Assembly: GCA_045531795.1 (NCBI GenBank)
Contig: JAZSET010000084.1
Coordinates: 1 to 59,248 of the forward strand
Reading direction: 5' to 3'
DNA from: Eubacteriales bacterium
GTDB taxonomy: Bacteria; Bacillota; Clostridia; Oscillospirales; CAG-272
Length of the DNA stretch: 59,248 nt
Shown here: piece after piece, positions 1-59,248 of the stretch
Position numbering within the stretch: the first letter of the stretch is position 1
How the letters are laid out: the number at the start of each line of letters is the position of its first letter
Program-made: the position numbers and the translations under genes
Notes under the pieces: model-generated
The model's database searches: none
What the model saw: the letters and a program-made list of their open reading frames with translations, nothing else
Told to the model about the DNA's origin: nothing

Positions 1-241
1 AGTATAAATAAAAATAAGTAGTAATAGTAGGCAGTGTTGAAACTGTTGAAAAACTCAAAAACGGTTGATATATCAAAAAAATTTTTTCTTTAATAAACCT
101 GTTTTTTTGTTTTTTCTATGTTTAAATAAATGTTAAAAACTTTTTTTGAAAAATTACTTTTTAAAATACAATTTTTTATTCTTTTGAACAAACAGTTAAT
201 TAAAATGAAATTAACATATTTTATCAACACCTGTTGAAAAC
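1..241. other. oriC: Chromosomal replication origin (oriC, dnaA-downstream half) with basal unwinding module: AT cluster, DnaA-trios, short GC spacer and tandem DnaA-box-like 9-mers
   Basis: Directly downstream of dnaA and very AT-rich. AAG-TAG-TAA-TAG-TAG at 16-30, GCAG at 31-34, TGTTGAAAC at 35-43, TGTTGAAAA at 44-52. Further boxes TTATCAACA at 221-229 and TGTTGAAAA at 232-240. Confidence 0.85.
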
Positions 242-1597
242 TTATGATTGAACCTCATCAATAATTTCATTTATATCTATTTCAAAAAGCGAATTACATT
301 TACTTTCATTGTCTATTTTCTTGACAGAAGCAATAACTGTGGAGTAATCTCTGTTGAATATACTTCCTATTTTAGGATAAGAAAGATCAGTTGTCTTTTT
401 AAGAACAAACATTGCAATTTGTCTTGCATTTGATATATTGCTTGTTTTTGACTTGCTCTTTAAATCATCAACAGAAATTCCGTATTTTTTTGAAACCGTT
501 TCAAGAACCTTGTCAATAGTAACAGTAACAGAAACCTTATCTCTTGCAATGTCTGATATTGCCTGTTTTGCTACCTCAAGTGTTATTTCCTTGTCAGATA
601 AAATCTTGATGGCACATAGTTTTTTAACGGCACCCTCAAGCTGTCTAATATTGCTTGTAAGATTTTCGGCAAGGAGATTTATAATTTCGGGTGAAAGAGT
701 AATTCCCTTGCTTTTTGCTTTGTTTGAAATAATTGCAGCACGCAGTTCAAAGTCCGGAGGATTTATATCAGCAGCTATTCCCCAGTCGAATCTCGTTAAA
801 AGCCTGTCCTCAAGATGTTTGATATCCTTTGCAGGGCGGTCAGAAGTCAGTATAATCTGTACGCCTTTTTCATAAATTGCATTGAATGTATGGAAAATTT
901 CTTCCTGTGTTGTTTCGGTTTTTGCAATAAATTGAATATCGTCAATCATAAGCATATCGGCATTTCTGAATTTGTTTCTGAATTGTTCCGTTGTTTTTTT
1001 GGATATGCTTTCAATAAGCTGATTTGTAAAATCTTCGCTTGTTACATAAACTATGTTAATATTGGGATTTTTCTTTTTAATATGATTTGTTATAGCGTGA
1101 AGTAAATGTGTTTTACCAAGTCCGCTCGGACCGTGTATAAACAATGGGTTATAGTCATAACCGGTATTGTTGGCTACGGCAACGCAGGCAGCGTGGGCAA
1201 GTTTGTTTGAATTACCTACAATGAAGTTATCAAATGTGTATTCTTCATTTCCCGTAAAATAAGAAACCTCATCAATTGAAGTAAGCTTTACTTCTTCAAT
1301 TTCCTTTTCAGGTTCAGAATCTGATAATTCATTGTATTTTTCTATGTTTTCTCCCTGAGCAATAACAATTATATCTATATGAAATCCAAGAACGCTTTCA
1401 AATACTTCCTCAAGTTTTCCTTTAAAAGAATTATTGAGAATGTTTTTTCTGTACATATTGTTTGCGGTCAAAACAGCTCTTTTTTCCGTAAGTTCGGTAA
1501 GAATAAGCTCTTCAAACCAGAGTTTGAATGTACTTTCGTTTACATTTTTCTTAAGTTCTTCAAATATAAGGGACCAGATTTCCATTAAATTATCCAT
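242..1597 (-). CDS. dnaA: Chromosomal replication initiator DnaA
   Basis: YTFDNFIVG, NPLFIHGPSGLGKTHLL (Walker A), MIDDIQF (Walker B), RQLEGA, and a domain IV helix-turn-helix. Confidence 0.99.
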   Translation of the reverse strand: MDNLMEIWSLIFEELKKNVNESTFKLWFEELILTELTEKRAVLTANNMYRKNILNNSFKGKLEEVFESVLGFHIDIIVIAQGENIEKYNELSDSEPEKEIEEVKLTSIDEVSYFTGNEEYTFDNFIVGNSNKLAHAACVAVANNTGYDYNPLFIHGPSGLGKTHLLHAITNHIKKKNPNINIVYVTSEDFTNQLIESISKKTTEQFRNKFRNADMLMIDDIQFIAKTETTQEEIFHTFNAIYEKGVQIILTSDRPAKDIKHLEDRLLTRFDWGIAADINPPDFELRAAIISNKAKSKGITLSPEIINLLAENLTSNIRQLEGAVKKLCAIKILSDKEITLEVAKQAISDIARDKVSVTVTIDKVLETVSKKYGISVDDLKSKSKTSNISNARQIAMFVLKKTTDLSYPKIGSIFNRDYSTVIASVKKIDNESKCNSLFEIDINEIIDEVQS

Positions 1598-1768
1598 ATT
1601 TTTAAAATCCTCTTTTATTTAAGAAATTTTACCATTTTATGATATCACGCGCGCGTATAATCTAATATATATATTATATAAAATAATATATCCTCGCTTC
1701 ATTATATCACATAGTTGTTGAAAATTCAATAGGAAAATACATTTTTAACAAAATAATTTTAAAAACAC

Positions 1769-1798
1769 TTGACAAATGGCGGAAAATATGTATATAAT
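1769..1798 (+). promoter_or_regulatory. SigA-type promoter for rpmH
   Basis: TTGACA at 1769-1774, 18-bp spacer, TATAAT at 1793-1798. AAGGAGG RBS precedes the ATG at 1863. Confidence 0.7.
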
Positions 1799-1862
1799 AT
1801 TAGGTGTCGTTATGTGAAAATACGTAAAATGATAAAAGAAGCAAGATTAAGGAGGTGCCCAA

Positions 1863-1997
1863 ATGCTTAGAACATACCAGCCTAAGAAGCGTCAGAGACA
1901 GGTTGAACATGGCTTCAGAAAAAGAATGAAGACAGCTAACGGAAGAAAGGTCTTAAAGAGAAGACGTGCAAAGGGCAGAGCAAGACTCAGCTATTAA
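1863..1997 (+). CDS. rpmH: 50S ribosomal protein L34 (absent from the ORF track)
   Basis: Hand translation [44 protein letters not shown]; canonical position divergent from dnaA. Confidence 0.98.
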
Positions 1998-2031
1998 TAA
2001 GCCGTTATGCGGGTTTATCAAAACAAGACAC

Positions 2032-2087
2032 AAAGAACCGCCGAATTTCGATAATGTCCTTCAGGCTTTTCGTTTCGGTGGTTTTTG
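2032..2087 (+). terminator. Probable intrinsic terminator after rpmH
   Basis: AACCGCCGAA...TTCGGTGGTT stem followed by a T-rich tail. Confidence 0.55.
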
Positions 2088-2167
2088 TTGTATATGTAAC
2101 AAGAGTATTATTGTTAACACAATGTTGTGTATTTATTAAAAATAAAAAGGTATAATTATTGCGTATT

Positions 2168-2563
2168 ATGAAATATAGGGCAATAAGCGAAAATCATCTT
2201 TATTTAAAGGCGTACAGTAAAGGAAAAAAGGTTGTTGGAAGAAACATAATTGTATATGTTTTAAAGGATTATTTATCGGAAAAATTGCGCCTTGAAAATC
2301 CACAGAAGAAAAAGATTAACAGAGTAGGACTTACAGTAACAAAAAAGAACGGAAAAGCTGTAGTCCGTAACAGAATTAAAAGAATAATAAGAGAAGCTTA
2401 CAGGCAGACTGACACAGAGTACAATATAAAAAAAGGATATCTTATAGTAATAGTCGCAAAAATTTCGGCAGCTGACAAAAAAACAGATGATATAAAAAAA
2501 GATTTGATATATGCAATGAAAAAGCTGTCAATGATTGATGTGTCAAGCGATAATTTAAAATGA
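2168..2563 (+). CDS. rnpA: Ribonuclease P protein component
   Basis: RVGLTVTKK and [16 protein letters not shown] (RNR motif); follows rpmH. ATG at 2168 preferred over the upstream TTG. Confidence 0.96.
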
Positions 2564-2787
2564 AAAATATTTGTATTTTTATAATTAAGATATATAGAAA
2601 ATATATTTCTCCGCTAAAAAAACCGTGCTGCCGATTTACGCCCACTTGCTCAAGTTATGCATTAGAGGCGTTTGAAAAGCGCGGCTTTTTTGTTGGTTTA
2701 CTGCTTACAATCTGGCGTGTACTCAGATGTAATCCTTTTTGTAAGGGCGGATACGACCCTGTACCTGACAGAAAGGTAAAAAAATAA
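2560..2787 (+). CDS. yidD: Membrane protein insertion efficiency factor
   Basis: [33 protein letters not shown]. Confidence 0.96.
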
Positions 2788-2818
2788 TATTTGCTTTAAA
2801 AGCAGAGAGGAAATTATT

Positions 2819-3973
2819 ATGTTTGATTGGTTTTATCAGGGACTTGGTTACATTATAAGATTTTGCTATAATTTAACAAATAACTATGCTCTGGCATTAT
2901 TGCTTTTTGCATTGTTTGTTAAGGTTGTTCTTTTCCCGTTTGGAATTAAACAGCAAAAGAATATGGTAAAGCAGGCAAAACTCAGACCGCGCGAAATGGC
3001 GATCAGAAAAAAGTATGCCGGCAGAAATGACCAGAAGACCCAGCAGAAGCAACAGGAAGAGATAATGGCTCTTTATCAGGAGGAAAACTTTAATCCTATG
3101 GGCGGATGTCTGCCTCTTCTTATACAGTTTCCTATCCTTATAGCTCTTTATCAGGTAATAACAAAGCCACTCACATATATTTGTCAGTTCTCTGAAGCTA
3201 CAATAGCTGCAATAAATGAAAGAATTGCAACATTTACAGATGTTGCAGCGAAAAGTGCATATTCTGCAGAAATTACAGCAATTACAAATATTGAAAAATT
3301 CGGTATAGAAAAATTTACTGACATAAACGGCTTTTCTGCAGAAGTAATACCCAACTTTGAAGTTTTTGACGGTGCTCTTAATCTTGCTTATATACCCAGT
3401 TTCAAGGAATTTTCGTGGTTACTTCTTATCCCGTTATTTACTCTTGTATTTACCGTACTTTCAACAAAAATCAATAAAAAATTATCCTATCAGGCTCCCT
3501 CATCCCAGGACGTTGCCAACAGCAGTTCAATGAAGATAATGGAGTATTCAATGCCCCTTATCAGTACCTACATCTGTTTTACTGTTCCCGCAACAATCGG
3601 TCTTTACTGGATTTACCAGAATGTTCTTACCGTTTTGCAGCAGCTTGTGCTTTATAAGATGTATCCGTATCCGAAGTTTACAGAGGAAGACTATAAGGCA
3701 GCAGAAAAGGCAGTAGGCAGCAACAAAAAAGAAAAGAAAACTGCTTCAACGGGACCCAAGGAGGGTGTTCGCTCACTTCATCATATAGATGACGATGAAT
3801 TTGAAGAAATCTACGGAAAAAAGAATCCGAAAAAGGAAGAAATTAAAAAAGCAGCACCTTTGAATAATGAAAAAAAGACAGAGGAAGCAGAAGAATTAAA
3901 AGAAAAAGACAGTGAAAAGGACATCCCTGCAATAAAGGATGACAAAAATACAACTTATAAGAAAAAAGACTGA
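2819..3973 (+). CDS. yidC: YidC/Oxa1 membrane insertase with a long charged C-terminal tail
   Basis: GGCLPLLIQFPILIALY, IGLYWIYQN, multiple TM segments, and synteny. Confidence 0.95.
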   Translation: MFDWFYQGLGYIIRFCYNLTNNYALALLLFALFVKVVLFPFGIKQQKNMVKQAKLRPREMAIRKKYAGRNDQKTQQKQQEEIMALYQEENFNPMGGCLPLLIQFPILIALYQVITKPLTYICQFSEATIAAINERIATFTDVAAKSAYSAEITAITNIEKFGIEKFTDINGFSAEVIPNFEVFDGALNLAYIPSFKEFSWLLLIPLFTLVFTVLSTKINKKLSYQAPSSQDVANSSSMKIMEYSMPLISTYICFTVPATIGLYWIYQNVLTVLQQLVLYKMYPYPKFTEEDYKAAEKAVGSNKKEKKTASTGPKEGVRSLHHIDDDEFEEIYGKKNPKKEEIKKAAPLNNEKKTEEAEELKEKDSEKDIPAIKDDKNTTYKKKD

Positions 3974-3994
3974 CAACAGAAAGAGGTGTAAAAA

Positions 3995-4930
3995 GTGAAA
4001 AACGAACAGATTTTTACCGGAAAAAGCGTTGAAGAAGCTCTTGAAAATGCTTTGAATGATCTTGGTATAAGCGAAGAAAACTGTACCTATGAGGTTCTTG
4101 AACACGAAAAAAAGGGAATACTCGGAATAGGATCTTCCCCTGCAAAAATAAAAATCATTTTCACAAAGAAGAAACACGGCGAGGAGCTTGCAGTAAATTA
4201 TGCAAAGACAATCCTTTCTGATATGGAAATTGACGCAGAAGTAAAACTTGAAAAAACAAATTCAAACAGATATAATCTCTCCATAAATGGAGAGGGTACA
4301 GGTATTCTTATCGGACATCACGGAGATACTCTTGATGCTCTCCAGTATATTGTTAATCTTGCTGTTAACAAAAAGGAAGAAGACGGAGAAAAGGGAGAGT
4401 ATATGAATATCACGGTAGATGTCGAAAATTACCGTGCAAAAAGAGAAGAAGCTCTCAAAAACCTTGCCGAAAGAATGGCGGCAAAGGTTCTTAAATATAA
4501 GAGAAGCGTAATTCTTGAGCCAATGCTTCCGTATGAAAGAAGAATAATTCATTCAAAAATACAGGAAATTGAGGGCGTTTCAACTAATTCTATCGGAATG
4601 GACAATAACCGTAAGGTTGTAATTTTCCTTGAGGAAACAGGTTTCCAGAAATCAATGGAAAGAGACGCAGAAAGACGAGGCGGCAGAGGCGGCAGCAGAG
4701 GAGATAGTCGCGGTAAAGGCTATTCTTCAAAGAAGTCGTCATCTGTAAATCTTCCCAAGATTGAAAAGAAACAGCCTGTAAAGGTTGAAGTTGACGATTA
4801 TGATGAAAGCGATTATTCATCAACAGCATACTTAAGAGAGCCTACAAAGCGTTTTTCAAGCTTTGCTGAATATGAAAGTCATATGGCAAGCCTTGCAGCA
4901 GAACAAAAGGATGAAAACAAAGGCGAATGA
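3995..4930 (+). CDS. jag: Jag/EloR/KhpB RNA-binding protein (Jag_N-KH-R3H) with a C-terminal extension
   Basis: FTGKSVEEAL (Jag_N), LIGHHGDTLDALQYI (KH), ERRIIH (R3H). GTG start with AGAGG RBS. Confidence 0.95.
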   Translation: MKNEQIFTGKSVEEALENALNDLGISEENCTYEVLEHEKKGILGIGSSPAKIKIIFTKKKHGEELAVNYAKTILSDMEIDAEVKLEKTNSNRYNLSINGEGTGILIGHHGDTLDALQYIVNLAVNKKEEDGEKGEYMNITVDVENYRAKREEALKNLAERMAAKVLKYKRSVILEPMLPYERRIIHSKIQEIEGVSTNSIGMDNNRKVVIFLEETGFQKSMERDAERRGGRGGSRGDSRGKGYSSKKSSSVNLPKIEKKQPVKVEVDDYDESDYSSTAYLREPTKRFSSFAEYESHMASLAAEQKDENKGE

Positions 4931-4955
4931 TAAAAGAACAGTCGCTAAAATAGTT

Positions 4956-4990
4956 AAAAAATGGGACTGCTTTTAAACAGTCCCATTTTT
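4956..4990 (+). terminator. Intrinsic terminator
   Basis: AAAAATGGGACTG-CTTTTAAA-CAGTCCCATTTTT hairpin. Confidence 0.8.
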
Positions 4991-5004
4991 ATAAGGAGAA
5001 AAAT

Positions 5005-6390
5005 ATGCTTGGCAAAACTATAGCAGCAATTTCTACCCCCTACGGACGGGGAGGAGTTGCACTTATTCGCATTTCCGGCGAAGAGGCATTTAGTATATGC
5101 GATAAAGTTTTTATGCCCAGAAACGGAGAAAAACTGTCATCCCAGCCCGCCCGAATGGCTATATACGGCGATATTTTATCCCACGGGGATATAATCGACG
5201 ATGGTATAGCAACAATATTCAAAGCGCCTTTTTCATATACGGGAGAGAATACTGTTGAAATAAGCTGTCACGGCGGCATTCATTTGTCACAAAGTGTTCT
5301 TGAGGCAATTATTTTATCAGGAGCAGAATACGCAGATGCCGGAGAATTTACCCAAAGAGCCTTTTTGAACGGCAAATTAAGTCTCACAGAAGCAGAATCT
5401 GTCATAAATCTGATAGATGCCGTAACAGATGAACAAATCAGGCTTGCCACTTCTCACAGAGGCGGTGTTCTGTCAAAAACTTCTGACAGAATATATAATG
5501 AGATGCTGAAGCTTGTATCAAGCACATACGCATATATAGACTATCCCGATGAGGATTTGACGGATATATCTGTGGATGAATTAAAAACCGGTCTTCAAAG
5601 TATTCTTTCAGAGCTGAATGAACTCGAAAGCAGCTATAAAACGGGCCATGCTGTCAGCGAGGGAATAAAAACGGCGATTGTAGGAAAGCCGAATGCAGGA
5701 AAAAGCTCACTTCTGAATGCGATGCTCGGAGAAAAAAGATCTATTGTAACCGAAATTGCAGGAACAACAAGAGATGTTATAGAAGAAAGTGTCAGACTCA
5801 GGCACATAGTATTGCGTCTTTCGGATACTGCGGGAATAAGAAATACCGATGATGAAGTCGAAAAAATCGGAGTTGGGCTTGCTTATGAAAAAATGCTGGA
5901 ATCAGAGCTTATTATTGCGGTATTTGACGGTTCTGCAGAGTTAACTTCTGATGACTATGATTTAGTTGACTATATAAATAAAAACTGCACGGACAAAAAG
6001 GTAATAGCCGTAGTAAACAAGAGTGATTTATATCAAAATGCAGACACAAAAACGTATATTGAAAAAAACTTCAATGATGTAGCAGTGATAAGCACAAGGG
6101 AAAGCGCGGCGAGAGATGCCCTTTTTGAGCTGATAGAGAGCTTTTTTATAAACGGCGAGATAGATTATAACAATAAGGCAGTGATTGCAAATCTGCGCCA
6201 ATTTACCGCCGTAAAAAAAGCGAGAGAATATATAGAGAACGCAATTAACTCCCTGAACGGAGGATTTACGCAGGATGTTGCGGGAATGGACATAGAAAAT
6301 GCAATGGGCTTCATAGGAGAGCTTGATTCGAGAAGCGTGGGAGAGGATGTAGTAAAAGATATTTTCGGCCGTTTTTGTGTGGGAAAATAA
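5005..6390 (+). CDS. mnmE: tRNA modification GTPase MnmE (TrmE)
   Basis: TIAAISTP, SYTGENTVEISCHGG, GKPNAGKSSL, GTTRD, DTAGIR, and C-terminal FCVGK. Confidence 0.98.
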   Translation: MLGKTIAAISTPYGRGGVALIRISGEEAFSICDKVFMPRNGEKLSSQPARMAIYGDILSHGDIIDDGIATIFKAPFSYTGENTVEISCHGGIHLSQSVLEAIILSGAEYADAGEFTQRAFLNGKLSLTEAESVINLIDAVTDEQIRLATSHRGGVLSKTSDRIYNEMLKLVSSTYAYIDYPDEDLTDISVDELKTGLQSILSELNELESSYKTGHAVSEGIKTAIVGKPNAGKSSLLNAMLGEKRSIVTEIAGTTRDVIEESVRLRHIVLRLSDTAGIRNTDDEVEKIGVGLAYEKMLESELIIAVFDGSAELTSDDYDLVDYINKNCTDKKVIAVVNKSDLYQNADTKTYIEKNFNDVAVISTRESAARDALFELIESFFINGEIDYNNKAVIANLRQFTAVKKAREYIENAINSLNGGFTQDVAGMDIENAMGFIGELDSRSVGEDVVKDIFGRFCVGK

Positions 6391-6415
6391 AAAACCGGTC
6401 TGTCTGACCGGTTTT
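6391..6415. terminator. Bidirectional terminator between mnmE and spoVG
   Basis: AAAACCGGTC-TGTCT-GACCGGTTTT between convergent stop codons. Confidence 0.8.
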
Positions 6416-6427
6416 AATCAAAAGTCA

Positions 6428-6727
6428 TTATTCCTCGCTTGAAGTATCCTCAAGGGCTTGTACTTCAGCAAGAGCAAGTTCACGATTGTAAGCGTCAATT
6501 ACCGCTTCTTCAAGTTCAAGTCTGAAGTTTGAATTGATGGGATGAACGATGTCTCTGTAGGTATTATCAGGGTTTTTTCGGCTGGGCATCACAATGAAAT
6601 ACTTGTCCTTTGCGTTAATAACCTTGATATCATGTACTGCCAACTGGTCGTCAAAGGTGACAGAAACAACAGCTTTCATAGGGCCGTCGTCAAATAATTT
6701 TCTTACTTTAATGTCGGTAATTTTCAT
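6428..6727 (-). CDS. spoVG: SpoVG family nucleic-acid-binding protein
   Basis: MKITDIKVR, VHDIKVI, MPSRK, YRDIVHPIN. Confidence 0.96.
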   Translation of the reverse strand: MKITDIKVRKLFDDGPMKAVVSVTFDDQLAVHDIKVINAKDKYFIVMPSRKNPDNTYRDIVHPINSNFRLELEEAVIDAYNRELALAEVQALEDTSSEE

Positions 6728-6894
6728 AATAGCCTCCGTTAAAATGTTTTTACTACAAGATATATTTTACAGTGCATTTGTGAAGTTTATGCAAATAAAA
6801 ATTCATTTTTTTAAAAATTTGTTTTGAACTTTACTTGAATTCCATATAATTTTACTGAAAAATTTATTAAAGCGACAACAGAATAAATATAGTA

Positions 6895-6924
6895 TTGCAC
6901 AAGTTTTGCAATATATGATATAAT
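6895..6924 (+). promoter_or_regulatory. SigA-type extended -10 promoter for murC
   Basis: TTGCAC, 18-bp spacer, TATAAT preceded by TGn. Confidence 0.6.
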
Positions 6925-6954
6925 GTGTACAAGTAATTGAAAGGTTTTGGGCTT

Positions 6955-8373
6955 ATGTATAAAACATATCACAGTGTACAGGATATTGATAAAATCTTAG
7001 AAAAATCAAAAAATATATTTTTCATAGGAATCGGTGGAGTAAGTATGTCTTCTCTTGCCCATATTTCTGCCGAAAAGGGATTGAACGTAAAGGGAAGCGA
7101 CAGAACGATGTCGCCGATAACGCAAAAACTCGAAGAGCAAAATATTGAAATTTTTTATGAGCATAAAGCCGAAAATGTGAAAGGCTGTGATGCGGTAGTA
7201 TATACAGCAGCAATAAGCGAGGATAACCCTGAGCTTGTATATGCAAAAGAACACGGAATCGAGCTTATATACCGCGCAGATTATCTTGGATATATTATGA
7301 GTAAATACGAGTACAGGGTCGGCGTTTCGGGAATGCACGGAAAAAGTACGGCTACATCAATGACTTCTCACATTTTCCTTAATGCCAAAGTAAATCCAAC
7401 GGTTATTTTAGGCGCAGTAATGAAAGAACTAGAGGGCGGAACATACAGGCGCGGCAGCGAAAAATATTTTATTATGGAAGCCTGCGAATACTGTGATTCA
7501 TTCCTGTCCTTTACACCCAATATAGCAGTTGTACTGAATATAGAAATGGATCACCCCGATTATTTTAAGGATCTTGAGCACATTAAAGATTCTTTCCGCA
7601 AATATATTTCTATTGCTGACAATGGATTTGCTGTAGTTAACTGGGATGATTGCAACGTAAGAGATATAAGTGCAAACTATAAAGGAAAGCTTATAAAATT
7701 CGGAATAAATTCTGAAGATCTTGATTATAAGGCAGTCAATATAAGTTATGAAAAAGGGAAGCCGTGCTTTGACATTATAAAGGGTGAAAAAACTCTCGCA
7801 AGAATAAATCTTTCTGTTACGGGAGAACACAATATAATGAATGCTCTTGCATCAACGGCAGTTGCGGATATTTGCAATATTGAGGCCGAAGATATCAAGA
7901 GAGGGCTTGAAAGTTACAGCGGTGCTGACCGCAGAATGGAGTATAAGGGCAAAATATGCGGTGGCAAGGCAGATCTTTATGAGGACTATGCACATCACCC
8001 CACCGAGATAAAAGCGACGCTGAAAGGCGCGAAAATGCTTGCTAAAAACGATGTCTGGTGTGTTTTTCAGCCCCATACTTATACGCGAACTGCAGAATTG
8101 TTTGAAGATTTTGCAAAATCCTTTTCAGGAGTAAAGCCAGTATTTGCAGATATTTATGCGGCAAGAGAAATAAATACCACAGGTATAAGCTCTAAGCATT
8201 TGGCAGACAGAATTGATGGAGCTCTTTATTTGGACAGCTTTGAAAAAATTGCAGATTATTTAAAGGAAAATGTAGCACATGGCGACATGGTAATAATAAT
8301 GGGTGCGGGAGATGTAAACCAGATATGTACCCTTCTTGGAGAAAGCGAAAATGATAAAAAAGTTAATGCCTGA
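6955..8373 (+). CDS. murC: UDP-N-acetylmuramate--L-alanine ligase
   Basis: FIGIGGVSMSSLA, GMHGKSTAT, EACEY, DYAHHPTEI, VFQPHTYTRT. ATG at 6955 follows GAAAGG. Confidence 0.97.
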   Translation: MYKTYHSVQDIDKILEKSKNIFFIGIGGVSMSSLAHISAEKGLNVKGSDRTMSPITQKLEEQNIEIFYEHKAENVKGCDAVVYTAAISEDNPELVYAKEHGIELIYRADYLGYIMSKYEYRVGVSGMHGKSTATSMTSHIFLNAKVNPTVILGAVMKELEGGTYRRGSEKYFIMEACEYCDSFLSFTPNIAVVLNIEMDHPDYFKDLEHIKDSFRKYISIADNGFAVVNWDDCNVRDISANYKGKLIKFGINSEDLDYKAVNISYEKGKPCFDIIKGEKTLARINLSVTGEHNIMNALASTAVADICNIEAEDIKRGLESYSGADRRMEYKGKICGGKADLYEDYAHHPTEIKATLKGAKMLAKNDVWCVFQPHTYTRTAELFEDFAKSFSGVKPVFADIYAAREINTTGISSKHLADRIDGALYLDSFEKIADYLKENVAHGDMVIIMGAGDVNQICTLLGESENDKKVNA

Positions 8374-8854
8374 CAGAATTTTTGAAAGCTTCAGAGAAGT
8401 AACACCTGAGCTTTTAAAATCAATGAATATCAAGGCTCTTTTGCTTGATATAGACAATACTCTTGTTACTTATGATGAGAGAGTGCCCACAGAAGAGGTA
8501 AACGAATGGTTTGACACAATGACTTCAAATGGAATAAAACTTGCGTTTGTATCAAATAACAGTGATCCCGAAAGAGTTGAAAAATTTAATGAGGGACACG
8601 GATTTTTCGCAGTAAGCAGAGCGGGCAAACCGTTTGCCGGAGGATTCAGAAAAGCTCTTAAAAGTATGGGAGTTGATGCAGCCTGCGCAGCATCAATAGG
8701 AGACCAGATATTTACAGATGTATGGGCAGCAAGGAATGTTGGAGCATATGCTTTTCTTGTGCCGCCGATAAAGGATAAAACAACCTTGTTTTTTAAAGTC
8801 AAAAGACTCCTTGAAAAGCCACTTATTAAAAAATATCATAAAGAAAATACATAA
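8351..8854 (+). CDS. yqeG: YqeG-family HAD IIIA phosphatase
   Basis: LLLDIDNTL, FVSNN, AGKP, IGDQIFTDVWAA. Confidence 0.88.
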   Translation: MIKKLMPDRIFESFREVTPELLKSMNIKALLLDIDNTLVTYDERVPTEEVNEWFDTMTSNGIKLAFVSNNSDPERVEKFNEGHGFFAVSRAGKPFAGGFRKALKSMGVDAACAASIGDQIFTDVWAARNVGAYAFLVPPIKDKTTLFFKVKRLLEKPLIKKYHKENT

Positions 8855-8880
8855 AAAAAGAATTTGGGCGGAGGTATAAA

Positions 8881-9735
8881 ATGAGCGCATTTTTTGGTCC
8901 GGGCGGGAATAGTGAAAGTTTTTACAGTGACGGGCATAAACACACCTTTGAAGCGCCTGCCTGGTTAAAGGAAAAAGGACTCAACGCATACGAATATCAA
9001 GCCGGAAACGGGATAATGGGAAGCGATGAAACATTTTTGAAAATAGGACAAGCAGCAAAGGAACACTCTATAAAAATGTCTCTTCATGCCCCATATTTTA
9101 TTTCTTTATCAGGAGTAGAGACAGAAAAAAGACTCAAGAGTATTGACTATATAAGAAAAAGTCTTCATGTTGCAAAGCTGATTGGAGCAAGTACGATTGT
9201 AATTCACGCAGGAAGCGCGGCAAAAATCAGCAGAGAAGAGGCAATGCGTCTTGCATCAGATACACTTTATAAGGCCGCAGAGGAATTTGATGGAGAAACA
9301 ATACATCTCGGTATAGAAACAATGGGCAAGGTTAACCAGCTCGGAACGCTTGAAGAAGTTATTGAGCTATGTAAGGTTTCAAGCCTGTATTATCCGGTAG
9401 TTGATTTCGGTCATCTTAATTCAAGAAACATCGGAGGCTTTTATAAAAACGAGGATGACTATAAAAGAACCTTTGATTTGATTGGCGACAGACTTGGTGA
9501 CGATTATGCAAAGTATCTGCACTGCCATTTTTCAAAAATTGAATTTACCGGTTCGGGAGAAAAAAAGCATATGCGCTTTTGTGATAACGGTTTTGAGCCG
9601 CCCTATGAGCCACTGTGTTCTTATATAGCAAAGGCAAAGCTCGAGCCTACCATTATTTGCGAATCTGCAGGAACAATGGCAGACGATGCGCTCCTTATGA
9701 AGAAATACTACAGCGAAAGCTGTAAAACTGTGTGA
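8881..9735 (+). CDS. Endonuclease IV-like / xylose-isomerase-like TIM-barrel metalloenzyme
   Basis: SLHAPYFISL, IETMGK, DFGH, HCHFSKIE, ICES resemble AP endonuclease family 2 metal ligands. Confidence 0.75.
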   Translation: MSAFFGPGGNSESFYSDGHKHTFEAPAWLKEKGLNAYEYQAGNGIMGSDETFLKIGQAAKEHSIKMSLHAPYFISLSGVETEKRLKSIDYIRKSLHVAKLIGASTIVIHAGSAAKISREEAMRLASDTLYKAAEEFDGETIHLGIETMGKVNQLGTLEEVIELCKVSSLYYPVVDFGHLNSRNIGGFYKNEDDYKRTFDLIGDRLGDDYAKYLHCHFSKIEFTGSGEKKHMRFCDNGFEPPYEPLCSYIAKAKLEPTIICESAGTMADDALLMKKYYSESCKTV

Positions 9736-9917
9736 TTTTACAAAAAAATATACTAATACAACGGATAAAAGCAAAATTTTTTGTGTTTTTTCACTTTTTT
9801 TGTTCGTAACTATTGAAAAATTTTAAAAAATATTATAAAATATATATAATGGAATAATGTACACGTACACAGTTGTGTATTGATGATGATTATCCGAAAA
9901 ATTTTGGAGGTTTTCTC

Positions 9918-10475
9918 ATGGTAGTAGCTGGAGATTTTAAAAACGGAATCACTTTTGACATGGACGGAAATGTAATGCAGGTTGTTGAATTCCAGCATGT
10001 CAAGCCCGGAAAGGGAGCAGCGTTCGTAAGAACAAAAATCAGAAACGTAATTACAGGCGCTGTAATTGAAAGAACTTTCAGCCCGACTGACAAGTTTGAA
10101 AATGCAATTGTTGAAAGAAAGAAAATGCAGTATCTTTACAACGATGGCGAACTTTACTATTTTATGGACAACGAAACATACGAGCAGATTCCCCTTGATG
10201 CTTCCAAGCTTGATGATAACTTCAAGTTTGTAAAAGAAAATATGGACTGCACCATTGTTTCTTACAAGGGCAATGTATTCAGTGTTGAACCCCCCATTTT
10301 CGTTGAGCTTGAGGTAAGCGACACAGAACCCGGATTCAAGGGAGATACAGCAACAGGCGCTACAAAGCCCGCTACCCTTGAAACAGGAGCACAGCTTAAG
10401 GTTCCGCTCTTTATAAACATCGGAGACGTGCTCAGAATTGATACACGTACCGGCGAATATCTTGAAAGAGCATAA
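9918..10475 (+). CDS. efp: Elongation factor P
   Basis: [49 protein letters not shown] before ATG 9918. Confidence 0.98.
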
Positions 10476-10562
10476 CTTTGAAAGCAGAACAGACTGAATA
10501 ATGCTATATTTTTCGGTCAATGCTTAAGTAAATTGTTTTTGCTTGAAAGGAAGGTATTATAA

Positions 10563-11021
10563 ATGTCACTTACAGAAAAGGTTGCATATTTAAAAGGACT
10601 CATTGAAGGTCTTAATATCGACGAAACAAAGCCTGAAAACAAAATAATCAAGGCAATGGTTGATGTAATTGATGATTTAGCACTTACAGTAACAGATCTT
10701 GAAGATGTTGTAGATTCGATTGATGAATATGTCAGCGAAATTGACGAGGACCTTGCTGCAATAGAAGAAATTGCATATGAGGAAGACGAAGACGATTTTG
10801 ATGACGACGAAGACTACGAAGAGTATGAAGAATATGATGAAGACTTTGACGAAGATGAGGAGTTTTATGAAGTAATGTGTCCTCATTGCAAGTCACTTGT
10901 TTATATTGATGAATCTTGTGATCCTTCTAAAATCCTTTGTCCGTCATGCAACGGCGAGTTCGATATTTCAGGAGAATGTTCTCCCGAGGACTGTGAGGGC
11001 TGCACAGGTTGTGCACAATAA
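10563..11021 (+). CDS. CD1247-like protein: N-terminal helical domain, acidic linker, Cys-rich Zn-ribbon-like C-terminus
   Basis: EKVAYLKGLIEGL N-terminus (family commonly found next to efp in Clostridia), D/E-rich tract, CPHC..CPSC, and terminal CSPEDCEGCTGC. Confidence 0.75.
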   Translation: MSLTEKVAYLKGLIEGLNIDETKPENKIIKAMVDVIDDLALTVTDLEDVVDSIDEYVSEIDEDLAAIEEIAYEEDEDDFDDDEDYEEYEEYDEDFDEDEEFYEVMCPHCKSLVYIDESCDPSKILCPSCNGEFDISGECSPEDCEGCTGCAQ

Positions 11022-11032
11022 TCAGTAAAATT

Positions 11033-11099
11033 AAAGAAAGCGTGCATTTGCACGCTTTCTTTTTATACAAAAAAGAAGACCGGAAAACCGGTCTTCTTT
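11033..11099. terminator. Two back-to-back terminator hairpins between convergent genes
   Basis: AAAGAAAGCGTGC-ATTT-GCACGCTTTCTTT (11033-11062) and AAAGAAGACCGG-AAAA-CCGGTCTTCTTT (11072-11099). Confidence 0.85.
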
Positions 11100-11109
11100 G
11101 GTTTTACAA

Positions 11110-12768
11110 TTAAAGCATTGCATCGGGGAAGAGCTTGAAGAACCATTCGTTGTATTTACTTGCGAGTGATTCGTCTGTTTCTTCGAATGAAATGTAGCTT
11201 GAAATTACAGGATTTTCCTTTAATTCTGCAATTGCATTCTCAAGCCAGGAATCAAACTGTGAGTAAGGAATTGCATCAAGTTCATTGAAATAGGCTTCAC
11301 TGATTTCTGCAACTGCTTTCATTGTTTCTTCATCGGCAAGAGAAACATAGTCAAAGCCGAAGTATGGATGTTCAACAATTTCAAGATTCTGTCCCTTGCA
11401 ATCTTCCCAGACTGTAGGAGAAGATCCCTCGGGCGGATATGTGATAAATACATTACCTGTACATTCAATGGGAGTGTCATAATCGTTGTTAAGTTTACTT
11501 ACAACACCGTTTTCATCAAGTGTATAATGCACATCTTTAACACCGTATGCAAAAATATTTCTGAGCTCGGAGTTTGTGTTGATTGCATTGAGTACTTCCA
11601 TAGATCTTGATATATCCTTTGTATATGAGGATATAGCAAACATATCTTTGTAAATATCATTGTCAATATAAGGCTTCTGAAGAACAACAACCTCGTATTC
11701 GTCCTGATATTTAAGTATTTCTGTTACATCGCACTTTACGATTCCTACAGCGAAATCACCAATTTCGGCAGTACCGTTTCCTATATATCCGAGAGACTGA
11801 TACTTTTTAATCTGTCTCATATGGTCAACATAGTTGTTGTTTGAGAAAAGGATTGAAGGAACACCGTAGGCGGATTTGTTCTTCTGAGCACTGCCGGGAA
11901 GCATATTACCTACAACAGACTCTTTTCCGTCGGGAGTAAAGTACTGAACACCGATAGGATCAAATTCACCAAGTAAAGGAACCATACCGGGTTCATTCTT
12001 TGCGATGTCCATAATGAATTCATCGGCCAACTTAAAGGTTGTGATATCCGATGCATCATAATAATACTTATCAAGCATCGCCTTATTAAGAAGCATGTAT
12101 GTATATTTACCAACAGGCTTATTGTTGATTATTGCATATGTAACATTGTTAATCTTACCGGCACCAAGTATGTTCGGATGAATATAAGAAGTCATAAGCT
12201 TGCCGGTAGAGGAAAGCTCGGTATCAAGAGCCGAAATATGTTCTTCTTCAACATAAGAAATAAGTGAATTCTGGTCGGGAATATAGAAAATATCAAGCTG
12301 AGCAGCATCAGGCTCGGGATAAATAATCTCTACAAGACCGATTTCATTTATAGAAGTAACATCCTCGGGAACTGTTTCCACTGTTTCTTCGTCGTTGCTG
12401 TTTTTGTAAAGCTTGTTAATAGCTTCAAGTCTGTCGAGTTCTGCCTGTTCTATCTTTTTCTGGTCTGCTATTTCATCAAGGCGCTCGTCAAGTGCCTTGA
12501 GATACTCATCTTTTGTATAAAGATTAAGCTGAAGTGCGGTGTTGAATTCCGACTGTGTAACAGCACTCATAGCTTCTTCAACAAGAGCTACTGCTTCGTC
12601 TGTTGTGTTGTCGCCCCTGATACCCCAGATGGTAACTGTTGTTGCAGGGGCCTTGTTTGAACCGTTTAATGTGATTGTATCAGGTTCTTCTTCGTTAGAG
12701 CAAGCCACGGTAAATACACTTGCAACAAGAACAAGAGCCAAAAGCAAACACTGTAATCTCTTTTTCAT
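11110..12768 (-). CDS. Orphan extracellular solute-binding lipoprotein (ABC substrate-binding-like)
   Basis: Signal peptide with lipobox (VFTVAC). SBP-like motifs include VTIWG, FAYGVKDVHY and PYFGF. No adjacent permease. Confidence 0.7.
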   Translation of the reverse strand: MKKRLQCLLLALVLVASVFTVACSNEEEPDTITLNGSNKAPATTVTIWGIRGDNTTDEAVALVEEAMSAVTQSEFNTALQLNLYTKDEYLKALDERLDEIADQKKIEQAELDRLEAINKLYKNSNDEETVETVPEDVTSINEIGLVEIIYPEPDAAQLDIFYIPDQNSLISYVEEEHISALDTELSSTGKLMTSYIHPNILGAGKINNVTYAIINNKPVGKYTYMLLNKAMLDKYYYDASDITTFKLADEFIMDIAKNEPGMVPLLGEFDPIGVQYFTPDGKESVVGNMLPGSAQKNKSAYGVPSILFSNNNYVDHMRQIKKYQSLGYIGNGTAEIGDFAVGIVKCDVTEILKYQDEYEVVVLQKPYIDNDIYKDMFAISSYTKDISRSMEVLNAINTNSELRNIFAYGVKDVHYTLDENGVVSKLNNDYDTPIECTGNVFITYPPEGSSPTVWEDCKGQNLEIVEHPYFGFDYVSLADEETMKAVAEISEAYFNELDAIPYSQFDSWLENAIAELKENPVISSYISFEETDESLASKYNEWFFKLFPDAML

Positions 12769-13018
12769 AGTTTTGCTGAACCTCCCGAATGGATAATACT
12801 ATTATTACAGTATAAAATTACTATTATATTTTACAACAAAAATGAAATAATGTCAAGGCTTGAAACGGGTTAATACCATATTTAAATAGAGTTTTTTACT
12901 CAAGTCTCGGTATATTACACGAAACAAAAGAATATATTTTGCACAAAAAACACAATATTATTGTTTTTTTCAATAAAAAGTTGCCACTGTTTTTGTGAGT
13001 TTAGTGCAAAAGTAAATT

Positions 13019-14116
13019 TTATTCAAGGAAATCTTTGAGTTTTTTTGACCTCGAGGGATGTCTGATTTTTCGGAGCGCCTTTGCTTCTATCTGACGGATA
13101 CGCTCACGGGTGATCTTAAATTCTTTACCAACCTCTTCAAGAGTGCGCATTCTTCCGTCTACAAGGCCGAATCTTAACTTCAGAACAAGAGCTTCTCTGG
13201 GAGTCAGAGTGTTCAAAACATCCTGGATGGCTTCCTTTAAAAGTGCGTGAGAAGCAGCTTCTGCGGGAGCGGGAGAGTCATCATCCTGAATGAAATCCCC
13301 GAGATGGGTGTCCTCTTCTTCGCCCACAGGTGTTTCCAGGGAAACAGGATCCTGTGCGATTTTCATTATTTCTCTTACTTTATCCGGAGTGGTGTTCATT
13401 CTTTCGGCAATTTCTTCGGGTGTCGCTTCGTGACCGAGTTCCTGGAGAAGCTGTCTTGAATATCTTGAAACCTTGTGTATGGTCTCTACCATATGAACAG
13501 GGATACGAATTGTTCTTGCCTGATCAGCAATTGCACGGGTGATTGCCTGGCGAATCCACCAGGTAGCATATGTTGAGAACTTGTAACCCTTGCTGTAGTC
13601 GAATTTCTCAACCGCTTTCATAAGACCGAGATTTCCCTCTTGGATAAGGTCAAGGAAGAACATACCTTTTCCCACATATCTTTTTGCAATACTTACAACA
13701 AGTCTGAGGTTTGCTTCAACAAGCTTGTCCTTAGCCGCTTCATCTCCCTCTGCCATCTTTATTGCAAGCTCTTGCTCTGTTTCTGCGTCAAGGAGAGCAA
13801 CCTTGCCTATTTCCTTGAGATACATTCTTACGGGGTCGTCGATTGAAAGACCGCCCTGAACAAGCATCTGCTCCATTTCCTGAGCACTTTCATACTGTTC
13901 AACATCTTCTTCAATGTCGGAAAGGTCAATGGGTTCCTCGTCGAGATATACTATCTCAATGCCGTTGTTTTCAAGCTCTTCATAAACTTTGTCGATTGCA
14001 TCAATGTCCAGGTGCTCGTCCGGGAGAGCTTCAAGAATTTCTGCACTTGTAAGTGAGCCTTTAGCGCGCCCCTTTTCGATTAGTTCCTGAAAATTGTATT
14101 CCTGATGATTTTCCAT
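13019..14116 (-). CDS. rpoD: Primary RNA polymerase sigma factor SigA/RpoD
   Basis: [59 protein letters not shown]. Confidence 0.98.
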
Positions 14117-14146
14117 AAGTCCTCCGTTTTTATATGTAATCATTAT

Positions 14147-15919
14147 TTATTGTTCGTTGTCTTTTCTTTTTCTGGCGAGAATTTTTTCGATGTCCGAAAG
14201 AGAGTCTTCTCCGAGTTCTTTTTCGCCTTTAAGCTTATTTATGCTGTCTATAAGTATGTCCTCGGAATTTAATGACAGTTTTTCCCGTCTTATTCTGAGT
14301 TCGGTAATTCTGCCCATTTCATCCGGAGAAAAGTCTTCTCCGAGCATACCAAACTCGTATTTGCCGGCTTCGTCGGTAATTTCGAGGAGCTTTTCGAATA
14401 TTTTTCTGCCCAAAGCGGTAAAAAAGTCTTCCGGTGACAGGCTTATGGTTCCGCTTTTTATTTTTACTATGTACTCCGGGAACAACAAAAGCAGTCCTAA
14501 AATTGATTCCTCCGCAGTAGCAGCGGTTTTGTTTTTTACGGCATCCGTGTTTATTCTGTCTCCAAAACCCGCAGTTTTCATATAAATAGAGCGCTTAACC
14601 TCGTTTTTCTGAGTCCGGGTATTGGCTCTTATTGCTCTTTCGGTATCATTTTTCAGGCTTTCTCTGCTAACTTCAAGTCGCTTAGCAGCGGCAGTAATCG
14701 CAAGGTCTCTTTCAATGCTCGAATATATCTGGGAAAGCATGTCGCAAACCTCGGCAGAGGCGCGGATTTTTGAATCGGGAACAGCGAGGTCGTATTTTTT
14801 CAAAATAGATTCAAGCCTGAAGTCAAACCGTGATTCGCTTTTGTCAAGCAAATACTTGAATTTACTCTTGCCGTTTTCTCCGTTTTCCCTGATATAATCG
14901 TCAGGGTCCATATTGTTTGGTATTTTGAGCACCCTGGCATCAATTCCCACTTCGTTCAGCAGTGCAAGAGCCTTTGATGTTGCTCTTTGTCCCGCTGCAT
15001 CGCCGTCGTATGATACGACAACCTTGTTTGTGTATTTCGCCATAATGCGGGCCTGCTCCTGAGTAATCGCAGTGCCAAGTGTGGCAATCGCATTTTCAAA
15101 GCCTGCAGAATGGAGGGAGATAACGTCCATAAAGCCCTCGCAAAGAATAAGTCTTTCGCCGGCGTGAGCTTTTGCAAAATTCAGTGCAAAAAGATTTCGG
15201 CTTTTTTTAAATATCGGAGTATCGTTTGTATTAAGGTATTTTCTTTCGGGGTTTTTCTCCATAGAGCGACCGCCGAAGCCGATTATATTTCCTGCAACAT
15301 CAATTATCGGAAACATAATTCTTCCTCTGAATATATCAAAGGCCTTTCCCGTTTTTTTACTTATACCGCAAAGAAAATTAGTTACCATTTCTTCTTCGGT
15401 ATAACCTAAGGATGCAAGATGATTTCTGAGTGAGCTGAAGCTGTCGGGAGAATAGCCTACGCCGAATCTGTTTACAATGGCTTTTGACAAAGCTCTCTTT
15501 TTATAAATGTATTCTCTGGCCTGAAGACCGACCTTTTCGTCATTAAGTGAGGCGTGAAAAAACTTTGCCGCATCCTTGTTCATCGCATATAAGCGTTCTC
15601 TTTTTATACCGGAGCGCTCTTCTTCAATGCTCTGGGGAAGAGCGATTCCTGCGCGTTTGGCTAAAAATTCAAGAGCTTGTACATAATTTAAGTTTTCCGA
15701 CTTCATAATAAAGGTTATTACATCTCCGCCGGCACCGCAACCAAAGCAATAAAAGCTCTTGGAAGCTCTGAATACGGTAAATGACGGCGTTTTTTCATTA
15801 TGAAACGGACAAAGTCCGTTAAGGTTTGACCCGGCGGGTTTTAAAACAACATAAGAGGATATAACTTCTTCAATATCGCTTCTGAATTTTATTTCTTCAA
15901 TAATATCCGGCGAAATCAT
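14147..15919 (-). CDS. dnaG: DNA primase
   Basis: CPFHNEKTPSF, CFGCG zinc finger, KYLNT, EGFMDV, YDGDAAG (TOPRIM), DPDD. Confidence 0.98.
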   Translation of the reverse strand: MISPDIIEEIKFRSDIEEVISSYVVLKPAGSNLNGLCPFHNEKTPSFTVFRASKSFYCFGCGAGGDVITFIMKSENLNYVQALEFLAKRAGIALPQSIEEERSGIKRERLYAMNKDAAKFFHASLNDEKVGLQAREYIYKKRALSKAIVNRFGVGYSPDSFSSLRNHLASLGYTEEEMVTNFLCGISKKTGKAFDIFRGRIMFPIIDVAGNIIGFGGRSMEKNPERKYLNTNDTPIFKKSRNLFALNFAKAHAGERLILCEGFMDVISLHSAGFENAIATLGTAITQEQARIMAKYTNKVVVSYDGDAAGQRATSKALALLNEVGIDARVLKIPNNMDPDDYIRENGENGKSKFKYLLDKSESRFDFRLESILKKYDLAVPDSKIRASAEVCDMLSQIYSSIERDLAITAAAKRLEVSRESLKNDTERAIRANTRTQKNEVKRSIYMKTAGFGDRINTDAVKNKTAATAEESILGLLLLFPEYIVKIKSGTISLSPEDFFTALGRKIFEKLLEITDEAGKYEFGMLGEDFSPDEMGRITELRIRREKLSLNSEDILIDSINKLKGEKELGEDSLSDIEKILARKRKDNEQ

Positions 15920-15940
15920 AAACTGTATCCTCCTTTTTTG

Positions 15941-16954
15941 TTATTTTCCTACCGCCCAGACATTCGGTATGTATAAGTCTTTGTATACTTCAATTGCGTG
16001 TCTGTCGGTCATTCCTGCGATATAGTCGCAGACGCATCTTTCAACAGGCTCGCTTTTTGTGTTGTTTCTGAAAAATTCGGGCATCTTGTCGGGATTCTTT
16101 ACATAATAGTCAAAAAGTCTCGCAAGAAGCTCTTTTGCTTTATTATCCTCGGATTTTACCTTGGGATTTGTGTATATATTATCAAATAAAAAGGTTCTCA
16201 AATCATTTGTTGCCTTGGCAACATGCGCTTCCATAGAGATTTCATCCTTATCAAAGCTTGCAGAAATAACGCTTCGTACCATATTGTTTATTCTGTCAGA
16301 ATGGCTCTTGCCCAAAACCTCGATAATATCCTTTGGGATATCTTCTATGTTAAGGACTCCTGCTCGGATAGAATCGTCAATATCGTGATTGATATAGGCA
16401 ATTCTGTCGGCAAGCTTGACAATTACTCCCTCAAGAGTAGATGCTAAATTATTCCCCTGATGATTTACAATACCGTCCCTTATTTCCCAGGTGAGATTCA
16501 ATCCCTCCCCGTTGTTTTCAAGAAAATCGACTACTCTTAAGCTTTGCTTGTAATGAGTAAAGTCCTTTGAATAGCATTCCTGCAAAGCAACTTCTCCTGT
16601 ATGACCGAACGGAGTGTGACCAAGATCGTGCCCCATACACGCCGCTTCACAAAGGTCCTCGTTAAGCATAAGTGCACGGCAGATGATTCTGCCGATCTGA
16701 GTAACCTCAAGGGTGTGAGTAAGTCTTGTACGGTAATGCTCTTCAACGGGCGAAAGAAAAACCTGAGTTTTGTGCATCATTCGTCTGAATGCCTTGCAGT
16801 GAATGATTTTGTCTCTGTCGCGCTGAAACTCTGTTCTTATATCGCAGGGGTCATACGGCTTTTCTCTGCCACGGGTGTTTTCTGTTAAAAAAGCATATTT
16901 GGAAAGAGTTGATCTTTCTCTTTCAAGAATAATGTCTCTTATAGTTTTTTCCAT
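15941..16954 (-). CDS. dgt: Deoxyguanosinetriphosphate triphosphohydrolase (HD family)
   Basis: RTEFQRDRDKI, KTQVF, RTRLTHTLEV, HDLGHTPFGH, DYIAGMTD. Confidence 0.92.
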   Translation of the reverse strand: MEKTIRDIILERERSTLSKYAFLTENTRGREKPYDPCDIRTEFQRDRDKIIHCKAFRRMMHKTQVFLSPVEEHYRTRLTHTLEVTQIGRIICRALMLNEDLCEAACMGHDLGHTPFGHTGEVALQECYSKDFTHYKQSLRVVDFLENNGEGLNLTWEIRDGIVNHQGNNLASTLEGVIVKLADRIAYINHDIDDSIRAGVLNIEDIPKDIIEVLGKSHSDRINNMVRSVISASFDKDEISMEAHVAKATNDLRTFLFDNIYTNPKVKSEDNKAKELLARLFDYYVKNPDKMPEFFRNNTKSEPVERCVCDYIAGMTDRHAIEVYKDLYIPNVWAVGK

Positions 16955-17029
16955 ATAAGCTCCTTGAGTTGACAGTCCTGTTTTACCTTTCAAAATATAA
17001 TATACGCAAAAAATATCAAAAACACTTTT

Positions 17030-17686
17030 TTATGGTTTACTTTTTTTTGCATCAAATCTTTGTCCCAAAGCTTCGGGCACAAGTTTTCCACCGGACAATT
17101 CGGCTATTTTCTTGCAGACTTTGTCAGATTCTGTTGATTTTACTGCAAATACCATATTAACTTTGTCAGAGAAATCGCATTTGTCGATTATAGCATTTGC
17201 AAGTTCAAGCTCAAAGTTTATTTTATTGTATTCTCCGTAATCGCATGAAAGAGAAAACACACTGTATTCTTCATAGGTAACGATATGTGCTGCATCAAGT
17301 GCAAGTGCGGCAGCATTGGCGTAAGCCCTTACAAGTCCGCCTGCGCCGAGAAGAATACCGCCAAAATAACGGGTTACCACAACAACACAGTCATCGCAGC
17401 CGCTCTTTCTTATAACTTCGAGAACGGGGGGGCCTGCCGTACCCTGAGGCTCGTTGTCATCGCTGTATCTTGCCATCGCACCGCCACGCAGATAGTAAGC
17501 ATATACATTGTGAGTTGCATCCTTGTATTTTTCTTTGATTTTATTAACAAATTCAAAGGCTTCTTCGTCTGTCTTTACGGGCTTTGCGTGCCCGATAAAA
17601 ACAGATTTCTTTTCTACAAATTCTGCACTTGCTTCCTTTTCGAGAGTTATATATTTTTTTGTCTCTGTATTATCAATTACTCCCAT
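17030..17686 (-). CDS. yigZ: YigZ/IMPACT family protein
   Basis: KKSVFIG, ATHNVYAY, SDDNEPQGTAG, VVTRYFGGILLGAGGLVRAY. Confidence 0.92.
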   Translation of the reverse strand: MGVIDNTETKKYITLEKEASAEFVEKKSVFIGHAKPVKTDEEAFEFVNKIKEKYKDATHNVYAYYLRGGAMARYSDDNEPQGTAGPPVLEVIRKSGCDDCVVVVTRYFGGILLGAGGLVRAYANAAALALDAAHIVTYEEYSVFSLSCDYGEYNKINFELELANAIIDKCDFSDKVNMVFAVKSTESDKVCKKIAELSGGKLVPEALGQRFDAKKSKP

Positions 17687-18966
17687 ATTTCATCCTCACT
17701 TTTCTGAGGCTTGTTCTGCATGAATTCTTCAAACATTCCGCGCGCTCTTTTGTCAGCAACAGCTGTAACCGTAATGCCGTCAGCGCCGTAGTCCACTTCA
17801 TTTATTGACATATACTCGTACATTTTTGACAAAATTCCCTGTTTTGCATTGGGGATAAAGAAGACTTCGGTTGTTTTTCCGTCAAGAACAAGCTCTTCAA
17901 GGCGCAAAACGAGTTTTTCAATGCCGTCACCCGAGGCGGCTGAAATAAAAACGGTGTTGTCAGAATCAAGAATACCCTTTTGATTTTCAAGTAAGTCCGA
18001 TTTGTTATATACGAACAAGGTGGGTTTGCCACCTGCTCCGAGGTCATTTAAGAGCTTTTCACAAACGGCGGTTTTTTCAATTTGTTCGGGATCTGTCGCG
18101 TCTATAAGGATTATTATTATGTCAGCAAAAACCGCTTCATCCAATGTGGATTTGAAGGCTTTTATCAAATGATGAGGCAATCTTCTTATAAATCCGACGG
18201 TGTCTGTGAGAAGGATTTCCTCACCGCAGGGAAGCGTATATTTTCTTGTGGTAGGGTCAAGGGTTGCAAAAAGCTTGTTTTCCGCAAGAATTCCCGCCCC
18301 TGTAAGGGTATTAAGCAGTGTTGATTTTCCGGCGTTTGTATATCCTACTATTGCAATTTTTTTAATACCAGAGCGTTCTCTTGCCTTTCTTTGAGTCAGT
18401 CTTGATTTGTCAAGCTCTCTTATTTCATATTCAAGCTGCTCCATTCTTCTTTTAAGATGTCGCTTGTCGCTTTCAAGCTTGGATTCGCCGGGGCCTCGTG
18501 TACCGATACCGCCGCCCAGACGGGACATTTGTAAACCTTTGCCGGTTAGTCTGGGAGCCGTGTATTTAAGCTGGGCGAGTTCAACCTGGAGTTTACCCTC
18601 TCCGCTTACTGCGTGTCGGGCAAAAATGTCAAGAATAAGCATAGAACGGTCTATTACTCTTGTACCGTCAAGTTCGTTTTCAATATTTCTTATCTGAGCA
18701 GGGGAAAGCTCATTATCAAAAATAACAACATCAATATCATTGTTCCGGCAAAGCTCTGAAAGCTCTTTAAGCTTACCGCTTCCGAGTATAGTTCTTGAAT
18801 CGGGAGAAGATTTTGACTGTATTACTCTTGCAAATACTTCTCCGCCCGCTGTATCGAGAAGACTTTCAAGCTCGTCAAGGGAGCGCTCGCTCTCTCCGTC
18901 TGCCATATCGGGCAGATTTACTGCGGCAAGAATTGCCCTTTCAAGTACCTGTTCATTTATTTCCAT
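17677..18966 (-). CDS. hflX: GTPase HflX
   Basis: GSGKLKEL, EGKLQVELAQL, RGPGESKLE, VGYTNAGKSTL, LFATLDPT, DTVGFI. Confidence 0.97.
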   Translation of the reverse strand: MEINEQVLERAILAAVNLPDMADGESERSLDELESLLDTAGGEVFARVIQSKSSPDSRTILGSGKLKELSELCRNNDIDVVIFDNELSPAQIRNIENELDGTRVIDRSMLILDIFARHAVSGEGKLQVELAQLKYTAPRLTGKGLQMSRLGGGIGTRGPGESKLESDKRHLKRRMEQLEYEIRELDKSRLTQRKARERSGIKKIAIVGYTNAGKSTLLNTLTGAGILAENKLFATLDPTTRKYTLPCGEEILLTDTVGFIRRLPHHLIKAFKSTLDEAVFADIIIILIDATDPEQIEKTAVCEKLLNDLGAGGKPTLFVYNKSDLLENQKGILDSDNTVFISAASGDGIEKLVLRLEELVLDGKTTEVFFIPNAKQGILSKMYEYMSINEVDYGADGITVTAVADKRARGMFEEFMQNKPQKSEDEIWE

Positions 18967-19012
18967 ATTTTTTCCCTGCCTCATAGTGAAAATTCAGATT
19001 TCCGGTGAATAC

Positions 19013-19051
19013 AAAAGGTGGGCACAAGCGTACAAACGCATACTGCCCACC
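19013..19051 (-). terminator. Terminator after rpmE
   Basis: On the minus strand GGTGGGCA...TGCCCACC-TTTT, with an inner GCGT/ACGC stem. Confidence 0.7.
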
Positions 19052-19092
19052 ATTCTGTTGTGTCGTTTCCTAAAGCGGATTGCCAATGATTA

Positions 19093-19299
19093 TTACTTGG
19101 CAGCCTTGCTGCGACGCTGATTGAACTTATCAACACGTCCGCCGCTATCTACGAATTTCTGCTTACCTGTGAAAAAGGGATGACACTTGGAGCAGATATC
19201 AACTCGCATTTCGCCCTTGGTAGACTTGGTTACGATAGTTTCGCCGCAAGCGCACTTAACTGCAACCTCTTCATACTTAGGATGAATTCCTTCCTTCAT
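19093..19299 (-). CDS. rpmE: 50S ribosomal protein L31 (zinc-binding type A)
   Basis: [32 protein letters not shown]. Confidence 0.97.
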
Positions 19300-19338
19300 T
19301 ATTAACACCTCACTATATACGTATTCACAATGCACCTT

Positions 19339-19367
19339 AGTATATCACAAAAAAACACATTTTGCAA
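19339..19367 (-). promoter_or_regulatory. SigA-type promoter for rpmE
   Basis: Minus strand TTGCAA-17 bp-TATACT. Confidence 0.6.
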
Positions 19368-19413
19368 GGGATTTTTGAAAAAAACTCAAAAAAAATTAAA
19401 AAACTTGAAAAAA

Positions 19414-20142
19414 TCAGTATTTCGGAGACAGTTTTTTCTTTAAATCTGCAATAATTCTCTTCTCAAGTCTGGAAATATAAGACTGTGAAATGCCGAGAAG
19501 ATCGGCAACCTCTTTTTGCGTTCTTTCACGCATTCCGTTAAGTCCGAAGCGCAGAGAAATTATAATTCTCTCTCTCTCGGACAGGTCATTGAGTGCAGCT
19601 CTTATTATTTTTTTGTCCTCCTCAAGTTCAATATCCGAAAAAATACTGTCGCATTCGCTGCAAAGAATATCGGATAAAAGCAGTTCGTTTCCGTCCCAGT
19701 CCACACTTAACGGTTCGTCAATGGAAAGTTCGTTTTTTACCTGAGAGTTTTTTCTTATAAACATAAGTATTTCGTTTTCTATACATCTGGAGGCGTATGT
19801 AGCAAGTTTGATATTTTTATCCGCTTTGAATGTATTTATCGCTTTGATAAGACCTATTGTTCCGATAGAAATTAAATCTTCAAGACCAATCCCGGTGCTT
19901 TCAAATTTTCTTGCAATAAAAACAACAAGCCGTAAATTATGCTCAATGAGAGTCTGACGGGCATTTTCAGAATCATTTGTTAAGTTTTCAATAAGTTCTT
20001 TTTCCTTTTCGGGAGTCAGGGGCGGAGGAAGTGTATCTGTGCCGTTGATATAGTTTACGGAATCCGCTTTTTTCGTTTGTGAAAAAAACTTAAGTAATTT
20101 ACCCAATATGTAATTTTTTATTTTTGTAAAAGGTGCTTTCAT
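19414..20142 (-). CDS. sigE: Sporulation sigma factor pro-SigE
   Basis: N-terminal pro-sequence, [47 protein letters not shown]; follows spoIIGA. Confidence 0.95.
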
Positions 20143-20170
20143 AGGTACTCCTTTTGTTTGTTGACTTTTA

Positions 20171-21013
20171 CTATGTTATAAAAGACGGTACTATCGCCAT
20201 ACCCTTTTCGCTCCGGGAAAAGTCGGAATTGCTGACAGCGATTATGGCATCAACATCTTTTTTTGAATTTTTTGTAATTAAAGTTATTTTGTCGGGAATA
20301 AAACCAAGCATTAAAAGGTCACCGCTGATAGTTTTTGTCGGCAACAGCCTGATTCGTTTATGTAAGGTCTTTGGGATGTTATTGCTGTTAAGTAATGAAC
20401 TTTCCCCATCGATTGAAAAAGGGAAAACCTCAGAAATACAGGTTTTTTCAACAATAATTGCCGGCTTATAGCTTATTGGGTCACGCAAGAAATTACCGCT
20501 GTCCGAGAAAAAGGGAATAGTAATTGATTTTTTGTTGTATTCTATAAGGACTTTTCCGCAGTTTGCTTTTTTGCCTGAGGAAAGTAATCTTTTAAAAATC
20601 AAAGCACTTGCAGTAAGCGCAAAGGATAAGAGGATAAAAACAGCACTTGAAGCGTCCGAATGAGAATACAGGTTTATGTCCGACCTGCCAAGAAATGAAT
20701 ACACAAGAGTAAGAGATGTGCCAAGGGTAGCACCTGAGGCAAACAGACAGGCGCATATTTTTACATATTCTCTGGTGCTGTATGCTTTAAAAGCGACGGT
20801 ACACATTAAAAAGGTGGAAGATATTTCAGAAAGAGCAATTGCGAGGTTGTTTTTAAAGAACACTGTAAAGGTTCCGATGAGCGCACCGATTGAGGCAGAA
20901 AGCAAAAGCTTTGGAGTGCCGCTTTTTAACTTCATCATTTTTGAAGTCAGAATTAAAGAAAACCAGTTGAGACTTAAATTTACAAGAAATAATATATCGG
21001 CGTAAATAATCAC
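20171..21013 (-). CDS. spoIIGA: SigE-processing aspartic peptidase SpoIIGA
   Basis: [11 protein letters not shown]-terminus, five TM segments, DSGNFLRDP catalytic motif; upstream of sigE. Confidence 0.9.
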
Positions 21014-21101
21014 GATTATATCTCCTTTTGGCCGTTACCTAATTATATAACCGCAAAGGGAAGAAAAAAGTCGCAATTTTACGCCGATATGTACTTTTTT
21101 A

Positions 21102-22004
21102 TTATTTTACACTGATTATATTTCCGTCTGTAACAAAAACAATACTCGAATCAAGGTCTGTTCGGTACACTTTTATATTGTTTTCGTCAAACAAGGCAAG
21201 GACCTCTTTGTGCGGATGACCATAACTGTTGTCAATTTCGCAGGAAACAACTGCGTATTCCGGAGATAATGTTTTCACAAAGTCCTTGCTGTTTGAGGTA
21301 AAGGAGCCGTGATGTCCCGCTTTTAACACATCACACTTTAACTCACTTTCGTCAAATTTTTTGAGTATTTCTTCTTCCGAAAGAGTCTCCGCATCTCCCG
21401 TGAATATAAACGAGGTGTCACCATAGTCCAGTTTCAGAACGATACTATAATTGTTTGTTTCTTCGTAACTCTCTGAATTCGGAGCAAGGACAGTAAAATC
21501 AAGCTTTCCGAGAGAAAATTTGTCTCCGCTGAGTGGAATAGTTATTGTTAAGTTGTTGTTTTCAACAGAATCAAGGAGATTTTCAAAAGCGGCAGAAGAC
21601 TGGGTGCAATCGCTCATAAGAAGAGAGTCAATTTTAATGCTGTCTATAATCAGGTCAGCACCTCCTATATGGTCTTCGTGCGGATGAGTAAGCACAAGGC
21701 AGTCAAGCTTTTTAATTCCCTCGTCTTTCAGATAGGACAAAAGTTTTTCCTCGCTTGAATTCGGACCGGCATCAATAAGTACGGCAAAGGTATCATCCTT
21801 TATAAGAATACTGTCTCCCTGACCTACGTCTATAAAATGGACCTGCAGGCCGTCGATTATTTCTTCATGGCTGAACACATCTGTAATTCCGTGCTTTTCA
21901 AGTGCTGCTCTGAAAGTTGGTGAGAAAAAGTAAAAGCAAACGAGAATAGCGCACAGAACTACAACGGATATAATATTTATAGGTTTGTTATTTGTCTTTT
22001 TCAT
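21102..22004 (-). CDS. ComEC/Rec2-like metallo-beta-lactamase-fold protein with an N-terminal membrane anchor
   Basis: HFIDVGQGDS, LIDAG, THPHEDHIGG, FTGDAE, KAGHHGS, YGHPH. Confidence 0.85.
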   Translation of the reverse strand: MKKTNNKPINIISVVVLCAILVCFYFFSPTFRAALEKHGITDVFSHEEIIDGLQVHFIDVGQGDSILIKDDTFAVLIDAGPNSSEEKLLSYLKDEGIKKLDCLVLTHPHEDHIGGADLIIDSIKIDSLLMSDCTQSSAAFENLLDSVENNNLTITIPLSGDKFSLGKLDFTVLAPNSESYEETNNYSIVLKLDYGDTSFIFTGDAETLSEEEILKKFDESELKCDVLKAGHHGSFTSNSKDFVKTLSPEYAVVSCEIDNSYGHPHKEVLALFDENNIKVYRTDLDSSIVFVTDGNIISVK

Positions 22005-22133
22005 ATCTACTCCTTACAAGGTCTAAACTGATATAATTATAGCATATAAAAACAAAAAAACAAACATTTTTGTAATTCTTTTTAATATTTTGGGTTTTAT
22101 GGTTGCAAATAAACTTAAATTTCTCTAAAATTG

Positions 22134-22163
22134 TTGACACGGGGAGTAGATGTTTGATATAAT
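22134..22163 (+). promoter_or_regulatory. SigA-type extended -10 promoter for alaS
   Basis: TTGACA-18 bp-TATAAT with TGn. Confidence 0.7.
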
Positions 22164-22223
22164 ACAATAATGGAGAAAAATGTGTATAAAAGGCAGTGTA
22201 TGCCGTGAAAGGAATGATAAATT

Positions 22224-24854
22224 ATGAAATGGACAGGCTTAAATGAGCTCAGAGAAAAATATTTATCGTTTTTTGAATCAAAGGGACACCTGAGACTTCC
22301 GAGTTACCCCCTTGTTCCGATTAACGACAAATCTCTTCTCCTTATAAACTCGGGTATGGCACCTATGAAAAAATTTTTTACAGGAGAAGTGGAGCCGCCT
22401 CGTCGCAGAGTAACTACCTGCCAGAAGTGTATCAGAACTCCTGACCTTGAAAGAGTGGGACATACTGCCCGTCACGGTACTTACTTTGAAATGCTCGGCA
22501 ACTTCAGCTTCGGCGATTACTTCAAGGAAGAAGCAATTGCCTGGTCATGGGAGTTTTTAACAGAGGTTCTTGAAATACCGTCAGATCTTCTCTGGCCATC
22601 AATTTATGAAAACGATGAAGAAGCATATAAAATATGGACAGAGGACATCGGTGTTCCAAAGGAGCATGTTGTAAGACTTGGCAAGGCTGATAACTTCTGG
22701 GAACACGGAACAGGCCCCTGCGGACCTTGCTCCGAAATTTACTTTGACCGTGGAATAAAGCACGGTTGCGGCTCTCCCGACTGTAAGCCCGGATGTGACT
22801 GTGACCGTTATATGGAAATCTGGAATAATGTATTTTCACAGTTCAACAATGACGGTAACGGCAATTATACAGAACTTGCACAGAAGAATATTGATACAGG
22901 TATGGGCCTTGAGCGTCTTGCCTGCGTAATGCAGGATGTTGATAATATGTTCGAGGTTGATACAATCAGAAAGACTCTTGATGCCGTATGTGCAATAGCC
23001 AACAAGACATATGGAAATGATGCACAGAATGATATTTCAATCAGAGTAATAACCGACCACATAAGAAGCGCAACATTTATGATTTCCGATGGTGTTATTC
23101 CGTCAAACGAGGGCAGAGGCTATGTTTTAAGGCGTATTCTCAGACGCGCTTCCCGTCACGGAAAGCTTCTCGGCATCGAAAGAATGTTTTTAACAGAGCT
23201 TTGCGATGTAGTTGTAAATGAAAACAAGGCAGGTTATCCTGAGCTTGAAGAAAAGAAAGACTACATTTTCAAGGTAATTGCAATAGAGGAAGAGAGATTC
23301 AATGCTACAATTGACTCCGGTCTTGCAATTCTTAACGGTATCATTGAAAAGGCAAAAGAAGAGGGCAAAACAAAGGTGTCGGGCGAAGACGCATTCAAGC
23401 TTTATGACACATTCGGATTCCCTATCGACCTTACAAGAGAAATTCTTGAAGAAAACGGCCTTGAAACAGACGAGGATGCATTCAAGAAGCTTATGGCAGA
23501 CCAGCGTGAGCGTGCAAGAAGCGCAAGAGCCAATATAAGCGGCTGGAGCGATCAGTCAAAGACTCTTCTTACAAACTTTGATAAGACTGAATTTACAGGA
23601 TATAGCGAAACAGCAACAAAAGCAAAGGTTATTGGTATAATTGCTGATGACGAGGCTGTGGACAGTATTTCCGAGGGCGAATTTACTCTTGTTCTTGACA
23701 AAACTCCTTTCTATGGCGAGGGAGGCGGTCAGGTTGGAGACACAGGTGTTATTTTGGGCGACAATCTTAAGATTGAAGTTACCGACACCAAGAAATCTGA
23801 CGGCGTATATATTCATATATGTAGCCTTGTAAACGGCAAGGTAAGTGTCGGGGACACTGTAAGTGCAGAAATTGACACAGAAAAACGAGATGCAATCAAG
23901 CGCAATCACTCTGCGGCACACCTTTTACAGGCAGCACTAAGAGAAGTACTCGGTACTCATGTTGAACAAGCAGGTTCTTATGTTGATACCGAAAGAGTAA
24001 GATTTGACTTTACTCACTTTGCGGCGATGACAGCTGAAGAAATAAGCAAGGTTGAAAAAATAGTAAATGCTCACATTCTTGCAGGTGAAGCGGTTGTAAC
24101 AAAGGAAACTGACATTGACAGTGCACGCAAAATGGGTGCTATGGCACTTTTCGGAGAAAAGTACGGAAGTGTTGTAAGGGTTGTTAAGATGGGTGAATTC
24201 TCCACAGAGCTTTGCGGTGGTACACATCTTGACAATACTGGAAAAGCAGGACTTTTCAAGATTGTTGCGGAAAGTTCTGTTGCGGCAGGTGTCAGAAGAA
24301 TTGAGGGTATAACAGGAACAGGAGTTCTTGATTATATAAATGAAAAAGAAACTCTCATAACAGATACAGCAAAGGAATTAAAGGTATCAAAAATCAGCGA
24401 TATTGTTAATCATGCGGCACATCTCCAGAATGAGATCAAGCGTATGAGAAGCGAAATCGAAAGCCTTAATTCAAAAATTGCGGCATCAAAGACAGCGGAC
24501 ATTATGAATAATGCCAAGGCAGTTGGAAGTGTCAGACTCGTTACAACAATGACAGAGGCTATGGCTCCCGATGCGGCAAGAAGTGTTTGTGATGATCTTA
24601 AGTCAAATAATCCCGATATTGTAGTGGTAATTGGTACAAACTTCGAGGGTAAGCTCAATTTTGTAGCGGCTTGTGGCAAGGAAGCTGTTGAAAAGGGTGC
24701 ACACGCAGGCAAGCTCCTTTCACAGATAAGTGCCATTGCAGGCGGCAAGGGTGGCGGACGCCCCGACAATGCAATGTCAGGAGCAGCTGACGCATCAAAA
24801 ATGAAAGAAGCACTTGAAGCGGCGGCAGAACTTCTTGCAGGTATGGTGAAATAA
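22224..24854 (+). CDS. alaS: Alanine--tRNA ligase
   Basis: FFESKGH, NSGMAPMK, RHGTYFEMLGNFSFGDYFK, IDTGMGLER, ELCGGTH, GGKGGGR. Confidence 0.99.
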   Translation: MKWTGLNELREKYLSFFESKGHLRLPSYPLVPINDKSLLLINSGMAPMKKFFTGEVEPPRRRVTTCQKCIRTPDLERVGHTARHGTYFEMLGNFSFGDYFKEEAIAWSWEFLTEVLEIPSDLLWPSIYENDEEAYKIWTEDIGVPKEHVVRLGKADNFWEHGTGPCGPCSEIYFDRGIKHGCGSPDCKPGCDCDRYMEIWNNVFSQFNNDGNGNYTELAQKNIDTGMGLERLACVMQDVDNMFEVDTIRKTLDAVCAIANKTYGNDAQNDISIRVITDHIRSATFMISDGVIPSNEGRGYVLRRILRRASRHGKLLGIERMFLTELCDVVVNENKAGYPELEEKKDYIFKVIAIEEERFNATIDSGLAILNGIIEKAKEEGKTKVSGEDAFKLYDTFGFPIDLTREILEENGLETDEDAFKKLMADQRERARSARANISGWSDQSKTLLTNFDKTEFTGYSETATKAKVIGIIADDEAVDSISEGEFTLVLDKTPFYGEGGGQVGDTGVILGDNLKIEVTDTKKSDGVYIHICSLVNGKVSVGDTVSAEIDTEKRDAIKRNHSAAHLLQAALREVLGTHVEQAGSYVDTERVRFDFTHFAAMTAEEISKVEKIVNAHILAGEAVVTKETDIDSARKMGAMALFGEKYGSVVRVVKMGEFSTELCGGTHLDNTGKAGLFKIVAESSVAAGVRRIEGITGTGVLDYINEKETLITDTAKELKVSKISDIVNHAAHLQNEIKRMRSEIESLNSKIAASKTADIMNNAKAVGSVRLVTTMTEAMAPDAARSVCDDLKSNNPDIVVVIGTNFEGKLNFVAACGKEAVEKGAHAGKLLSQISAIAGGKGGGRPDNAMSGAADASKMKEALEAAAELLAGMVK

Positions 24855-24863
24855 GATAAGCTA

Positions 24864-24898
24864 AAAGGATGTTGAGAAAATCAACATCCTTTCTTTTG
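24864..24898 (+). terminator. Intrinsic terminator after alaS
   Basis: AAAGGATGTTGA-GAAAA-TCAACATCCTTT followed by a T-rich tail. Confidence 0.85.
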
Positions 24899-24927
24899 TT
24901 TTATAAAATTGTTTGTTTTGCGGGGGA

Positions 24928-25517
24928 GGGGTGTTACTTTCCGCACGCACGGAAAGTAACCAAAGGTGCGCCAAAAGGGGGAGAGACTAAATCTCCCCCT
25001 TTTCGCAATTCCCCCTCTAACGAACGCTTATCTCAACATTCACTTATCTTGTGCCCGCAAAGCATATTTTGTGTGCGTTATAGAGGGTGTCTGAACAGTT
25101 TGTCTTAGAAGTTTTTTATCTGTGGGTAGGACGCTCGTTGTGGGAATTTATGTAGGGTTTGGGGTATGGGTTGAGACTTCGAAGTGAAATAAACTTCACG
25201 CGCGTTTTGCCCGCCCGGGCTCCGGGCTGTGGGTAGGTCGCTCGTTGTGGAAATTTGGGTGAGTCCAAAGTCCCATCACTTTACACTACGAGCACAAAAC
25301 AAACAAATAAAGATACAGAATAACGCCAAGAAGGGGATATATAAGGGGGAGAATCAGCAATTTTGCCGCCGTTAAAGTAAATAGAGCAAAGGCTACGGGT
25401 GCAAATGATGAAGTTGTAAAAAACTACAAGCGTAATTACGAAAACAGGGGAAGGCAAATTGCCTCCCCCTTATACGCACCTTTGGTTACTTTCCGTGCGT
25501 ACGGAAAGTAACGCCCC
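24928..25517. repeat. ~590-bp non-coding element bounded by 43-bp palindromic terminal inverted repeats (MITE/REPIN-like)
   Basis: 24928-24970 and the reverse complement of 25475-25517 match at 41/43 nt. Each contains GTTACTTTCCG-N6-CGGAAAGTAAC. There are homologous inner AGGGGGAG..CTCCCC hairpins and an internal 30-nt direct repeat. Confidence 0.8.
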
Positions 25518-25551
25518 CGTTCCACTAACGACCTTATAGAACAAAAAACAA

Positions 25552-26745
25552 TTACGATTTAGCATTCACCGTTGTATAATTCCTGTCAACATTTATTACT
25601 GCATTGTATTCGGGCGAAAGCTCTTTTATCTTTCCCTCAATCATTTCGCATATTACTTTGCAGTCGGTCTTGCAGGAAGCGTTTATCAGGATATCAAACA
25701 GTAAGTTTGAGTGAGTCTGACCGAATACTACTCGGAAATCGTGCATTGATATCGGTTCGTGAAGCTCTTTTGATACATCAGCAATTATTTCACACACAGA
25801 CTTTTTTAGTGTTGTTACCCTCTCGTCATCAGTGACAACAGGATCCATGTGTATCACAAGCTGTATATCCATATTCCTGAGAAAATCAAACTCAATATTG
25901 TCAATAATATCGTGGCTTGTGAGAATGTCCTCATTTGCAGGAACCTCACAATGTACGGATGCAAAGACTCTGCCTTTTCCGTAATTGTGAATTATAAGGT
26001 CGTGAATACCGATAATTCCCTGGTAGGAAAGTATTTTTTCACTTATTTCATCAACAAGCTCATTGCTTGGTGCACTGCCGAGAATGGGATCGGCTGTTTC
26101 CATTATCAGCTTAATGCCGGAATAAACAATAAATACAGCAATAGCAAGTCCGAGATATCCGTCAAGAGAAATCTCAAAAGCTCGTGAAACAAAGGCTCCC
26201 ACAAGCACCGCACCTGTAGATATTACATCATTACGGCTGTCTGCCGATGTGGCTATGAGTGTTTTTGAACCTATATGTTTGCCAACAGATCTGTAAAAAC
26301 TTGCCTGCCAGAGTTTTATAAAAACAGAAATTATTAAAATCAGAATGGCAGAATTACTGTAGATTGAGACTTCTTTTGAAATTATTGATTCAATAGAATC
26401 TTTAAAAAACTGCACGCCGAGAACCGTTATTATCAGAGAAACAATAAAGCCTGCAAGGTATTCAATACGGGCATGACCGTACGGATGCTCGTCATCGGCA
26501 GGCTTTTCCGAAAGCTTGAAGCCGATGAGCGTTACAACAGAAGCACCTGCATCGGAAATATTGTTTATTGCATCTGCAATTATTGCAATACTTGAACAGG
26601 AAAGACCTACAATAAGTTTAATTATGAATAAAAAAACATTGGAAAGAATACCGATAGCAGATGCAGTTTTTCCGCATTTCTGATGAGTTTTGGCACTATT
26701 ATCATCAATATTTTTAACAAACAGACTTAATAAACGAAGACTCAT
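25552..26745 (-). CDS. Cation diffusion facilitator family transporter
   Basis: IADAINNISD, KPADDEHPYGHARIEY, ADSRND, HDLIIHNYG, and a duplicated C-terminal dimerisation-like domain. Confidence 0.92.
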   Translation of the reverse strand: MSLRLLSLFVKNIDDNSAKTHQKCGKTASAIGILSNVFLFIIKLIVGLSCSSIAIIADAINNISDAGASVVTLIGFKLSEKPADDEHPYGHARIEYLAGFIVSLIITVLGVQFFKDSIESIISKEVSIYSNSAILILIISVFIKLWQASFYRSVGKHIGSKTLIATSADSRNDVISTGAVLVGAFVSRAFEISLDGYLGLAIAVFIVYSGIKLIMETADPILGSAPSNELVDEISEKILSYQGIIGIHDLIIHNYGKGRVFASVHCEVPANEDILTSHDIIDNIEFDFLRNMDIQLVIHMDPVVTDDERVTTLKKSVCEIIADVSKELHEPISMHDFRVVFGQTHSNLLFDILINASCKTDCKVICEMIEGKIKELSPEYNAVINVDRNYTTVNAKS

Positions 26746-26777
26746 AAAACACTGTCCTTTCGTTTTTTGAGATTTTA

Positions 26778-26805
26778 TAAGGGAGGTGCCAAGGCGCCTC
26801 CCTTA
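26778..26805. repeat. GC-rich hairpin between rny and the CDF gene
   Basis: TAAGGGAGGTGCC-AA-GGCGCCTCCCTTA. Confidence 0.55.
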
Positions 26806-26898
26806 TTCTTTTGATATATACTCAACTCCAAATTACACATCGTGTAGTTTGCATTGTAATTTACATTTAAGCTCTATATATATCTTAATCCCGAAAGA

Positions 26899-28455
26899 TT
26901 ATTTTGCGTAGTCGATTGCTCGGCTTTCGCGAATCAGATGAACCTTAATCTGACCGGGATATTGTAATTCGCTTTCAATCTTAGCGACAATTTCTCTTGC
27001 AATGACTATCATCTGGTCGTCATTGACTTCTTCAGGCTTAACGGCTATGCGGATTTCGCGACCTGCCTGAATAGCAAAGGATTTTTCAACGCCGCTGAAG
27101 CTGTTTGTGATTTCTTCAAGCTTCTGCAGACGCTTGATGTAGTTTTCAAGATCCTCACGGCGGGCACCGGGACGGGCTGCGGATATAGCATCGGCTGCCT
27201 GAACGATAATTGCCGTAATAGTTGTGGGCTCAACATCTCCGTGGTGAGCTTCAATTGCGTGGATAATATCCTGATGCTCCTTGTACTTCTTGGCAATATC
27301 AACGCCGAGCTGTACGTGAGAGCCCTCGATTTCCTGGGTTAATGCTTTACCGATATCGTGGAGTAAACCTGCACGCTTTGCCGGCATACTGTCAACACCA
27401 AGCTCATCGGCGATTATGCCGGAGAGAATGGAAACCTCTATTGAATGGTTAAGTACATTCTGTCCGTAACTTGTACGGTATTTGAGTCTGCCTAAAAGTT
27501 TGATAAGCTCGGGGCTTAAGCCGTGAATACCTGTTTCATAAGTTGCCTGCTCGCCTGCCTGCTTGATTACGGCATCTACCTCACGGCGTGCTCTTTCAAC
27601 AGTTTCTTCAATGCGGGCGGGATGTATTCTGCCGTCACCGATAAGCTTTTCAAGAGCAATTCTTGCGACCTCGCGTCTGATGGGGTCAAAGCTTGAAAGG
27701 GTGATTGCTTCGGGAGTATCGTCTATAATAAGGTCAACACCCGTCATTGCCTCGATGGTGTGGATATTGCGTCCCTCACGACCGATTATGCGACCTTTCA
27801 TTTCGTCGCTGGGCAGATTAACAACCGAAACAGTTGCTTCTGTTACAAGGTCTGCAGCACATCTCTGAATTGAAAGTGCAAGAATGTTTTTAGCCTTTGC
27901 ATCGGCTTCATCTTTAAATTCCTGTTCATATTCAGCAAGGCGCATAGCCTTTTCGTGCTTGATTTCTTCATCAAGTCTATGGATGATCTCTTCCTTAGCC
28001 TGCTCTGCAGTAAGACCTGAAAGGTTTTCAAGAGTTCTGAGTTCGCTTTCCTTAAGCTTTTCAAGCTCGGCTTTTGCGTCCTCTGCTTCTTTAACCTTAT
28101 TTGCAAGGAGTTCTTCCTTGCTTTCGAGACTTTCGATTTTTCTCTCGAGAGTTTCTTCTCTTTTTGTTACACGGGCTTCTTGTTTTGAAAGCTCGCTTCT
28201 GCGTTCTTTTATTTCTCGTTCGGATTCGTTTCTCTGCTTGAGAATTTCTTCCTTCGCTTCGAGAAGCGCTTCCTTTTTTAAGGTTTCCGCTTCCTTAAAG
28301 CCGTCGTCAACTATTCGTTTTGCCTGTTCTTCGGCAGAGCCTATTTCAGCTTCGGCAACCTTTTTGCGATATACAACACCGCCTAAAAAGCCAAGACCAA
28401 GGCCAACAACGATAGCGATAGCAGCTACAATTGCGGTTAACAAATTAAATTCCAC
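26899..28455 (-). CDS. rny: Ribonuclease Y
   Basis: N-terminal TM helix, coiled coil, KH ([12 protein letters not shown]), HD domain (LLHDIGKA), [14 protein letters not shown] start. Confidence 0.98.
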
Positions 28456-28539
28456 AGTTTTACACCTCCTTGGATTATATAGTATTTATGTGAGAGTAAA
28501 AGGACATAAAATCCTCATTTTACAATTACACATACTATA

Positions 28540-28568
28540 ATTGTAACTAAAAATAACTGTTTTGTCAA
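28540..28568 (-). promoter_or_regulatory. SigA-type promoter for rny
   Basis: Minus strand TTGACA-17 bp-TACAAT. Confidence 0.65.
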
Positions 28569-28612
28569 TAGAATAACTGTAAATAAAATAATATATACAA
28601 GGGGAAATGCTG

Positions 28613-29785
28613 TCAGGGCTTTATTTCCACAGTGTACATTGAGTCAAATGCTTCGTCCGCCAACGCCATAAAATCAAGCTTGTTTTCCTGCACTAAAACC
28701 TTTTCAAGGTCGGGCTTTGTACGGGGATGACGGGGAGTAAATACGGTGCAGCAGTCCTCAAAAGGAAGAATGGATGTTTCAAAAGTGCCGATTTCACGGG
28801 CGATTTTGATAATTTCCTCCTTGTCAAGACCTATTGCCGGGCGGAATACGGGCATATTTACAGCAGCGTCTGTAACGGCAATTGCCTGCATTGTCTGACT
28901 TGCAACCTGCGCAAGACTTTCGCCCGTAATCAGGGCTTTGCAATTATACTGATTTGCGACTCTTTCGGCAAGATGCATCATATATCTGCGCAAAAGCAGC
29001 GTGAAATAGTCTTCCTCGCAGTTGTTTTTGAGTTCTTCCTGAATGCGGGTCAAAGAAATAATGTGCACTTTTATTCCCGAGGTATAGCCCGACAGGAGGC
29101 GTGCAAGCTCAAGCACCTTTTCGCGGGCTCTTTCGCTTGTATAGGGGAAACTTTCAAAATGAAGCGCTTCGATTTCGACACCTCTTTTTGCCATCATATA
29201 ACCTGCAACCGGGCTGTCAATTCCGCCTGACAGTAAAAGCAGTCCTCTTCCGCTTGAACCTTGCGGCATACCGCCCGCGCCTTTGATTTTTCCTGCATGT
29301 ACATAGGCTGAATTTTCACGGATTTCAACCATAACAACAATGTCCGGATGGTTTACATCAACCTTTATTCCGCGGACAGTGGAAAGAACTGCACCACCGA
29401 CTTCGGCGGCTATCTGCGGTGACTTAAGCGGGAACTTTTTGTCGCTTCTCTTGGCATCCGCCTTAAATGTTTTGCAACCGACAAGATAGTCTGGGATATA
29501 GGTCTTCACTGTTTCGAGAATAGCATCCATGTTTTTTTCGCAAACTGCGGCACGGCAAATAGATACTATGCCAAACACTTTTTTGCAGGCATCAAGAGCA
29601 CCGTCAATATCTGCAAAATCGTCATTCGGTTCAACAAAAACCGTGCTTTGGCAACGGCTTACACTAAACGAGCCAAAGTTCTGGATTTTTCTCTTGATAT
29701 CTCTTATCATTGCGTTTTCAAAGACGCTTTTGTTAGCACCCTTGAGTACAAGCTCTCCGTATTTTAAAAGTAAAATTTCTTTCAT
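28613..29785 (-). CDS. thiI: tRNA 4-thiouridine synthase ThiI (no rhodanese domain)
   Basis: KYGELVLKG, THUMP domain, LLSGGIDSPVA PP-loop, GESLAQVASQT, PFEDCCTVF. Confidence 0.95.
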   Translation of the reverse strand: MKEILLLKYGELVLKGANKSVFENAMIRDIKRKIQNFGSFSVSRCQSTVFVEPNDDFADIDGALDACKKVFGIVSICRAAVCEKNMDAILETVKTYIPDYLVGCKTFKADAKRSDKKFPLKSPQIAAEVGGAVLSTVRGIKVDVNHPDIVVMVEIRENSAYVHAGKIKGAGGMPQGSSGRGLLLLSGGIDSPVAGYMMAKRGVEIEALHFESFPYTSERAREKVLELARLLSGYTSGIKVHIISLTRIQEELKNNCEEDYFTLLLRRYMMHLAERVANQYNCKALITGESLAQVASQTMQAIAVTDAAVNMPVFRPAIGLDKEEIIKIAREIGTFETSILPFEDCCTVFTPRHPRTKPDLEKVLVQENKLDFMALADEAFDSMYTVEIKP

Positions 29786-29804
29786 ATTTTTTCTGCTTTC
29801 ATTT

Positions 29805-30284
29805 TTATTTGTGATATTTTCCGCCACCGAGTATATTGTATGCACGATATACCTGTTCAAGCAGAATAACTCGCATCATTCTGTGAGGAAAAGTCATCAT
29901 AGAGATTGAAAGGCGTTTGTCGCAGGCCTTTTTTACTTCTTCCGAAAGGCCAAACGAGCCGCCGATTATAAAACTTATTTCAGAGTATCCGTTATTTGCG
30001 GCATTTTCAAAAACTCCGGCAAAGGACTCACTTGACAGTTGTTTTCCCTCAACGCACATTGCAATTTTATATGACCTGGGTGGCAAGACGGAAAGAATTC
30101 TGTCTCCCTCTTTTTTCAGTGCAAGATTTATTTCTGCATTGGAGGGGTTGTCGGGGAGCTTTTCGTCTTTTATAAAAACATTGTTTATTTTACAGTAAGC
30201 ATTAAGTCTTTTTTCATATTCGGCAACAGCTTCTGCAAAGAAACTTTCCTTAAGATTTCCTACAAAAATTATGTTTACAGTCAT
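29805..30284 (-). CDS. rlmH: 23S rRNA (pseudouridine1915-N3)-methyltransferase
   Basis: VGNLKE, EYEKRL, FIIGGSFGL, MTFPH, LLEQVYRA, GKYHK. Confidence 0.96.
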   Translation of the reverse strand: MTVNIIFVGNLKESFFAEAVAEYEKRLNAYCKINNVFIKDEKLPDNPSNAEINLALKKEGDRILSVLPPRSYKIAMCVEGKQLSSESFAGVFENAANNGYSEISFIIGGSFGLSEEVKKACDKRLSISMMTFPHRMMRVILLEQVYRAYNILGGGKYHK

Positions 30285-30293
30285 ATATATCCT

Positions 30294-31079
30294 CTAAATT
30301 AACCGCGTGGGCAGACAGGGGTCTGCAACTGCAAGACTGATATTTCTCTTTTTGATATCACCTAAGGCACAGTAAACGGACGAAAAAGCCTCTACGGGGT
30401 CGTTGTTTTGCTCCGACAAATGTGCAAGGAGAAAATTCTTTGTACCGTTTTCGGCAAGATATGCCGCAAACTCGGCGGCATCATCGTTTGAAAGATGACC
30501 GAAACGGGACAAAATCCGCTTTTTAAGCACATCGGGGTATGGCCCCTCGTTTAACATAGTTATATCGTGATTCGCCTCAAGAATTACAGAGTCAACACCG
30601 CAAAGATTTTTTCTTACTGTATCTGTAATGCACCCCATATCGGTAGCATATCCGATAGAATGAGTCGGCGTTTTTATAACATATCCGACTGATGCCATAC
30701 TGTCGTGAGAGGTGGCAAACGAAGAGACAAAAATGTCATTTGCCTGTGCCTCAAACAAAAGAGGATGTATTTTGGTTTTTTCTTCAAGCTCTGCACAAAT
30801 CGCTTTGTTTAGCACCACTTCAGCGGAAGCCTTTGTCATATGTACGGTTAAATCGTACTTTTTGCAAATGCTCTCAAGACCTCTTGTGTGGTCACCGTGA
30901 TCGTGTGTTACAAAAATATCGGTGATATTTGCAAGAGAAGTACCAAGCATGGATAGAGATTTCTCGATAGCGCGGGCGCTCATACCCGCATCTATAAGAA
31001 TCTGGGATTTTTTGGTAGCAATAAGGCTTGAGTTTCCTTTTGAGCCTGAAAAAAGAGTGTATGCAATCACATCCGTCAT
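30294..31079 (-). CDS. YycJ/WalJ-like metallo-beta-lactamase-fold hydrolase
   Basis: SGSKGNS, LIDAG, THDHGDH, ATDMG, LEANHD, GHLSND, LAHLSEQNN. Confidence 0.85.
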   Translation of the reverse strand: MTDVIAYTLFSGSKGNSSLIATKKSQILIDAGMSARAIEKSLSMLGTSLANITDIFVTHDHGDHTRGLESICKKYDLTVHMTKASAEVVLNKAICAELEEKTKIHPLLFEAQANDIFVSSFATSHDSMASVGYVIKTPTHSIGYATDMGCITDTVRKNLCGVDSVILEANHDITMLNEGPYPDVLKKRILSRFGHLSNDDAAEFAAYLAENGTKNFLLAHLSEQNNDPVEAFSSVYCALGDIKKRNISLAVADPCLPTRLI

Positions 31080-31094
31080 ACTGATTTCCTGAAA

Positions 31095-32375
31095 TTAAGA
31101 AATTTTAATAGCACCGTAAGGTCTTACCTTCAAAACGGTAGTTGCGCCGTCACCGAATGCACCATCAAGCACTTTTCTGAAGGCAGGAACATCTTCGTTT
31201 TTTATAAATGTCTGGATTGTTCCTGCAAAACCGCCGCCGTGTACACGCCAAGCGGCATCCTTGCCCGTAAGTGCCTTTTCTGCAAGGCAAAGTGCGAGAG
31301 AAAGACCCTGTTCGGAAACATTCTTTGTTGTGTAAACGTTCTGAAGGTATTTAAAGCTTGAATTTCCCGATTCATGAACGCCTTTAAAGAATGTTGCAAG
31401 ATCATTTTTCTTAAGAGCTTCGGTCTGATATGTAACACGCTTGTTTTCTTCTTTGAAGTGAAGAGCACGCATAATAGCTCTGTCGCCGAATTTTTCGCGG
31501 AGTTCGGGGATTTTTGCTATAAGCTCTTCTTCCTCAACATCACGGAGAACTTCCTTGCCGAAGAAAGCAGCAACAGACTTCATTTCAGCAGGAACAGAAG
31601 CGTAGTCATCATTAAGGTCGGCGTGGTTGCCGCCTGTATTTACAATACATAATGAGTAGCCTGCTCCCGAAAGGTCAAAATCAAGCTTTTCTATAACAGG
31701 ATTCTTTGGGTTCTTGAAATCTATTGCTACAAAGCCGCCGACAGCACAAGCTACCTGGTCCATAAGACCGCAGGGCTTTCCAAAGAAAACGTTTTCGGAA
31801 TATTGAGCAATTTTTGCTATTTCAGGATTTTCCACTTTGCCATCATTATAGAAATGGTTTAAGATATTTCCAACCATATCCTCAAACGCAGCACTTGAAG
31901 AAAGTCCGCTTCCCTTGAAAACATTTGAGGTAGTATAAGCATCATATCCGCCGATTTTGTAACTTGCATTCAAAAAGCCGCGAGCCATACCTGAGATAAT
32001 TGCACAAGATTTGAAGAAAGTCTTTTCACAGGGCTCGGGATTGCTTACATCTACGCTGTCAAGCGGAAAACCTTCGCTCTTGATATTTATTTGCATATCT
32101 TCTCTTTTTGAAGCAACGGCAATAATGTCAAGGTCGATAGATGCGGCAATTACCTTTCCGTGATTGTGGTCTGTGTGATTTCCGGAAATTTCGCTTCTTC
32201 CTGCCACGGAGAAAAGGTCAAGGTCACGGCCGCTGCCAAACTGCTTTTCAAATTCATCAACAGCTTTTGTATAACGCGCATTTGCCTTTTCGAGGTTTTC
32301 TTTTCCGTAAAGAATTGTAAAAATTTCCTCAAAGCCATTTTCGGAAATCTTTTTCTTTAATGATTCAGCATTCAT
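31095..32375 (-). CDS. galK: Galactokinase-family (GHMP) sugar kinase
   Basis: GRSEISGNHTDHNHG, GSGLSSSAA, GKPCGLMDQ, RVHGGGFAG. Confidence 0.8.
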   Translation of the reverse strand: MNAESLKKKISENGFEEIFTILYGKENLEKANARYTKAVDEFEKQFGSGRDLDLFSVAGRSEISGNHTDHNHGKVIAASIDLDIIAVASKREDMQINIKSEGFPLDSVDVSNPEPCEKTFFKSCAIISGMARGFLNASYKIGGYDAYTTSNVFKGSGLSSSAAFEDMVGNILNHFYNDGKVENPEIAKIAQYSENVFFGKPCGLMDQVACAVGGFVAIDFKNPKNPVIEKLDFDLSGAGYSLCIVNTGGNHADLNDDYASVPAEMKSVAAFFGKEVLRDVEEEELIAKIPELREKFGDRAIMRALHFKEENKRVTYQTEALKKNDLATFFKGVHESGNSSFKYLQNVYTTKNVSEQGLSLALCLAEKALTGKDAAWRVHGGGFAGTIQTFIKNEDVPAFRKVLDGAFGDGATTVLKVRPYGAIKIS

Positions 32376-32408
32376 TTTATTCTTCCTTTCTTTGGTGTGG
32401 AATTTATT

Positions 32409-33680
32409 TTATAATTTATCAAGCTCTTCAAGAGCAAGGTAAATAGCATTACTTGAAGCAAGATAGCGGACATAGTCACGAACACTTCTGCCCGGGGCAA
32501 TGTTTAATTTTTTTGTCGTTTCTCCGTTTTTGGAGGAAACTGCGATATAAACAAGGCCTACGGGTTTTTCATCACTTCCGCCTGTCGGACCTGCAATACC
32601 CGTTGTGCTGACGGCAATGTCAACGCCAAGCTTTTCTCTTGCCCCGCGAGCCATAGCGGCAGCGACTTCGTGAGAAACAACGCCGTGTGCTTTTATAAGC
32701 TCATTTGGCACGCCGAGTAAACTTTCCTTTATTTCGTTTGCGTAAGACACAATACTGCCAAGATAAACACTTGATGCCCCAGAAAGGTCGGTAAGCCGTT
32801 TGGCAACAAGGCCTCCGGTACAGCTTTCTGCACTTCCGAAGGTCAGTTTTTTCTCTTTTAGCTTTAGTAAAAGTGCATTTTCAAGTGAGTTTACATCTAC
32901 TCCGTAAATGTAATTTCCGACTTCCGTCGCTTTGATTTTATCTATCATATCGCCGCAGAGCTTTTCACATTCCTCCATTGATTTGGCTCTTGCGGTAATT
33001 CTGAGTCTAACCTCACCGGTATTTACATAGGGTGCAACGGTGGGATTGGTTGAGCTTTGCATCAAATCCTTGAGCATAGCTTCAACAGAAGATTCTCCGA
33101 TTCCGAAAATGTTTATGTTCCGGCTAAGCATAACATTGTCTGTGAATTCTGACAGATATGGCATAACCTCATTTGTAAACATAGGTTCAAGCTCGCGGGG
33201 AGGACCCGGTAACATAATAATAATTTTCCCTTTTTCAAAATCTTCAATTGCGACTCCGGGTGCAGTGCCGAAGTGATTTTTGAATACTGTCGAGCCATCG
33301 GGTACAAGGGCTTGCTTTTCATTGTTCTTTGTCATAACACGCCCTGTTTTTTCAAAATATACGCGAATGGCTTCAAAGCTGTCTTTATCTGTGTGCATTT
33401 CTCTGCCCATAAGCTTTGCTGCGGTTTCTTTTGTAAGGTCGTCATAGGTCGGACCGAGGCCGCCGCTTGTGATTACAATATCAGAGCGCGAAAGCGCACA
33501 TTTCAGAGCTTCTTCAAGTCGTTTGGGGTTATCGCCGACTACGCCCTGATAATATTGGTTTATTCCCATTTCTGCAAGCGACTTTGAGATAAATGCAGCA
33601 TTGGTGTTGACAATATCGCCTATTAAAAGTTCTGTGCCGACACAGAGAATTTCAGCAGTTGTAATTTTCGTAACCATCAC
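32409..33680 (-). CDS. cinA: Competence/damage-inducible protein A (MoCF domain + PncC/NMN deamidase domain)
   Basis: VGTELLIGDIVNTNA, GGLGPTYDD, LPGPPRE, AESCTGG, TTGIAGPTGG. Confidence 0.95.
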   Translation of the reverse strand: MMVTKITTAEILCVGTELLIGDIVNTNAAFISKSLAEMGINQYYQGVVGDNPKRLEEALKCALSRSDIVITSGGLGPTYDDLTKETAAKLMGREMHTDKDSFEAIRVYFEKTGRVMTKNNEKQALVPDGSTVFKNHFGTAPGVAIEDFEKGKIIIMLPGPPRELEPMFTNEVMPYLSEFTDNVMLSRNINIFGIGESSVEAMLKDLMQSSTNPTVAPYVNTGEVRLRITARAKSMEECEKLCGDMIDKIKATEVGNYIYGVDVNSLENALLLKLKEKKLTFGSAESCTGGLVAKRLTDLSGASSVYLGSIVSYANEIKESLLGVPNELIKAHGVVSHEVAAAMARGAREKLGVDIAVSTTGIAGPTGGSDEKPVGLVYIAVSSKNGETTKKLNIAPGRSVRDYVRYLASSNAIYLALEELDKL

Positions 33681-34339
33681 TCCTTGGTAAGGTTTTTAAG
33701 GCACAGCTCTTTTAAGGGACATTCTTCGCATTTTGGAGAGCGGGCTGTGCAAACATCTCTTCCGAACTGTACTATTCTGTGGCAAAAATCAGTCTGATAC
33801 CCGGGGTTTACAAGAGATGAGAGGATTCTTTCCACCTTTGCGGGGTCTTTGAGTTCTTCACCGTACATACCGAGCCGACCGCAGATTCTGATGCAGTGGG
33901 TATCTGCCACAATTCCTGGGATTCCAAAGATATCGCCTAAAAGAAGATTGGCAATTTTTCTTCCTACACCGGGTAAAGTAAGTAAATCTTCTATATTGGA
34001 GGGAAGCTCTCCGCCGAATTTTTCAATAAGCATTACAGCGCTGTCTTTTATGTTTTTTGCCTTTGTGTTAAACAGTCCGCAGGGCCTGATAATCTCTGCG
34101 ATTTCATCATAAGAGGCGTTTGCAATTGATTCAAGGGTAGGAAACTTTGCAAAAAGTTCTTTGCAGACGATGTTTACACGAGCGTCCGTACACTGTGCGG
34201 ACAGTCTTCCCATAATTAACAGGCGCCACGGAATACCCTCGTATTTCAGCGCACATTCGGCATCGGGATAAAGCTCTTCAAGTAGCTTTGCAATCTCATT
34301 TATGTTTTGCTTTTTCTTGTTTTGTGAAAGCTTTTTCAT
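33677..34339 (-). CDS. nth: Endonuclease III
   Basis: LSAQCTD, LPGVGRKIAN (HhH), DTH, CTARSPKCEECPLKELC (4Fe-4S). Confidence 0.95.
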   Translation of the reverse strand: MKKLSQNKKKQNINEIAKLLEELYPDAECALKYEGIPWRLLIMGRLSAQCTDARVNIVCKELFAKFPTLESIANASYDEIAEIIRPCGLFNTKAKNIKDSAVMLIEKFGGELPSNIEDLLTLPGVGRKIANLLLGDIFGIPGIVADTHCIRICGRLGMYGEELKDPAKVERILSSLVNPGYQTDFCHRIVQFGRDVCTARSPKCEECPLKELCLKNLTKE

Positions 34340-34938
34340 CTTTTATATTTCGTCTTTTCAAGAATTTTGTAATCAAAATGTTTGTCAAGTAAAAGCGAAA
34401 GTGTTTCAAGCGGAAGCCCTACAACATTGTAGTAATCGCCTTTTATATATTCAACAAAAATACCGCCAAGGTCCTGAATTCCATACGCGCCTGCCTTGTC
34501 AAGAGGCTCTCCTGTTTCCACATATGCTTCAATTTCTTGCCCCGATATTTTACGCATTTTTACCGTTGTGCATACACTTGCAGATGCGCTTGTGTTGCCG
34601 TTTGTTATGCAAATGCCGGAAAACACTGTGTGAATATGACCTGACAGCATTTTCAGCATTTTTTTAGCTTCTTCTCTGCTTGAGGGCTTTGTGAGTACCC
34701 TGCCTTTATAGCAAACAACGGTATCCGCGCCTATAACGAGGTCGCCTGGCGTATAGTCTTTGTGAGTGAGAATTATATTTGCCTTGCGGCAGGCAAGAGT
34801 TTCAACGAGCGCGGCAGGGTCTGAGGGGAGATCTGTCTCCTCATCTGCATCTGACACAAGAGTTGTAAATTCAAGTCCTAAATGTGAAAGGATTTCTTTT
34901 CTTCTCGGGCTTTTAGATGCAAGTATAAGCTTTGGCAT
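34336..34938 (-). CDS. maf: Maf family nucleoside-triphosphate pyrophosphatase
   Basis: LILASKSPRR, IGADTVV, DKAGAYGIQ, NVVGLP. Confidence 0.96.
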   Translation of the reverse strand: MPKLILASKSPRRKEILSHLGLEFTTLVSDADEETDLPSDPAALVETLACRKANIILTHKDYTPGDLVIGADTVVCYKGRVLTKPSSREEAKKMLKMLSGHIHTVFSGICITNGNTSASASVCTTVKMRKISGQEIEAYVETGEPLDKAGAYGIQDLGGIFVEYIKGDYYNVVGLPLETLSLLLDKHFDYKILEKTKYKR

Positions 34939-34939
34939 T

Positions 34940-35386
34940 TTATTTTATACCCGTTGAGCCAAATCCGCCGGCTCCTCTTTCCGTTTCGTCAAGCTCCTTG
35001 CATTCTGAAAGCTTTGCAGTCAGCACGGGCATAAACATAAGCTGAGCGATTCTGTCGCCCGGCTCAATGGTAAAATCAGTGTCAGACGTGTTTATCAGTG
35101 AAACAAGAATTTCTCCGCGATAGTCGCTGTCTATAACGCCGATACCGTTTGCCAGAGCAATTCCGTGCTTTGTTGCAAGTCCGCTTCTTGCGCAAACTAC
35201 CGATACAACCGAAGAGTCTTTGACAGCAACGGCAATTCCTGTGGGGACAGCTGCTCTTGAGTGTGCAGCGATGGTGATGCTTTCTTCAAGTGCACTTCTT
35301 AAATCAAGGGCGGCAGAGCCGGGTGTGGCATAAGAGGGAATCACCGCATTTTTGCGAACTTTCTTTATTTTTACTTCTGTTTGCAT
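34940..35386 (-). CDS. dut: dUTP diphosphatase
   Basis: GSAALDL, RSGLA, GVIDSDYRGE, DRIAQL, RGAGGFGSTG. Confidence 0.97.
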   Translation of the reverse strand: MQTEVKIKKVRKNAVIPSYATPGSAALDLRSALEESITIAAHSRAAVPTGIAVAVKDSSVVSVVCARSGLATKHGIALANGIGVIDSDYRGEILVSLINTSDTDFTIEPGDRIAQLMFMPVLTAKLSECKELDETERGAGGFGSTGIK

Positions 35387-35429
35387 AATATACCCCTTTC
35401 ATACGGAGAGTCTTCGTTTAAAATATGTG

Positions 35430-35458
35430 TTGACTTTAGTGTGCCTTTGGGTTATAAT
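35430..35458 (+). promoter_or_regulatory. SigA-type promoter (rightward, U32 operon)
   Basis: TTGACT-17 bp-TATAAT. Confidence 0.6.
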
Positions 35459-35493
35459 ATTTTCAGTACAACAGTATACACTATAACATTATA

Positions 35494-35522
35494 ATTATAC
35501 TTTATATTTATAAATATTGCAA
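35494..35522 (-). promoter_or_regulatory. SigA-type promoter (leftward, dut operon)
   Basis: Minus strand TTGCAA-17 bp-TATAAT. Confidence 0.55.
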
Positions 35523-35558
35523 GAGCAATTGCAAAAAAAGACAAGGAGGAAGCAATAA

Positions 35559-37580
35559 ATGACAGATATTTTTTCAAAAAAGCCCGAATTGCTTGCTCCT
35601 GCAGGCAGTATGGAGGCACTTGTCGCGGCAATAGCGGGTGGTGCCGACGCGGTTTATTTTGGAACTTCTGCTTTTAATGCACGAATGAATGCCAAAAATT
35701 TTGACAGAGACGAAATAAAAAGAGCAATTGAGAAGTGCCGTAACTTCGGAGTCCGTTCCAACATTACTTTCAACACTCTTGTTTATGACAGGGAGTTTTC
35801 GCCTGCGCTTGAAGAGGTGGAATTTTTATATAAAAGCGGTGCCGATGCTCTTATAATCGCTGATCTGGGACTCGCCGCGGAAATAAAGAAATATTTTCCC
35901 AATATAGAACTTCATGCGAGTACGCAGATGTCAATTCACAATATAATGGGAGCAGAACTGCTTTCAGAGCTTGGATATACGAGAGCCGTAGTCGCAAGGG
36001 AGCTTGACAGAGATTCTCTTTTTGAAATATGTCAGAAATCTCCCATAGAAACAGAAATTTTTATTCACGGAGCTCTCTGCGTGTCTCATTCGGGACAGTG
36101 TCTGTTCAGTTCGCTTGTCGGTTCACGAAGCGGTAACAGGGGGGAGTGCGCTCAGCCCTGCAGACTGCCGTATAACGGCTCTTACCCCCTGAGCCTTAAG
36201 GATAATTGTCTTGCCGGATGCTTTGAGGAAGTTTTAAAGCTTGGCGCAGCGTCTCTTAAAATAGAGGGCAGAATGAAATCCCCTGCCTATGTATACGGAG
36301 TGACTTCAATATACAGACGGCTTATTGATGAGGGAAGAAATGCTGCAAAAAAAGAGATAGAAGAGCTTGCTGCCCTCTTTTCCCGGAGTGGCTTTACAGA
36401 TGGCTATTTTAAGAAAAAAATTGATACTTCAATGAATGGCATACGAACAGAAGCTGATAAAGCACAAAGTACAGAAGAAAAGAGCTTTGATATCAGGCAA
36501 AGAAGCCGTATGGTGGATATGAAAGCCGTATTTAAGCAAGAAGAACCGTCAAAGCTGACACTTTCTCTTGGAAAGACAAGCGTTACAGTTCTTGGTGAAA
36601 CTCCCGAAAAGGCAATAAACGCACCGATTTCACTTGATAATGTGAGAAAAAATCTTTTAAAACTCGGCTCAACGGATTTTGTCTGCGATAAATGTGAAAT
36701 AGAGCTTGATGACGGCATTATCCTGCCTGTTTCAAAAATAAATGAATTAAGGCGAAACGCTGTGTCTGCACTTGAAAAGGCTCTTGTGCCCGAAAGAAGA
36801 GTTTTGACTTTTAAGAGGGAAAACAACAGCGCCGAGGCAGAATACAGCGCAAAAAGAAGCGCAAGATTTTTAAAGAGGGAACAAATTCCCGAAAATGCGT
36901 CAGATTATTTTGATATAATATATCTTCCCCTTGAAGAATACCGGAGTGACAGGGCAAACGGAGTGATTATTCCCCCTGTAATATTTGAGTATGAGCTTGA
37001 AAAAGTCAGAAAAATGCTTGAAAAAGCAAAAGAAGACGGCGCACGGCACGCGCTTATAACAAATCCCGGACAAATAAGGTTTGCGCAAAGTATGGGGTTT
37101 GAGTGTCACGGAGATTTCAGACTGAATGTTACAAACAAGCACAGTGTAAAAGAGCTTCTTCGCCTCGGACTTGCGGATATAATCCCCTCTCCTGAGCTTA
37201 CGCTTGTAAGGGTGTCAGAACTCGGAGCAAGAGCGTCTTCAAATGCGATTGTTTACGGAAGAATACCTATGATGTTACTTGAAAAATGCGTTATAAAACA
37301 GTTGTCGGGTTGTGAAAGCTGTGAGAAAAACAAGGGAATGCTTACAGACAGAATGGGCGAAAAATTCCCTGTATACAGGACTTGTGACCACAGAAACACA
37401 GTATACAACAGCAGAGTAACCTATATGGCTGACAAAAAAGAGGCGTTACTTTCTGCAGGCATTGTGGGCGGACATTATATTTTCACCGATGAAAACAAAG
37501 AAAAGGTATCTGCGGTAATAAAGGCATATAAAAATGAGACGGAAACCAAAGAGCCTATCCGCAGAATACCAAAGAAATAG
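35559..37580 (+). CDS. Peptidase U32 family protein with DUF3656-like region (RlhA-like Fe-S RNA hydroxylase)
   Basis: PELLAPAG, ELHASTQ, HGALCVSHSGQC, NRGECAQPCR, KIEGRMK. The 673-aa length fits the long U32 class. Confidence 0.85.
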   Translation: MTDIFSKKPELLAPAGSMEALVAAIAGGADAVYFGTSAFNARMNAKNFDRDEIKRAIEKCRNFGVRSNITFNTLVYDREFSPALEEVEFLYKSGADALIIADLGLAAEIKKYFPNIELHASTQMSIHNIMGAELLSELGYTRAVVARELDRDSLFEICQKSPIETEIFIHGALCVSHSGQCLFSSLVGSRSGNRGECAQPCRLPYNGSYPLSLKDNCLAGCFEEVLKLGAASLKIEGRMKSPAYVYGVTSIYRRLIDEGRNAAKKEIEELAALFSRSGFTDGYFKKKIDTSMNGIRTEADKAQSTEEKSFDIRQRSRMVDMKAVFKQEEPSKLTLSLGKTSVTVLGETPEKAINAPISLDNVRKNLLKLGSTDFVCDKCEIELDDGIILPVSKINELRRNAVSALEKALVPERRVLTFKRENNSAEAEYSAKRSARFLKREQIPENASDYFDIIYLPLEEYRSDRANGVIIPPVIFEYELEKVRKMLEKAKEDGARHALITNPGQIRFAQSMGFECHGDFRLNVTNKHSVKELLRLGLADIIPSPELTLVRVSELGARASSNAIVYGRIPMMLLEKCVIKQLSGCESCEKNKGMLTDRMGEKFPVYRTCDHRNTVYNSRVTYMADKKEALLSAGIVGGHYIFTDENKEKVSAVIKAYKNETETKEPIRRIPKK

Positions 37581-37591
37581 CGGGAGAAATT

Positions 37592-38242
37592 ATGGCTTAT
37601 AACTGTATAGTTTGGGATTTTAACGGAACAATAATAGACGATATAAAGGTCGGAATTGATTCTGTAAATCCGCTTTTATCAGCCCGAGGGCTTAAAACAA
37701 TTGACAGTATTGAAGAGTACAGACGACACTTTGATTTCCCGATAAAGGAATATTACTCTTCGCTGGGCTTTGATTTTTCAAAAGAGCCATATGAAAAAAT
37801 AGCCCACGAGTGGGTTTGGAATTATCAGAGCTTATCACACACAATTAAGCCTGTAAGTGGCGTTTGTGATGTCATAAAATATTTTTACGAAGCAGGACTT
37901 AAACAGATAATACTTTCCGCTTCTGAGCGCGATATGCTTGAAACAAAGCTTATGGAAATTGGTGTTTCAGACTATTTTGAAGACATACTTGCGCTTGACA
38001 ATATTTATGCACACAGTAAGCTTGAAATAGCAAAAGATTATTTCAAAGGCAAAAACAAAAGCCAATATCTTATGATAGGCGATACGACTCACGATGCTTT
38101 TGTTGCAAAAGAAGTTGGCATTGATGCAGTGCTTGTCTGCGGTCATCACGGCAGAGAAAAGCTTGAAAAGGAAGGCTTTCCCGTTTGCGACGATATGATA
38201 AGTTTTCTCAGTGATATCAAGAACGGAAACCTGATTATTTAG
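37592..38242 (+). CDS. HAD-family hydrolase
   Basis: WDFNGTIIDD, IILSAS, MIGDTTHD. Confidence 0.85.
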   Translation: MAYNCIVWDFNGTIIDDIKVGIDSVNPLLSARGLKTIDSIEEYRRHFDFPIKEYYSSLGFDFSKEPYEKIAHEWVWNYQSLSHTIKPVSGVCDVIKYFYEAGLKQIILSASERDMLETKLMEIGVSDYFEDILALDNIYAHSKLEIAKDYFKGKNKSQYLMIGDTTHDAFVAKEVGIDAVLVCGHHGREKLEKEGFPVCDDMISFLSDIKNGNLII

Positions 38243-38252
38243 GGGGTGCAAA

Positions 38253-39038
38253 ATGACACAACTTAATAATATGGCACCCATAGCGGTAATAGATTCGGGC
38301 GTGGGCGGACTGTCGGTTCTGGCAGAACTCAGAAAGATTATGCCCGAGGAAAACTACCTTTATTACGGCGACACAGCAAATGCACCTTATGGCACAAAAA
38401 AGCGGGAGCAGGTGCTTGAAATAATGCTTGAAAACACCGAAAAGCTATTGTCTTTGGGAGCTAAAGCGATAGTGGTTGCGTGTAATACCGCAACGAGTGC
38501 AGCAGTAAGAGTAATGCGTGAAAAGTACCCAGACTTGCCTATTGTCGGAATAGAACCTGCCATAAAGCCGGCGCTTCTGGTGTGCGAGCATCCAACGGTT
38601 GTTGTAATGGCAACACCTCTTACCCTTGCGGAAGAAAAATTCAATGCTCTGAAAGAACGATTTGCAAATGATGAAGAAATAATACCTTTGCCGTGCCCCG
38701 GACTTATGGAGATTATAGATGCGGGAAACACGGAGGGAGAAATTGTTGACAGGTATATAAACGATGTGTTTTTGCCTTTAAAGGGCAAAAAAATTGATGC
38801 AGTTGTACTTGGTTGTACCCACTATCCGTTTATAAAAAAGTCGCTTCAGAAGCATCTCGGCAGTAAAGTGGCAATCCTTGACGGCGGCAACGGTACAGCG
38901 AGGGAAGCTAAACGCAGGATAGAAGCGGCGGGTATAAAAAACAAAACAAAAGCTATCGGAGAAATAAAATTTGTTTTTTCTTCCGACAGCAGAGCAGACA
39001 AGGCTCTGTGCGAGAGACTGCTTAAAGAAATAAACTGA
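38253..39038 (+). CDS. murI: Glutamate racemase
   Basis: DSGVGGLSV, PYG, VVACNTAT, VLGCTHYP. Confidence 0.97.
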   Translation: MTQLNNMAPIAVIDSGVGGLSVLAELRKIMPEENYLYYGDTANAPYGTKKREQVLEIMLENTEKLLSLGAKAIVVACNTATSAAVRVMREKYPDLPIVGIEPAIKPALLVCEHPTVVVMATPLTLAEEKFNALKERFANDEEIIPLPCPGLMEIIDAGNTEGEIVDRYINDVFLPLKGKKIDAVVLGCTHYPFIKKSLQKHLGSKVAILDGGNGTAREAKRRIEAAGIKNKTKAIGEIKFVFSSDSRADKALCERLLKEIN

Positions 39039-39054
39039 AAAAGGAGGGTGGCAA

Positions 39055-41226
39055 ATGAAAAAAATCGATACTGTTTCCAATAATACACCGATTGAGTATA
39101 TTCCCGGCATCAGTACAGTCAGAAAAAAGAGCTTTGCCGCCCTCAAAATTGATGATCTCGGTTCCCTTATCGACCATTTTCCGAGGGGATATCAGAACAG
39201 AAACAAAATTTATGAATTAAAGGACGCGCCTCTCAACCAGCCGGTATCTTTTCTGCTGACAGTCGGAACAGACCCGAAAAGCGCAAAGCTGAGAGGAAAC
39301 CTGTCTATTACAAAATTCAGGGCATTTGACAACAGCGGCAGCTGCGAGGTGCTGTTTTATAACCGCCCCTATGCAGATAAAAGCTATCCGAGAGGCTCTG
39401 CTCACAGATTCTACGGAAAACTTACATATGAAAAAGGTATGTTAAGACTCTCATCCCCCGAATCCGAGCCGTATTATGAGGGGGCAAAGTTGCTTCCGAT
39501 GGTGCCTGTGTATCCGCTTGCAGCAGGACTAACTCAGAAAATTGTCCGCAGTGGCGTACGGCAAGCGCTCGATTATCTTTATCCAAAAGAAACAAAAGAT
39601 AAGGATATAGCGAATGTGATGTCTCCCACAGACCCGATTCCGGGTGAAATCAGAAAGAAAAATAAGCTTTGCAGCAGGGAATATGCCTATGAAAACATAC
39701 ATTTTCCTACAGACGAAGAAAGCTTAAGGCTTGCGGGAGACAGGTTTGCTTTTGAAGAACTGTTTTTGTTCTCTGTCAGACTCAGCTACACCAAAAGAGT
39801 AAACAAACAGAGAATTGCGCCTCAGATGAAAGACACGGAGCTGTCCCCGTTTTTAAAAGAGCTTCCCTTTAAGCTCACGGGTGCGCAGAGTGAGGTTTGC
39901 TCAAAAATCTGTAAAGATATGGCGTCACCCTTTCCTATGAGCCGGCTTGTATCGGGAGATGTGGGAAGCGGTAAAACGGTTTGTGCCGCTGCAGGCGTTT
40001 ATATTGCAGTTAAAAACGGATATCAGGCGGCGATGATGGCACCGACTGAAATACTTGCTAGACAGCATTTTGCTGATTTGAGCGAGCTTTTTGCAAAATT
40101 CGGTTTTAAAACCGCACTTCTTGTAGGAGCAACAAAGCTAAGCGAAAAGAAAAAAATATACGAGGGTCTGAAGTCAGGCGAAATAGATTTTGTTGTCGGC
40201 ACTCACGCTCTGCTAAGTGAGAACGTAGAGTTTGAGTCGCTGGGGCTTGTTATATGCGACGAGCAGCACAGATTCGGTGTAAATCAGAGAAGCGCGTTAA
40301 GTGCAAAAACAAAGGGAGTTCACGTGCTTGTTATGAGTGCAACTCCTATTCCGCGCTCGCTTGCCCTTGTTTTGTACGGAGACCTTGATGTTTCGCAAAT
40401 AAATGAAATGCCGCCCGGCAGACAAAAGGTTGATACCTTTGTTGTGGGAGAAAGTTACAGAGAAAGACTCAATGCCTTTATCCGCAAGCAGGTAAACGGG
40501 GGAAACAGAGTCTACATAGTTTGTCCAACTGTAGAGGAAACAGAAGAAGAGGAGGAAGCGGATCTTAGCTTTTCCGACTTCTTTGAATTTTTTGAAAAAG
40601 AAGAAAAGCCTGCGCTTAAATCTACGATAGAATATGCAAGACATCTGAGAGAGGAAGTTTTCCCTGACCTTGGAGTCGGTTATATTCACGGAAAAATGAA
40701 GAGCGCCGAAAAAGAAGCGGCTATGAATGACTTTGTAAGCGGAAAAACGCAGATACTTGTTTCAACAACGGTAATTGAGGTTGGTGTAAATGTACCCGAG
40801 GCAACTCTGATGATAGTTGAAAACGCCGAAAGATTCGGACTTTCACAGCTTCATCAGTTAAGAGGCCGTGTAGGAAGAGGCCGTGAAAAGTCATATTGTG
40901 TGCTTGTTTCGGATTCTAAGAAAGAATCTAAAAGTGCAAAACGCCTTGAGGTAATAAGAAGCTGTTCTGACGGATATAAAATCGCAGAAAAGGACCTCGA
41001 GCAAAGAGGTCCCGGAGACTTTATAATGGGCGGAAACGATATCAGACAGCACGGACAGTTGAAACTCAAAATGGCAAGTTTTACAAACGCAGAGCTTATG
41101 TTAAGAGCATCAGAGGCGGCCTCAAGTGTGCTTGACGATGACCCGAATCTTGAAAAAACTGAAAATTTGGGCTTAAGACAGGCTCTTGGAGAACTTGAAA
41201 AAAAGCAGGTTAGTGTAGCAAATTGA
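39055..41226 (+). CDS. recG: ATP-dependent DNA helicase RecG
   Basis: GDVGSGKT, APTEILARQH, DEQHRFGV, SATPIPRSL, FGLSQLHQLRGRVGRG, RGPGD. Confidence 0.98.
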   Translation: MKKIDTVSNNTPIEYIPGISTVRKKSFAALKIDDLGSLIDHFPRGYQNRNKIYELKDAPLNQPVSFLLTVGTDPKSAKLRGNLSITKFRAFDNSGSCEVLFYNRPYADKSYPRGSAHRFYGKLTYEKGMLRLSSPESEPYYEGAKLLPMVPVYPLAAGLTQKIVRSGVRQALDYLYPKETKDKDIANVMSPTDPIPGEIRKKNKLCSREYAYENIHFPTDEESLRLAGDRFAFEELFLFSVRLSYTKRVNKQRIAPQMKDTELSPFLKELPFKLTGAQSEVCSKICKDMASPFPMSRLVSGDVGSGKTVCAAAGVYIAVKNGYQAAMMAPTEILARQHFADLSELFAKFGFKTALLVGATKLSEKKKIYEGLKSGEIDFVVGTHALLSENVEFESLGLVICDEQHRFGVNQRSALSAKTKGVHVLVMSATPIPRSLALVLYGDLDVSQINEMPPGRQKVDTFVVGESYRERLNAFIRKQVNGGNRVYIVCPTVEETEEEEEADLSFSDFFEFFEKEEKPALKSTIEYARHLREEVFPDLGVGYIHGKMKSAEKEAAMNDFVSGKTQILVSTTVIEVGVNVPEATLMIVENAERFGLSQLHQLRGRVGRGREKSYCVLVSDSKKESKSAKRLEVIRSCSDGYKIAEKDLEQRGPGDFIMGGNDIRQHGQLKLKMASFTNAELMLRASEAASSVLDDDPNLEKTENLGLRQALGELEKKQVSVAN

Positions 41227-41254
41227 CCATTCTGAAACGAACAGGAGAAAATTT

Positions 41255-42484
41255 ATGGCAGTCAGACCAATAGCGGACGTTATCAGACCGCAGAGCTTTG
41301 ATGAAATGATAGGTCAGGAAAAGCTTGTTGGCGAAAAGGGTGTTCTGCGTAAAATGGTAGAGTCGGGGCACCTTACAAATATGATATTTTTCGGCCCTCC
41401 TGGCACAGGAAAGACAACTGCCGCTAAAATTATAGCAGAGGCGTCGGGCATGACTTTGAGGGAGCTTAACGCAACAAATGCGTCTCTGTCAGACATAAAG
41501 GCGATAATAAATGAAACCTCTACTATGCTCGGCAGCGCAGGAATACTTTTGTATCTTGACGAAATCCAGTATTTTAATAAAAAACAGCAGCAGTCGCTTC
41601 TTGAGTTTATTGAAGACGGGCGTATCACACTGATAGCATCGACAACGGAAAATCCTTATTTTTACGTATATAACGCAATTATCTCCCGTTCAGCGGTGTT
41701 TGAGTTTAAGCCTGTGACACCGGCAGAGTGTGCAAAGGCATTAAAGCGGGCACTTGATATAATTAACGAGAGGGAAACGCTTGCAAAAAAGGTAAGTGAT
41801 GAAACTCTTTTACATATTGCAACTCTGGGCGCCGGAGATGTGAGACGCTCGGTCGGAATACTTGAAAACGCCTATTACTCGGTAAATGACGAAATAACGA
41901 TTGAAACCGTAAGCCTTTTTGCAGACAAAAATATCGGAAATTTCGACAGACAGGGCGATGTTCACTATGATCTGTTGTCTGCTCTTCAGAAATCGATAAG
42001 AGGCTCTGATCCGGATGCGGCAGTATTTTACCTTGCAAAGCTGTTAGAGGGCGGGGATATTATAAGTGCCTGCAGGCGATTGCTTGTTATCGCGAATGAG
42101 GATATAGGACTTGCCTATCCATTGGCGGCAGTAGTAACAAAGGCGTGCTGTGATACCGCCAGAGAACTCGGCATGCCCGAAGCGAGACTTCCGCTTGCAA
42201 ATGCCACGGTCTTACTTGCAACTGCACCGAAGTCAAACACGGCACATAATGCAATAAATGCGGCGGCAGAGGATGTCAGTCGCGGTCTTGGACAGAATGT
42301 TCCAACAATACTTCAAAGTCCGCTGTTCAAGGGCTACAAGTATCCGCACGAATACAAAAACCATTATGTAAAGCAGATCTATATGCCCGACGACCTTGTG
42401 GGCAAAACATATTATGAATATGGTGACAACCGCACAGAGCAGGCGGCAAAGGCATATTGGGACGAGATAAAAAAGGGTAAATAG
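41255..42484 (+). CDS. rarA: Replication-associated recombination protein A (MgsA/RarA AAA+ ATPase)
   Basis: RPQSFDEMIGQ, GPPGTGKTT, LDEIQYFNKKQQQSLL, SALQKSIRGSDPDAA, EDIGLA. Confidence 0.96.
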   Translation: MAVRPIADVIRPQSFDEMIGQEKLVGEKGVLRKMVESGHLTNMIFFGPPGTGKTTAAKIIAEASGMTLRELNATNASLSDIKAIINETSTMLGSAGILLYLDEIQYFNKKQQQSLLEFIEDGRITLIASTTENPYFYVYNAIISRSAVFEFKPVTPAECAKALKRALDIINERETLAKKVSDETLLHIATLGAGDVRRSVGILENAYYSVNDEITIETVSLFADKNIGNFDRQGDVHYDLLSALQKSIRGSDPDAAVFYLAKLLEGGDIISACRRLLVIANEDIGLAYPLAAVVTKACCDTARELGMPEARLPLANATVLLATAPKSNTAHNAINAAAEDVSRGLGQNVPTILQSPLFKGYKYPHEYKNHYVKQIYMPDDLVGKTYYEYGDNRTEQAAKAYWDEIKKGK

Positions 42485-42499
42485 AGGAAAGGTGTAAAA

Positions 42500-43771
42500 A
42501 TGGCAAATTGTTTTTACAGCGCAGATATACTTCTGCCGAAATTCAGAGAAGACAAGAAAAAAATGAATAAGTGGGCAACAATCGCCTGCGACCAGTATAC
42601 AAGTGAGAGGGAATATTGGAACGAGACAGAGAGAATTGTAGGTGACGAAGCCTCTGCACTCAGAGTAACTCTTCCCGAAATTTATCTTGAAGACGGAGAT
42701 ACCGCGAAGCGGATAGGCAAAATAAATGCCACAATGAAGGACTATACAAAAGATGTGCTTGAATGCTTTGAGGACACACTTATATACCTTGAAAGAAAAC
42801 TTGCAAACGGCAGTGTACGACACGGACTTGTGGGTAAAATTGACCTTGAAGAATACGACTATAATAAGGGTGCCGAGACATTGGTGCGAGCGACAGAGGG
42901 AACAGTTTTATCCCGGATTCCCCCGAGAGTTGAGATAAGAAGAGGGGCAGAAATCGAGCTTCCCCACGTTATGATGCTTATAGATGACAGAGAAAACAGT
43001 GTAATTGAGCCGCTTGAAGCGAAAAAAGCGGAGCTTAAACCTGCATATTCCTTTGAACTTATGCAAAATGGCGGCGAGGCTGCCGGATATTTTGTTGACG
43101 CTGAGAGCAAAGCGCAGATAAACAAAGCCCTTGAAAAGCTTTGTGACATAGATGTCTATAATGAAAAGTACGGTGTAAACGAAAAAAAGCCTATGCTTTT
43201 TGCAGTTGGCGACGGCAATCACTCGCTCGCAAGTGCAAAGGCACTGTATGAAGAAATAAAAACAAAGCTTGGTGATGCGGCAAAAAATCACCCTGCAAGA
43301 TATGCTCTTGTGGAAATCGTGAATATTCACGATAAAGCCCTCGAGTTTGAGCCTATTTACAGAGTGGTGTTTGACACAGATACAGAAAAGCTTCTTGAAG
43401 AGCTTAAGAAATACGCCGAAGAAAACAAGGGCGGCAATAATAGCTTTGAGATTGAGTGTGTCGGTAAAAACGCAAGTGAAAAAGTAGTAATCAAACATAC
43501 AAAAGAAGAGCTTGCGGTCGGAGCGCTTCAGAATTTCATTGATGAATACCTGAAAGAAAACAAAGGATATGTAGACTACATTCACGGAATAGAGTCAACA
43601 CAGAATCTTGCAGACAATGATAATGCTATCGGATTCCTCTTTGAGGGAATGGGTAAAAGCGACCTTTTTAAGAGTGTAATTATCGGCGGTTCTCTGCCGA
43701 GAAAGACTTTCTCAATGGGTCACGCATACGACAAGAGGTATTATCTCGAAGCAAGGAAAATAGTTGAATAA
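42500..43771 (+). CDS. DUF1015 family protein
   Basis: IACDQYTS, ATEGTV, HVMMLIDD, FAVGDGNHSLA, LPRKTFSMG. Confidence 0.75.
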   Translation: MANCFYSADILLPKFREDKKKMNKWATIACDQYTSEREYWNETERIVGDEASALRVTLPEIYLEDGDTAKRIGKINATMKDYTKDVLECFEDTLIYLERKLANGSVRHGLVGKIDLEEYDYNKGAETLVRATEGTVLSRIPPRVEIRRGAEIELPHVMMLIDDRENSVIEPLEAKKAELKPAYSFELMQNGGEAAGYFVDAESKAQINKALEKLCDIDVYNEKYGVNEKKPMLFAVGDGNHSLASAKALYEEIKTKLGDAAKNHPARYALVEIVNIHDKALEFEPIYRVVFDTDTEKLLEELKKYAEENKGGNNSFEIECVGKNASEKVVIKHTKEELAVGALQNFIDEYLKENKGYVDYIHGIESTQNLADNDNAIGFLFEGMGKSDLFKSVIIGGSLPRKTFSMGHAYDKRYYLEARKIVE

Positions 43772-43776
43772 AAAAC

Positions 43777-43810
43777 AAACCGGTGATTTGCTTTTGCAAG
43801 TCACCGGTTT
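43777..43810. terminator. Bidirectional terminator
   Basis: AAACCGGTGATTTGC-TTTT-GCAAGTCACCGGTTT between convergent genes. Confidence 0.8.
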
Positions 43811-43816
43811 ATTTAG

Positions 43817-44521
43817 TTATTTCTTTAATCGTTTATCTGATTTTGTTGCAAGATAAGTACCAAGACTCTGGAATATCTGTACGAGGACAATGAGGAGTAT
43901 TACCGCAACAAGCATTATAAGATACTTGTATCTGTAATATCCGTAGTTTATCGCAATTTTACCAAGACCGCCGCCACCGATTATACCACTCATTGCACTG
44001 TAACCGAGGATGGTCGTAATTGCAATTGTTGCATTCGATATAAGTGAGGGCACACTCTCGGGTATCATTACCTTGGTGATTATTTGTAATGGTGTTGCGC
44101 CCATACTTTGTGCCGCTTCAATTATGTTGGGGTTAACTTCTCTGAGGCTTCCCTCGACAAGTCTTGCTATAAATGGAAAAGCGGCTATAACAAGTGGTAC
44201 GATTGATGCTACTGTTCCGACAGTTGTCCCGACAATAAGTCTTGACAGAGGAAAAACAAGAATCATCAGTATCAAAAACGGTATTGAACGCAGAAGATTT
44301 ATTACTACATTAAGTATCTGCATAAGCCAGGCGGGGAGCGGCAAAACGCCGTTTTTCTCACCTGCAACAAGAAGCACGCCTAAAGGCAGTCCTAAAATTA
44401 TAGCAAATGCAGTTGAAACAACCGTGACATAAAATGTTTCCCATATTGCAAGAGGAAATTCGTTGATAATAATTCTGATAGCTTCATTTACAGCATCAGA
44501 AGAAAAAATCTTATCAAGCAT
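43817..44521 (-). CDS. metI: Methionine ABC transporter permease
   Basis: LRSIPFLILM, ARLVEGSL, IIEAAQSMGA (EAA), GGGGLGKIAINYGY. ATG at 44521 overlaps the metN stop. Confidence 0.93.
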   Translation of the reverse strand: MLDKIFSSDAVNEAIRIIINEFPLAIWETFYVTVVSTAFAIILGLPLGVLLVAGEKNGVLPLPAWLMQILNVVINLLRSIPFLILMILVFPLSRLIVGTTVGTVASIVPLVIAAFPFIARLVEGSLREVNPNIIEAAQSMGATPLQIITKVMIPESVPSLISNATIAITTILGYSAMSGIIGGGGLGKIAINYGYYRYKYLIMLVAVILLIVLVQIFQSLGTYLATKSDKRLKK

Positions 44522-45518
44522 TTGATGACACCTCCTCAACATATACATCTTCTGTTTTTGACAGGTATTCAGTCGCTTTGCGCGCGCTTTCCGTGTCAGG
44601 CACACCAAGAAGCATATTGCCGTACACCTTGTCTCCGATACATCTTGTGGACGCGGCAAGAATGTTTGCCGTGATATTTATATCAACTGCCATCTGTGTT
44701 ATCATAGGAGTTTTGGTTGCCAAAGCTCCGTTGAATACAACACGGAGTTTCTTTTCATCTGTGTCAACTATAATTTCGTCAGCACCGTCGGGGAACACAA
44801 GCTTTCTTGCAGCTGATGACTTGGGCTTTGAGAATACAGTCGCAACAGGACCCTCTTCTACCACAACACCGCCGTCAAGAATTGCAACTCTGTTGCAGAT
44901 TTCCTCAACAACACTCATCTGATGCGTTATGACAATAACGGTTATACCGAGTCTTTGATTGATTTCACGGACAAGGGAAAGAATTGAATGAGTTGTGTTG
45001 GGGTCAAGTGCGCTTGTTGCTTCGTCGCAAAGCAGAATTTCAGGGTTTGTCGCAAGAGCACGGGCTATTGCTATACGCTGTTGCTGACCGCCGGAAAGCT
45101 GTGCAGGATATGCGTTTGCTTTGTCGGGAAGACCAACAATTTCAAGAAGCTCAAGAGCTTTATTTCTGGCGTCAGCTTTCGGTACACCTGCAAGTTCAAG
45201 CGGGAAGCAAATATTTTTAAGACAGGTTCTCTGCATCAGGAGGTTGAACCCCTGGAAAATCATTGTAACCTTTCGTCTGACCTTTATAAGCTCGCTTTCT
45301 GAAAGAGCCCCGATGTCTGTTCCGTCTATAAGTACTTTTCCCTCTGTCGGGCGTTCAAGCATATTGATACACCGTACAAGTGTGCTTTTGCCGGCACCGC
45401 TCATACCGATAATGCCGTATATATCACCGTTATTTATAGTCAGTGAGACATTTTTCAGTGCGTGTACCTCACCGTCAGAAACCGAAAAGGATTTCGATAA
45501 ATTCTTTATTTCAATCAT
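44514..45518 (-). CDS. metN: Methionine ABC transporter ATP-binding protein
   Basis: GMSGAGKSTLVRCIN, LSGGQQQR, LLCDEATSALDP, and a C-terminal NIL-like domain. Confidence 0.94.
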   Translation of the reverse strand: MIEIKNLSKSFSVSDGEVHALKNVSLTINNGDIYGIIGMSGAGKSTLVRCINMLERPTEGKVLIDGTDIGALSESELIKVRRKVTMIFQGFNLLMQRTCLKNICFPLELAGVPKADARNKALELLEIVGLPDKANAYPAQLSGGQQQRIAIARALATNPEILLCDEATSALDPNTTHSILSLVREINQRLGITVIVITHQMSVVEEICNRVAILDGGVVVEEGPVATVFSKPKSSAARKLVFPDGADEIIVDTDEKKLRVVFNGALATKTPMITQMAVDINITANILAASTRCIGDKVYGNMLLGVPDTESARKATEYLSKTEDVYVEEVSSNA

Positions 45519-45544
45519 TGATATAAACCGTTCCTTATAAAGTG

Positions 45545-45573
45545 CGTTACCGCAGACAGATTCTGCGGTAACG
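45545..45573 (-). terminator. Intercistronic hairpin between metQ and metN
   Basis: Perfect 12-bp stem CGTTACCGCAGA-N5-TCTGCGGTAACG with only a weak T tail. Confidence 0.6.
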
Positions 45574-45596
45574 TCTTTTATTACTTTGCTGTAAAA

Positions 45597-46451
45597 TTAT
45601 TTGAGAGCATCAAGAGTTGCCTGCTTACCGCCGTAAAGTCCGAGGGGCTCAACGTGGATAGCAGATACAGATACAACATGTGTGCCGTTCTGTGCATTGA
45701 AGTCGTCAAGATAAGGTACATGCTGGAAGTAGTTAGCATCAACCTCGCCGCTTTCAACTACATTGTTAGGCTGAACATAGTCTGTAAATTCAATAACTTC
45801 AAGAGTAATGTTCTTTTCTGCAAGGATATCCTTTGCAAGAGCAAGGATTTCAGCGTGAGGAGCAGGGGAAGCTGCAATCTTGATGGTTTCGCCTGCAAGA
45901 GCATCATAATTTACATCAGCTGCGTATCCGTTACCGGGATTTTCAACAACGCTTACAACTGCACCGTTGTATGTATCGGTGATGTACTTAGCAACTGCTT
46001 CACTTTCAAGGGCTGCAACGAGAGCCTTGATTTTTGCTGCTTTTTCATTTCCCTCTTTAACAGCAAGGATATTGCTGTATGCAGAAGCGGCACCTTCCAT
46101 AACAAGGGCCTTTTCCATGGGATTGATATCGGCAGCTATTGCGTAGTTTGAGTTGATAACTGCGTAGTCAACATCCTGAAGCACATTGGGGAGCTGAGCA
46201 GCTTCTACTTCCTTGAAAGAAATGTTGTGGGGATTTTTTTCAATGTCAAGGATGGTTGCTGTAATGCCAACGCCTTCCTTGAGCGCGATGAAGCCCTGGT
46301 CTTCAAGAAGTAAAAGAGCGCGGGCTTCGTTTGTTGTGTCATTGGGTACTGCGATTGTAATGCCGTCAGTCTCTTTAGCACAAGAGGACATTACAACAAC
46401 GGATGAAAGCAATAAAAGTGTTGCGAGGATAAGTGAAAGAATCTTTTTCAT
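45597..46451 (-). CDS. metQ: MetQ/NlpA methionine-binding lipoprotein, circularly permuted
   Basis: Lipobox Cys24. IAVPNDTTNEARALLLL..AAQLP..AVINSNYA occurs BEFORE PHAEIL..EFTDYVQPN..DANYFQHVPYL..HVEPLGLY. Confidence 0.92.
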   Translation of the reverse strand: MKKILSLILATLLLLSSVVVMSSCAKETDGITIAVPNDTTNEARALLLLEDQGFIALKEGVGITATILDIEKNPHNISFKEVEAAQLPNVLQDVDYAVINSNYAIAADINPMEKALVMEGAASAYSNILAVKEGNEKAAKIKALVAALESEAVAKYITDTYNGAVVSVVENPGNGYAADVNYDALAGETIKIAASPAPHAEILALAKDILAEKNITLEVIEFTDYVQPNNVVESGEVDANYFQHVPYLDDFNAQNGTHVVSVSAIHVEPLGLYGGKQATLDALK

Positions 46452-46513
46452 AGTTTTTCTCCTTTATGTATAAAAAATATAATAAAACAATTTCCGCTTT
46501 TGTGTATGGATAG

Positions 46514-46542
46514 ATTATATCACCATAATACTGATGTGTCAA
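46514..46542 (-). promoter_or_regulatory. SigA-type extended -10 promoter for metQ-metN-metI
   Basis: Minus strand TTGACA-17 bp-TATAAT with TGn. Confidence 0.75.
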
Positions 46543-46556
46543 GTTTTTTAACAAAT

Positions 46557-47030
46557 TTACTCGTTATCAAAGTCGGGGATTACCGAGGAATTGCTCTTGA
46601 CAGATGTCAAAACAAAGTGAGTGCGCGTTGACTGTACTCCCTCAACGCTCTTGACTTTTCTGTGGAGCTTTTCAAGACTTACGGAGGAGTCGGTAAAGAT
46701 TTTCAACATAAAATCGTACTCACCGGTAAGATAATAGCAGGATTGTATGCTTTCGGTTTCCCTTACCATTTCGGCAAAAACATCAAAATATTTGGGGTGC
46801 TCAAGGCTTACCTCCATAAGGGCGATAAGGTCATTACCGAGATTTTTTTGATTTAACGTAATAGTATATTTTTCGATGATACCGTTTGTTTCCAGCTTCT
46901 TTATTCTCTCAATTACTGCAGATACCGACAAATTGATTCTTTTACTTATGTCTGAAGCCTTCATTCTTGCGTTTTCTTTAAGGCAGGTAAGAATCTCAAG
47001 GTCGAGTTTGTCAAGAGGATGTTTTTCCAT
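46557..47030 (-). CDS. Lrp/AsnC family transcriptional regulator
   Basis: LDKLDLEIL..LKENAR, SAVIERIKKLE, CYYLTGEYDFMLKI. Confidence 0.93.
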   Translation of the reverse strand: MEKHPLDKLDLEILTCLKENARMKASDISKRINLSVSAVIERIKKLETNGIIEKYTITLNQKNLGNDLIALMEVSLEHPKYFDVFAEMVRETESIQSCYYLTGEYDFMLKIFTDSSVSLEKLHRKVKSVEGVQSTRTHFVLTSVKSNSSVIPDFDNE

Positions 47031-47083
47031 TAAATTGTAGCTCCTTTTTTAAACTTTGCTGTATATTTTATTCTTCTTGAACA

Positions 47084-47112
47084 ATTATACCAAAAAAATT
47101 TTGGAGTGTCAA
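47084..47112 (-). promoter_or_regulatory. SigA-type promoter for the Lrp gene
   Basis: Minus strand TTGACA-17 bp-TATAAT with TGn. Confidence 0.7.
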
Positions 47113-47180
47113 CATTTTTGCATCGAATAATCTTTAATATTGCAAAGAGACCCGGAAAACGAAAAAATTTTATAAAACTA

Positions 47181-47209
47181 TTGCACAAGACAAATCTTTT
47201 GTGTATAAT
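47181..47209 (+). promoter_or_regulatory. SigA-type promoter for the PRTase gene
   Basis: TTGCAC-17 bp-TATAAT. Confidence 0.6.
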
Positions 47210-47261
47210 CTTATTTGGAATGTATCATAAAATTTGTGAGGATAAAGCGAGGAATAAGACT

Positions 47262-47822
47262 ATGAAAGAATACTATAGCCTGGATGTTGCAGGTGTAAAG
47301 CGGGACTTAAAGCTGTTCCCTGTAAGCGAAACGCTTTCTATTGCGGCATTTATTTTGTTCGGTGATGTTGAACTCACTTGTGCGGTTGCAGGGGAGCTTA
47401 TAAAGAAAATCCCCGAACACGATATTCTGTTAACAGCCGAAGCAAAAAGCATACCGCTGATTCACGAAATGGCGCGTCAGCTTGGTGAAAATGAATATGT
47501 CATAGCCAGAAAAGGCGAAAAGGTATATATGGAGGACATTGTAAAGGTTACTGTTAACTCCATAACAACCCAAAGAGAACAGATGCTCTGCATCGGCAAA
47601 AAGGAAGCGGATTTAATCCGCGGCAAAAGAGTAGTTATTGTTGATGATGTTATAAGTACGGGAGACTCCCTAAAGGCGATGGAAAAGCTTGTAGATGCAG
47701 TCGGCGGAAAAATTGTTGCAAAGATGGCTGTGCTTGCAGAGGGAGATGCCATAAACCGCGATGATATAACCGTTTTGGCTCCCCTGCCCCTTTTTAATGC
47801 AAACGGCGACCCTTTAAAATAA
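47262..47822 (+). CDS. Type I phosphoribosyltransferase (adenine PRTase-like)
   Basis: LTAEAKSIPL, IARK, RVVIVDDVISTGDSL (PRPP loop). ATG 47262 chosen downstream of the promoter and RBS. Confidence 0.85.
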   Translation: MKEYYSLDVAGVKRDLKLFPVSETLSIAAFILFGDVELTCAVAGELIKKIPEHDILLTAEAKSIPLIHEMARQLGENEYVIARKGEKVYMEDIVKVTVNSITTQREQMLCIGKKEADLIRGKRVVIVDDVISTGDSLKAMEKLVDAVGGKIVAKMAVLAEGDAINRDDITVLAPLPLFNANGDPLK

Positions 47823-47891
47823 TTACATAAACAAAGACGGCTCGGGAAACCGGGCCGATTATATCGTCATTTTGAAAAGAAAGTTTGTATT

Positions 47892-49010
47892 ATGCAAAAG
47901 ACTCTCGAATTTGTAAAAAAGAATACAGTTTTTGTAATAGCAGTAATTGCTGCTGTAATTACATCCTTTATAGTGCCGCCCGACAGAGAATATCTCGGAT
48001 ACTTTGACTTTAAAGTACTTGCCTGTCTTTTTTCCGTACTTGCAGTTGTCTGTGCGCTCAGAAGTATGCGCTTTTTCTATTCAACTGCGCAAAAAATTGT
48101 AAAGCGCTTCAGTTCTATGAGAAAATGTGCCATAGCGCTTGTATACATAACCTTTATCGGATCAATGTTTATTGCCAATGATATGGCACTTATAACTTTT
48201 TTACCCTTGGGATACTATGTATTAAAGACCACCGGTAAGCGAGAATATATGGCGGTGCTTTTTATACTCCAGAATATCGCAGCAAACCTTGGCGGAATGC
48301 TTACGCCCTTTGGTAATCCGCAGAATCTGTACTTGTACACGAAGTTTCATATACCGACAGGGGAATTCATGCAGATAATGTTTCCTGCATTTGTTCTCTC
48401 GGTTGCTCTCATAACGATTTTTTGTGTAGTATTTTTCAAAAACGAGCCTCTCAATATAGTCATAGAGGAAAATGTTCTTGACTTTAAAAGAGTAGCGCTG
48501 TATTTAGTGCTGTTTGCAATATCCGTTATAATGGTATTCCGTGTTTTACCGTATTATATCGGACTGATTATCATATTTGTTATTTTTATATTTGAGAATC
48601 CGCGCTCTCTTAAAAAGGTCGACTATCCCCTGCTTGGCACATTTGCTGCATTTTTTGTGTTCTCAGGAAATATGGCAAGAATTGATGCAGTCAGAGAGCT
48701 GTTTGCATATCTTCTTGAAAAAAGCACGCTTCTGTTTTCTGTAATTTCCTGTCAGGTGATAAGTAATGTCCCCTCTGCCATACTGCTTTCGCAGTTTACC
48801 GAAAACTACAAAGATTTGCTTGTGGGAGTAAATATCGGCGGTGTTGGTACGCTTATTTCATCCCTTGCAAGTCTTATTACATTCAGAGAATACACCAAAC
48901 ACAACCCAGGAAAATGGAAAAAATATTTGCTGATTTTTTCTGCTTTCAACTTTGGTTTTCTTATTGTATTAACGGTGTTTTCTATTGCCGTAAACAGAAT
49001 CATTTTATAA
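47892..49010 (+). CDS. SLC13/CitMHS/ArsB-type anion permease
   Basis: About 11 hydrophobic segments; MFIANDMAL, ANLGGMLTPFGNPQNLY, SNVPSA, NIGGVGTLISSLASLI. Confidence 0.82.
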   Translation: MQKTLEFVKKNTVFVIAVIAAVITSFIVPPDREYLGYFDFKVLACLFSVLAVVCALRSMRFFYSTAQKIVKRFSSMRKCAIALVYITFIGSMFIANDMALITFLPLGYYVLKTTGKREYMAVLFILQNIAANLGGMLTPFGNPQNLYLYTKFHIPTGEFMQIMFPAFVLSVALITIFCVVFFKNEPLNIVIEENVLDFKRVALYLVLFAISVIMVFRVLPYYIGLIIIFVIFIFENPRSLKKVDYPLLGTFAAFFVFSGNMARIDAVRELFAYLLEKSTLLFSVISCQVISNVPSAILLSQFTENYKDLLVGVNIGGVGTLISSLASLITFREYTKHNPGKWKKYLLIFSAFNFGFLIVLTVFSIAVNRIIL

Positions 49011-49023
49011 TAACGCGTAATGT

Positions 49024-49062
49024 AAAAACCGCACTGAGTCACATTGACTCAGTGCGGTTTTT
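49024..49062. terminator. Bidirectional terminator
   Basis: Perfect 18-bp stem AAAAACCGCACTGAGTCA-CAT-TGACTCAGTGCGGTTTTT. Confidence 0.88.
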
Positions 49063-49063
49063 G

Positions 49064-49777
49064 TTATTCTTTAAGGAGATGCTCATCAAGTTTCAGCTTC
49101 TTTCTGAGCTTGTCCATTCGTTCGTCAAGCTCGGAACTTAATTTTGCACAGTATAAAAGCTCGCTTGACATATCATCCGTAAAGCAGTCATCTTTTTTAT
49201 ATCTGAGCTGATGCTCAAGGCTTGCCCAGACATCCATTGCGATTGTACGAAGCTGCACTTCGACTTTCATAATGCGCTTTTCGTGCGACAGAAATATCGG
49301 TACACCTACAATGAGATGGAGACTTCGGTATCCGTTTGGTTTGGGATGCTTTATGTAGTCCTTTCTTTCAATAAGGGTTATGTCGTCCTGAGCGAGAAGC
49401 GCGTCGCACAGGGTGTAAACATCCTCGGGGAATGAGCAGATTACCCTGATGCCTGCCACGTCGTTGAGATTTTCTTCAATCGAGGCAAGTGTAAAGGGAA
49501 ATCCGCGACGCTCAAGTTTTTCTCGCATGCTGAACATATCCTTTATTCTACTTGTCATTCCATTTATGGGGTTGCGGTCAAATCGGAGAGAAAACTCCTC
49601 ATTAAGCACATTGAATTTAGTTTCAACCTCCATCAGTGCACAGCGGTAATATGCTATAAGCTTTTTGAATTTGTTCATACCAAGCTCTGCTTTTACAAAG
49701 TCCTCTTCTCTCATGACCGATGCAATGTGAGGGGGCAGGACAGATTCTCTTTTTGTGGTATTTGCCACTTTTTTCAC
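49064..49777 (-). CDS. Small alarmone synthetase (RelQ/RelP-like GTP pyrophosphokinase)
   Basis: SRIK, NDVAGIRVIC, KDYIKHPKPNGYRSLHLIV, EVQLRTIAMDVWASLEHQLRYK. Confidence 0.92.
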   Translation of the reverse strand: MKKVANTTKRESVLPPHIASVMREEDFVKAELGMNKFKKLIAYYRCALMEVETKFNVLNEEFSLRFDRNPINGMTSRIKDMFSMREKLERRGFPFTLASIEENLNDVAGIRVICSFPEDVYTLCDALLAQDDITLIERKDYIKHPKPNGYRSLHLIVGVPIFLSHEKRIMKVEVQLRTIAMDVWASLEHQLRYKKDDCFTDDMSSELLYCAKLSSELDERMDKLRKKLKLDEHLLKE

Positions 49778-49781
49778 CTCT

Positions 49782-52700
49782 TTATTCAGTGGGAATTCTT
49801 ACAAGACTTTTGTTGAAAGCCATATCGGTTATTCGGGCATAGATATAATCGCTTGCGTGTTCGGTAATATCAAAGGAGACTGTAAACTCTCGGTTTTTGC
49901 CAAGATTTACAAGGGCAGAATCATCGGGGAAATTTGCAGTAATATTTTCAAATTCTGCACCGTTAAAATCAAAGACCTCAATACTTTTGATATATGAGTT
50001 GTCCTGAACAGTAATTGCAGCAAAGGTGCGGCCGTTGTCTTTTGTGATGCTGTAATCTGTAAGCGCGGGCTTCTGGCTGTCAACTACAAATGGTATGTTT
50101 TCCGTAAAGTCTCTGCCTGACGCGTCTGTAGCAACAATTGTACAAATATACTTGCCGTCTTCATATACATAACGGGGATTATTTTTGTCCCTGCAATTCC
50201 ACAGGGCAAAACTATATGAGTTTGTAAGCTCGCCGTTTTCCCCGACATAAGCTTTTTTTAAGCTCTCGTGCTTTATTGTAGGACAAACGCGCTCGCCATT
50301 TGGTGAATATATATCGATTCTCAGCTTTTTCAGATTTCTTAAGAGACTTAGTCTTAAAAATATTTCTCCGTCGGCGCCCTCGGCACAAGGAGAGATTGCA
50401 ACAAGCTCTTTTGATACGGTTGATGCTTTTCTTTCTTCTCTGACATTGTAATTGGTGCCGAGTACAACCGAGTAATCGTCATATTCGTCGCCGTAATAGG
50501 TGTATAAGTAGCTCCCGCCGAAGAATCCACCGCTTTCGTGGAGGAAAGAATCAAACGGAGACATGGCATAAAAGTCACCATAGCAACCGAGAAGCGGTAC
50601 CGAATAGGTGTTTTCGGCTTTTGCAAAGATATACCCCTCTACAAGCATACCGTTTTTGAAAACCTTGCTTAACTCATCAAGATTTTCACGGCTGATATCA
50701 AAGGACAAGGTAATGCTGCGCTTTTCTTTCGCCAGCAGAGTGATTTCTGCGCCGGTAAAGTTATCACAGGCAAGATTTAATTCTGCTCTGCCGTATTTTA
50801 CGGAAGCATTTGCAAATTCATTTATATAATTACCTGTGAAATGAATCTGATCATTTTTGTCAAAATTCAAATAGTCGTACAGAAGAATACCGTTTGCCTT
50901 GTAAAAAGAGTCCTTTTCGGTACATAATTCCGACAGGTTTTCACTTTCATAGCTTTCACATCCGATAATTGATGACAAAGTAATGCTTTGACTGACATCG
51001 GTAAGGTTTTCAAGTTCAACCACTGCGTCAAAAGTTGTGCCAAGATTATTTCCCAAAAGAATTTTTGCCGAGCTGTTTGAAGTTATTGCTATTTCGGGAG
51101 AAATATCGGTTTTTTCAGACAAATAGCCTGCGCCCTGAAGTGTTACCGAATAGTATTTTGTCTCATTTTCGTCTGTTTCAACCATAACCGAGGCAGCGTT
51201 CATCAGAGTAGTTTTTATTCTCTCGGCCTTTTCTTTTCCCGTGTATCCGGAAAAGGAAGTGGAGACTGCCGCTGCAAGGCCTGCGCTAAAGGCGGCAGCA
51301 GCGGAGCTTCCCGAGATGCTTGAATACTTGCCGTCACGGTTTAAAACTGTAACCAGCCCTCCCAAAGCCGAAAGTTCGGGCTTTATATCAAGAGTAGGAG
51401 TCGGACCCCTCGATGAAAATGATGAGGGAGAGGGCGTGATACCAAGGTCTGTAACATAGTTGATTTTAGAATCAATTATTATTTTTTTGTCCAAAACGGA
51501 TTTCATTAACTCACCGTCAGCGCGGGATATAAATACTGCGGGAATAGTGGTACCGTCAAGCTGCATTGCCGTTCTGAGAGAGGAAATGCTGTCATCTTCA
51601 TTGTCATATATGATAGCGGCAACGGCCCCGCAAGCGGCTGCGTTTGCAACCTTTTCAGCAAAAGTAAGCACGCCTCTTTCAATTAAGGCAACTTTACCTG
51701 TCAAATCAAGTTTTTGACCGTTCTGGGTAAAGTCCTCTTCGCTGCCAAGTCCGTTAATTACAACGTATTCAAGGGTTTGTCCGTTAAAATGAGTGTAGAA
51801 TATTTCCTCTCCTGTTTCACTTATGGTGTGGTTGGAGTCGCTGAAAGGAATATATGTGTTATCTTCTTTTAACTTAAAGGCGTAGGCTTTTGTTCTGAAT
51901 GTGTTAGCGCTTCCTGCCGACAGAGCGGATTTTGATGTGGACGGAGCATTTACTGTACCGCTGTCGGGAAGCAGTGTCGGGGATTCAAAATAACCGTAAT
52001 GATTATCAAAAACAGAGCCTTTTCCAAGAGCCCCGTCATTGCCTGCGGGGCAAACAACAACAATTCCCTCGTTATAAAGCTTGTCTATAACACTTTCAAG
52101 TAAAGTGTCATATAAGCCGTTATCAGAAAATCCACAGGGAGAGCCCAGACTTAAGCACACAGAATCCGCGCCCAGAATGCGGGCATCCTCAAGGGCGGCA
52201 ATTATAGTGCTTGTGCTTGCATTTTCACCTGTATCCGGATAGATTTTCATTGCAAGAGCCTGCGCCGAGGGGGCGGCACTGAGAATCTCATTATTCTGCG
52301 GATTGGCTGCAGCGAGAGCAAGCATAGCTGTTCCGTGAGAGCTGTTTGCAGAAACATCAAAATCTTTGCCTGCATAGTCAAAGGCAAAGGGGATTTTTTC
52401 ATTTATGTAAGTATTCTTAATGTCCGTCTTGTGATTAAGTTTGCTTGCCTTTGTAAAGTTGAGAATCTGTCCGAGGCTTCTTTCTGTTATTTTAATGTCT
52501 GAGTTGTTGCCTAAAGTAAAGAGGGGGTGCTTTAAGAAAAATCCGTCGTCAAGGATCGCAACAACAGACCCGGCGCCTCTGTCGGGGAAATAAGCTGGCT
52601 CAAGGCCGGGCGCATATATCACAATGTCCTCATATTCTTCCAGAGACAGCGGAGAGTATTCTGTGTCATTAAAGACATTTTCTACGCATACTGCATTTTG

Positions 52701-52958
52701 AAGAAGTTCAAGCTTTGAAAATGGTATCTTTGCAGAAAATCCCCACAATAAATCTGTGTAATCAAAGCCAAACTCTGCTTCGGGAATGAGTCCTTTAATT
52801 TCAGCCTTGCATTTGCTAAGTTCAGCATTTTTATCAATTGCTACTATAACATTTATTGTTTCGGCCGAGTCTCCAAAAAGCGCAAGGCACGGAGCATTCA
52901 AGGAAAGCAGAGAGGCTATAAGCACAGAACAAACAATTCGTTTTATAATGTTTTTCAT
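49782..52958 (-). CDS. Secreted S8 subtilisin-like protease (lactocepin/C5a-peptidase-like, PA domain), copy B with divergent active-site motifs
   Basis: Signal peptide, I9-like propeptide, AILDDG (Asp), SHGTAM (His), AGNDG, PA domain (GKVALIERG), SGSSAAAA (Ser), C-terminal Ig-like domains. Confidence 0.85.
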   Translation of the reverse strand: MKNIIKRIVCSVLIASLLSLNAPCLALFGDSAETINVIVAIDKNAELSKCKAEIKGLIPEAEFGFDYTDLLWGFSAKIPFSKLELLQNAVCVENVFNDTEYSPLSLEEYEDIVIYAPGLEPAYFPDRGAGSVVAILDDGFFLKHPLFTLGNNSDIKITERSLGQILNFTKASKLNHKTDIKNTYINEKIPFAFDYAGKDFDVSANSSHGTAMLALAAANPQNNEILSAAPSAQALAMKIYPDTGENASTSTIIAALEDARILGADSVCLSLGSPCGFSDNGLYDTLLESVIDKLYNEGIVVVCPAGNDGALGKGSVFDNHYGYFESPTLLPDSGTVNAPSTSKSALSAGSANTFRTKAYAFKLKEDNTYIPFSDSNHTISETGEEIFYTHFNGQTLEYVVINGLGSEEDFTQNGQKLDLTGKVALIERGVLTFAEKVANAAACGAVAAIIYDNEDDSISSLRTAMQLDGTTIPAVFISRADGELMKSVLDKKIIIDSKINYVTDLGITPSPSSFSSRGPTPTLDIKPELSALGGLVTVLNRDGKYSSISGSSAAAAFSAGLAAAVSTSFSGYTGKEKAERIKTTLMNAASVMVETDENETKYYSVTLQGAGYLSEKTDISPEIAITSNSSAKILLGNNLGTTFDAVVELENLTDVSQSITLSSIIGCESYESENLSELCTEKDSFYKANGILLYDYLNFDKNDQIHFTGNYINEFANASVKYGRAELNLACDNFTGAEITLLAKEKRSITLSFDISRENLDELSKVFKNGMLVEGYIFAKAENTYSVPLLGCYGDFYAMSPFDSFLHESGGFFGGSYLYTYYGDEYDDYSVVLGTNYNVREERKASTVSKELVAISPCAEGADGEIFLRLSLLRNLKKLRIDIYSPNGERVCPTIKHESLKKAYVGENGELTNSYSFALWNCRDKNNPRYVYEDGKYICTIVATDASGRDFTENIPFVVDSQKPALTDYSITKDNGRTFAAITVQDNSYIKSIEVFDFNGAEFENITANFPDDSALVNLGKNREFTVSFDITEHASDYIYARITDMAFNKSLVRIPTE

Positions 52959-52971
52959 CTGTTTTTTCCTT

Positions 52972-55900
52972 TCACTGCATAATTTCCTTTATATCAATTT
53001 TAAAGGTTTTTGTGTTCATTGCAAAATCACTGACATCTGCCCACAAAACAGATCCTTCAACAGAGGTTATATCAAAAGCGAAAATATCGTCCTTGTCATA
53101 CGGTTTTGTTTGCGAGAAGCCGGATTGGCTCTTTTTGTCAAGACTTGCGCTGTTATACAGGGTTATGCTTTTTACACGGCTTTCGTCAACGGCTTCTATT
53201 TCAAGAGTGGTTTTTCCGTCAAGCGAAGTCGTTGCAATGCTCTTTATTGTTGGAGCTGTTGTGTCAACAATAAAGGGGATGGTCATACTTTGTGTATTGT
53301 CTGAACCCTCTGCACAGGCGCTGACTTTCAGTGTATAATTTCCGTCGGGGAAAATATAATCGGGGTTCATTCCGTCTTTGCCGTCCCAGACAAGAATGGG
53401 CTCTGCCGAGTTGTGAGAGCCTTTGGTAAGGGGATTGTTTTCTACAGAGCTGTATATAGTATTTGAATACTCATCAAGAATTTCCACGGTGTAGCCGTTT
53501 ATATTTTTCAAAAGAGACGGGACAAGGTAAATCAAGTCGAAATAACCGTCGTTATTGGGAGAAAAAGCTACAATTCCCCCGTTTTCTTCGCCAAGAGTAA
53601 TACTCTTCTGGCTTGGGGTGTTTGATTTTATCAAGTTGCCTTTGAAAAACGGCATCTCGCCCGAATATATAGTTGCATCGAATATATCTGATGCATCAAA
53701 CTCTCCTTCAAAGCCAACAAACGGAACAGAGCCGTTAAAGTTTTCTGAAGAGGCGTAAAGGTAGCCGTCAATAAAATAACCGTTGTCAAAATACTTTGTT
53801 TTTTCTGAAACATCAAAGGAAAGATTGAGCCTTACATAGCATTCGGCACTTCCTGCCAAATCAAGCTTTAATTTGCCGTTGCTGTTTGTGTAAATGCTTT
53901 CGTTTTCTGCAAAACCGAGCGAGTAATTGTCAGTTTTGACAGACTCTAAAAGGTTGAAAACATAATCATTTTTTTTGTTATTGTATTCAAGTTTTGCACC
54001 GGCACAGGAATCGGTAAGAATGCTTGTATCAAGGGCTATTGAGATTTTTTCGCTTGTCAGGTTTTTGATCAGCAATTCAAGGAAATAATGGTCGTCTTCT
54101 TTCTTTAAGGTCAGGTAAGGAGAAGAGTCAAGACCTGTAATGATAAAAGAAGCATTGAGAGCATTTGAAACATTTATAAGTCCGGCACCCTGCACTCTCG
54201 GAGAGTATTCGGCAGAAGTGTTCTTGTCAATAAGAGGGGTAGCGCTGGTCATCAATGCCTGTTTGATATACAAGGGTCTCTTTGAAAGAATATATTTGCT
54301 TTCTTCAAGATCGAGTTTTTCGTTAAGCAGGGCGGCAACTCCCGAAACAAAAGGTGTTGCCATAGATGTTCCCGAGAGAGACGTGTATGTGTTGCCCGGA
54401 ACTGCGGAATATATACTTTCGCCAACTGCGGTAACATCGGGCTTTAATTTCATATCGGGGGTCATACCCCAGGAAGAAAACGAGGACATGCTGTACGCGT
54501 TTTCGTTTTCTGTAAATTCACTCAGACTGCCGTCAAAAATAAGCTTTTTATTGGGAGCATTTTTCAAATACCTGCCGTCATCCTTTGAAATGAATACTGC
54601 GGGTATTGAGCATCCCGTAAGATCCATTAGCACATCTTTTTCGTCGTCGTTACCGTAAACAATAACTGCAAGGGCACCGTGCTTTGCTGCGTTGTTTACT
54701 TTTTCTGAAAATGTTATAACACCTCTTTCCACAAGGGCAATTTTCCCTGTAATATCAGCATTTTCACCCGTATAATCAGAGTCGGCGCCAACTCCGTCTA
54801 TTACACAATATCCGATTTCGCTTTTGCCAAAATGCCTTGTAAAATTGCCTTTGATAATATTAAGCGTTGCGTTGGTATCTGTGTATTCTATTCTTTTGAT
54901 ATTTCCCGCAATATCCTTGTGTACAAGAGTATTGTACGAAATATGGGTGTTTGCACAGCTGCCGACGGCGATAAAGCTTTCGATAACAGCAGGGTGATTG
55001 ATTGTACCGAAGTCGGTCATGCTTGCAAGCGGATACGGAATGCCGTATTCTGCAGAAAAGGTACTGTTGCTTCCGGAGGAAGCATCGTTTCCTGCCGCAC
55101 AAACAACGGTTATTCCCGCCTTTTCAAGATTTTTTGCCATTCTGTTTATGATTGAATGGGCGGTCGAATTTTCAGATCCTGAATATGTGCCGATGCTCAG
55201 ATTTATTACATCGGCGCCGAGAGCAACTGCATCTTCAAGCGCTGCTGCTACAAACTGTTCTCTGGCATTTGCATTTTTGGAGTCAAAAACTTTCATTAAG
55301 AGCAGCTGACAATCGGGAGCAACACCTGTAACCGTATCGCTTTTTCCCCCGATTATTGCCGCAACATGAGTGCCGTGAGTTTCGAGAGTCGAAACATCGG
55401 TTGTGCCGTTTGTATAGTTAAAGGCGAAAGGAATTTTTTCGCTTATGTAAAAGGATTCACCCTCTTTTAAACGAAATGCCCCGAAAAGGGCGTCTTCATC
55501 AGCAAGAGAGTCCACATATTCTTTGGATACAGAGGGGTTTTCGGGAGAATAGGCAAAAACCTCGTGGTTTATGTCAAAACCGTTGTCAATAACAGCAACA
55601 ACTGTGCCCCGGCCGGTGTAATCTGTGTTATGGGACTTGCCCGTGTTTATCATATCCTGCGCATACATCATCTGAGTACTGTATCCTGTACTCAACGGTT
55701 CAAAAGAACCGCAGATACTTGCGTCAAAATATTCGCTTTTATCTATAACGTCAACATATTTTCCGGGAACCTGCGCATAAAAGCCAAACAAGGCCTTTGA
55801 GAAACGGTCGCAAATGGTAATATTGTTTTCGCTTATAGCAACAAGTGCGGCTTCGGCATCATCAAGTCTTGGAAAATATTCTTCATCTGCATATACCATA

Positions 55901-56010
55901 ATGTCGCAAATTTCATCTTTGGGGAATTGTGCCAATATGGTTGTGGCAAACAAAAACAGCATTAAAACAGATAAGACTGCAGAAAGAGTCTTTACAAGCA
56001 ATTTTTTCAT
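52972..56010 (-). CDS. Secreted S8 subtilisin-like protease (lactocepin/C5a-peptidase-like, PA domain), copy A
   Basis: Signal peptide from MKKLLVKTL, AVIDNG, THGTHVAAII, AAGND, PA domain (GKIALVERG), SGTSMATP, FSPNNDGYFD..WDGKD. Confidence 0.92.
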   Translation of the reverse strand: MKKLLVKTLSAVLSVLMLFLFATTILAQFPKDEICDIMVYADEEYFPRLDDAEAALVAISENNITICDRFSKALFGFYAQVPGKYVDVIDKSEYFDASICGSFEPLSTGYSTQMMYAQDMINTGKSHNTDYTGRGTVVAVIDNGFDINHEVFAYSPENPSVSKEYVDSLADEDALFGAFRLKEGESFYISEKIPFAFNYTNGTTDVSTLETHGTHVAAIIGGKSDTVTGVAPDCQLLLMKVFDSKNANAREQFVAAALEDAVALGADVINLSIGTYSGSENSTAHSIINRMAKNLEKAGITVVCAAGNDASSGSNSTFSAEYGIPYPLASMTDFGTINHPAVIESFIAVGSCANTHISYNTLVHKDIAGNIKRIEYTDTNATLNIIKGNFTRHFGKSEIGYCVIDGVGADSDYTGENADITGKIALVERGVITFSEKVNNAAKHGALAVIVYGNDDEKDVLMDLTGCSIPAVFISKDDGRYLKNAPNKKLIFDGSLSEFTENENAYSMSSFSSWGMTPDMKLKPDVTAVGESIYSAVPGNTYTSLSGTSMATPFVSGVAALLNEKLDLEESKYILSKRPLYIKQALMTSATPLIDKNTSAEYSPRVQGAGLINVSNALNASFIITGLDSSPYLTLKKEDDHYFLELLIKNLTSEKISIALDTSILTDSCAGAKLEYNNKKNDYVFNLLESVKTDNYSLGFAENESIYTNSNGKLKLDLAGSAECYVRLNLSFDVSEKTKYFDNGYFIDGYLYASSENFNGSVPFVGFEGEFDASDIFDATIYSGEMPFFKGNLIKSNTPSQKSITLGEENGGIVAFSPNNDGYFDLIYLVPSLLKNINGYTVEILDEYSNTIYSSVENNPLTKGSHNSAEPILVWDGKDGMNPDYIFPDGNYTLKVSACAEGSDNTQSMTIPFIVDTTAPTIKSIATTSLDGKTTLEIEAVDESRVKSITLYNSASLDKKSQSGFSQTKPYDKDDIFAFDITSVEGSVLWADVSDFAMNTKTFKIDIKEIMQ

Positions 56011-56053
56011 TTTTTCCTCTTCGTTGATAATCTGATTATTTTCATATGCAATT

Positions 56054-56082
56054 ATTATAACATACGAAAAAGAATTTGTAAC
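56054..56082 (-). promoter_or_regulatory. Possible SigA extended -10 promoter for the S8 operon
   Basis: Minus strand GTTACA-17 bp-TATAAT preceded by TGn. Confidence 0.45.
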
Positions 56083-56173
56083 CACAAATCCATATTTTTA
56101 TCATTTATTTTACAAAAAATCCCCAAACACGTAACTTTAAAGCATTCCAAAATAGCAGGATTAAGCAGAAAAT

Positions 56174-56202
56174 GAATTTTATTCATAACACGGGGTAATA
56201 AT
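56174..56202 (+). promoter_or_regulatory. Possible SigF/SigG-type promoter for spoIIR
   Basis: GAATT-15 bp-GGTAATAAT resembles GNATA-N15-GGNNANANT; spoIIR is SigF-dependent in studied spore formers. Confidence 0.5.
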
Positions 56203-56239
56203 CAGATATCGTAAAAACTTTGAAACGGAGCTTTTTATT

Positions 56240-56920
56240 ATGAAAACAAAACACGATTATTTCTTTAAACGCTATATTTCCTTTTTACTTGCGGCTTTTT
56301 TGTTTGTATATTCAAGTATGGCATGTCTTCCTGTAAACGGAGAGGAAGAAATATATTCTAAAGTGCTTCGTCTGCATATTCTGGCAAACTCTGACAGTGA
56401 TACTGATCAGGCGATGAAGCTTTTTGTAAGGGACAGTATTTTAAAAGAACTTGGCAAAATGTATGAAGAAAACAAAATCAGTGACATAGAGGAAGCAAAA
56501 GCATTTGTCGGTGCAAACATAGAAAGACTCAGCTTGTGTGCACAGAATGCGGTAAACAAATATAATCCCGATTGCGGATACACAGTAGAGCTTGAACTCG
56601 GAGAAGAATATTACCCGACCAAGGAATACGAGAGTGTCACTCTGCCTGCGGGAAAGTATTCTTCGCTCATTGTAAAAATAGGAAAGGCAGAGGGACATAA
56701 TTGGTGGTGTGTGCTTTTCCCGACTCTGTGTCTTGCAACTGCAACACGCAAAGACAGTCTGGCAGATTCATATGTTTATGAAGAAAACGGCGAAAAATTT
56801 ATAGAAGCAGGCTTTACGCCGCACGAGCTTCGCATAATAACAGAAAGCGACAAAGCGGAGGTCAAGATAAAATTCAGAACTCTTGAAATACTCGGTGAGC
56901 TTTTTGGCGCAGAGGAATAA
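56240..56920 (+). CDS. spoIIR: Stage II sporulation protein R
   Basis: VLRLHILANSDS..DQ..KL.VRD, YPTKEY..LPAGKY, GHNWWCVLFP.LC. Confidence 0.95.
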   Translation: MKTKHDYFFKRYISFLLAAFLFVYSSMACLPVNGEEEIYSKVLRLHILANSDSDTDQAMKLFVRDSILKELGKMYEENKISDIEEAKAFVGANIERLSLCAQNAVNKYNPDCGYTVELELGEEYYPTKEYESVTLPAGKYSSLIVKIGKAEGHNWWCVLFPTLCLATATRKDSLADSYVYEENGEKFIEAGFTPHELRIITESDKAEVKIKFRTLEILGELFGAEE

Positions 56921-56935
56921 ATTTTTGCAAAACTC

Positions 56936-56964
56936 TTGATTATCTTGACACTTTATTATATAAT
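56936..56964 (+). promoter_or_regulatory. SigA-type promoter for murJ
   Basis: TTGATT-17 bp-TATAAT. Confidence 0.5.
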
Positions 56965-56996
56965 TGTAGAGATAAGGTGAAGAGGAGGTAAGCACA

Positions 56997-58541
56997 GTGA
57001 GCACAGAAGCAAAAAGCACGGGACTAATGAAAAGTGCAGTGTTTATGGTTATAGCTACAGTTATGGCCAAAGCACTGGGACTTCTCAGAGATATGCTTAT
57101 TGCCGCAAGCTATGGTACAACTGTAGAAGCCGTAGCCTATGATGCAGCCTCCAGACTGCCCGTTTTGCTGTTTGACTTTGTAATCGGAGGAGTTGTAACT
57201 GCGGCTTTTATACCGATATTTAATGAACTTCTTGTAAAAAAAGGCAAGGAAGAAGCCTTTAAGTTTGCCGATAGTTATGTAACGCTTATTCTTGTTATAA
57301 CTCTGGTTATTGCAATAATCGGTGTGGCTTTTGCGTCTTTCCTCGTTGATTTTCTCATACCCGATGCGCCGGACACCGCAAAGACTATGGCAGTGGATCT
57401 GACCCGCCTTATGTTCCCGATGATAATATTTACGGGACTTGCTTTTGCATTTGTCGGAATTCTGCTTTCGCTCGGAGAATTCAGAATTCCTGCGATTATC
57501 AGCCTTGTTTCAAATGGGGTTATGGTACTATACCTGTTTTCTGTAAACCGGGTATTCGGCATTGTCGGGCTTTCGCTTTCAATGGTAATCGGCTGGATTT
57601 TGCAGGCATTTGTACAAATACCAAGGCTTAATTCTCTCGGCTATAAGTATCGTTTTAGATTTGACTTTGGTTCAAGTTACATAAAACAAGCGGCAAAGGG
57701 CGCTTTGCCGATACTGCTTGGCACGTGGACGGGACCGGTGTGCTCGCTTATAAACACGAGGTTTGCTTCTGCAATCGAGGAGGGCCGTGCCGTTACCGCA
57801 CTTGGGTATGCCAACAGATTTTACACCATAATAATCGGTGTTTTTTCATATGTTGCAACAAACTTGCTTTTCCCTTATATCTCCAAGGCATCTGCAAGCG
57901 GTGAAAAAAAGGAAGCAAACAAGCTTATGCTTTCCTCAATAAGAATTCTGATATTGATAATAATGCCTATTTCGGTTGGCCTTATAGTACTGGCAAGACC
58001 GCTTGTGTCACTTATTTACGAGCGCGGCGAGTTCAACGCGTCCGATGTTCTGATGACAGCCGAAGCACTTGGTTTCTACACCGTGGGAATGGTGTTTGCT
58101 GCAGCAAACGAGGTTCTGACAAAGGCATTTTTTGCCCGCAAGGAATATAAGGTCCCGATGTACTCTTCCATTTGCGCGATGGCGGTAAACTTTATTCTCG
58201 TTTTCCCTCTTGCGAAATATATGGGAGTTGGCGGAATTGCACTGTCATCGGGTATTGCGGTGCTTGTGGGATGCGTTTTCAACTATTTTGTGCTTCTTGG
58301 GAAAGACAAGGTGTTGTTTACGGGTAAAGATGCTTATGACATAGTAAAAATGGCGGTAGCTTCAGTTATTATGGGAGTGTCGGTTTATTTTACTGCGACC
58401 TTCTTTGACTCTTCGGTGTTAAAGCTTTTACTCGGCACAGCAGTTGGAATTGTTGTATATTTTGTCCTATGTCTTGTTTTAAGAGTACACGAAGTAAGAT
58501 TTTTAGCAGATAAAGCAAAAGGATTTGTTTCTCACAAATAG
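56997..58541 (+). CDS. murJ: Lipid II flippase MurJ (MviN)
   Basis: AKALGLLRDMLIAASYG, RLPVLLF, AFIPIF, LGYANR, FFARKEYKVP; about 14 TM segments. Confidence 0.93.
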   Translation: MSTEAKSTGLMKSAVFMVIATVMAKALGLLRDMLIAASYGTTVEAVAYDAASRLPVLLFDFVIGGVVTAAFIPIFNELLVKKGKEEAFKFADSYVTLILVITLVIAIIGVAFASFLVDFLIPDAPDTAKTMAVDLTRLMFPMIIFTGLAFAFVGILLSLGEFRIPAIISLVSNGVMVLYLFSVNRVFGIVGLSLSMVIGWILQAFVQIPRLNSLGYKYRFRFDFGSSYIKQAAKGALPILLGTWTGPVCSLINTRFASAIEEGRAVTALGYANRFYTIIIGVFSYVATNLLFPYISKASASGEKKEANKLMLSSIRILILIIMPISVGLIVLARPLVSLIYERGEFNASDVLMTAEALGFYTVGMVFAAANEVLTKAFFARKEYKVPMYSSICAMAVNFILVFPLAKYMGVGGIALSSGIAVLVGCVFNYFVLLGKDKVLFTGKDAYDIVKMAVASVIMGVSVYFTATFFDSSVLKLLLGTAVGIVVYFVLCLVLRVHEVRFLADKAKGFVSHK

Positions 58542-58562
58542 TAAAACACAGGGGTTTTTGTT

Positions 58563-59248
58563 ATGATAAAGGTACTAAACGTAATAACAGACACGAATAT
58601 TGGTGGTGCTGGCAGAATTCTTGTACACTATCTCAAGAATTTTGACCGCACTCGTTTTGATGTTTATGTAGCTGTTCCGGAGGGAAGCTTGCTTATAAAC
58701 GAAATAAAAGCGGCGGGATATGAGGTTATTACAACAAAATACGGCAAGGACAAGTCATTCGAACTGCCGGCAGTATGTGAGCTTTACAGGATAACAAAAG
58801 AGGTAAAGCCCGATATTGTTCACACTCATTCATCATTGAGTGCAAAACTCGCAGCATATTTTGCAGGGGTGAAGTCTAGGATTTATACCCGTCACTGTGC
58901 GTACGACCTGCCCGAATCCGCAAAACGCTTTCCCAAAAAGCAGATAAGCGGTTTTGTAAATAATACATTGTCAACAGCTATTGTTGCGGTTGCTCCTGCG
59001 GCGGCAGAAAACCTCACAGATACGGGCGTTGATCCTGAAAAAATCACAGTTATAATGAACGGAGTCGAAAAGCTTTGTGTTATTTCTGATGAAGAAAAAC
59101 TCAGACTAAAAAAAGAGCTCGGATTTGAAGAAAATGATTTCATTTGCACAATGTCAGCAAGACTTGAGGACGTTAAGGGACACGACTATTTTATAAAAGC
59201 GGCAAAAACCGTAAGTGAAAAGCATAAAAATGTAAAGTACCTGATTGT
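58563..59248 (+). CDS. Glycosyltransferase family 4 (partial, runs off the window end)
   Basis: Hand translation MIKVLNVITDTNIGGAGR..PDIVHTH..IMNGVE..ARLEDVKGHDYFIKAA; no stop codon before 59248. Confidence 0.88.
   Translation, partial: MIKVLNVITDTNIGGAGRILVHYLKNFDRTRFDVYVAVPEGSLLINEIKAAGYEVITTKYGKDKSFELPAVCELYRITKEVKPDIVHTHSSLSAKLAAYFAGVKSRIYTRHCAYDLPESAKRFPKKQISGFVNNTLSTAIVAVAPAAAENLTDTGVDPEKITVIMNGVEKLCVISDEEKLRLKKELGFEENDFICTMSARLEDVKGHDYFIKAAKTVSEKHKNVKYLI

Follow-up and report, generated by a model that had tools for sequence, protein, structure and literature searches.

The stretch of DNA analysed here (the window) is a complete contig of 59,248 nt, contig C2 of a MAG comprising 172 contigs and 1.84 Mb at 41% GC. 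The dnaA gene is encoded near its start on the minus strand, so the first 241 bases are the 3′ flank of dnaA (Table 1). The rpmH gene is oriented divergently from dnaA and is followed by an rnpA-yidD-yidC-jag-like run of ORFs; for the matching independent contig, the Pfam families Ribosomal_L34, Ribonuclease_P, 60KD_IMP and Jag_N were obtained. The GC content of the first 2 kb is 31%. Searches against Rfam families gave no match in the window or at the end of contig C30, and no terminator-like site was found in positions 1 to 1900.

Table 1. Features identified in the first 2 kb of the window
Position	Strand	Feature	Sequence and remarks
1-15		AT-rich, putative duplex-unwinding region, first 15 bp	agtataaataaaaat
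16-30	+	Five DnaA-trios	AAG TAG TAA TAG TAG; 3′-GAT-5′ type, A central in all five
31-34		GC-rich spacer, 4 bp	GCAG (CTGC on the dnaA-sense strand)
35-43	-	Trio-proximal DnaA box	GTTTCAACA; + strand reads TGTTGAAAC; counterpart of B. subtilis box 7
44-52	-	Distal DnaA box	TTTTCAACA; + strand reads TGTTGAAAA; counterpart of B. subtilis box 6
131-190		Three one-mismatch box-like sites	TTTTTAACA (131-139), TTTTCAAAA (144-152), TTTTGAACA (182-190)
221-240		Convergent box pair right after the dnaA stop codon	TTATCAACA (221-229, +), TTTTCAACA (232-240, -), 2-bp gap
242-1597	-	dnaA, 451 aa	Matches B. subtilis DnaA (8BTG), E = 1.7e-99
1640-1665	-	Alternating CG tract in the dnaA leader	ACGCGCGCGT; palindromic
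1701-1729	-	Predicted dnaA promoter	TTGAAT, 17 bp, TG-extended TATAAT
1716-1724		Box inside the spacer of the predicted dnaA promoter	TTTTCAACA
1769-1798	+	Perfect sigma-70-type promoter upstream of rpmH	TTGACA-18-TATAAT (12/12); divergent from the dnaA promoter
1863-1997		rpmH	

The contig end and the dnaA-dnaN spacer

Position 1 of the window is only the end of the contig, and the module at positions 1 to 52 is located inside the dnaA-dnaN spacer. The dnaN gene is present on contig C157 of the same assembly, from base 208, and no exact end overlap joining C2 to C157 was found. Both contigs are bridged by a 3242-nt contig of a public gut-metagenome run (Logan X1 record 1), of which letters 1-243 equal window 1-243 and letters 225-3242 equal C157:144-3161. 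Moreover, an independent 104-kb ENA assembly of the same species (L118), whose DnaA differs at 2 of 451 residues, carries the spacer unbroken: the dnaA stop codon is followed by 286 nt and the dnaN ATG, identical to the inferred C2-C157 join. Beyond ...CTACTACTT the spacer reads ATTTTTATTTATACT and then TATTTATTTTTTATTTATTATATAAGCAAAAAGGAGAAAATCAAAATG (L118:4573-4642). The AT-rich DNA continues for about 45 bp past the contig end (TATTTATTTTTTATTTATTATATAAGC...), almost pure A/T at L118:4588-4625, and is followed by the ribosome-binding site (RBS) and the ATG of dnaN. The AT cluster which a first-pass annotation, made from the letters of the window, had placed at positions 1 to 15 is AT-rich as described, but it makes up only the first quarter of a run of about 60 bp, which reaches to the dnaN RBS and is cut by the contig end.

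Both C2 and C157 break within the AT-rich, putative unwinding region. The segment C157:1-~143 is foreign to the dnaA-dnaN spacer as seen in the public-run contig and in L118, and probably represents either a strain variant or a chimeric end of the contig. Away from the origin, at C72:34808-35164, another DNA_pol3_beta (DnaN-like) gene (about 398 aa) was observed.

For the analysis of GC skew, C157 (from base 163) was joined to C2. The skew was about -0.17 over 12 kb on the dnaN side and +0.12 to +0.15 at 3-11 kb on the rpmH side, with the switch at the junction. This agrees with an origin at this place; the test is local, because the genome is a MAG of 172 contigs, and the divergent orientation of the genes is a confounder. 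With respect to a skew inversion elsewhere and to canonical box clusters just outside the window, both raised in the first-pass annotation as points that would speak against its reading, the skew locally changes sign at the dnaA-dnaN junction, and the complete spacer is free of canonical clusters.

Anatomy of the module and published rules for unwinding systems

On the dnaA-sense strand the module reads TTTTCAACA GTTTCAACA CTGC CTA CTA TTA CTA CTT ATTTTTATTTATACT, so ordered that AT-rich DNA comes after the trios. Compared with the canonical box TTATCCACA, the distal box differs at two positions (A3T and C6A) and the trio-proximal box at three. In the following, boxes are referred to by their letter at position 6 (C6, A6, G6 or T6).

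Published search rules for the basal unwinding system (BUS) require at least one box with ≤2 mismatches to TTATCCACA or to the species-specific box and a second box with ≤4, a distance of 0-16 bp (mode 13 bp) from the better box to the first trio with a GC-rich gap averaging 4 bp (PMC8287927), and at least three consecutive trios (NAN) on one strand, pointing away from the boxes; the DnaA-trio consensus is 3′-GAT-5′ (PMC6669920). In the window, the boxes have two (44-52) and three (35-43) mismatches, the distance from the better box to the first trio is 13 bp (the 9-bp proximal box plus the 4-bp CTGC) and hence the modal value, and five NAN trios are present at 16-30. AT-rich DNA lies directly past the trios (window 1-15 and its continuation in L118), and the location is that of a chromosomal origin, in the dnaA-dnaN spacer with rpmH-rnpA-yidC-jag beyond dnaA and a local skew change from -0.17 to +0.13. 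The first-pass layout (AT-rich DNA, trios, GCAG and two abutting boxes in positions 1 to 52) was found to match letter for letter, and its assignment to a Bacillus subtilis-type unwinding system holds, the module being situated between dnaA and dnaN and recovered by all published BUS search rules.

Further boxes and promoters around dnaA

Outside the module, the motif recurs as TGTTGAAAA at 232-240 and 1716-1724 and as TTATCAACA at 221-229, and all three occurrences noted in the first pass are real. In relatives, too, the dnaA stop codon is followed by this pair, or by a triplet, whose position 6 is C or A. The box within the spacer of the predicted dnaA promoter is likely an autoregulation site. 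The three sites at 131-190 lie where the spacer is AT-rich, in its middle part, and could be either weak sites or a mere product of that composition.

Besides these boxes, the divergent promoter upstream of rpmH listed in Table 1 and the alternating CG tract were observed. The latter is represented by CGCGCGCACGCGCG in relatives (the equivalents in L120-L123) and is kept genus-wide in an otherwise AT-rich dnaA 5′ leader.

Genome-wide distribution of box-like sites

Perfect TTATCCACA is absent from the entire 59-kb window, which extends the earlier observation that none occurs in the dnaA-flanking intergenic DNA, and its one-mismatch matches occur at the chance rate (16 versus 14.4 expected). 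The motif TGTTGAAAM was counted 10 times in the window against an expectation of 3.1, a number reached in none of 100 shuffles. Among the 93 window matches to TTTTCAACA with ≤1 mismatch, 7 are located within the first 241 bases, where about 0.4 would be expected.

In the whole 1.84-Mb assembly, window 16-52 is the sole directly abutting tandem box pair with trios and the sole run of at least five CTA-type trios. The word TTTTCAACA itself occurs about once per 14 kb genome-wide: 133 copies were seen, whereas an order-3 Markov model predicts 95 and the maximal-order model 132, i.e. no enrichment beyond composition. Genome-wide enrichment was consequently dropped as evidence, since frequency alone proves nothing once composition is modelled; the signal is position and clustering, and the arrangement is decisive.

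Sites of the A6 type (N-T-W-T-C-A-A-C-A) cluster at C2:35-240, C157:4698-4891 and C30:11107-11157. Versions with C6, G6 or T6 form no cluster anywhere in the assembly; likewise, TTWTNCACA clusters are absent from all contigs, and C6 boxes are missing from both spacers that flank dnaA. The cluster on C157 fills the gyrB-gyrA spacer about 4.7 kb from the origin. It is dense, of A6 type and without a canonical box (TTTTCAACG cc TGTTGAAAG, then TGTTGAAAG, TGTTGAAAA, CTATTAACA, TGTTTAAAA and TGTTGAAAC), includes a convergent pair with a 2-bp gap resembling the pair after the dnaA stop codon, and looks like a secondary DnaA-box cluster. On C30 (L085), three exact copies of TTTTCAACA in one orientation and with 21-bp phasing are located 14 bp from the contig end, in a region of about 1 kb that has no long ORF.

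Two further A6 clusters were discounted as DnaA sites, one on C156 for its location in atpD-like coding DNA and one on C146 as palindromes ahead of a MarR-like gene. The latter region (C146:4812-4918) carries two palindromes TGTTGA-N(3-4)-TCAACA directly upstream of a MarR-like ORF (4417-4851, minus strand), which are likely the operator of this MarR-like regulator. The TCAACA half-site is shared by these palindromes and the DnaA boxes, so other proteins can use similar words.

Conservation in relatives and interchange at box position 6

DnaA-based searches yielded about 80 loci from MAGs (Oscillospiraceae, Eubacteriales, Clostridia) and 30 loci from genomes of the same genus, family or order. 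Nearly all of these loci have the module immediately before dnaN, and in about 60 relatives the order of two boxes, GC spacer, CTA trios, AT-rich DNA and dnaN is maintained. Their spacers are GC-rich 3-4-mers (CCCC, TCCC or GGCC), and their trios are of the CTA/TTA kind, e.g. CTA CTA CTA CTA, at the matching place. Genomes with a canonical DnaA reading head (GNRDHTTVLHA, e.g. Anaerovoracaceae) carry TTATCCACA AATCCACA GGCC CTA TTA CTA... there, which places TTTTCAACA and GTTTCAACA of the window in DnaA-box slots.

Across the family of the window, the box slots alternate between CCACA and CAACA, with occasional AAACA, GAACA and CGACA. The orthologous box in the dnaA promoter shows the same interchange within the genus, being TTTTCAACA in this species and one relative, TTTTCCACA in two others and TTTTTCACA in a further one. 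This species and its nearest relatives have only the A form at position 6, and both BUS boxes are A6 in 4 of 4 genomes of the subclade of the window.

T-W-T-Y-x-A-C-A sites were counted in the first 450 nt after dnaA and grouped by DnaA head. Heads with H434 and H439 were accompanied by 41 C6 and 18 A6 sites, heads with H434 and no His at 439 by 94 C6 and 87 A6, and heads with Y434 by 2 C6 and 17 A6; the subclade of the window had 0 C6 and 14 A6. Across relatives, 16 G6 sites compare with about 122 A6 and 137 C6 sites. These counts suggest that position 6 was relaxed upon loss of H439 and T435, and that the Y434 subclade represents an A-only end state.

A strict rule by which Y434 heads go with A6 only was rejected, as a Y434 lineage (L119) mixes C6 and A6 and several H434 genomes (L090, L100 and L104) are A6-only. 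L119, a Logan contig encoding DnaA P0014, belongs to a distant lineage with the Y434 head GRDYSTVISS; its BUS boxes TTTTCAACA CTTTCAACA (L119:2070-2115) are both A6, and six C6 boxes TTTTCCACA are kept upstream in its 593-bp spacer, so that position-6 recognition can usefully be compared between this lineage and that of the window. The genus tree is compatible with a single origin of Y434 or with two, so few independent events underlie the covariation. The comparison supports a family-wide reading of TTTTC(C/A)ACA, used by this species in its A form only; Y434 is at most a candidate cause of an A preference.

The reading head of DnaA

The DnaA protein of the window was aligned to the E. coli domain IV chain 1J1V and to B. 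subtilis 8BTG, and E. coli numbering is used throughout. Six DnaA residues contact bases, namely R399, P423, D433, H434, T435 and H439 (PMC2533591, PMC7561715). The window protein has K399, P423, D433, Y434, S435 and A439, i.e. four of six are changed (R399K, H434Y, T435S and H439A) while P423 and D433 are kept. Additionally, its basic loop KSKSKTSN is without arginine, and one residue is deleted before RD (FGGRD to FN-RD). The set of six contact residues that marks a canonical reader of the TTWTNCACA type is hence not conserved in this protein, and its origin is without a C6 box cluster.

Recognition of TnCACA, in the major groove, is ascribed to helix 434-451, and that of TTA, in the minor groove, to R399 (PMC5742627); by these region assignments, and at the level of regions only, the changed residues face the differing box positions 3 and 6. 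The D-H dyad is otherwise highly conserved (PMC5043019), which makes the lineage of the window an exception. The heads of the closest relatives have K399, N433, Y434, S435 and P439, those of other genus members read RDHST(V/A)(I/L)SS, and those of the wider family RDHST(V/I)KSS and similar.

The lineage consensus TT(T/A)TCAACA proposed in the first pass stands at the sequence level, given the lack of a canonical cluster, the A6 clusters, the C/A interchange and the four DnaA changes. It has to be widened in scope, however: the broader family has TTTTC(C/A)ACA, of which this species is the A-only end.

Discussion

Window positions 1 to 52, together with about 45 bp located on another contig, most probably (roughly 0.78) constitute the oriC basal unwinding system of an uncultured Oscillospiraceae/Eubacteriales gut bacterium with a 286-bp dnaA-dnaN spacer, in which A is a proper letter at box position 6, alongside a diverged DnaA reading head. 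By analogy with incC of B. subtilis, domain IV of DnaA would bind the abutting boxes TTTTCAACA and GTTTCAACA. From there, ATP-DnaA would oligomerise over the 4-bp GC spacer onto the five trios of the plus strand of the window, the predicted ssDNA-binding track of the DnaA filament. The filament would then stretch the trio strand and open the AT-rich DNA just upstream of dnaN for helicase loading. The convergent pair at 221-240 could serve as an upstream anchor, and the box in the dnaA promoter would provide autoregulation.

A weak-box origin, in which DnaA still prefers C6 boxes (TTWTNCACA), low-affinity sites are filled cooperatively by ATP-DnaA and A6 results from AT mutational drift instead of shifted specificity, is an improbable alternative. 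Low-affinity sites in E. coli and the W boxes of Caulobacter are precedents for such an arrangement, TTTTCAACA is only two mismatches off the canonical box and is caught by standard BUS rules, and the intergenic DNA is very AT-rich. The retention of D433 and P423 would also fit, as would the occurrence of C6 and A6 side by side in H434 relatives and in another Y434 lineage, so heads of the family of the window clearly tolerate C6. On the other hand, the protein has lost four of the six residues that contact bases, the normally conserved His of the D-H dyad and the minor-groove Arg among them; moreover, there are zero C6 boxes in either dnaA-flanking spacer or in the other clusters, and A6 occupies both essential BUS boxes throughout the four subclade genomes.

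The TGTTGAAA repeats might alternatively be bound mainly by another protein, such as Spo0A or a MarR-type regulator, and mimic DnaA boxes. The 0A box of Spo0A, TGTCGAA, is one base off the TGTTGAAA motif, and TTTTCGACA, the reverse complement of the extended 0A box, is one base from TTTTCAACA. Two Spo0A_C matches (C91:6426-6737 and C146:837-1148) show that Spo0A is encoded, so the organism is probably a spore former or descended from one, and TGTTGA-N-TCAACA palindromes precede the MarR-like gene on C146. An array of TGTCGAA repeats is nevertheless missing from the spacer despite the presence of spo0A: no G6 (0A-type) box occurs in it, and G6 is rare at the box positions of relatives. The motif instead fills both BUS box slots, 13 bp from the trios, where canonical-head relatives carry TTATCCACA, and it is arranged in tandem, head to tail, and not as a dimer palindrome. 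By position, orientation and the absence of G6 sites the Spo0A-box reading was rejected, and binding mainly by any other protein is very unlikely. Negligible weight is given to the reading that common AT-rich words came together at a contig end by chance and without function: although TTTTCAACA is common and shows no genome-wide enrichment, the composite site is unique in the genome, its sequence is identical in an independent assembly, and the conservation of the layout at the same syntenic place in about 60 genomes effectively refutes chance.

Going beyond the reading of the module as a basal unwinding system with A as its box letter, the DnaA of this species and its closest relatives (K399/Y434/S435 with A439 or P439) might truly have switched specificity, reading TTTTCAACA well and TTATCCACA poorly. 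Step-wise co-evolution would then have produced a nearly orthogonal initiator/box pair within the Firmicutes, T435S and the loss of H439 first relaxing position 6 to C/A, and H434Y and R399K later fixing A and the T-rich 5′ ends. This proposal is speculative and may well prove too far-reaching. If it is true, the head would be a possible second orthogonal DNA-binding module for origin engineering, a use to which domain IV of T. maritima has already been put.

Origin finders and predictions of DnaA regulons assume TTATCCACA-like boxes, and the literature holds the base-reading residues of DnaA to be conserved throughout the Firmicutes. A large group of uncultured gut and rumen Clostridia departs from both assumptions while its BUS layout is preserved, which favours the view that bacterial origins have the box-trio architecture as their conserved core and that the spelling of the boxes can drift along with the protein. 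The graded natural series of heads and boxes, from canonical through mixed C/A to A-only, is a resource for deriving the rules of position-6 recognition.

Comparison with known systems

The closest known system is the BUS at incC in oriC of B. subtilis (Richardson et al. 2016/2019, PMC6669920; Pelliciari et al. 2021, PMC8287927), with which the module shares the dnaA-dnaN site, the order of elements and the orientation. Common to both are two adjacent boxes, a 4-bp GC spacer, 13 bp between the better box and the trios, trios of the 3′-GAT-5′ type, an AT-rich region and dnaN, as well as upstream boxes nearer to dnaA. The B. subtilis box 6 is the consensus TTATCCACA, whereas both boxes of the window have A6 and T3 (TTTTCAACA and GTTTCAACA), and its DnaA has kept only two of the six canonical base-contact residues. 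Upstream of dnaA a single promoter box stands in place of a box array, so the origin looks monopartite, unlike that of B. subtilis.

For Mollicutes, the DnaA-box consensus 5′-TT(T/A)TC(C/A)ACA-3′ is given by Cordova et al. 2002, as quoted in PMC3322544, and 'ttttcaaca' is the DoriC box for Lawsonia intracellularis (PMC2671203). The spelling of the 9-mer is shared with the Mollicutes consensus, which allows A6 and T3 and of which TTTTC(C/A)ACA is a subset. In contrast to the Mollicutes, the present lineage belongs to the Clostridia (Oscillospiraceae-like), the A form is exclusive and not alternative, and a clear BUS and reading-head substitutions were found. The boxes, presented as non-canonical in the first pass, are therefore less unprecedented than was implied, as the consensus had already been published for Mollicutes (PMC3322544). 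In the literature that was searched, no Clostridia lineage is described with an A-only origin and an R399K/H434Y/T435S/H439A head.

Altered box spelling accompanied by helix-5 changes in domain IV is shared with two further pairs. Thermotoga maritima uses the 12-mer AAACCTACCACC with a diverged domain IV, as cited in PMC6669920 and PMC7561715, and Epsilonproteobacteria have T at box position 5 with T435S-type changes (PMC5043019). A shortening of the Gly-Gly before R432 (FN-RD here) is common to T. maritima and the window protein. The altered recognition in T. maritima and Epsilonproteobacteria has been proven biochemically, whereas a change of recognition here would be a prediction from sequence; the affected position (6) and H434Y also set the present pair apart. 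With oriC2 of Clostridioides difficile (PMC7561715) the window shares a Clostridia module of boxes, trios and DUE in the dnaA-dnaN spacer; the C. difficile DnaA keeps the six base-contact residues and is a predicted reader of TTWTNCACA (PMC7561715), and in this respect the DnaA of the window is different. Both the spelling and the BUS layout are already known, and the module is a variant of a known system and not a new mechanism.

Follow-up and report, generated by a model that had tools for sequence, protein, structure and literature searches.

The base-specific residues of E. coli DnaA have been listed as R399, P423, D433, H434, T435 and H439 (PMC2533591). The canonical DnaA-box consensus is TTWTNCACA, and the box use of a species has been argued from conservation of R399, D433, H434, T435 and H439 (e.g., PMC7561715). 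A variant box with A rather than C at position 6 is not new, having been published for Thermoanaerobacter tengcongensis and for Mollicutes. In T. tengcongensis, a member of the Clostridia, the consensus for TtDnaA boxes in Tt-oriC is 5'-TTATCNACA-3', and the origin, whose binding was shown by experiment, contains both TTATCCACA and TTATCAACA boxes (PMC1888806); in Mollicutes the consensus is 5'-TT(A/T)TC(C/A)ACA-3' (PMC3322544, Table 2, citing earlier oriC work). In Epsilonproteobacteria, helix 5 substitutions at 435, 438, and 439 (mostly Ser435 and Lys439) have been proposed to lie behind a different reading of the box, Ser435 occurring there alongside C at position 6 (PMC5043019), and Thermotoga maritima DnaA is an accepted case of re-coded DnaA specificity (PMC7561715). 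On covariation of domain IV with its boxes, nothing specific was found in the literature searched.

The stretch of DNA analyzed here (the window, 59,248 nucleotides) carries a dnaA gene of 451 aa at 242–1597, minus strand, with Pfam matches to Bac_DnaA (PF00308, 3.8e-66), Bac_DnaA_C (PF08299, 5.9e-25) and DnaA_N (PF11638, 6.4e-9) and a HMMER match to B. subtilis DnaA (8BTG) at E 1.7e-99. The AAA+ domain III match covers residues 117–276, and the Walker A/B motifs are present (GPSGLGKTH and MIDDIQF); domain I is recognizable from the PF11638 match; and domain IV, the C-terminal helix-turn-helix (residues ~352–451 plus the stop codon; 242–544, minus strand), is identified by Bac_DnaA_C over residues 361–428 and by superposition of an AlphaFold (AF2) model on known structures. 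The neighborhood, from the ORFs of the window and a same-species contig (L182), is also that of dnaA: rnpA-rpmH, dnaA, and dnaN-recF-gyrB, with box clusters on either side of dnaA. The 1.84 Mb source genome (G000) has only one DnaA_C match, the window dnaA, which we annotate as its sole chromosomal replication initiator gene. Two other assemblies (P0003 and P0004) encode a protein >99% identical with identical motifs, so the window DnaA is not an assembly error.

Domain IV has the same fold as its characterized counterparts. The model (residues 323–451) has a pLDDT of 84, rising above 90 over the helix-turn-helix, and superposes at 1.3 Å (92 columns) on E. coli DnaA domain IV bound to TTATCCACA (1J1V) and at 1.2 Å (90 columns) on the M. 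tuberculosis DnaA-DBD bound to box2 (3PVP). The basic loop and helix-turn-helix are shared with both, and P423, R432, D433, T436, and R407/Q408 are kept, the P423 equivalent within SYPKIG (365–382, minus strand). Read from its codons, the basic loop is KSKSKTSN (residues 380–387; 437–460, minus strand), and the DnaA signature at the start of the recognition helix is RDYSTVIAS (residues 416–424; 326–352, minus strand; AGA GAT TAC TCC ACA GTT ATT GCT TCT). In E. coli numbering the changes are R399K (K384, 446–448, at the place of the minor-groove Arg), H434Y (Y418, 344–346), T435S (S419, 341–343), and H439A (A423, 329–331). These assignments, made in a first-pass annotation, hold up in two alignments: HMMER against 8BTG leaves the basic loop ungapped, pairs K384 with the Arg of KKR that corresponds to R399, and requires one deletion ahead of R416 (F.NRDYSTV versus FgGRDHTTV), and a MAFFT alignment with E. 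coli domain IV yields K397 S398 K399, P423, and R432 D433 Y434 S435 T436 V437 I438 A439 S440. The base-contact set is then K, P, D, Y, S, A: compared with E. coli, four of six residues are replaced (by K, Y, S, and A), and box position 6 has A for C.

The description of R399 as near-invariant was too strong: among 172 DnaAs, a sample skewed towards relatives of the window protein, residue 399 is R in 153, K in 14, Q in four, and H in one. Tyr434 is rare in the order, as shown by an order-wide DNA scan for R-D-Y-[ST]-T-V, a pattern blind to RNYSTV and RDYTTI: 81 genomes matched, with the match in DnaA only in G000 and G017, and in Prs and unrelated frames elsewhere. The one-residue-shorter entry to the signature, FNR...(S/D)(H/Y), and a diverged helix are shared with T. 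maritima DnaA (2Z4R; FNRSHPVVVDS), but in that protein almost every contact residue has changed and the box has another length (a 12-mer), versus one base of a 9-mer here. Epsilonproteobacteria differ from the window in having a strict T at position 5, a protected G4, C at position 6, and R399 kept.

The window origin is Bacillus-type. Alignment of the dnaA-dnaN spacer in 10 genus members gives the order three-box cluster, two tandem boxes, GC spacer, (TAC)n trios, AT-rich tract, dnaN, and L182 reads rpmH<-|dnaA->|286 bp|dnaN-recF-remA-gyrB; this is the gene and module order of the B. subtilis oriC incC/basal unwinding system (boxes 6–7, GC spacer, DnaA-trios, AT-rich tract; 8BTG). Boxes 1 and 2 of the cluster lie just past the dnaA stop at 221–240 (TTATCAACA at 221–229, plus strand; TTTTCAACA at 232–240, minus strand), where the third position is degenerate (AAATTAACA). 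The two tandem boxes adjoining the unwinding module are at 35–52, minus strand (TTTTCAACA at 44–52 and GTTTCAACA at 35–43), and on the same strand come the GC spacer CTGCC (30–34), a DnaA-trio-like TAC TAT TAC TAC (18–29), and the beginning of an AT-rich unwinding region (1–17), where the contig ends; the remaining ~45 bp to dnaN are visible in L182. The (TAC)n element is kept in 10/10 aligned spacers. What sets the window apart from B. subtilis is the form of the boxes (TTTTCAACA/GTTTCAACA) and of the trios (TAC/TAT on the strand shown). A further TTTTCAACA box (1716–1724, minus strand) lies inside the predicted dnaA promoter, also on the minus strand, between a -35 (TTGAAT, 1729–1724) and an extended -10 whose TATAAT ends at 1701, and is a probable autoregulatory site.

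All good boxes of this origin, including the promoter box, are TT(A/T)TCAACA (TTTTCAACA three times, TTATCAACA and GTTTCAACA once each). The 241 bp past the dnaA stop hold four TWTCAACA sites versus 0.07 expected at the genome-wide rate (P ~1e-6), and TTWTCCACA occurs in neither dnaA flank of the window; the altered boxes reported in the first-pass annotation are real. The further change that it saw, from A to T at position 3, stays within the known TTWT consensus (PMC7561715). The origin is not built of TTWTNCACA boxes, the sole TNCACA-type match being ATTTTCACA (8/9), common to all relatives and lying on the rpmH side of dnaA, ~224 bp upstream of its start; it does have boxes clustered at oriC once A is allowed at position 6, only the A form being present. 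The mixed origin of T. tengcongensis resembles those of the window's His434/Ser435 relatives and retains perfect canonical boxes, whereas the window origin has none. Mollicutes, AT-rich relatives within the Bacillota, have the same C/A variability at position 6 as the window group, but their consensus has been described as degenerate, without a link to DnaA residues, while in the window the A form is exclusive. Across G000, clusters are formed by the A-type 8-mer alone, with oriC and the gyrB-gyrA spacer among the intergenic ones; no clusters are formed genome-wide by the C, T, or G variants of the 8-mer. A genome-wide excess of TTWTCAACA versus a reversed control was discarded as a signal: it is 3–6 fold in nearly all relatives, whatever the type of DnaA, and so reflects composition or codon usage.

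Within the genus, orthologous boxes exchange C6 and A6 between species (10-member spacer alignment). The boxes at 221–240 are orthologous to TTTTCCACA/TGTGGAAAA boxes of L184 and L036, the position of the tandem boxes at 35–52 holds TTTTCCACA in L185, L036, and L191, and the promoter box ortholog is TTTTCCACA in L183, L185, L189, and L191. Taken by genome, L184 (KNK, RDHSTTLSS) has three TTTTCCACA boxes, L185 (KKK, RDHSTVLSS) a C-type origin, and L036, L186, and L191 mixed C/A origins; G004/L035 (KTR, RDHSTVISS) and L183 (KSR, RDHATVVSS) have TTATCAACA at nearly all dnaA-dnaN spacer boxes; L189 (KTK, RDHSTAISS) is A-type, but its promoter box is C-type; and the window/L182 (RDYSTVIAS) and G001/G002/G005 (RNYSTVIPS) are A-type only. 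The five Tyr434 genomes of the genus form one clade, weakly supported (46/63). A scan of metagenome contigs found no close DnaA relative (best 43% identity), and the distant DnaAs were added to the pooled table described below. Because L035 and L183, with R399 and H434, already run nearly all-TTATCAACA origins, neither R399K nor H434Y is required for a TCAACA origin; and since L184 and L185, with K399 and H434, adjoin TTTTCCACA boxes, K399 does not track position 6, and tree-separated pairs for K399 split 3:3.

Residue 435 is the better guide. Pooled by residues 434/435, the ratio of TWTCCACA to TWTCAACA in dnaA flanks is 169:46 for His434/Thr435 (n=109), 86:89 for His434/Ser435 (n=36), 5:15 for His434/Ala435 (n=3), 0:25 for Tyr434/Ser435 (n=9), and 6:2 for Tyr434/Thr435 (n=2); AT-rich flanks alone (GC <0.40) keep the pattern, from 89:15 (Thr435) through 70:81 to 0:25 (Tyr434/Ser435). 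At least two A-type boxes are present in 26 of 39 Ser/Ala435 genomes versus 5 of 109 with Thr435 (Fisher p=1e-14), and origins are purely A-type in 9/9 Tyr434/Ser435 genomes versus 6/39 with His434 and Ser or Ala435 (Fisher p=3e-6). Among 18 tree-separated pairs of A-rich and C-type origins, Ser/Ala435 is in the A-rich member and Thr435 in its partner in eight, the reverse holds in one, and the residue is the same in nine; the 8:1 split has p=0.039, a value reached only with pairing by origin type, which relies on unsupported branches. Nearest-tip pairing on residue 435 was negative (7:5), and independent pairs on well-supported branches, only 3–5 of them usable, gave no significance.

Ser/Ala435 is thus the best correlate of TCAACA boxes, and it is here that the co-evolution first proposed for domain IV survives: the changes coexist with variant boxes and residue 435 tracks TCAACA across relatives, but the four substitutions did not change as a unit with box positions 3 and 6. 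Residue 439 is not the correlate. S, A, N, or Y stands there instead of His throughout the order, canonical-box users included; non-His439 with Thr435 goes with 32 canonical versus 8 variant boxes, and His439 with Ser/Ala435 gives 10:16. At box position 3, K399 genomes have 37 T : 4 A, these being nearly all from one genus, and R399 genomes 146:128. Ser435 is clearly insufficient for variant boxes: L097 (RDHSTIIHG) has eight canonical boxes and no variant ones, Ser435 occurs in 12 of 60 C-type origins in the pair analysis, and Epsilonproteobacteria combine it with C at position 6 (PMC5043019). Three A-rich origins in the pair analysis have Thr435. Tyr434 was combined with Ser435 in two separate lineages of one order, nine genomes in all, with a canonical box in 0/9; the phylogenetic replication of these pure-A origins is thin (two independent lineages), and AT mutation pressure is confounded with their boxes, the flanks averaging 30% GC. 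As for RDYS-type DnaAs beside canonical boxes, raised beforehand as counter-evidence, Tyr434 with Ser435 provides none, while Tyr434 with Thr435 does, in L043 (RDYTT) and L188 (RHYTT), both of which retain TTTTCCACA.

One possibility is a concerted re-coding, in which R399K answered the A-to-T change at position 3 and H434Y/T435S/H439A the C-to-A change at position 6, giving a new, switched specificity. The four substitutions do occur together with an all-TTWTCAACA origin in the window species, T3 is found in 37 of 41 boxes of K399 genomes versus 146 of 274 of R399 genomes, and the count of canonical to variant boxes in Tyr434+Ser435 genomes is 0:25. The idea is nevertheless improbable, given the A-type origins of L035 and L183 (R399+H434), the C-type origins of L184 and L185 (K399+H434) and the even K399 pairs, the 32:8 preponderance of canonical boxes with non-His439 and Thr435, the place of T3 inside TTWTNCACA (PMC7561715), and the TTTTCCACA boxes kept by Tyr434+Thr435 L043 and L188. 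Another possibility is that specificity did not change at all: DnaA would still prefer TCCACA, or be sloppy, AT bias would have eroded the boxes to low-affinity, cooperatively filled TCAACA, and the helix changes would be passengers, neutral or slightly deleterious in a small-genome gut lineage. In E. coli oriC, low-affinity sites are filled cooperatively. Such drift is consistent with the C/A flips between species sharing residue 435 (9/18 pairs), the very AT-rich flanks (30% GC), the weak tree-based tests, and the sister clade RNYSTVIPS, also altered at 433 and 439, which suggests relaxed constraint. We think it unlikely: Thr435 genomes with equally AT-rich flanks (GC <0.40) keep canonical boxes (89:15), position 6 is fixed as A, with the rest of the core conserved across species, 0/9 Tyr434/Ser435 genomes have a canonical box in oriC or the dnaA promoter, and A-type boxes alone also cluster in the gyrB-gyrA spacer.

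The TGTTGAA motifs might also be sites of another protein, such as Spo0A, rather than DnaA boxes. The Spo0A 0A box is TGTCGAA, one base off; two Spo0A_C-domain proteins are encoded in the genome, and an extra motif cluster (C146:4811–4909) lies 3.7 kb from the gene of one of them. This is very improbable, the motifs being full 9-mers with the TTWT half, at the exact TTTTCCACA positions of relatives, among them the dnaA-promoter box and the two boxes directly beside the GC spacer and (TAC)n trios.

The most likely account of the observed residues, box inventories, box orthology, and statistical association is stepwise co-evolution: a permissive Ser435, box drift, then Tyr434. The first step, old and order-wide, would be Thr435 to Ser or Ala; we infer that this loosened discrimination at box position 6, with TTWTCCACA and TTWTCAACA both bound. 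With a permissive protein, single boxes could then flip between C and A, species by species; at orthologous box positions, the origins of living relatives range from pure C through mixed to nearly pure A. The third step, recent and rare, would be His434 to Tyr in the branch to the window species; no Tyr434+Ser435 genome has TWTCCACA in its dnaA flanks, and in the window species this includes the dnaA-promoter box. Tyr434 may turn the preference towards A6, a T on the opposite strand, or it may simply have become tolerable after the last G:C pair to read was gone. R399K was probably an independent, earlier change within the genus, made while boxes were still TTTTCCACA; if it matters for anything, it would be for the T-rich 5' half, which is read in the minor groove; A439 would be background of the order. 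On balance it is probable that the window dnaA is an ordinary, essential initiator of an uncultured Oscillospirales-type gut bacterium, with a cognate Bacillus-type oriC, whose box and reading head drifted jointly and stepwise. More tentatively, and with doubts that outweigh our confidence, Ser435 and Tyr434 could constitute a natural two-step switch, with TTWTCAACA preferred, TTATCCACA discriminated against, and the initiator and origin working as a pair separate from the canonical one.

A TTATCCACA-like box is routinely taken for granted, both by tools that locate origins and in papers. In the window locus and its relatives, R399/D433/H434/T435/H439 are not conserved in a large gut-associated order, and box position 6 follows residue 435, at least statistically. 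If the binding preferences are confirmed, a rule based on residues 434–435 (Thr, Ser/Ala, or Tyr-Ser) would pick the box model for origin annotation, and these genomes would be a rare stepwise natural record of an essential initiator co-evolving with many sites; if binding is unchanged, origins would have to tolerate wholesale loss of high-affinity boxes. Should the two-step switch be true, the whole mutational path (permissive Ser435, box-by-box C-to-A turnover, Tyr434 lock-in) would be preserved in living species of one genus, a tractable natural case of an essential protein-DNA code changing without loss of viability.

The dnaA gene of the window (242-1597, minus strand) encodes a 451-residue protein with three DnaA Pfam domains (DnaA_N; Bac_DnaA, 3.8e-66; Bac_DnaA_C, 5.9e-25), which hits B. 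subtilis DnaA (8BTG; E 1.7e-99). Its DnaA_C match is the single one in the 1.84-Mb assembly (G000, 91% complete), and rpmH, rnpA, yidD, yidC and jag lie upstream in divergent orientation. The contig ends about 45 bp short of dnaN; the full layout is seen in a second assembly of the same species (locus L182, a 104-kb contig from a different sample, its DnaA >99% identical with identical motifs), where rpmH diverges from dnaA, followed by a 286-bp spacer and dnaN-recF-remA-gyrB. The relatives named here are MAGs recovered from the gut and the rumen and carry the names Eubacteriales bacterium or Oscillospiraceae bacterium.

Codons, alignments and structural superposition all confirm that DNA-reading residues have changed in this DnaA. 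In HMMER alignment with B. subtilis DnaA, the basic loop KSKSKTSN (437-460, minus strand) is gapless, with K384 (numbering of this protein) opposite the Arg that corresponds to R399 of E. coli, and the signature RDYSTVIAS (326-352, minus strand) directly follows a one-residue deletion. The same deletion is found in the DnaA of T. maritima, the accepted extreme case of changed box reading. MAFFT alignment with E. coli domain IV (whose numbering is used below) gives K399, P423, R432, D433, Y434, S435, T436, V437, I438, A439 and S440, equivalences that are structurally sound because an AlphaFold model (pLDDT 84) can be overlaid on 1J1V (1.3 Å) and 3PVP (1.2 Å), both of them solved with DNA. Base-specific contacts are made by R399, P423, D433, H434, T435 and H439 (PMC2533591), the TTA half of the box being assigned to R399 and the TnCACA half to the helix starting at 434 (PMC5742627).

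Downstream of dnaA are TTATCAACA (221-229), TTTTCAACA (232-240 and 44-52) and GTTTCAACA (35-43), and upstream another TTTTCAACA (1716-1724); the dnaA flanks of the window contain no TTWTCCACA. TWTCAACA occurs four times in the 241 bp downstream, against 0.07 expected (P about 1e-6), and across all of G000 only this 8-mer clusters, its position-6 C, T and G variants forming no clusters genome-wide; the intergenic clusters include oriC and the gyrB-gyrA spacer. Alignment of dnaA-dnaN spacers from ten members of the genus reveals a conserved Bacillus-type origin (running from a three-box cluster immediately past the stop codon, through two tandem boxes and a GC spacer, to (TAC)n trios and then an AT-rich tract before dnaN), in which orthologous box positions hold TTTTCCACA in some species and TTTTCAACA in others. 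The upstream box lies between the -35 and extended -10 of the predicted dnaA promoter, and its orthologue is TTTTCCACA in four relatives (L183, L185, L189, L191). Judged from sequence, the TCAACA motifs at the origin are real DnaA boxes.

Several other motifs were seen in passing. Between both box clusters is a degenerate extra box candidate, GGTTGATAT (63-71; reverse complement ATATCAACC), and the otherwise AT-rich dnaA leader contains an alternating-CG island, CACGCGCGCGTAT (1640-1652), also present in L189 (TGCGCGCGTT) and L191 (TCGCGCGCACGCGT). Outside the window, a few kb from oriC, the gyrB-gyrA spacer (G000:C157:4711-4831) carries four exact TGTTGAAA and two near copies, a second cluster of A-type DnaA boxes that may be DnaA-titrating or regulatory. 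Three GAGTTTTCAACA repeats with 21-bp phasing at a contig end (G000:C30:11107-11149) look iteron-like. A group of four TWTCAACA motifs, with the palindrome TGTTGATATTTCAACA among them, occupies the gap between divergent ORFs (G000:C146:4811-4909), 3.7 kb from one (C146:837-1148) of two Spo0A_C-domain genes in G000, the other being on C91.

Within the genus, residues 397-399 and 432-440 combine with C-type (TWTCCACA) and A-type (TWTCAACA) boxes in many ways. L184 (KNK, RDHSTTLSS) has three TTTTCCACA, and L185 (KKK, RDHSTVLSS) is C-type; boxes are mixed in L036 (genome G003; SSR, KDHSTVISA), L186 (KTK, RDHSTTLSS) and L191 (KKK, RDHSTVISS). Boxes read TTATCAACA throughout the spacer of L035 (G004; KTR, RDHSTVISS) and nearly always in L183 (KSR, RDHATVVSS); L189 (KTK, RDHSTAISS) is A-type with a C-type promoter box; and only A-type boxes occur in the window and L182 (KSK, RDYSTVIAS) and in sister species G001, G002 and G005 (KSK, RNYSTVIPS). 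Neither K399 nor Y434 is thus needed for a TCAACA origin, and K399 coexists with canonical boxes. The genus DnaA tree (domain IV excluded) is a near-polytomy in which all five Tyr434 genomes fall into a single weakly supported clade (46/63) and are therefore counted as one event. In the sister species (L003-L005 / L032-L034) base-contacting Asp433 is replaced by Asn and residue 439 is Pro: this small clade has a rapidly evolving recognition helix.

Tyr434 is rare: it has about five origins in the DnaA tree, and among a 401-genome sample of the order only G000 and G017 carry RDY[ST]TV in DnaA. RDYS-type DnaAs paired with canonical boxes were looked for. Within the order, Tyr434 with Ser435 has two origins (in the window's genus and in G017's RDYSTVHSN lineage), and no canonical box is left in either; Tyr434 with Thr435 (L043, RDYTT; L188, RHYTT) retains TTTTCCACA. 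L187, of another lineage (RDYSTVMHA), has one TTATGCACA and one TTATCAACA. RHYTT genes (D433H + H434Y; L188, that is P0019 of GCA_902493065.1, and P0018 and P0020) have no dnaN downstream and carry TTTTCCACA boxes upstream, so Tyr434 alone is insufficient to remove canonical boxes. In the RDYSTVHSN lineage (L042 of G017, L199, L204, L078) the dnaA-dnaN spacer is packed with TTTTGAAAA/TTTTCAAAA/TTTTCACAA-like repeats, and box position 8 may also have changed. K399 bears no relation to box position 6 (pairs split 3:3). Its proposed pairing with T at position 3 finds some echo in the counts (37/41 boxes in K399 genomes vs 146/274 in R399 genomes), but K399 genomes are almost all from one genus and T is already within the TTWT consensus.

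The best correlate of the box change is residue 435. Pooled over 160-172 non-redundant DnaA loci with flanks, C:A box counts (flanks <40% GC in parentheses) are 169:46 (89:15) for His434/Thr435 (n=109), 86:89 (70:81) for His434/Ser435 (n=36), 5:15 (5:15) for His434/Ala435 (n=3), 0:25 (0:25) for Tyr434/Ser435 (n=9) and 6:2 (3:1) for Tyr434/Thr435 (n=2). At least two A-type boxes occur in 26/39 Ser/Ala435 vs 5/109 Thr435 genomes (Fisher p=1e-14), and purely A-type sets in 9/9 Tyr434/Ser435 vs 6/39 His434 genomes with Ser/Ala435 (p=3e-6), shared ancestry being ignored in both. Tree-aware tests are weak: well-supported branches yield only 3-5 usable pairs; pairing nearest tips that differ at residue 435 gives 7:5; and pairs of A-rich and C-type origins comprise eight with Ser/Ala435 in the A-rich member and Thr435 in its partner, one reverse and nine with the same residue (p=0.039). 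Ser/Ala435 is present in 24/27 A-rich origins and also in 12/60 C-type origins, L097 having eight canonical boxes. A fair reading of these sequence comparisons would be that Ser/Ala435 is permissive for A-type boxes, not sufficient. Position 439 was rejected as a correlate (C:A 32:8 for non-His439 with Thr435; 10:16 for His439 with Ser/Ala435).

The most likely course is stepwise and would begin with Ser/Ala435 relaxing the reading of position 6, followed by C/A turnover of boxes, probably aided by AT pressure; Tyr434 would then arise where boxes were already almost all A, either adapting DnaA to read A:T or just becoming tolerable. Physically, loss of the Thr methyl may leave room for the thymine methyl that the opposite strand gains, against which Tyr could pack. 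The main rival, neutral erosion of boxes with specificity unchanged or sloppy, seems to us doubtful. Distinctly unlikely as stated is the concerted re-coding proposed in the first-pass annotation, in which R399K, H434Y, T435S and H439A co-evolved with the boxes: the feature is real and that reading in part supported, since the residues and the box change are real and Ser/Ala435 is linked to A-type boxes, but a TCAACA origin needs neither K399 nor Y434, and residue 439 is not the correlate. Use of the TCAACA sites by another protein, such as Spo0A, which G000 does encode, is very unlikely because the sites are orthologous with canonical DnaA boxes.

The variant box is not new, given precedents in Mollicutes (TT(A/T)TC(C/A)ACA; PMC3322544) and in T. 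tengcongensis, whose box TTATCNACA is bound in vitro by its own DnaA (PMC1888806). Helix-5 substitutions (435, 438, 439) have been proposed to change box reading in Epsilonproteobacteria (PMC5043019), although at another box position than the position 6 of the window's genus. Apparently undescribed in the literature searched are the linkage of box position 6 to residue 435, the Tyr434 plus Ser435 state with exclusively A6 boxes, and one genus with all intermediate states living, in which the question of how specificity evolves is made directly testable by a few point mutants.

Follow-up and report, generated by a model that had tools for sequence, protein, structure and literature searches.

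A naturally circularly permuted MetQ, probably a methionine-binding lipoprotein, from a widespread clostridial clade

The window, a stretch of 59,248 nucleotides from an Eubacteriales genome, carries on its minus strand (45597..46451) a metQ gene whose product, 284 amino acids followed by a stop codon, has the two modules of canonical MetQ in swapped order: the C module comes first and the N module last (CN order, as against canonical NC). This assignment is drawn from alignments with Pfam, with solved chains and with Escherichia coli MetQ, together with an AlphaFold2 model. The protein is very probably a functional, lipid-anchored methionine-binding protein, in which the two-lobed MetQ/NlpA fold has been permuted and which would feed a MetN2-MetI2 ABC importer. 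It is no rarity, being one member of a widespread clade; this was overlooked by the sequence-only reading of the stretch, which had described the permutation itself.

The open reading frame begins MKKILSLILATLLLLSSVVVMSSC24 and ends ...TLDALK. The signal peptide and lipobox (aa 1-24, ...VMSSC24; 46380..46451, minus strand), read from the sequence, mark the product as a putative lipoprotein; C24 is at least 90% conserved among 71 sequences, and Pfam LPAM_1 gives a weak match (E 0.46). Cys24 is tethered to the fold by four residues only (aa 25-28; 46368-46379, minus strand), likewise read from the sequence. The C module (aa 29-169; 45945..46367, minus strand) corresponds to positions 95-234 of the canonical MetQ profile and bears N41, R44, N100 and N127. 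It is followed by an 18-residue linker (aa 170-187, ENPGNGYAADVNYDALAG; 45891..45944, minus strand), which leads from the old C-terminus to the old N-terminus and has no counterpart in canonical MetQ; the residues and nucleotides first assigned to it are arithmetically exact. The N module (aa 188-284; 45600..45890, minus strand), equivalent to profile positions 1-95, bears Y225, F242, H244 and Y247 and closes the chain.

The swapped order is seen against every reference used. PF03180 (Lipoprotein_9, MetQ/NlpA) scores 272.9 bits against a gathering cut-off of 27, and the match is not colinear: aa 28-167 align with profile positions 95-234 and aa ~190-284 (nt 45600-45884) with positions 1-95, while a colinear match over the whole profile (positions 1-236) fails. 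Such an order had been predicted for the two modules when run against Pfam, and it was the outcome. In the best solved relative, 4ib2 from Ruminococcus gnavus, chain residues 10-106 correspond to query residues 187-283 and chain residues 108-249 to query residues 29-166; the printed alignments with 4k3f and 1xs5 are swapped in the same way, making three. All 22 solved chains of the MetQ family among the matches listed are matched in two stretches. Each block by itself reaches an E-value of 1e-32 or lower against solved chains, which excludes a chance match. The NCBIfam MetQ models remain under their cut-offs (NF008285, 165.4 against 374; TIGR00363, 159.9 against 228.85), as is expected from the swapped order. 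Significant family matches in Pfam, NCBIfam and the solved chains are to MetQ/NlpA only.

To locate the cut, the two window blocks were rejoined in canonical order and aligned with E. coli MetQ taken from NC_000913. The junction is gapless (...ATLDALK|DGITIAVPND in the window, ...KSLDELQ|DGSQVAVPND in E. coli), so the residues that now end and begin the protein lie next to each other in canonical MetQ. The cut lies between E. coli Q128 and D129, and zero residues have been lost. The sequence-only reading had named precisely these SLDEL-like and DGATIAVPND segments as the new termini and had called the protein a clean natural circular permutation; both statements agree with the gapless junction and with the two non-colinear stretches in Pfam and in the solved structures.

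A swapped order of this kind might also arise from mis-assembly of two tandem metQ copies, or from a gene call that spans the end of one metQ and the beginning of its neighbour. Hybrid contigs do occur: P0018/L003, covered 4x, is plainly a hybrid of two loci, since within the gene a part that is 98% identical with one of them gives way to a part that is nearly identical with the other. In the window, however, the signal peptide and lipobox stand directly before the C module in a single unbroken frame. A Logan contig of 7,943 bp from another gut metagenome run is colinear with positions 45400-46650 at 98.3% identity (21 differences), with neither gaps nor joints, and unitigs from a second metagenome run cross the linker. 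The swapped profile order recurs in all nine same-genus genomes, in three more of the family and in one more of the order. A scan of species-representative genomes found 80 further loci colinear with the permuted protein over residues 1-284. Their hosts belong to the Oscillospiraceae, Lachnospiraceae, Acutalibacteraceae, Anaerovoracaceae and Christensenellaceae and include three Treponema metagenome-assembled genomes (MAGs); the cultured isolate Laedolimicola ammoniilytica is in the set, and the order is also present in the genome of an actinomycete isolate (see below). The independent assemblies thus rule out an artefact, whose probability we regard as negligible. Neither a colinear alignment with canonical MetQ nor an assembly chimera, the two findings that would have spoken against a permutation, was encountered.

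The permuted gene stands at the head of a metQ-metN-metI operon. Upstream of it lies a candidate sigma-70-type promoter (46514..46542, minus strand), TTGACA-17-TATAAT with a TG extension, which matches the consensus at 12 of 12 positions in a consensus scan. Between metQ and metN, RNA folding and the consensus scan place a stem-loop (45544..45574, minus strand) of -22.4 kcal/mol (z -3.25) with a stem of 12 bp by folding or 13 pairs by the scan; it has no U-run on the mRNA strand, and it could act as an mRNA stabiliser or an attenuator. metN (44514..45518, minus strand; PF00005, ABC_tran, and PF09383) encodes an ABC ATPase with a C-terminal NIL (C2) regulatory domain. The permease gene metI (43817..44521, minus strand; PF00528, BPD_transp_1), whose start is M47 of a longer open reading frame, overlaps the metN stop by 8 nt. 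The operon ends at a predicted bidirectional intrinsic terminator (43777..43810, either strand), whose 15-bp stem precedes GUUUUUUAUU in the minus-strand RNA. A search of the region upstream of the operon gave no credible Rfam match to a riboswitch or T-box. An Lrp/AsnC gene (46557-47030) was considered as a conserved regulator and set aside, as it adjoins the operon in one same-genus genome only. In one metatranscriptome we found only short contigs at 90-95% identity, which derive from relatives of the organism.

Gene order separates the permuted from the canonical type. The order permuted metQ-metN-metI is found in 72 of the 80 species loci, and all 20 canonical loci that were fetched have metN-metI-metQ. 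The CN clade is thus metQ-first and canonical MetQ metQ-last, a clean split. In the source genome, which is 91% complete, a profile search detects a single PF03180 locus.

The residues that hold the ligand are retained. In Neisseria (Nm) MetQ, methionine is contacted by R156, N213 and N238 on one domain and by Y81, F98, H100 and Y103 on the other (PMC6739813). These seven published contact residues are all kept in the window protein, as R44, N100 and N127 and as Y225, F242, H244 and Y247, respectively. In the gapless re-permuted alignment with E. coli MetQ (Ec), the latter four correspond to Ec Y69, F86, H88 and Y91, and window N41, R44, N100 and N127 correspond to Ec N141, R144, N202 and N229. 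N141 (window N41) is the sole residue of these eight that is not named as a methionine contact in PMC6739813. The contact residues are all invariant in a 30-sequence alignment; among 71 sequences, conservation is complete at Y225, F242, H244, N41, R44 and N100 and at least 90% at Y247 and N127. The linker has conserved positions of its own in the same 71 sequences: G175 and Y182 are invariant, and conservation is at least 90% at P172 and G187. The earlier suggestion that the permutation could change the ligand range finds no support here, every contact residue being invariant or nearly so.

Both modules and the linker appear to be under purifying selection, with a dN/dS of roughly 0.1. Against six relatives (five of the same genus and one of the same family) the mature protein gives 0.07-0.12, and the linker gives 0.08-0.16 in the three comparisons with a computable dS; dS is about 1 and near saturation, which makes all these figures rough. 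AlphaFold2, run on 71 sequences, returned a pLDDT of 91.4 and a pTM of 0.82; four of the five models lie at 90.6-91.4 and the fifth at 87.1, and with just 30 sequences in the alignment the score was 80.9. The linker reaches a pLDDT of 97-98 and is therefore predicted to be ordered. A Foldseek search with the model retrieved MetQ structures first, aligned over either ~141 columns (rmsd 4-5 Å) or ~85 columns (rmsd ~1 Å); such partial alignments should be what a sequential aligner produces on a permuted two-lobed protein. MetQ and other type II binders were matched at a probability of 1.00. Full-length Foldseek alignments with the other type II binders (TM 0.3-0.4, rmsd 8-10 Å) were too weak to demonstrate a lobe-swap symmetry.

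That the gene might be a remnant of a partial duplication, with expression or folding lost, is thus very improbable: dN/dS is low throughout both modules and the linker, dozens of species preserve an intact frame, the promoter matches the consensus perfectly in the sequence scan and the predicted fold is confident. A different job for an intact protein deserves more weight, and we still hold it to be unlikely. Under that explanation the protein would bind another ligand than methionine or serve as a stand-alone surface lipoprotein, with the swapped order as the mark of neofunctionalisation. It could appeal to the position of the gene, since operon-last canonical clostridial metQ and operon-first CN genes form separate lineages, to the unusually short tether, and to orphan CNC relatives that have no metNI nearby. 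It has to contend with the methionine-contact residues, which are all kept, and with MetN, which retains its methionine-regulatory NIL domain; moreover, genomes with the CN type generally have no second MetQ, so that MetNI would be left without a canonical partner. A functional methionine-binding protein therefore remains the favoured reading. It had already been proposed from the intact partner genes, and it gains from the retained ligand residues, the selection on the sequence, the conserved synteny and the position as sole MetQ.

Binding proteins of class II consist of two alpha/beta lobes that two crossing strands connect and that hold the ligand in the cleft between; the lobes are pseudo-symmetric, and MetI is a homodimer. 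We placed the hinges, and the anchor relative to MetI, by inference from this topology and from the literature. The strand that follows the lipobox (ITIAVPNDTTNEAR, ...AVPND) would join the lobe that contacts the alpha-amino and carboxylate groups of the ligand (N41, R44, N100, N127), and the chain would pass to the other lobe at the ...YSNILAV... strand. It would run on through two helices and the 18-residue linker, which is predicted to be ordered and spans from the old C-terminus to the old N-terminus. Next it would form the lobe that packs the thioether (Y225, F242, H244, Y247), make its return crossing at ...HVEP|LGLYG and end in the short ...TLDALK helix, canonically ...SLDELQ. With both hinge crossings retained, the Venus-flytrap closure should be unchanged.

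The lipid anchor, by contrast with canonical MetQ, would be relocated to the opposite lobe, about four residues from the fold. The sequence-only reading had drawn the same conclusion on the change of lobe, and it is consistent with the finding that the strand after the lipobox bears R44, the equivalent of Nm R156: the domain of Nm R156 opposes the Y/F/H/Y lobe (PMC6739813), and it is the latter that canonically follows the anchor. The median tether measures 4 aa in CN proteins, a redundant sample, against 15 aa in canonical ones. The MetQ lipid anchor matters for the interaction with, and the stimulation of, MetNI (PMC8416018), so that a change of anchor is unlikely to be neutral in detail. 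We hypothesize that the swapped anchor may nevertheless dock in a nearly equivalent way on MetI2 and be tolerated, because the two lobes are pseudo-symmetric and docking takes place on a homodimer.

Homologues were classified by scoring N- and C-module profiles separately on 372 sequences, which yielded 174 CN, 108 NC, 30 NCN, 27 CNC and 2 NCNC proteins, the remainder being fragments. Among 399 evenly sampled Clostridia species, 158 have a MetQ match of any kind and 43, about a tenth, have the CN type, spread over 15 family codes; in these 43 species it is nearly always the only MetQ match. The 1.5-copy forms (NCN and CNC) are absent from the 399 sampled species genomes. A tree built from re-permuted sequences recovers the main CN clade with 99% SH-aLRT among clostridial canonical MetQs; the clade is an old one. 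The free tree puts CN proteins in three places, and a single CN clade is not rejected (AU test p 0.53, 233 columns). The claim of separate origins is accordingly based not on the tree but on the gene order, the cut site, the linker and orthologous synteny.

This claim concerns above all P0245, the CN protein of the isolate Allonocardiopsis opalescens (WP_342755679.1), an actinomycete, which falls outside the main CN clade and was recovered also in an independent Logan assembly. Its gene is the last of a metN-metI-metQ operon, its cut lies at profile position 84/87 rather than at 95 as in the clostridial clade, and its linker looks unrelated to that of the clade. Among 31 related genomes it is the sole permuted copy, the 30 relatives being canonical, and their metN, metI and canonical metQ modules are 61-66%, 69-73% and 53-68% identical, respectively, with those of the isolate. 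The permutation in this isolate was apparently made in place, independently of the clostridial event. The second outlier in the tree, P0270, from a MAG, is also CN in order, metQ-last and equipped with a different linker.

Other architectures bear on how a permutation of this kind is made. A cluster of 17 proteins (P0229, P0389; 284 aa) shows a second register, starting at ...VDANYFQH and ending at ...PNTVVNDSK; the cut falls in the middle of the N module, and the proteins keep the usual NPTDGFD... linker of the clade. This second register has arisen inside the clostridial CN clade, and at least three independent assemblies from pig gut show its metQ at the head of a metQ-metN-metI operon. In-frame NCNC fusions occur in other MetQ lineages, P0228 being found on nine contigs of up to 140 kb and P0253/P0402 in a Clostridiales MAG; the main CN clade itself yielded no full tandem ancestor. 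Homologues with the permuted order, together with longer duplicated forms, had been anticipated, and the search recovered CN, NCNC, NCN and CNC alike.

The NCN and CNC forms are numerous in raw metagenome contigs. A 402-aa NCN lineage comprises 16 distinct sequences (median identity 95%) whose differences are scattered along the protein, and its gene sits exactly between two metN-metI pairs; one CNC gene has identical neighbours in two samples. In the seven examples checked, every copy of a doubled module retains the ligand motifs. For most of the 1.5-copy forms, the CN-type modules (C/N2 or C1) share 80-100% identity with living CN genes, against ~65% for the C module of the 402-aa lineage, and the extra module is canonical-like. 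Most of these forms thus look like later CN x NC recombinants, some of them possibly assembly chimeras. We do not take them for relics of the original event, given that their CN-type modules lie near living CN genes and that the sampled species genomes lack them. P0239, which is NC in order, groups within the CN clade and has a CN-type linker left over at its end; this possible reversion is known from a single 1.2-kb record. For G047, homology reading through past the stop codon was considered and rejected, with no C-module remnant found.

The permutation most likely arose when metQ was duplicated in tandem and in frame and the outer half-copies were then lost. Duplication and trimming had been proposed from the sequence, and the proposal is plausible and better grounded than before: NCNC, NCN and CNC forms and a second register do exist, but the 1.5-copy forms seem to be later products and not intermediates of the first event. 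A broader reading, to which we would give slightly less than an even chance, is that MetQ/NlpA is a natural hotspot of circular permutation in which living genes still display the entire duplication-and-trimming pathway. It is suggested by the same surface loop having been opened at least twice independently, in the clostridial clade and in Allonocardiopsis, by the second register (cut before ...VDANYFQH) within the clostridial clade, and by the coexistence of NCNC, NCN and CNC forms with an apparent revertant that carries a leftover linker. On this reading the permutation would be tolerated, and perhaps even favoured, because it shifts the anchor to the pseudo-symmetric lobe of a protein docking on a symmetric MetI2 dimer.

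A full-text literature search combining MetQ or NlpA with permutation returned nothing relevant, and public records name the CN proteins 'MetQ/NlpA family' or 'hypothetical protein', the latter label in some MAG records being probably explained by the low NCBIfam scores. CN MetQ is common in nature and undescribed in the literature we found, with a probably ordinary function and an unusual architecture. Since colinear profile models under-score such proteins and some are recorded as hypothetical, methionine uptake is under-called in gut and rumen Clostridia. MetNIQ is among the best-studied ABC importers, and CN MetQ, with its putative opposite-lobe anchor and four-residue tether, offers a natural test of how tether geometry affects docking and transport. 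The set of NC, NCNC, NCN, CNC and CN proteins and the second register makes the duplication-and-deletion model testable with real genes. For biosensor design, the natural cut and linker mark a site at which a type II binding protein tolerates permutation.

Canonical MetQ/NlpA proteins (E. coli 4YAH; N. meningitidis 3IR1/6CVA; R. gnavus RUMGNA_00858, 4IB2; PF03180) are homologous to the window protein over the whole mature chain, with identities of ~54% per module to 4ib2 and 37% to E. coli MetQ. The two share the contact residues, the lipoprotein export signal and the MetN (NIL) and MetI partners. They differ in that the window protein runs from C module through linker to N module, has 18 extra linker residues that are predicted to be ordered, would carry its anchor on the other lobe through a tether of about four residues, and is encoded first instead of last in the operon.

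DNA methyltransferases and saposin/swaposin are the textbook cases of permutation by duplication, and the route proposed for MetQ is the same, an in-frame tandem duplication followed by loss of the outer parts. In the MetQ family NCNC, NCN and CNC forms and two cut registers coexist, the partly duplicated forms being mostly later CN/NC recombinants.

The closest analogue in kind, and the one well-documented earlier case of a permuted binding lipoprotein, is TpMglB-2 (Tp0684) from Treponema pallidum, which binds glucose and for which a 'Type Ic / Cluster Bc' class was proposed; its relatives occur in treponemes and Gram-positive gut commensals, and its authors suggested a link with membrane tethering (PMC4990184). 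Membership of CN MetQ among these 'Type Ic' binders was considered and rejected, as it has no MglB-type homology. TpMglB-2 is backed by a crystal structure and binding data, whereas CN MetQ is known from its sequence and predicted fold; the former is a type I sugar binder and the latter would belong with the type II amino-acid binders, and the two have different cut sites and no sequence relationship. Both are nonetheless natural permutations of the binding lipoprotein of an ABC transporter, with ligand binding kept in TpMglB-2 and predicted to be kept in CN MetQ, and their host ranges are strikingly alike, CN MetQ being found in Clostridia and in the three Treponema MAGs.

Duplicated forms of MetQ occur alongside the canonical order of its N- and C-terminal modules (NC) and the permuted order (CN). 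A 402-aa protein with the architecture N-C-linker-N (NCN) is encoded at L009:6001-7209 (coordinates with an L number count within that locus), on a 24-kb contig, ENA ERZ1303476 NODE_850, and its lineage comprises 16 distinct sequences, whose median identity is 95%. The gene order there is metN-metI-[NCN]-metN-metI-Cys/Met enzyme-HTS, so that the NCN gene is exactly flanked by two metN-metI pairs; the arrangement looks as if a metQ-last operon had been fused to a metQ-first one. A C-linker-N-C form (CNC, 427-441 aa) is found at L007:6001-7326 and at 6001-7284 of both L097 and L101. These CNC genes are orphans lacking metNI, and the proteins retain the ligand motifs in both C copies. One CNC gene has the same dnaG-sigA-cupin neighbours in two samples.

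A further contig, L003 (ENA ERZ827140 NODE_5711, coverage 4x), is a hybrid: its bases 1-1459 match the CN operon locus L004 at 98% identity, and from there on the sequence shows ~99% identity to the CNC locus L007. It could derive either from a recombinant strain or from an assembly chimera, and it is a caution for every metagenome-derived 1.5-copy call.

Complete in-frame MetQ-MetQ tandem fusions (NCNC) are seen in other MetQ lineages, namely P0228 (554 aa) and P0253/P0402 (528/536 aa). The two repeats of P0228 are ~95% identical, and the protein is encoded on nine contigs, of which the longest reaches 140 kb. Within the clostridial CN clade is nested a protein of canonical order, P0239 (296 aa, NCBI, 1.2-kb contig), whose C-terminal end is a leftover CN-type linker (...SPTPDGLDSTVDYDALSGAQK); this single record represents an apparent reversion via an NCN form. 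Two other lipoproteins are fusions of a MetQ domain with a family-3 polar amino-acid binding domain (PF00497): P0167 (656 aa), whose MetQ portion is N-C-N, and P0244 (553 aa).

The NCBIfam MetQ models score under their cut-offs for the permuted MetQ at 45597-46451 (-) of the window and for its homologues P0025, P0026 and P0035, because of the permuted order. Permuted members are named 'hypothetical protein' in several MAG records, and methionine uptake is therefore under-annotated in these taxa. In the window, metQ and metN are separated by 78 nt, within which lies a strong stem-loop at 45544-45574 (12-bp stem, -22 kcal/mol, z -3.3). It has no U-run on the mRNA strand and may determine how much binding protein is made relative to transporter. 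Neighbours of the operon include a DUF1015 protein (42500-43771), a small alarmone synthetase with only a RelA_SpoT domain (237 aa, 49064-49777 (-), 2.6 kb away), a phosphoribosyltransferase and a CitMHS-family permease. None of these genes showed a link to the permuted MetQ.

A second register of permutation is represented by P0229/P0389 (5001-5855 of L098 and L099; L100:1522-2376), in a metQ-metN-metI operon from at least three independent pig-gut assemblies. The mature protein starts in the middle of the N module (...VDANYFQH) and ends with ...PNTVVNDSK, and its linker is the usual CN-clade linker. The permuted MetQ of an actinomycete isolate, Allonocardiopsis opalescens (GCA_003002095.1, L134:5001-5894), is cut ~10 profile positions earlier than that of the clostridial CN clade. 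Its gene closes a metN-metI-metQ operon, and all 30 relatives whose genomes were searched carry canonical MetQ.

Finally, three Treponema sp. MAGs from ruminant guts (L066, L084 and L087) contain a clostridial-type permuted metQ-metN-metI operon (61-65% identity), suggesting lateral transfer. These carriers parallel the reported host range of the family of TpMglB-2, the circularly permuted glucose-binding lipoprotein of Treponema pallidum (PMC4990184).
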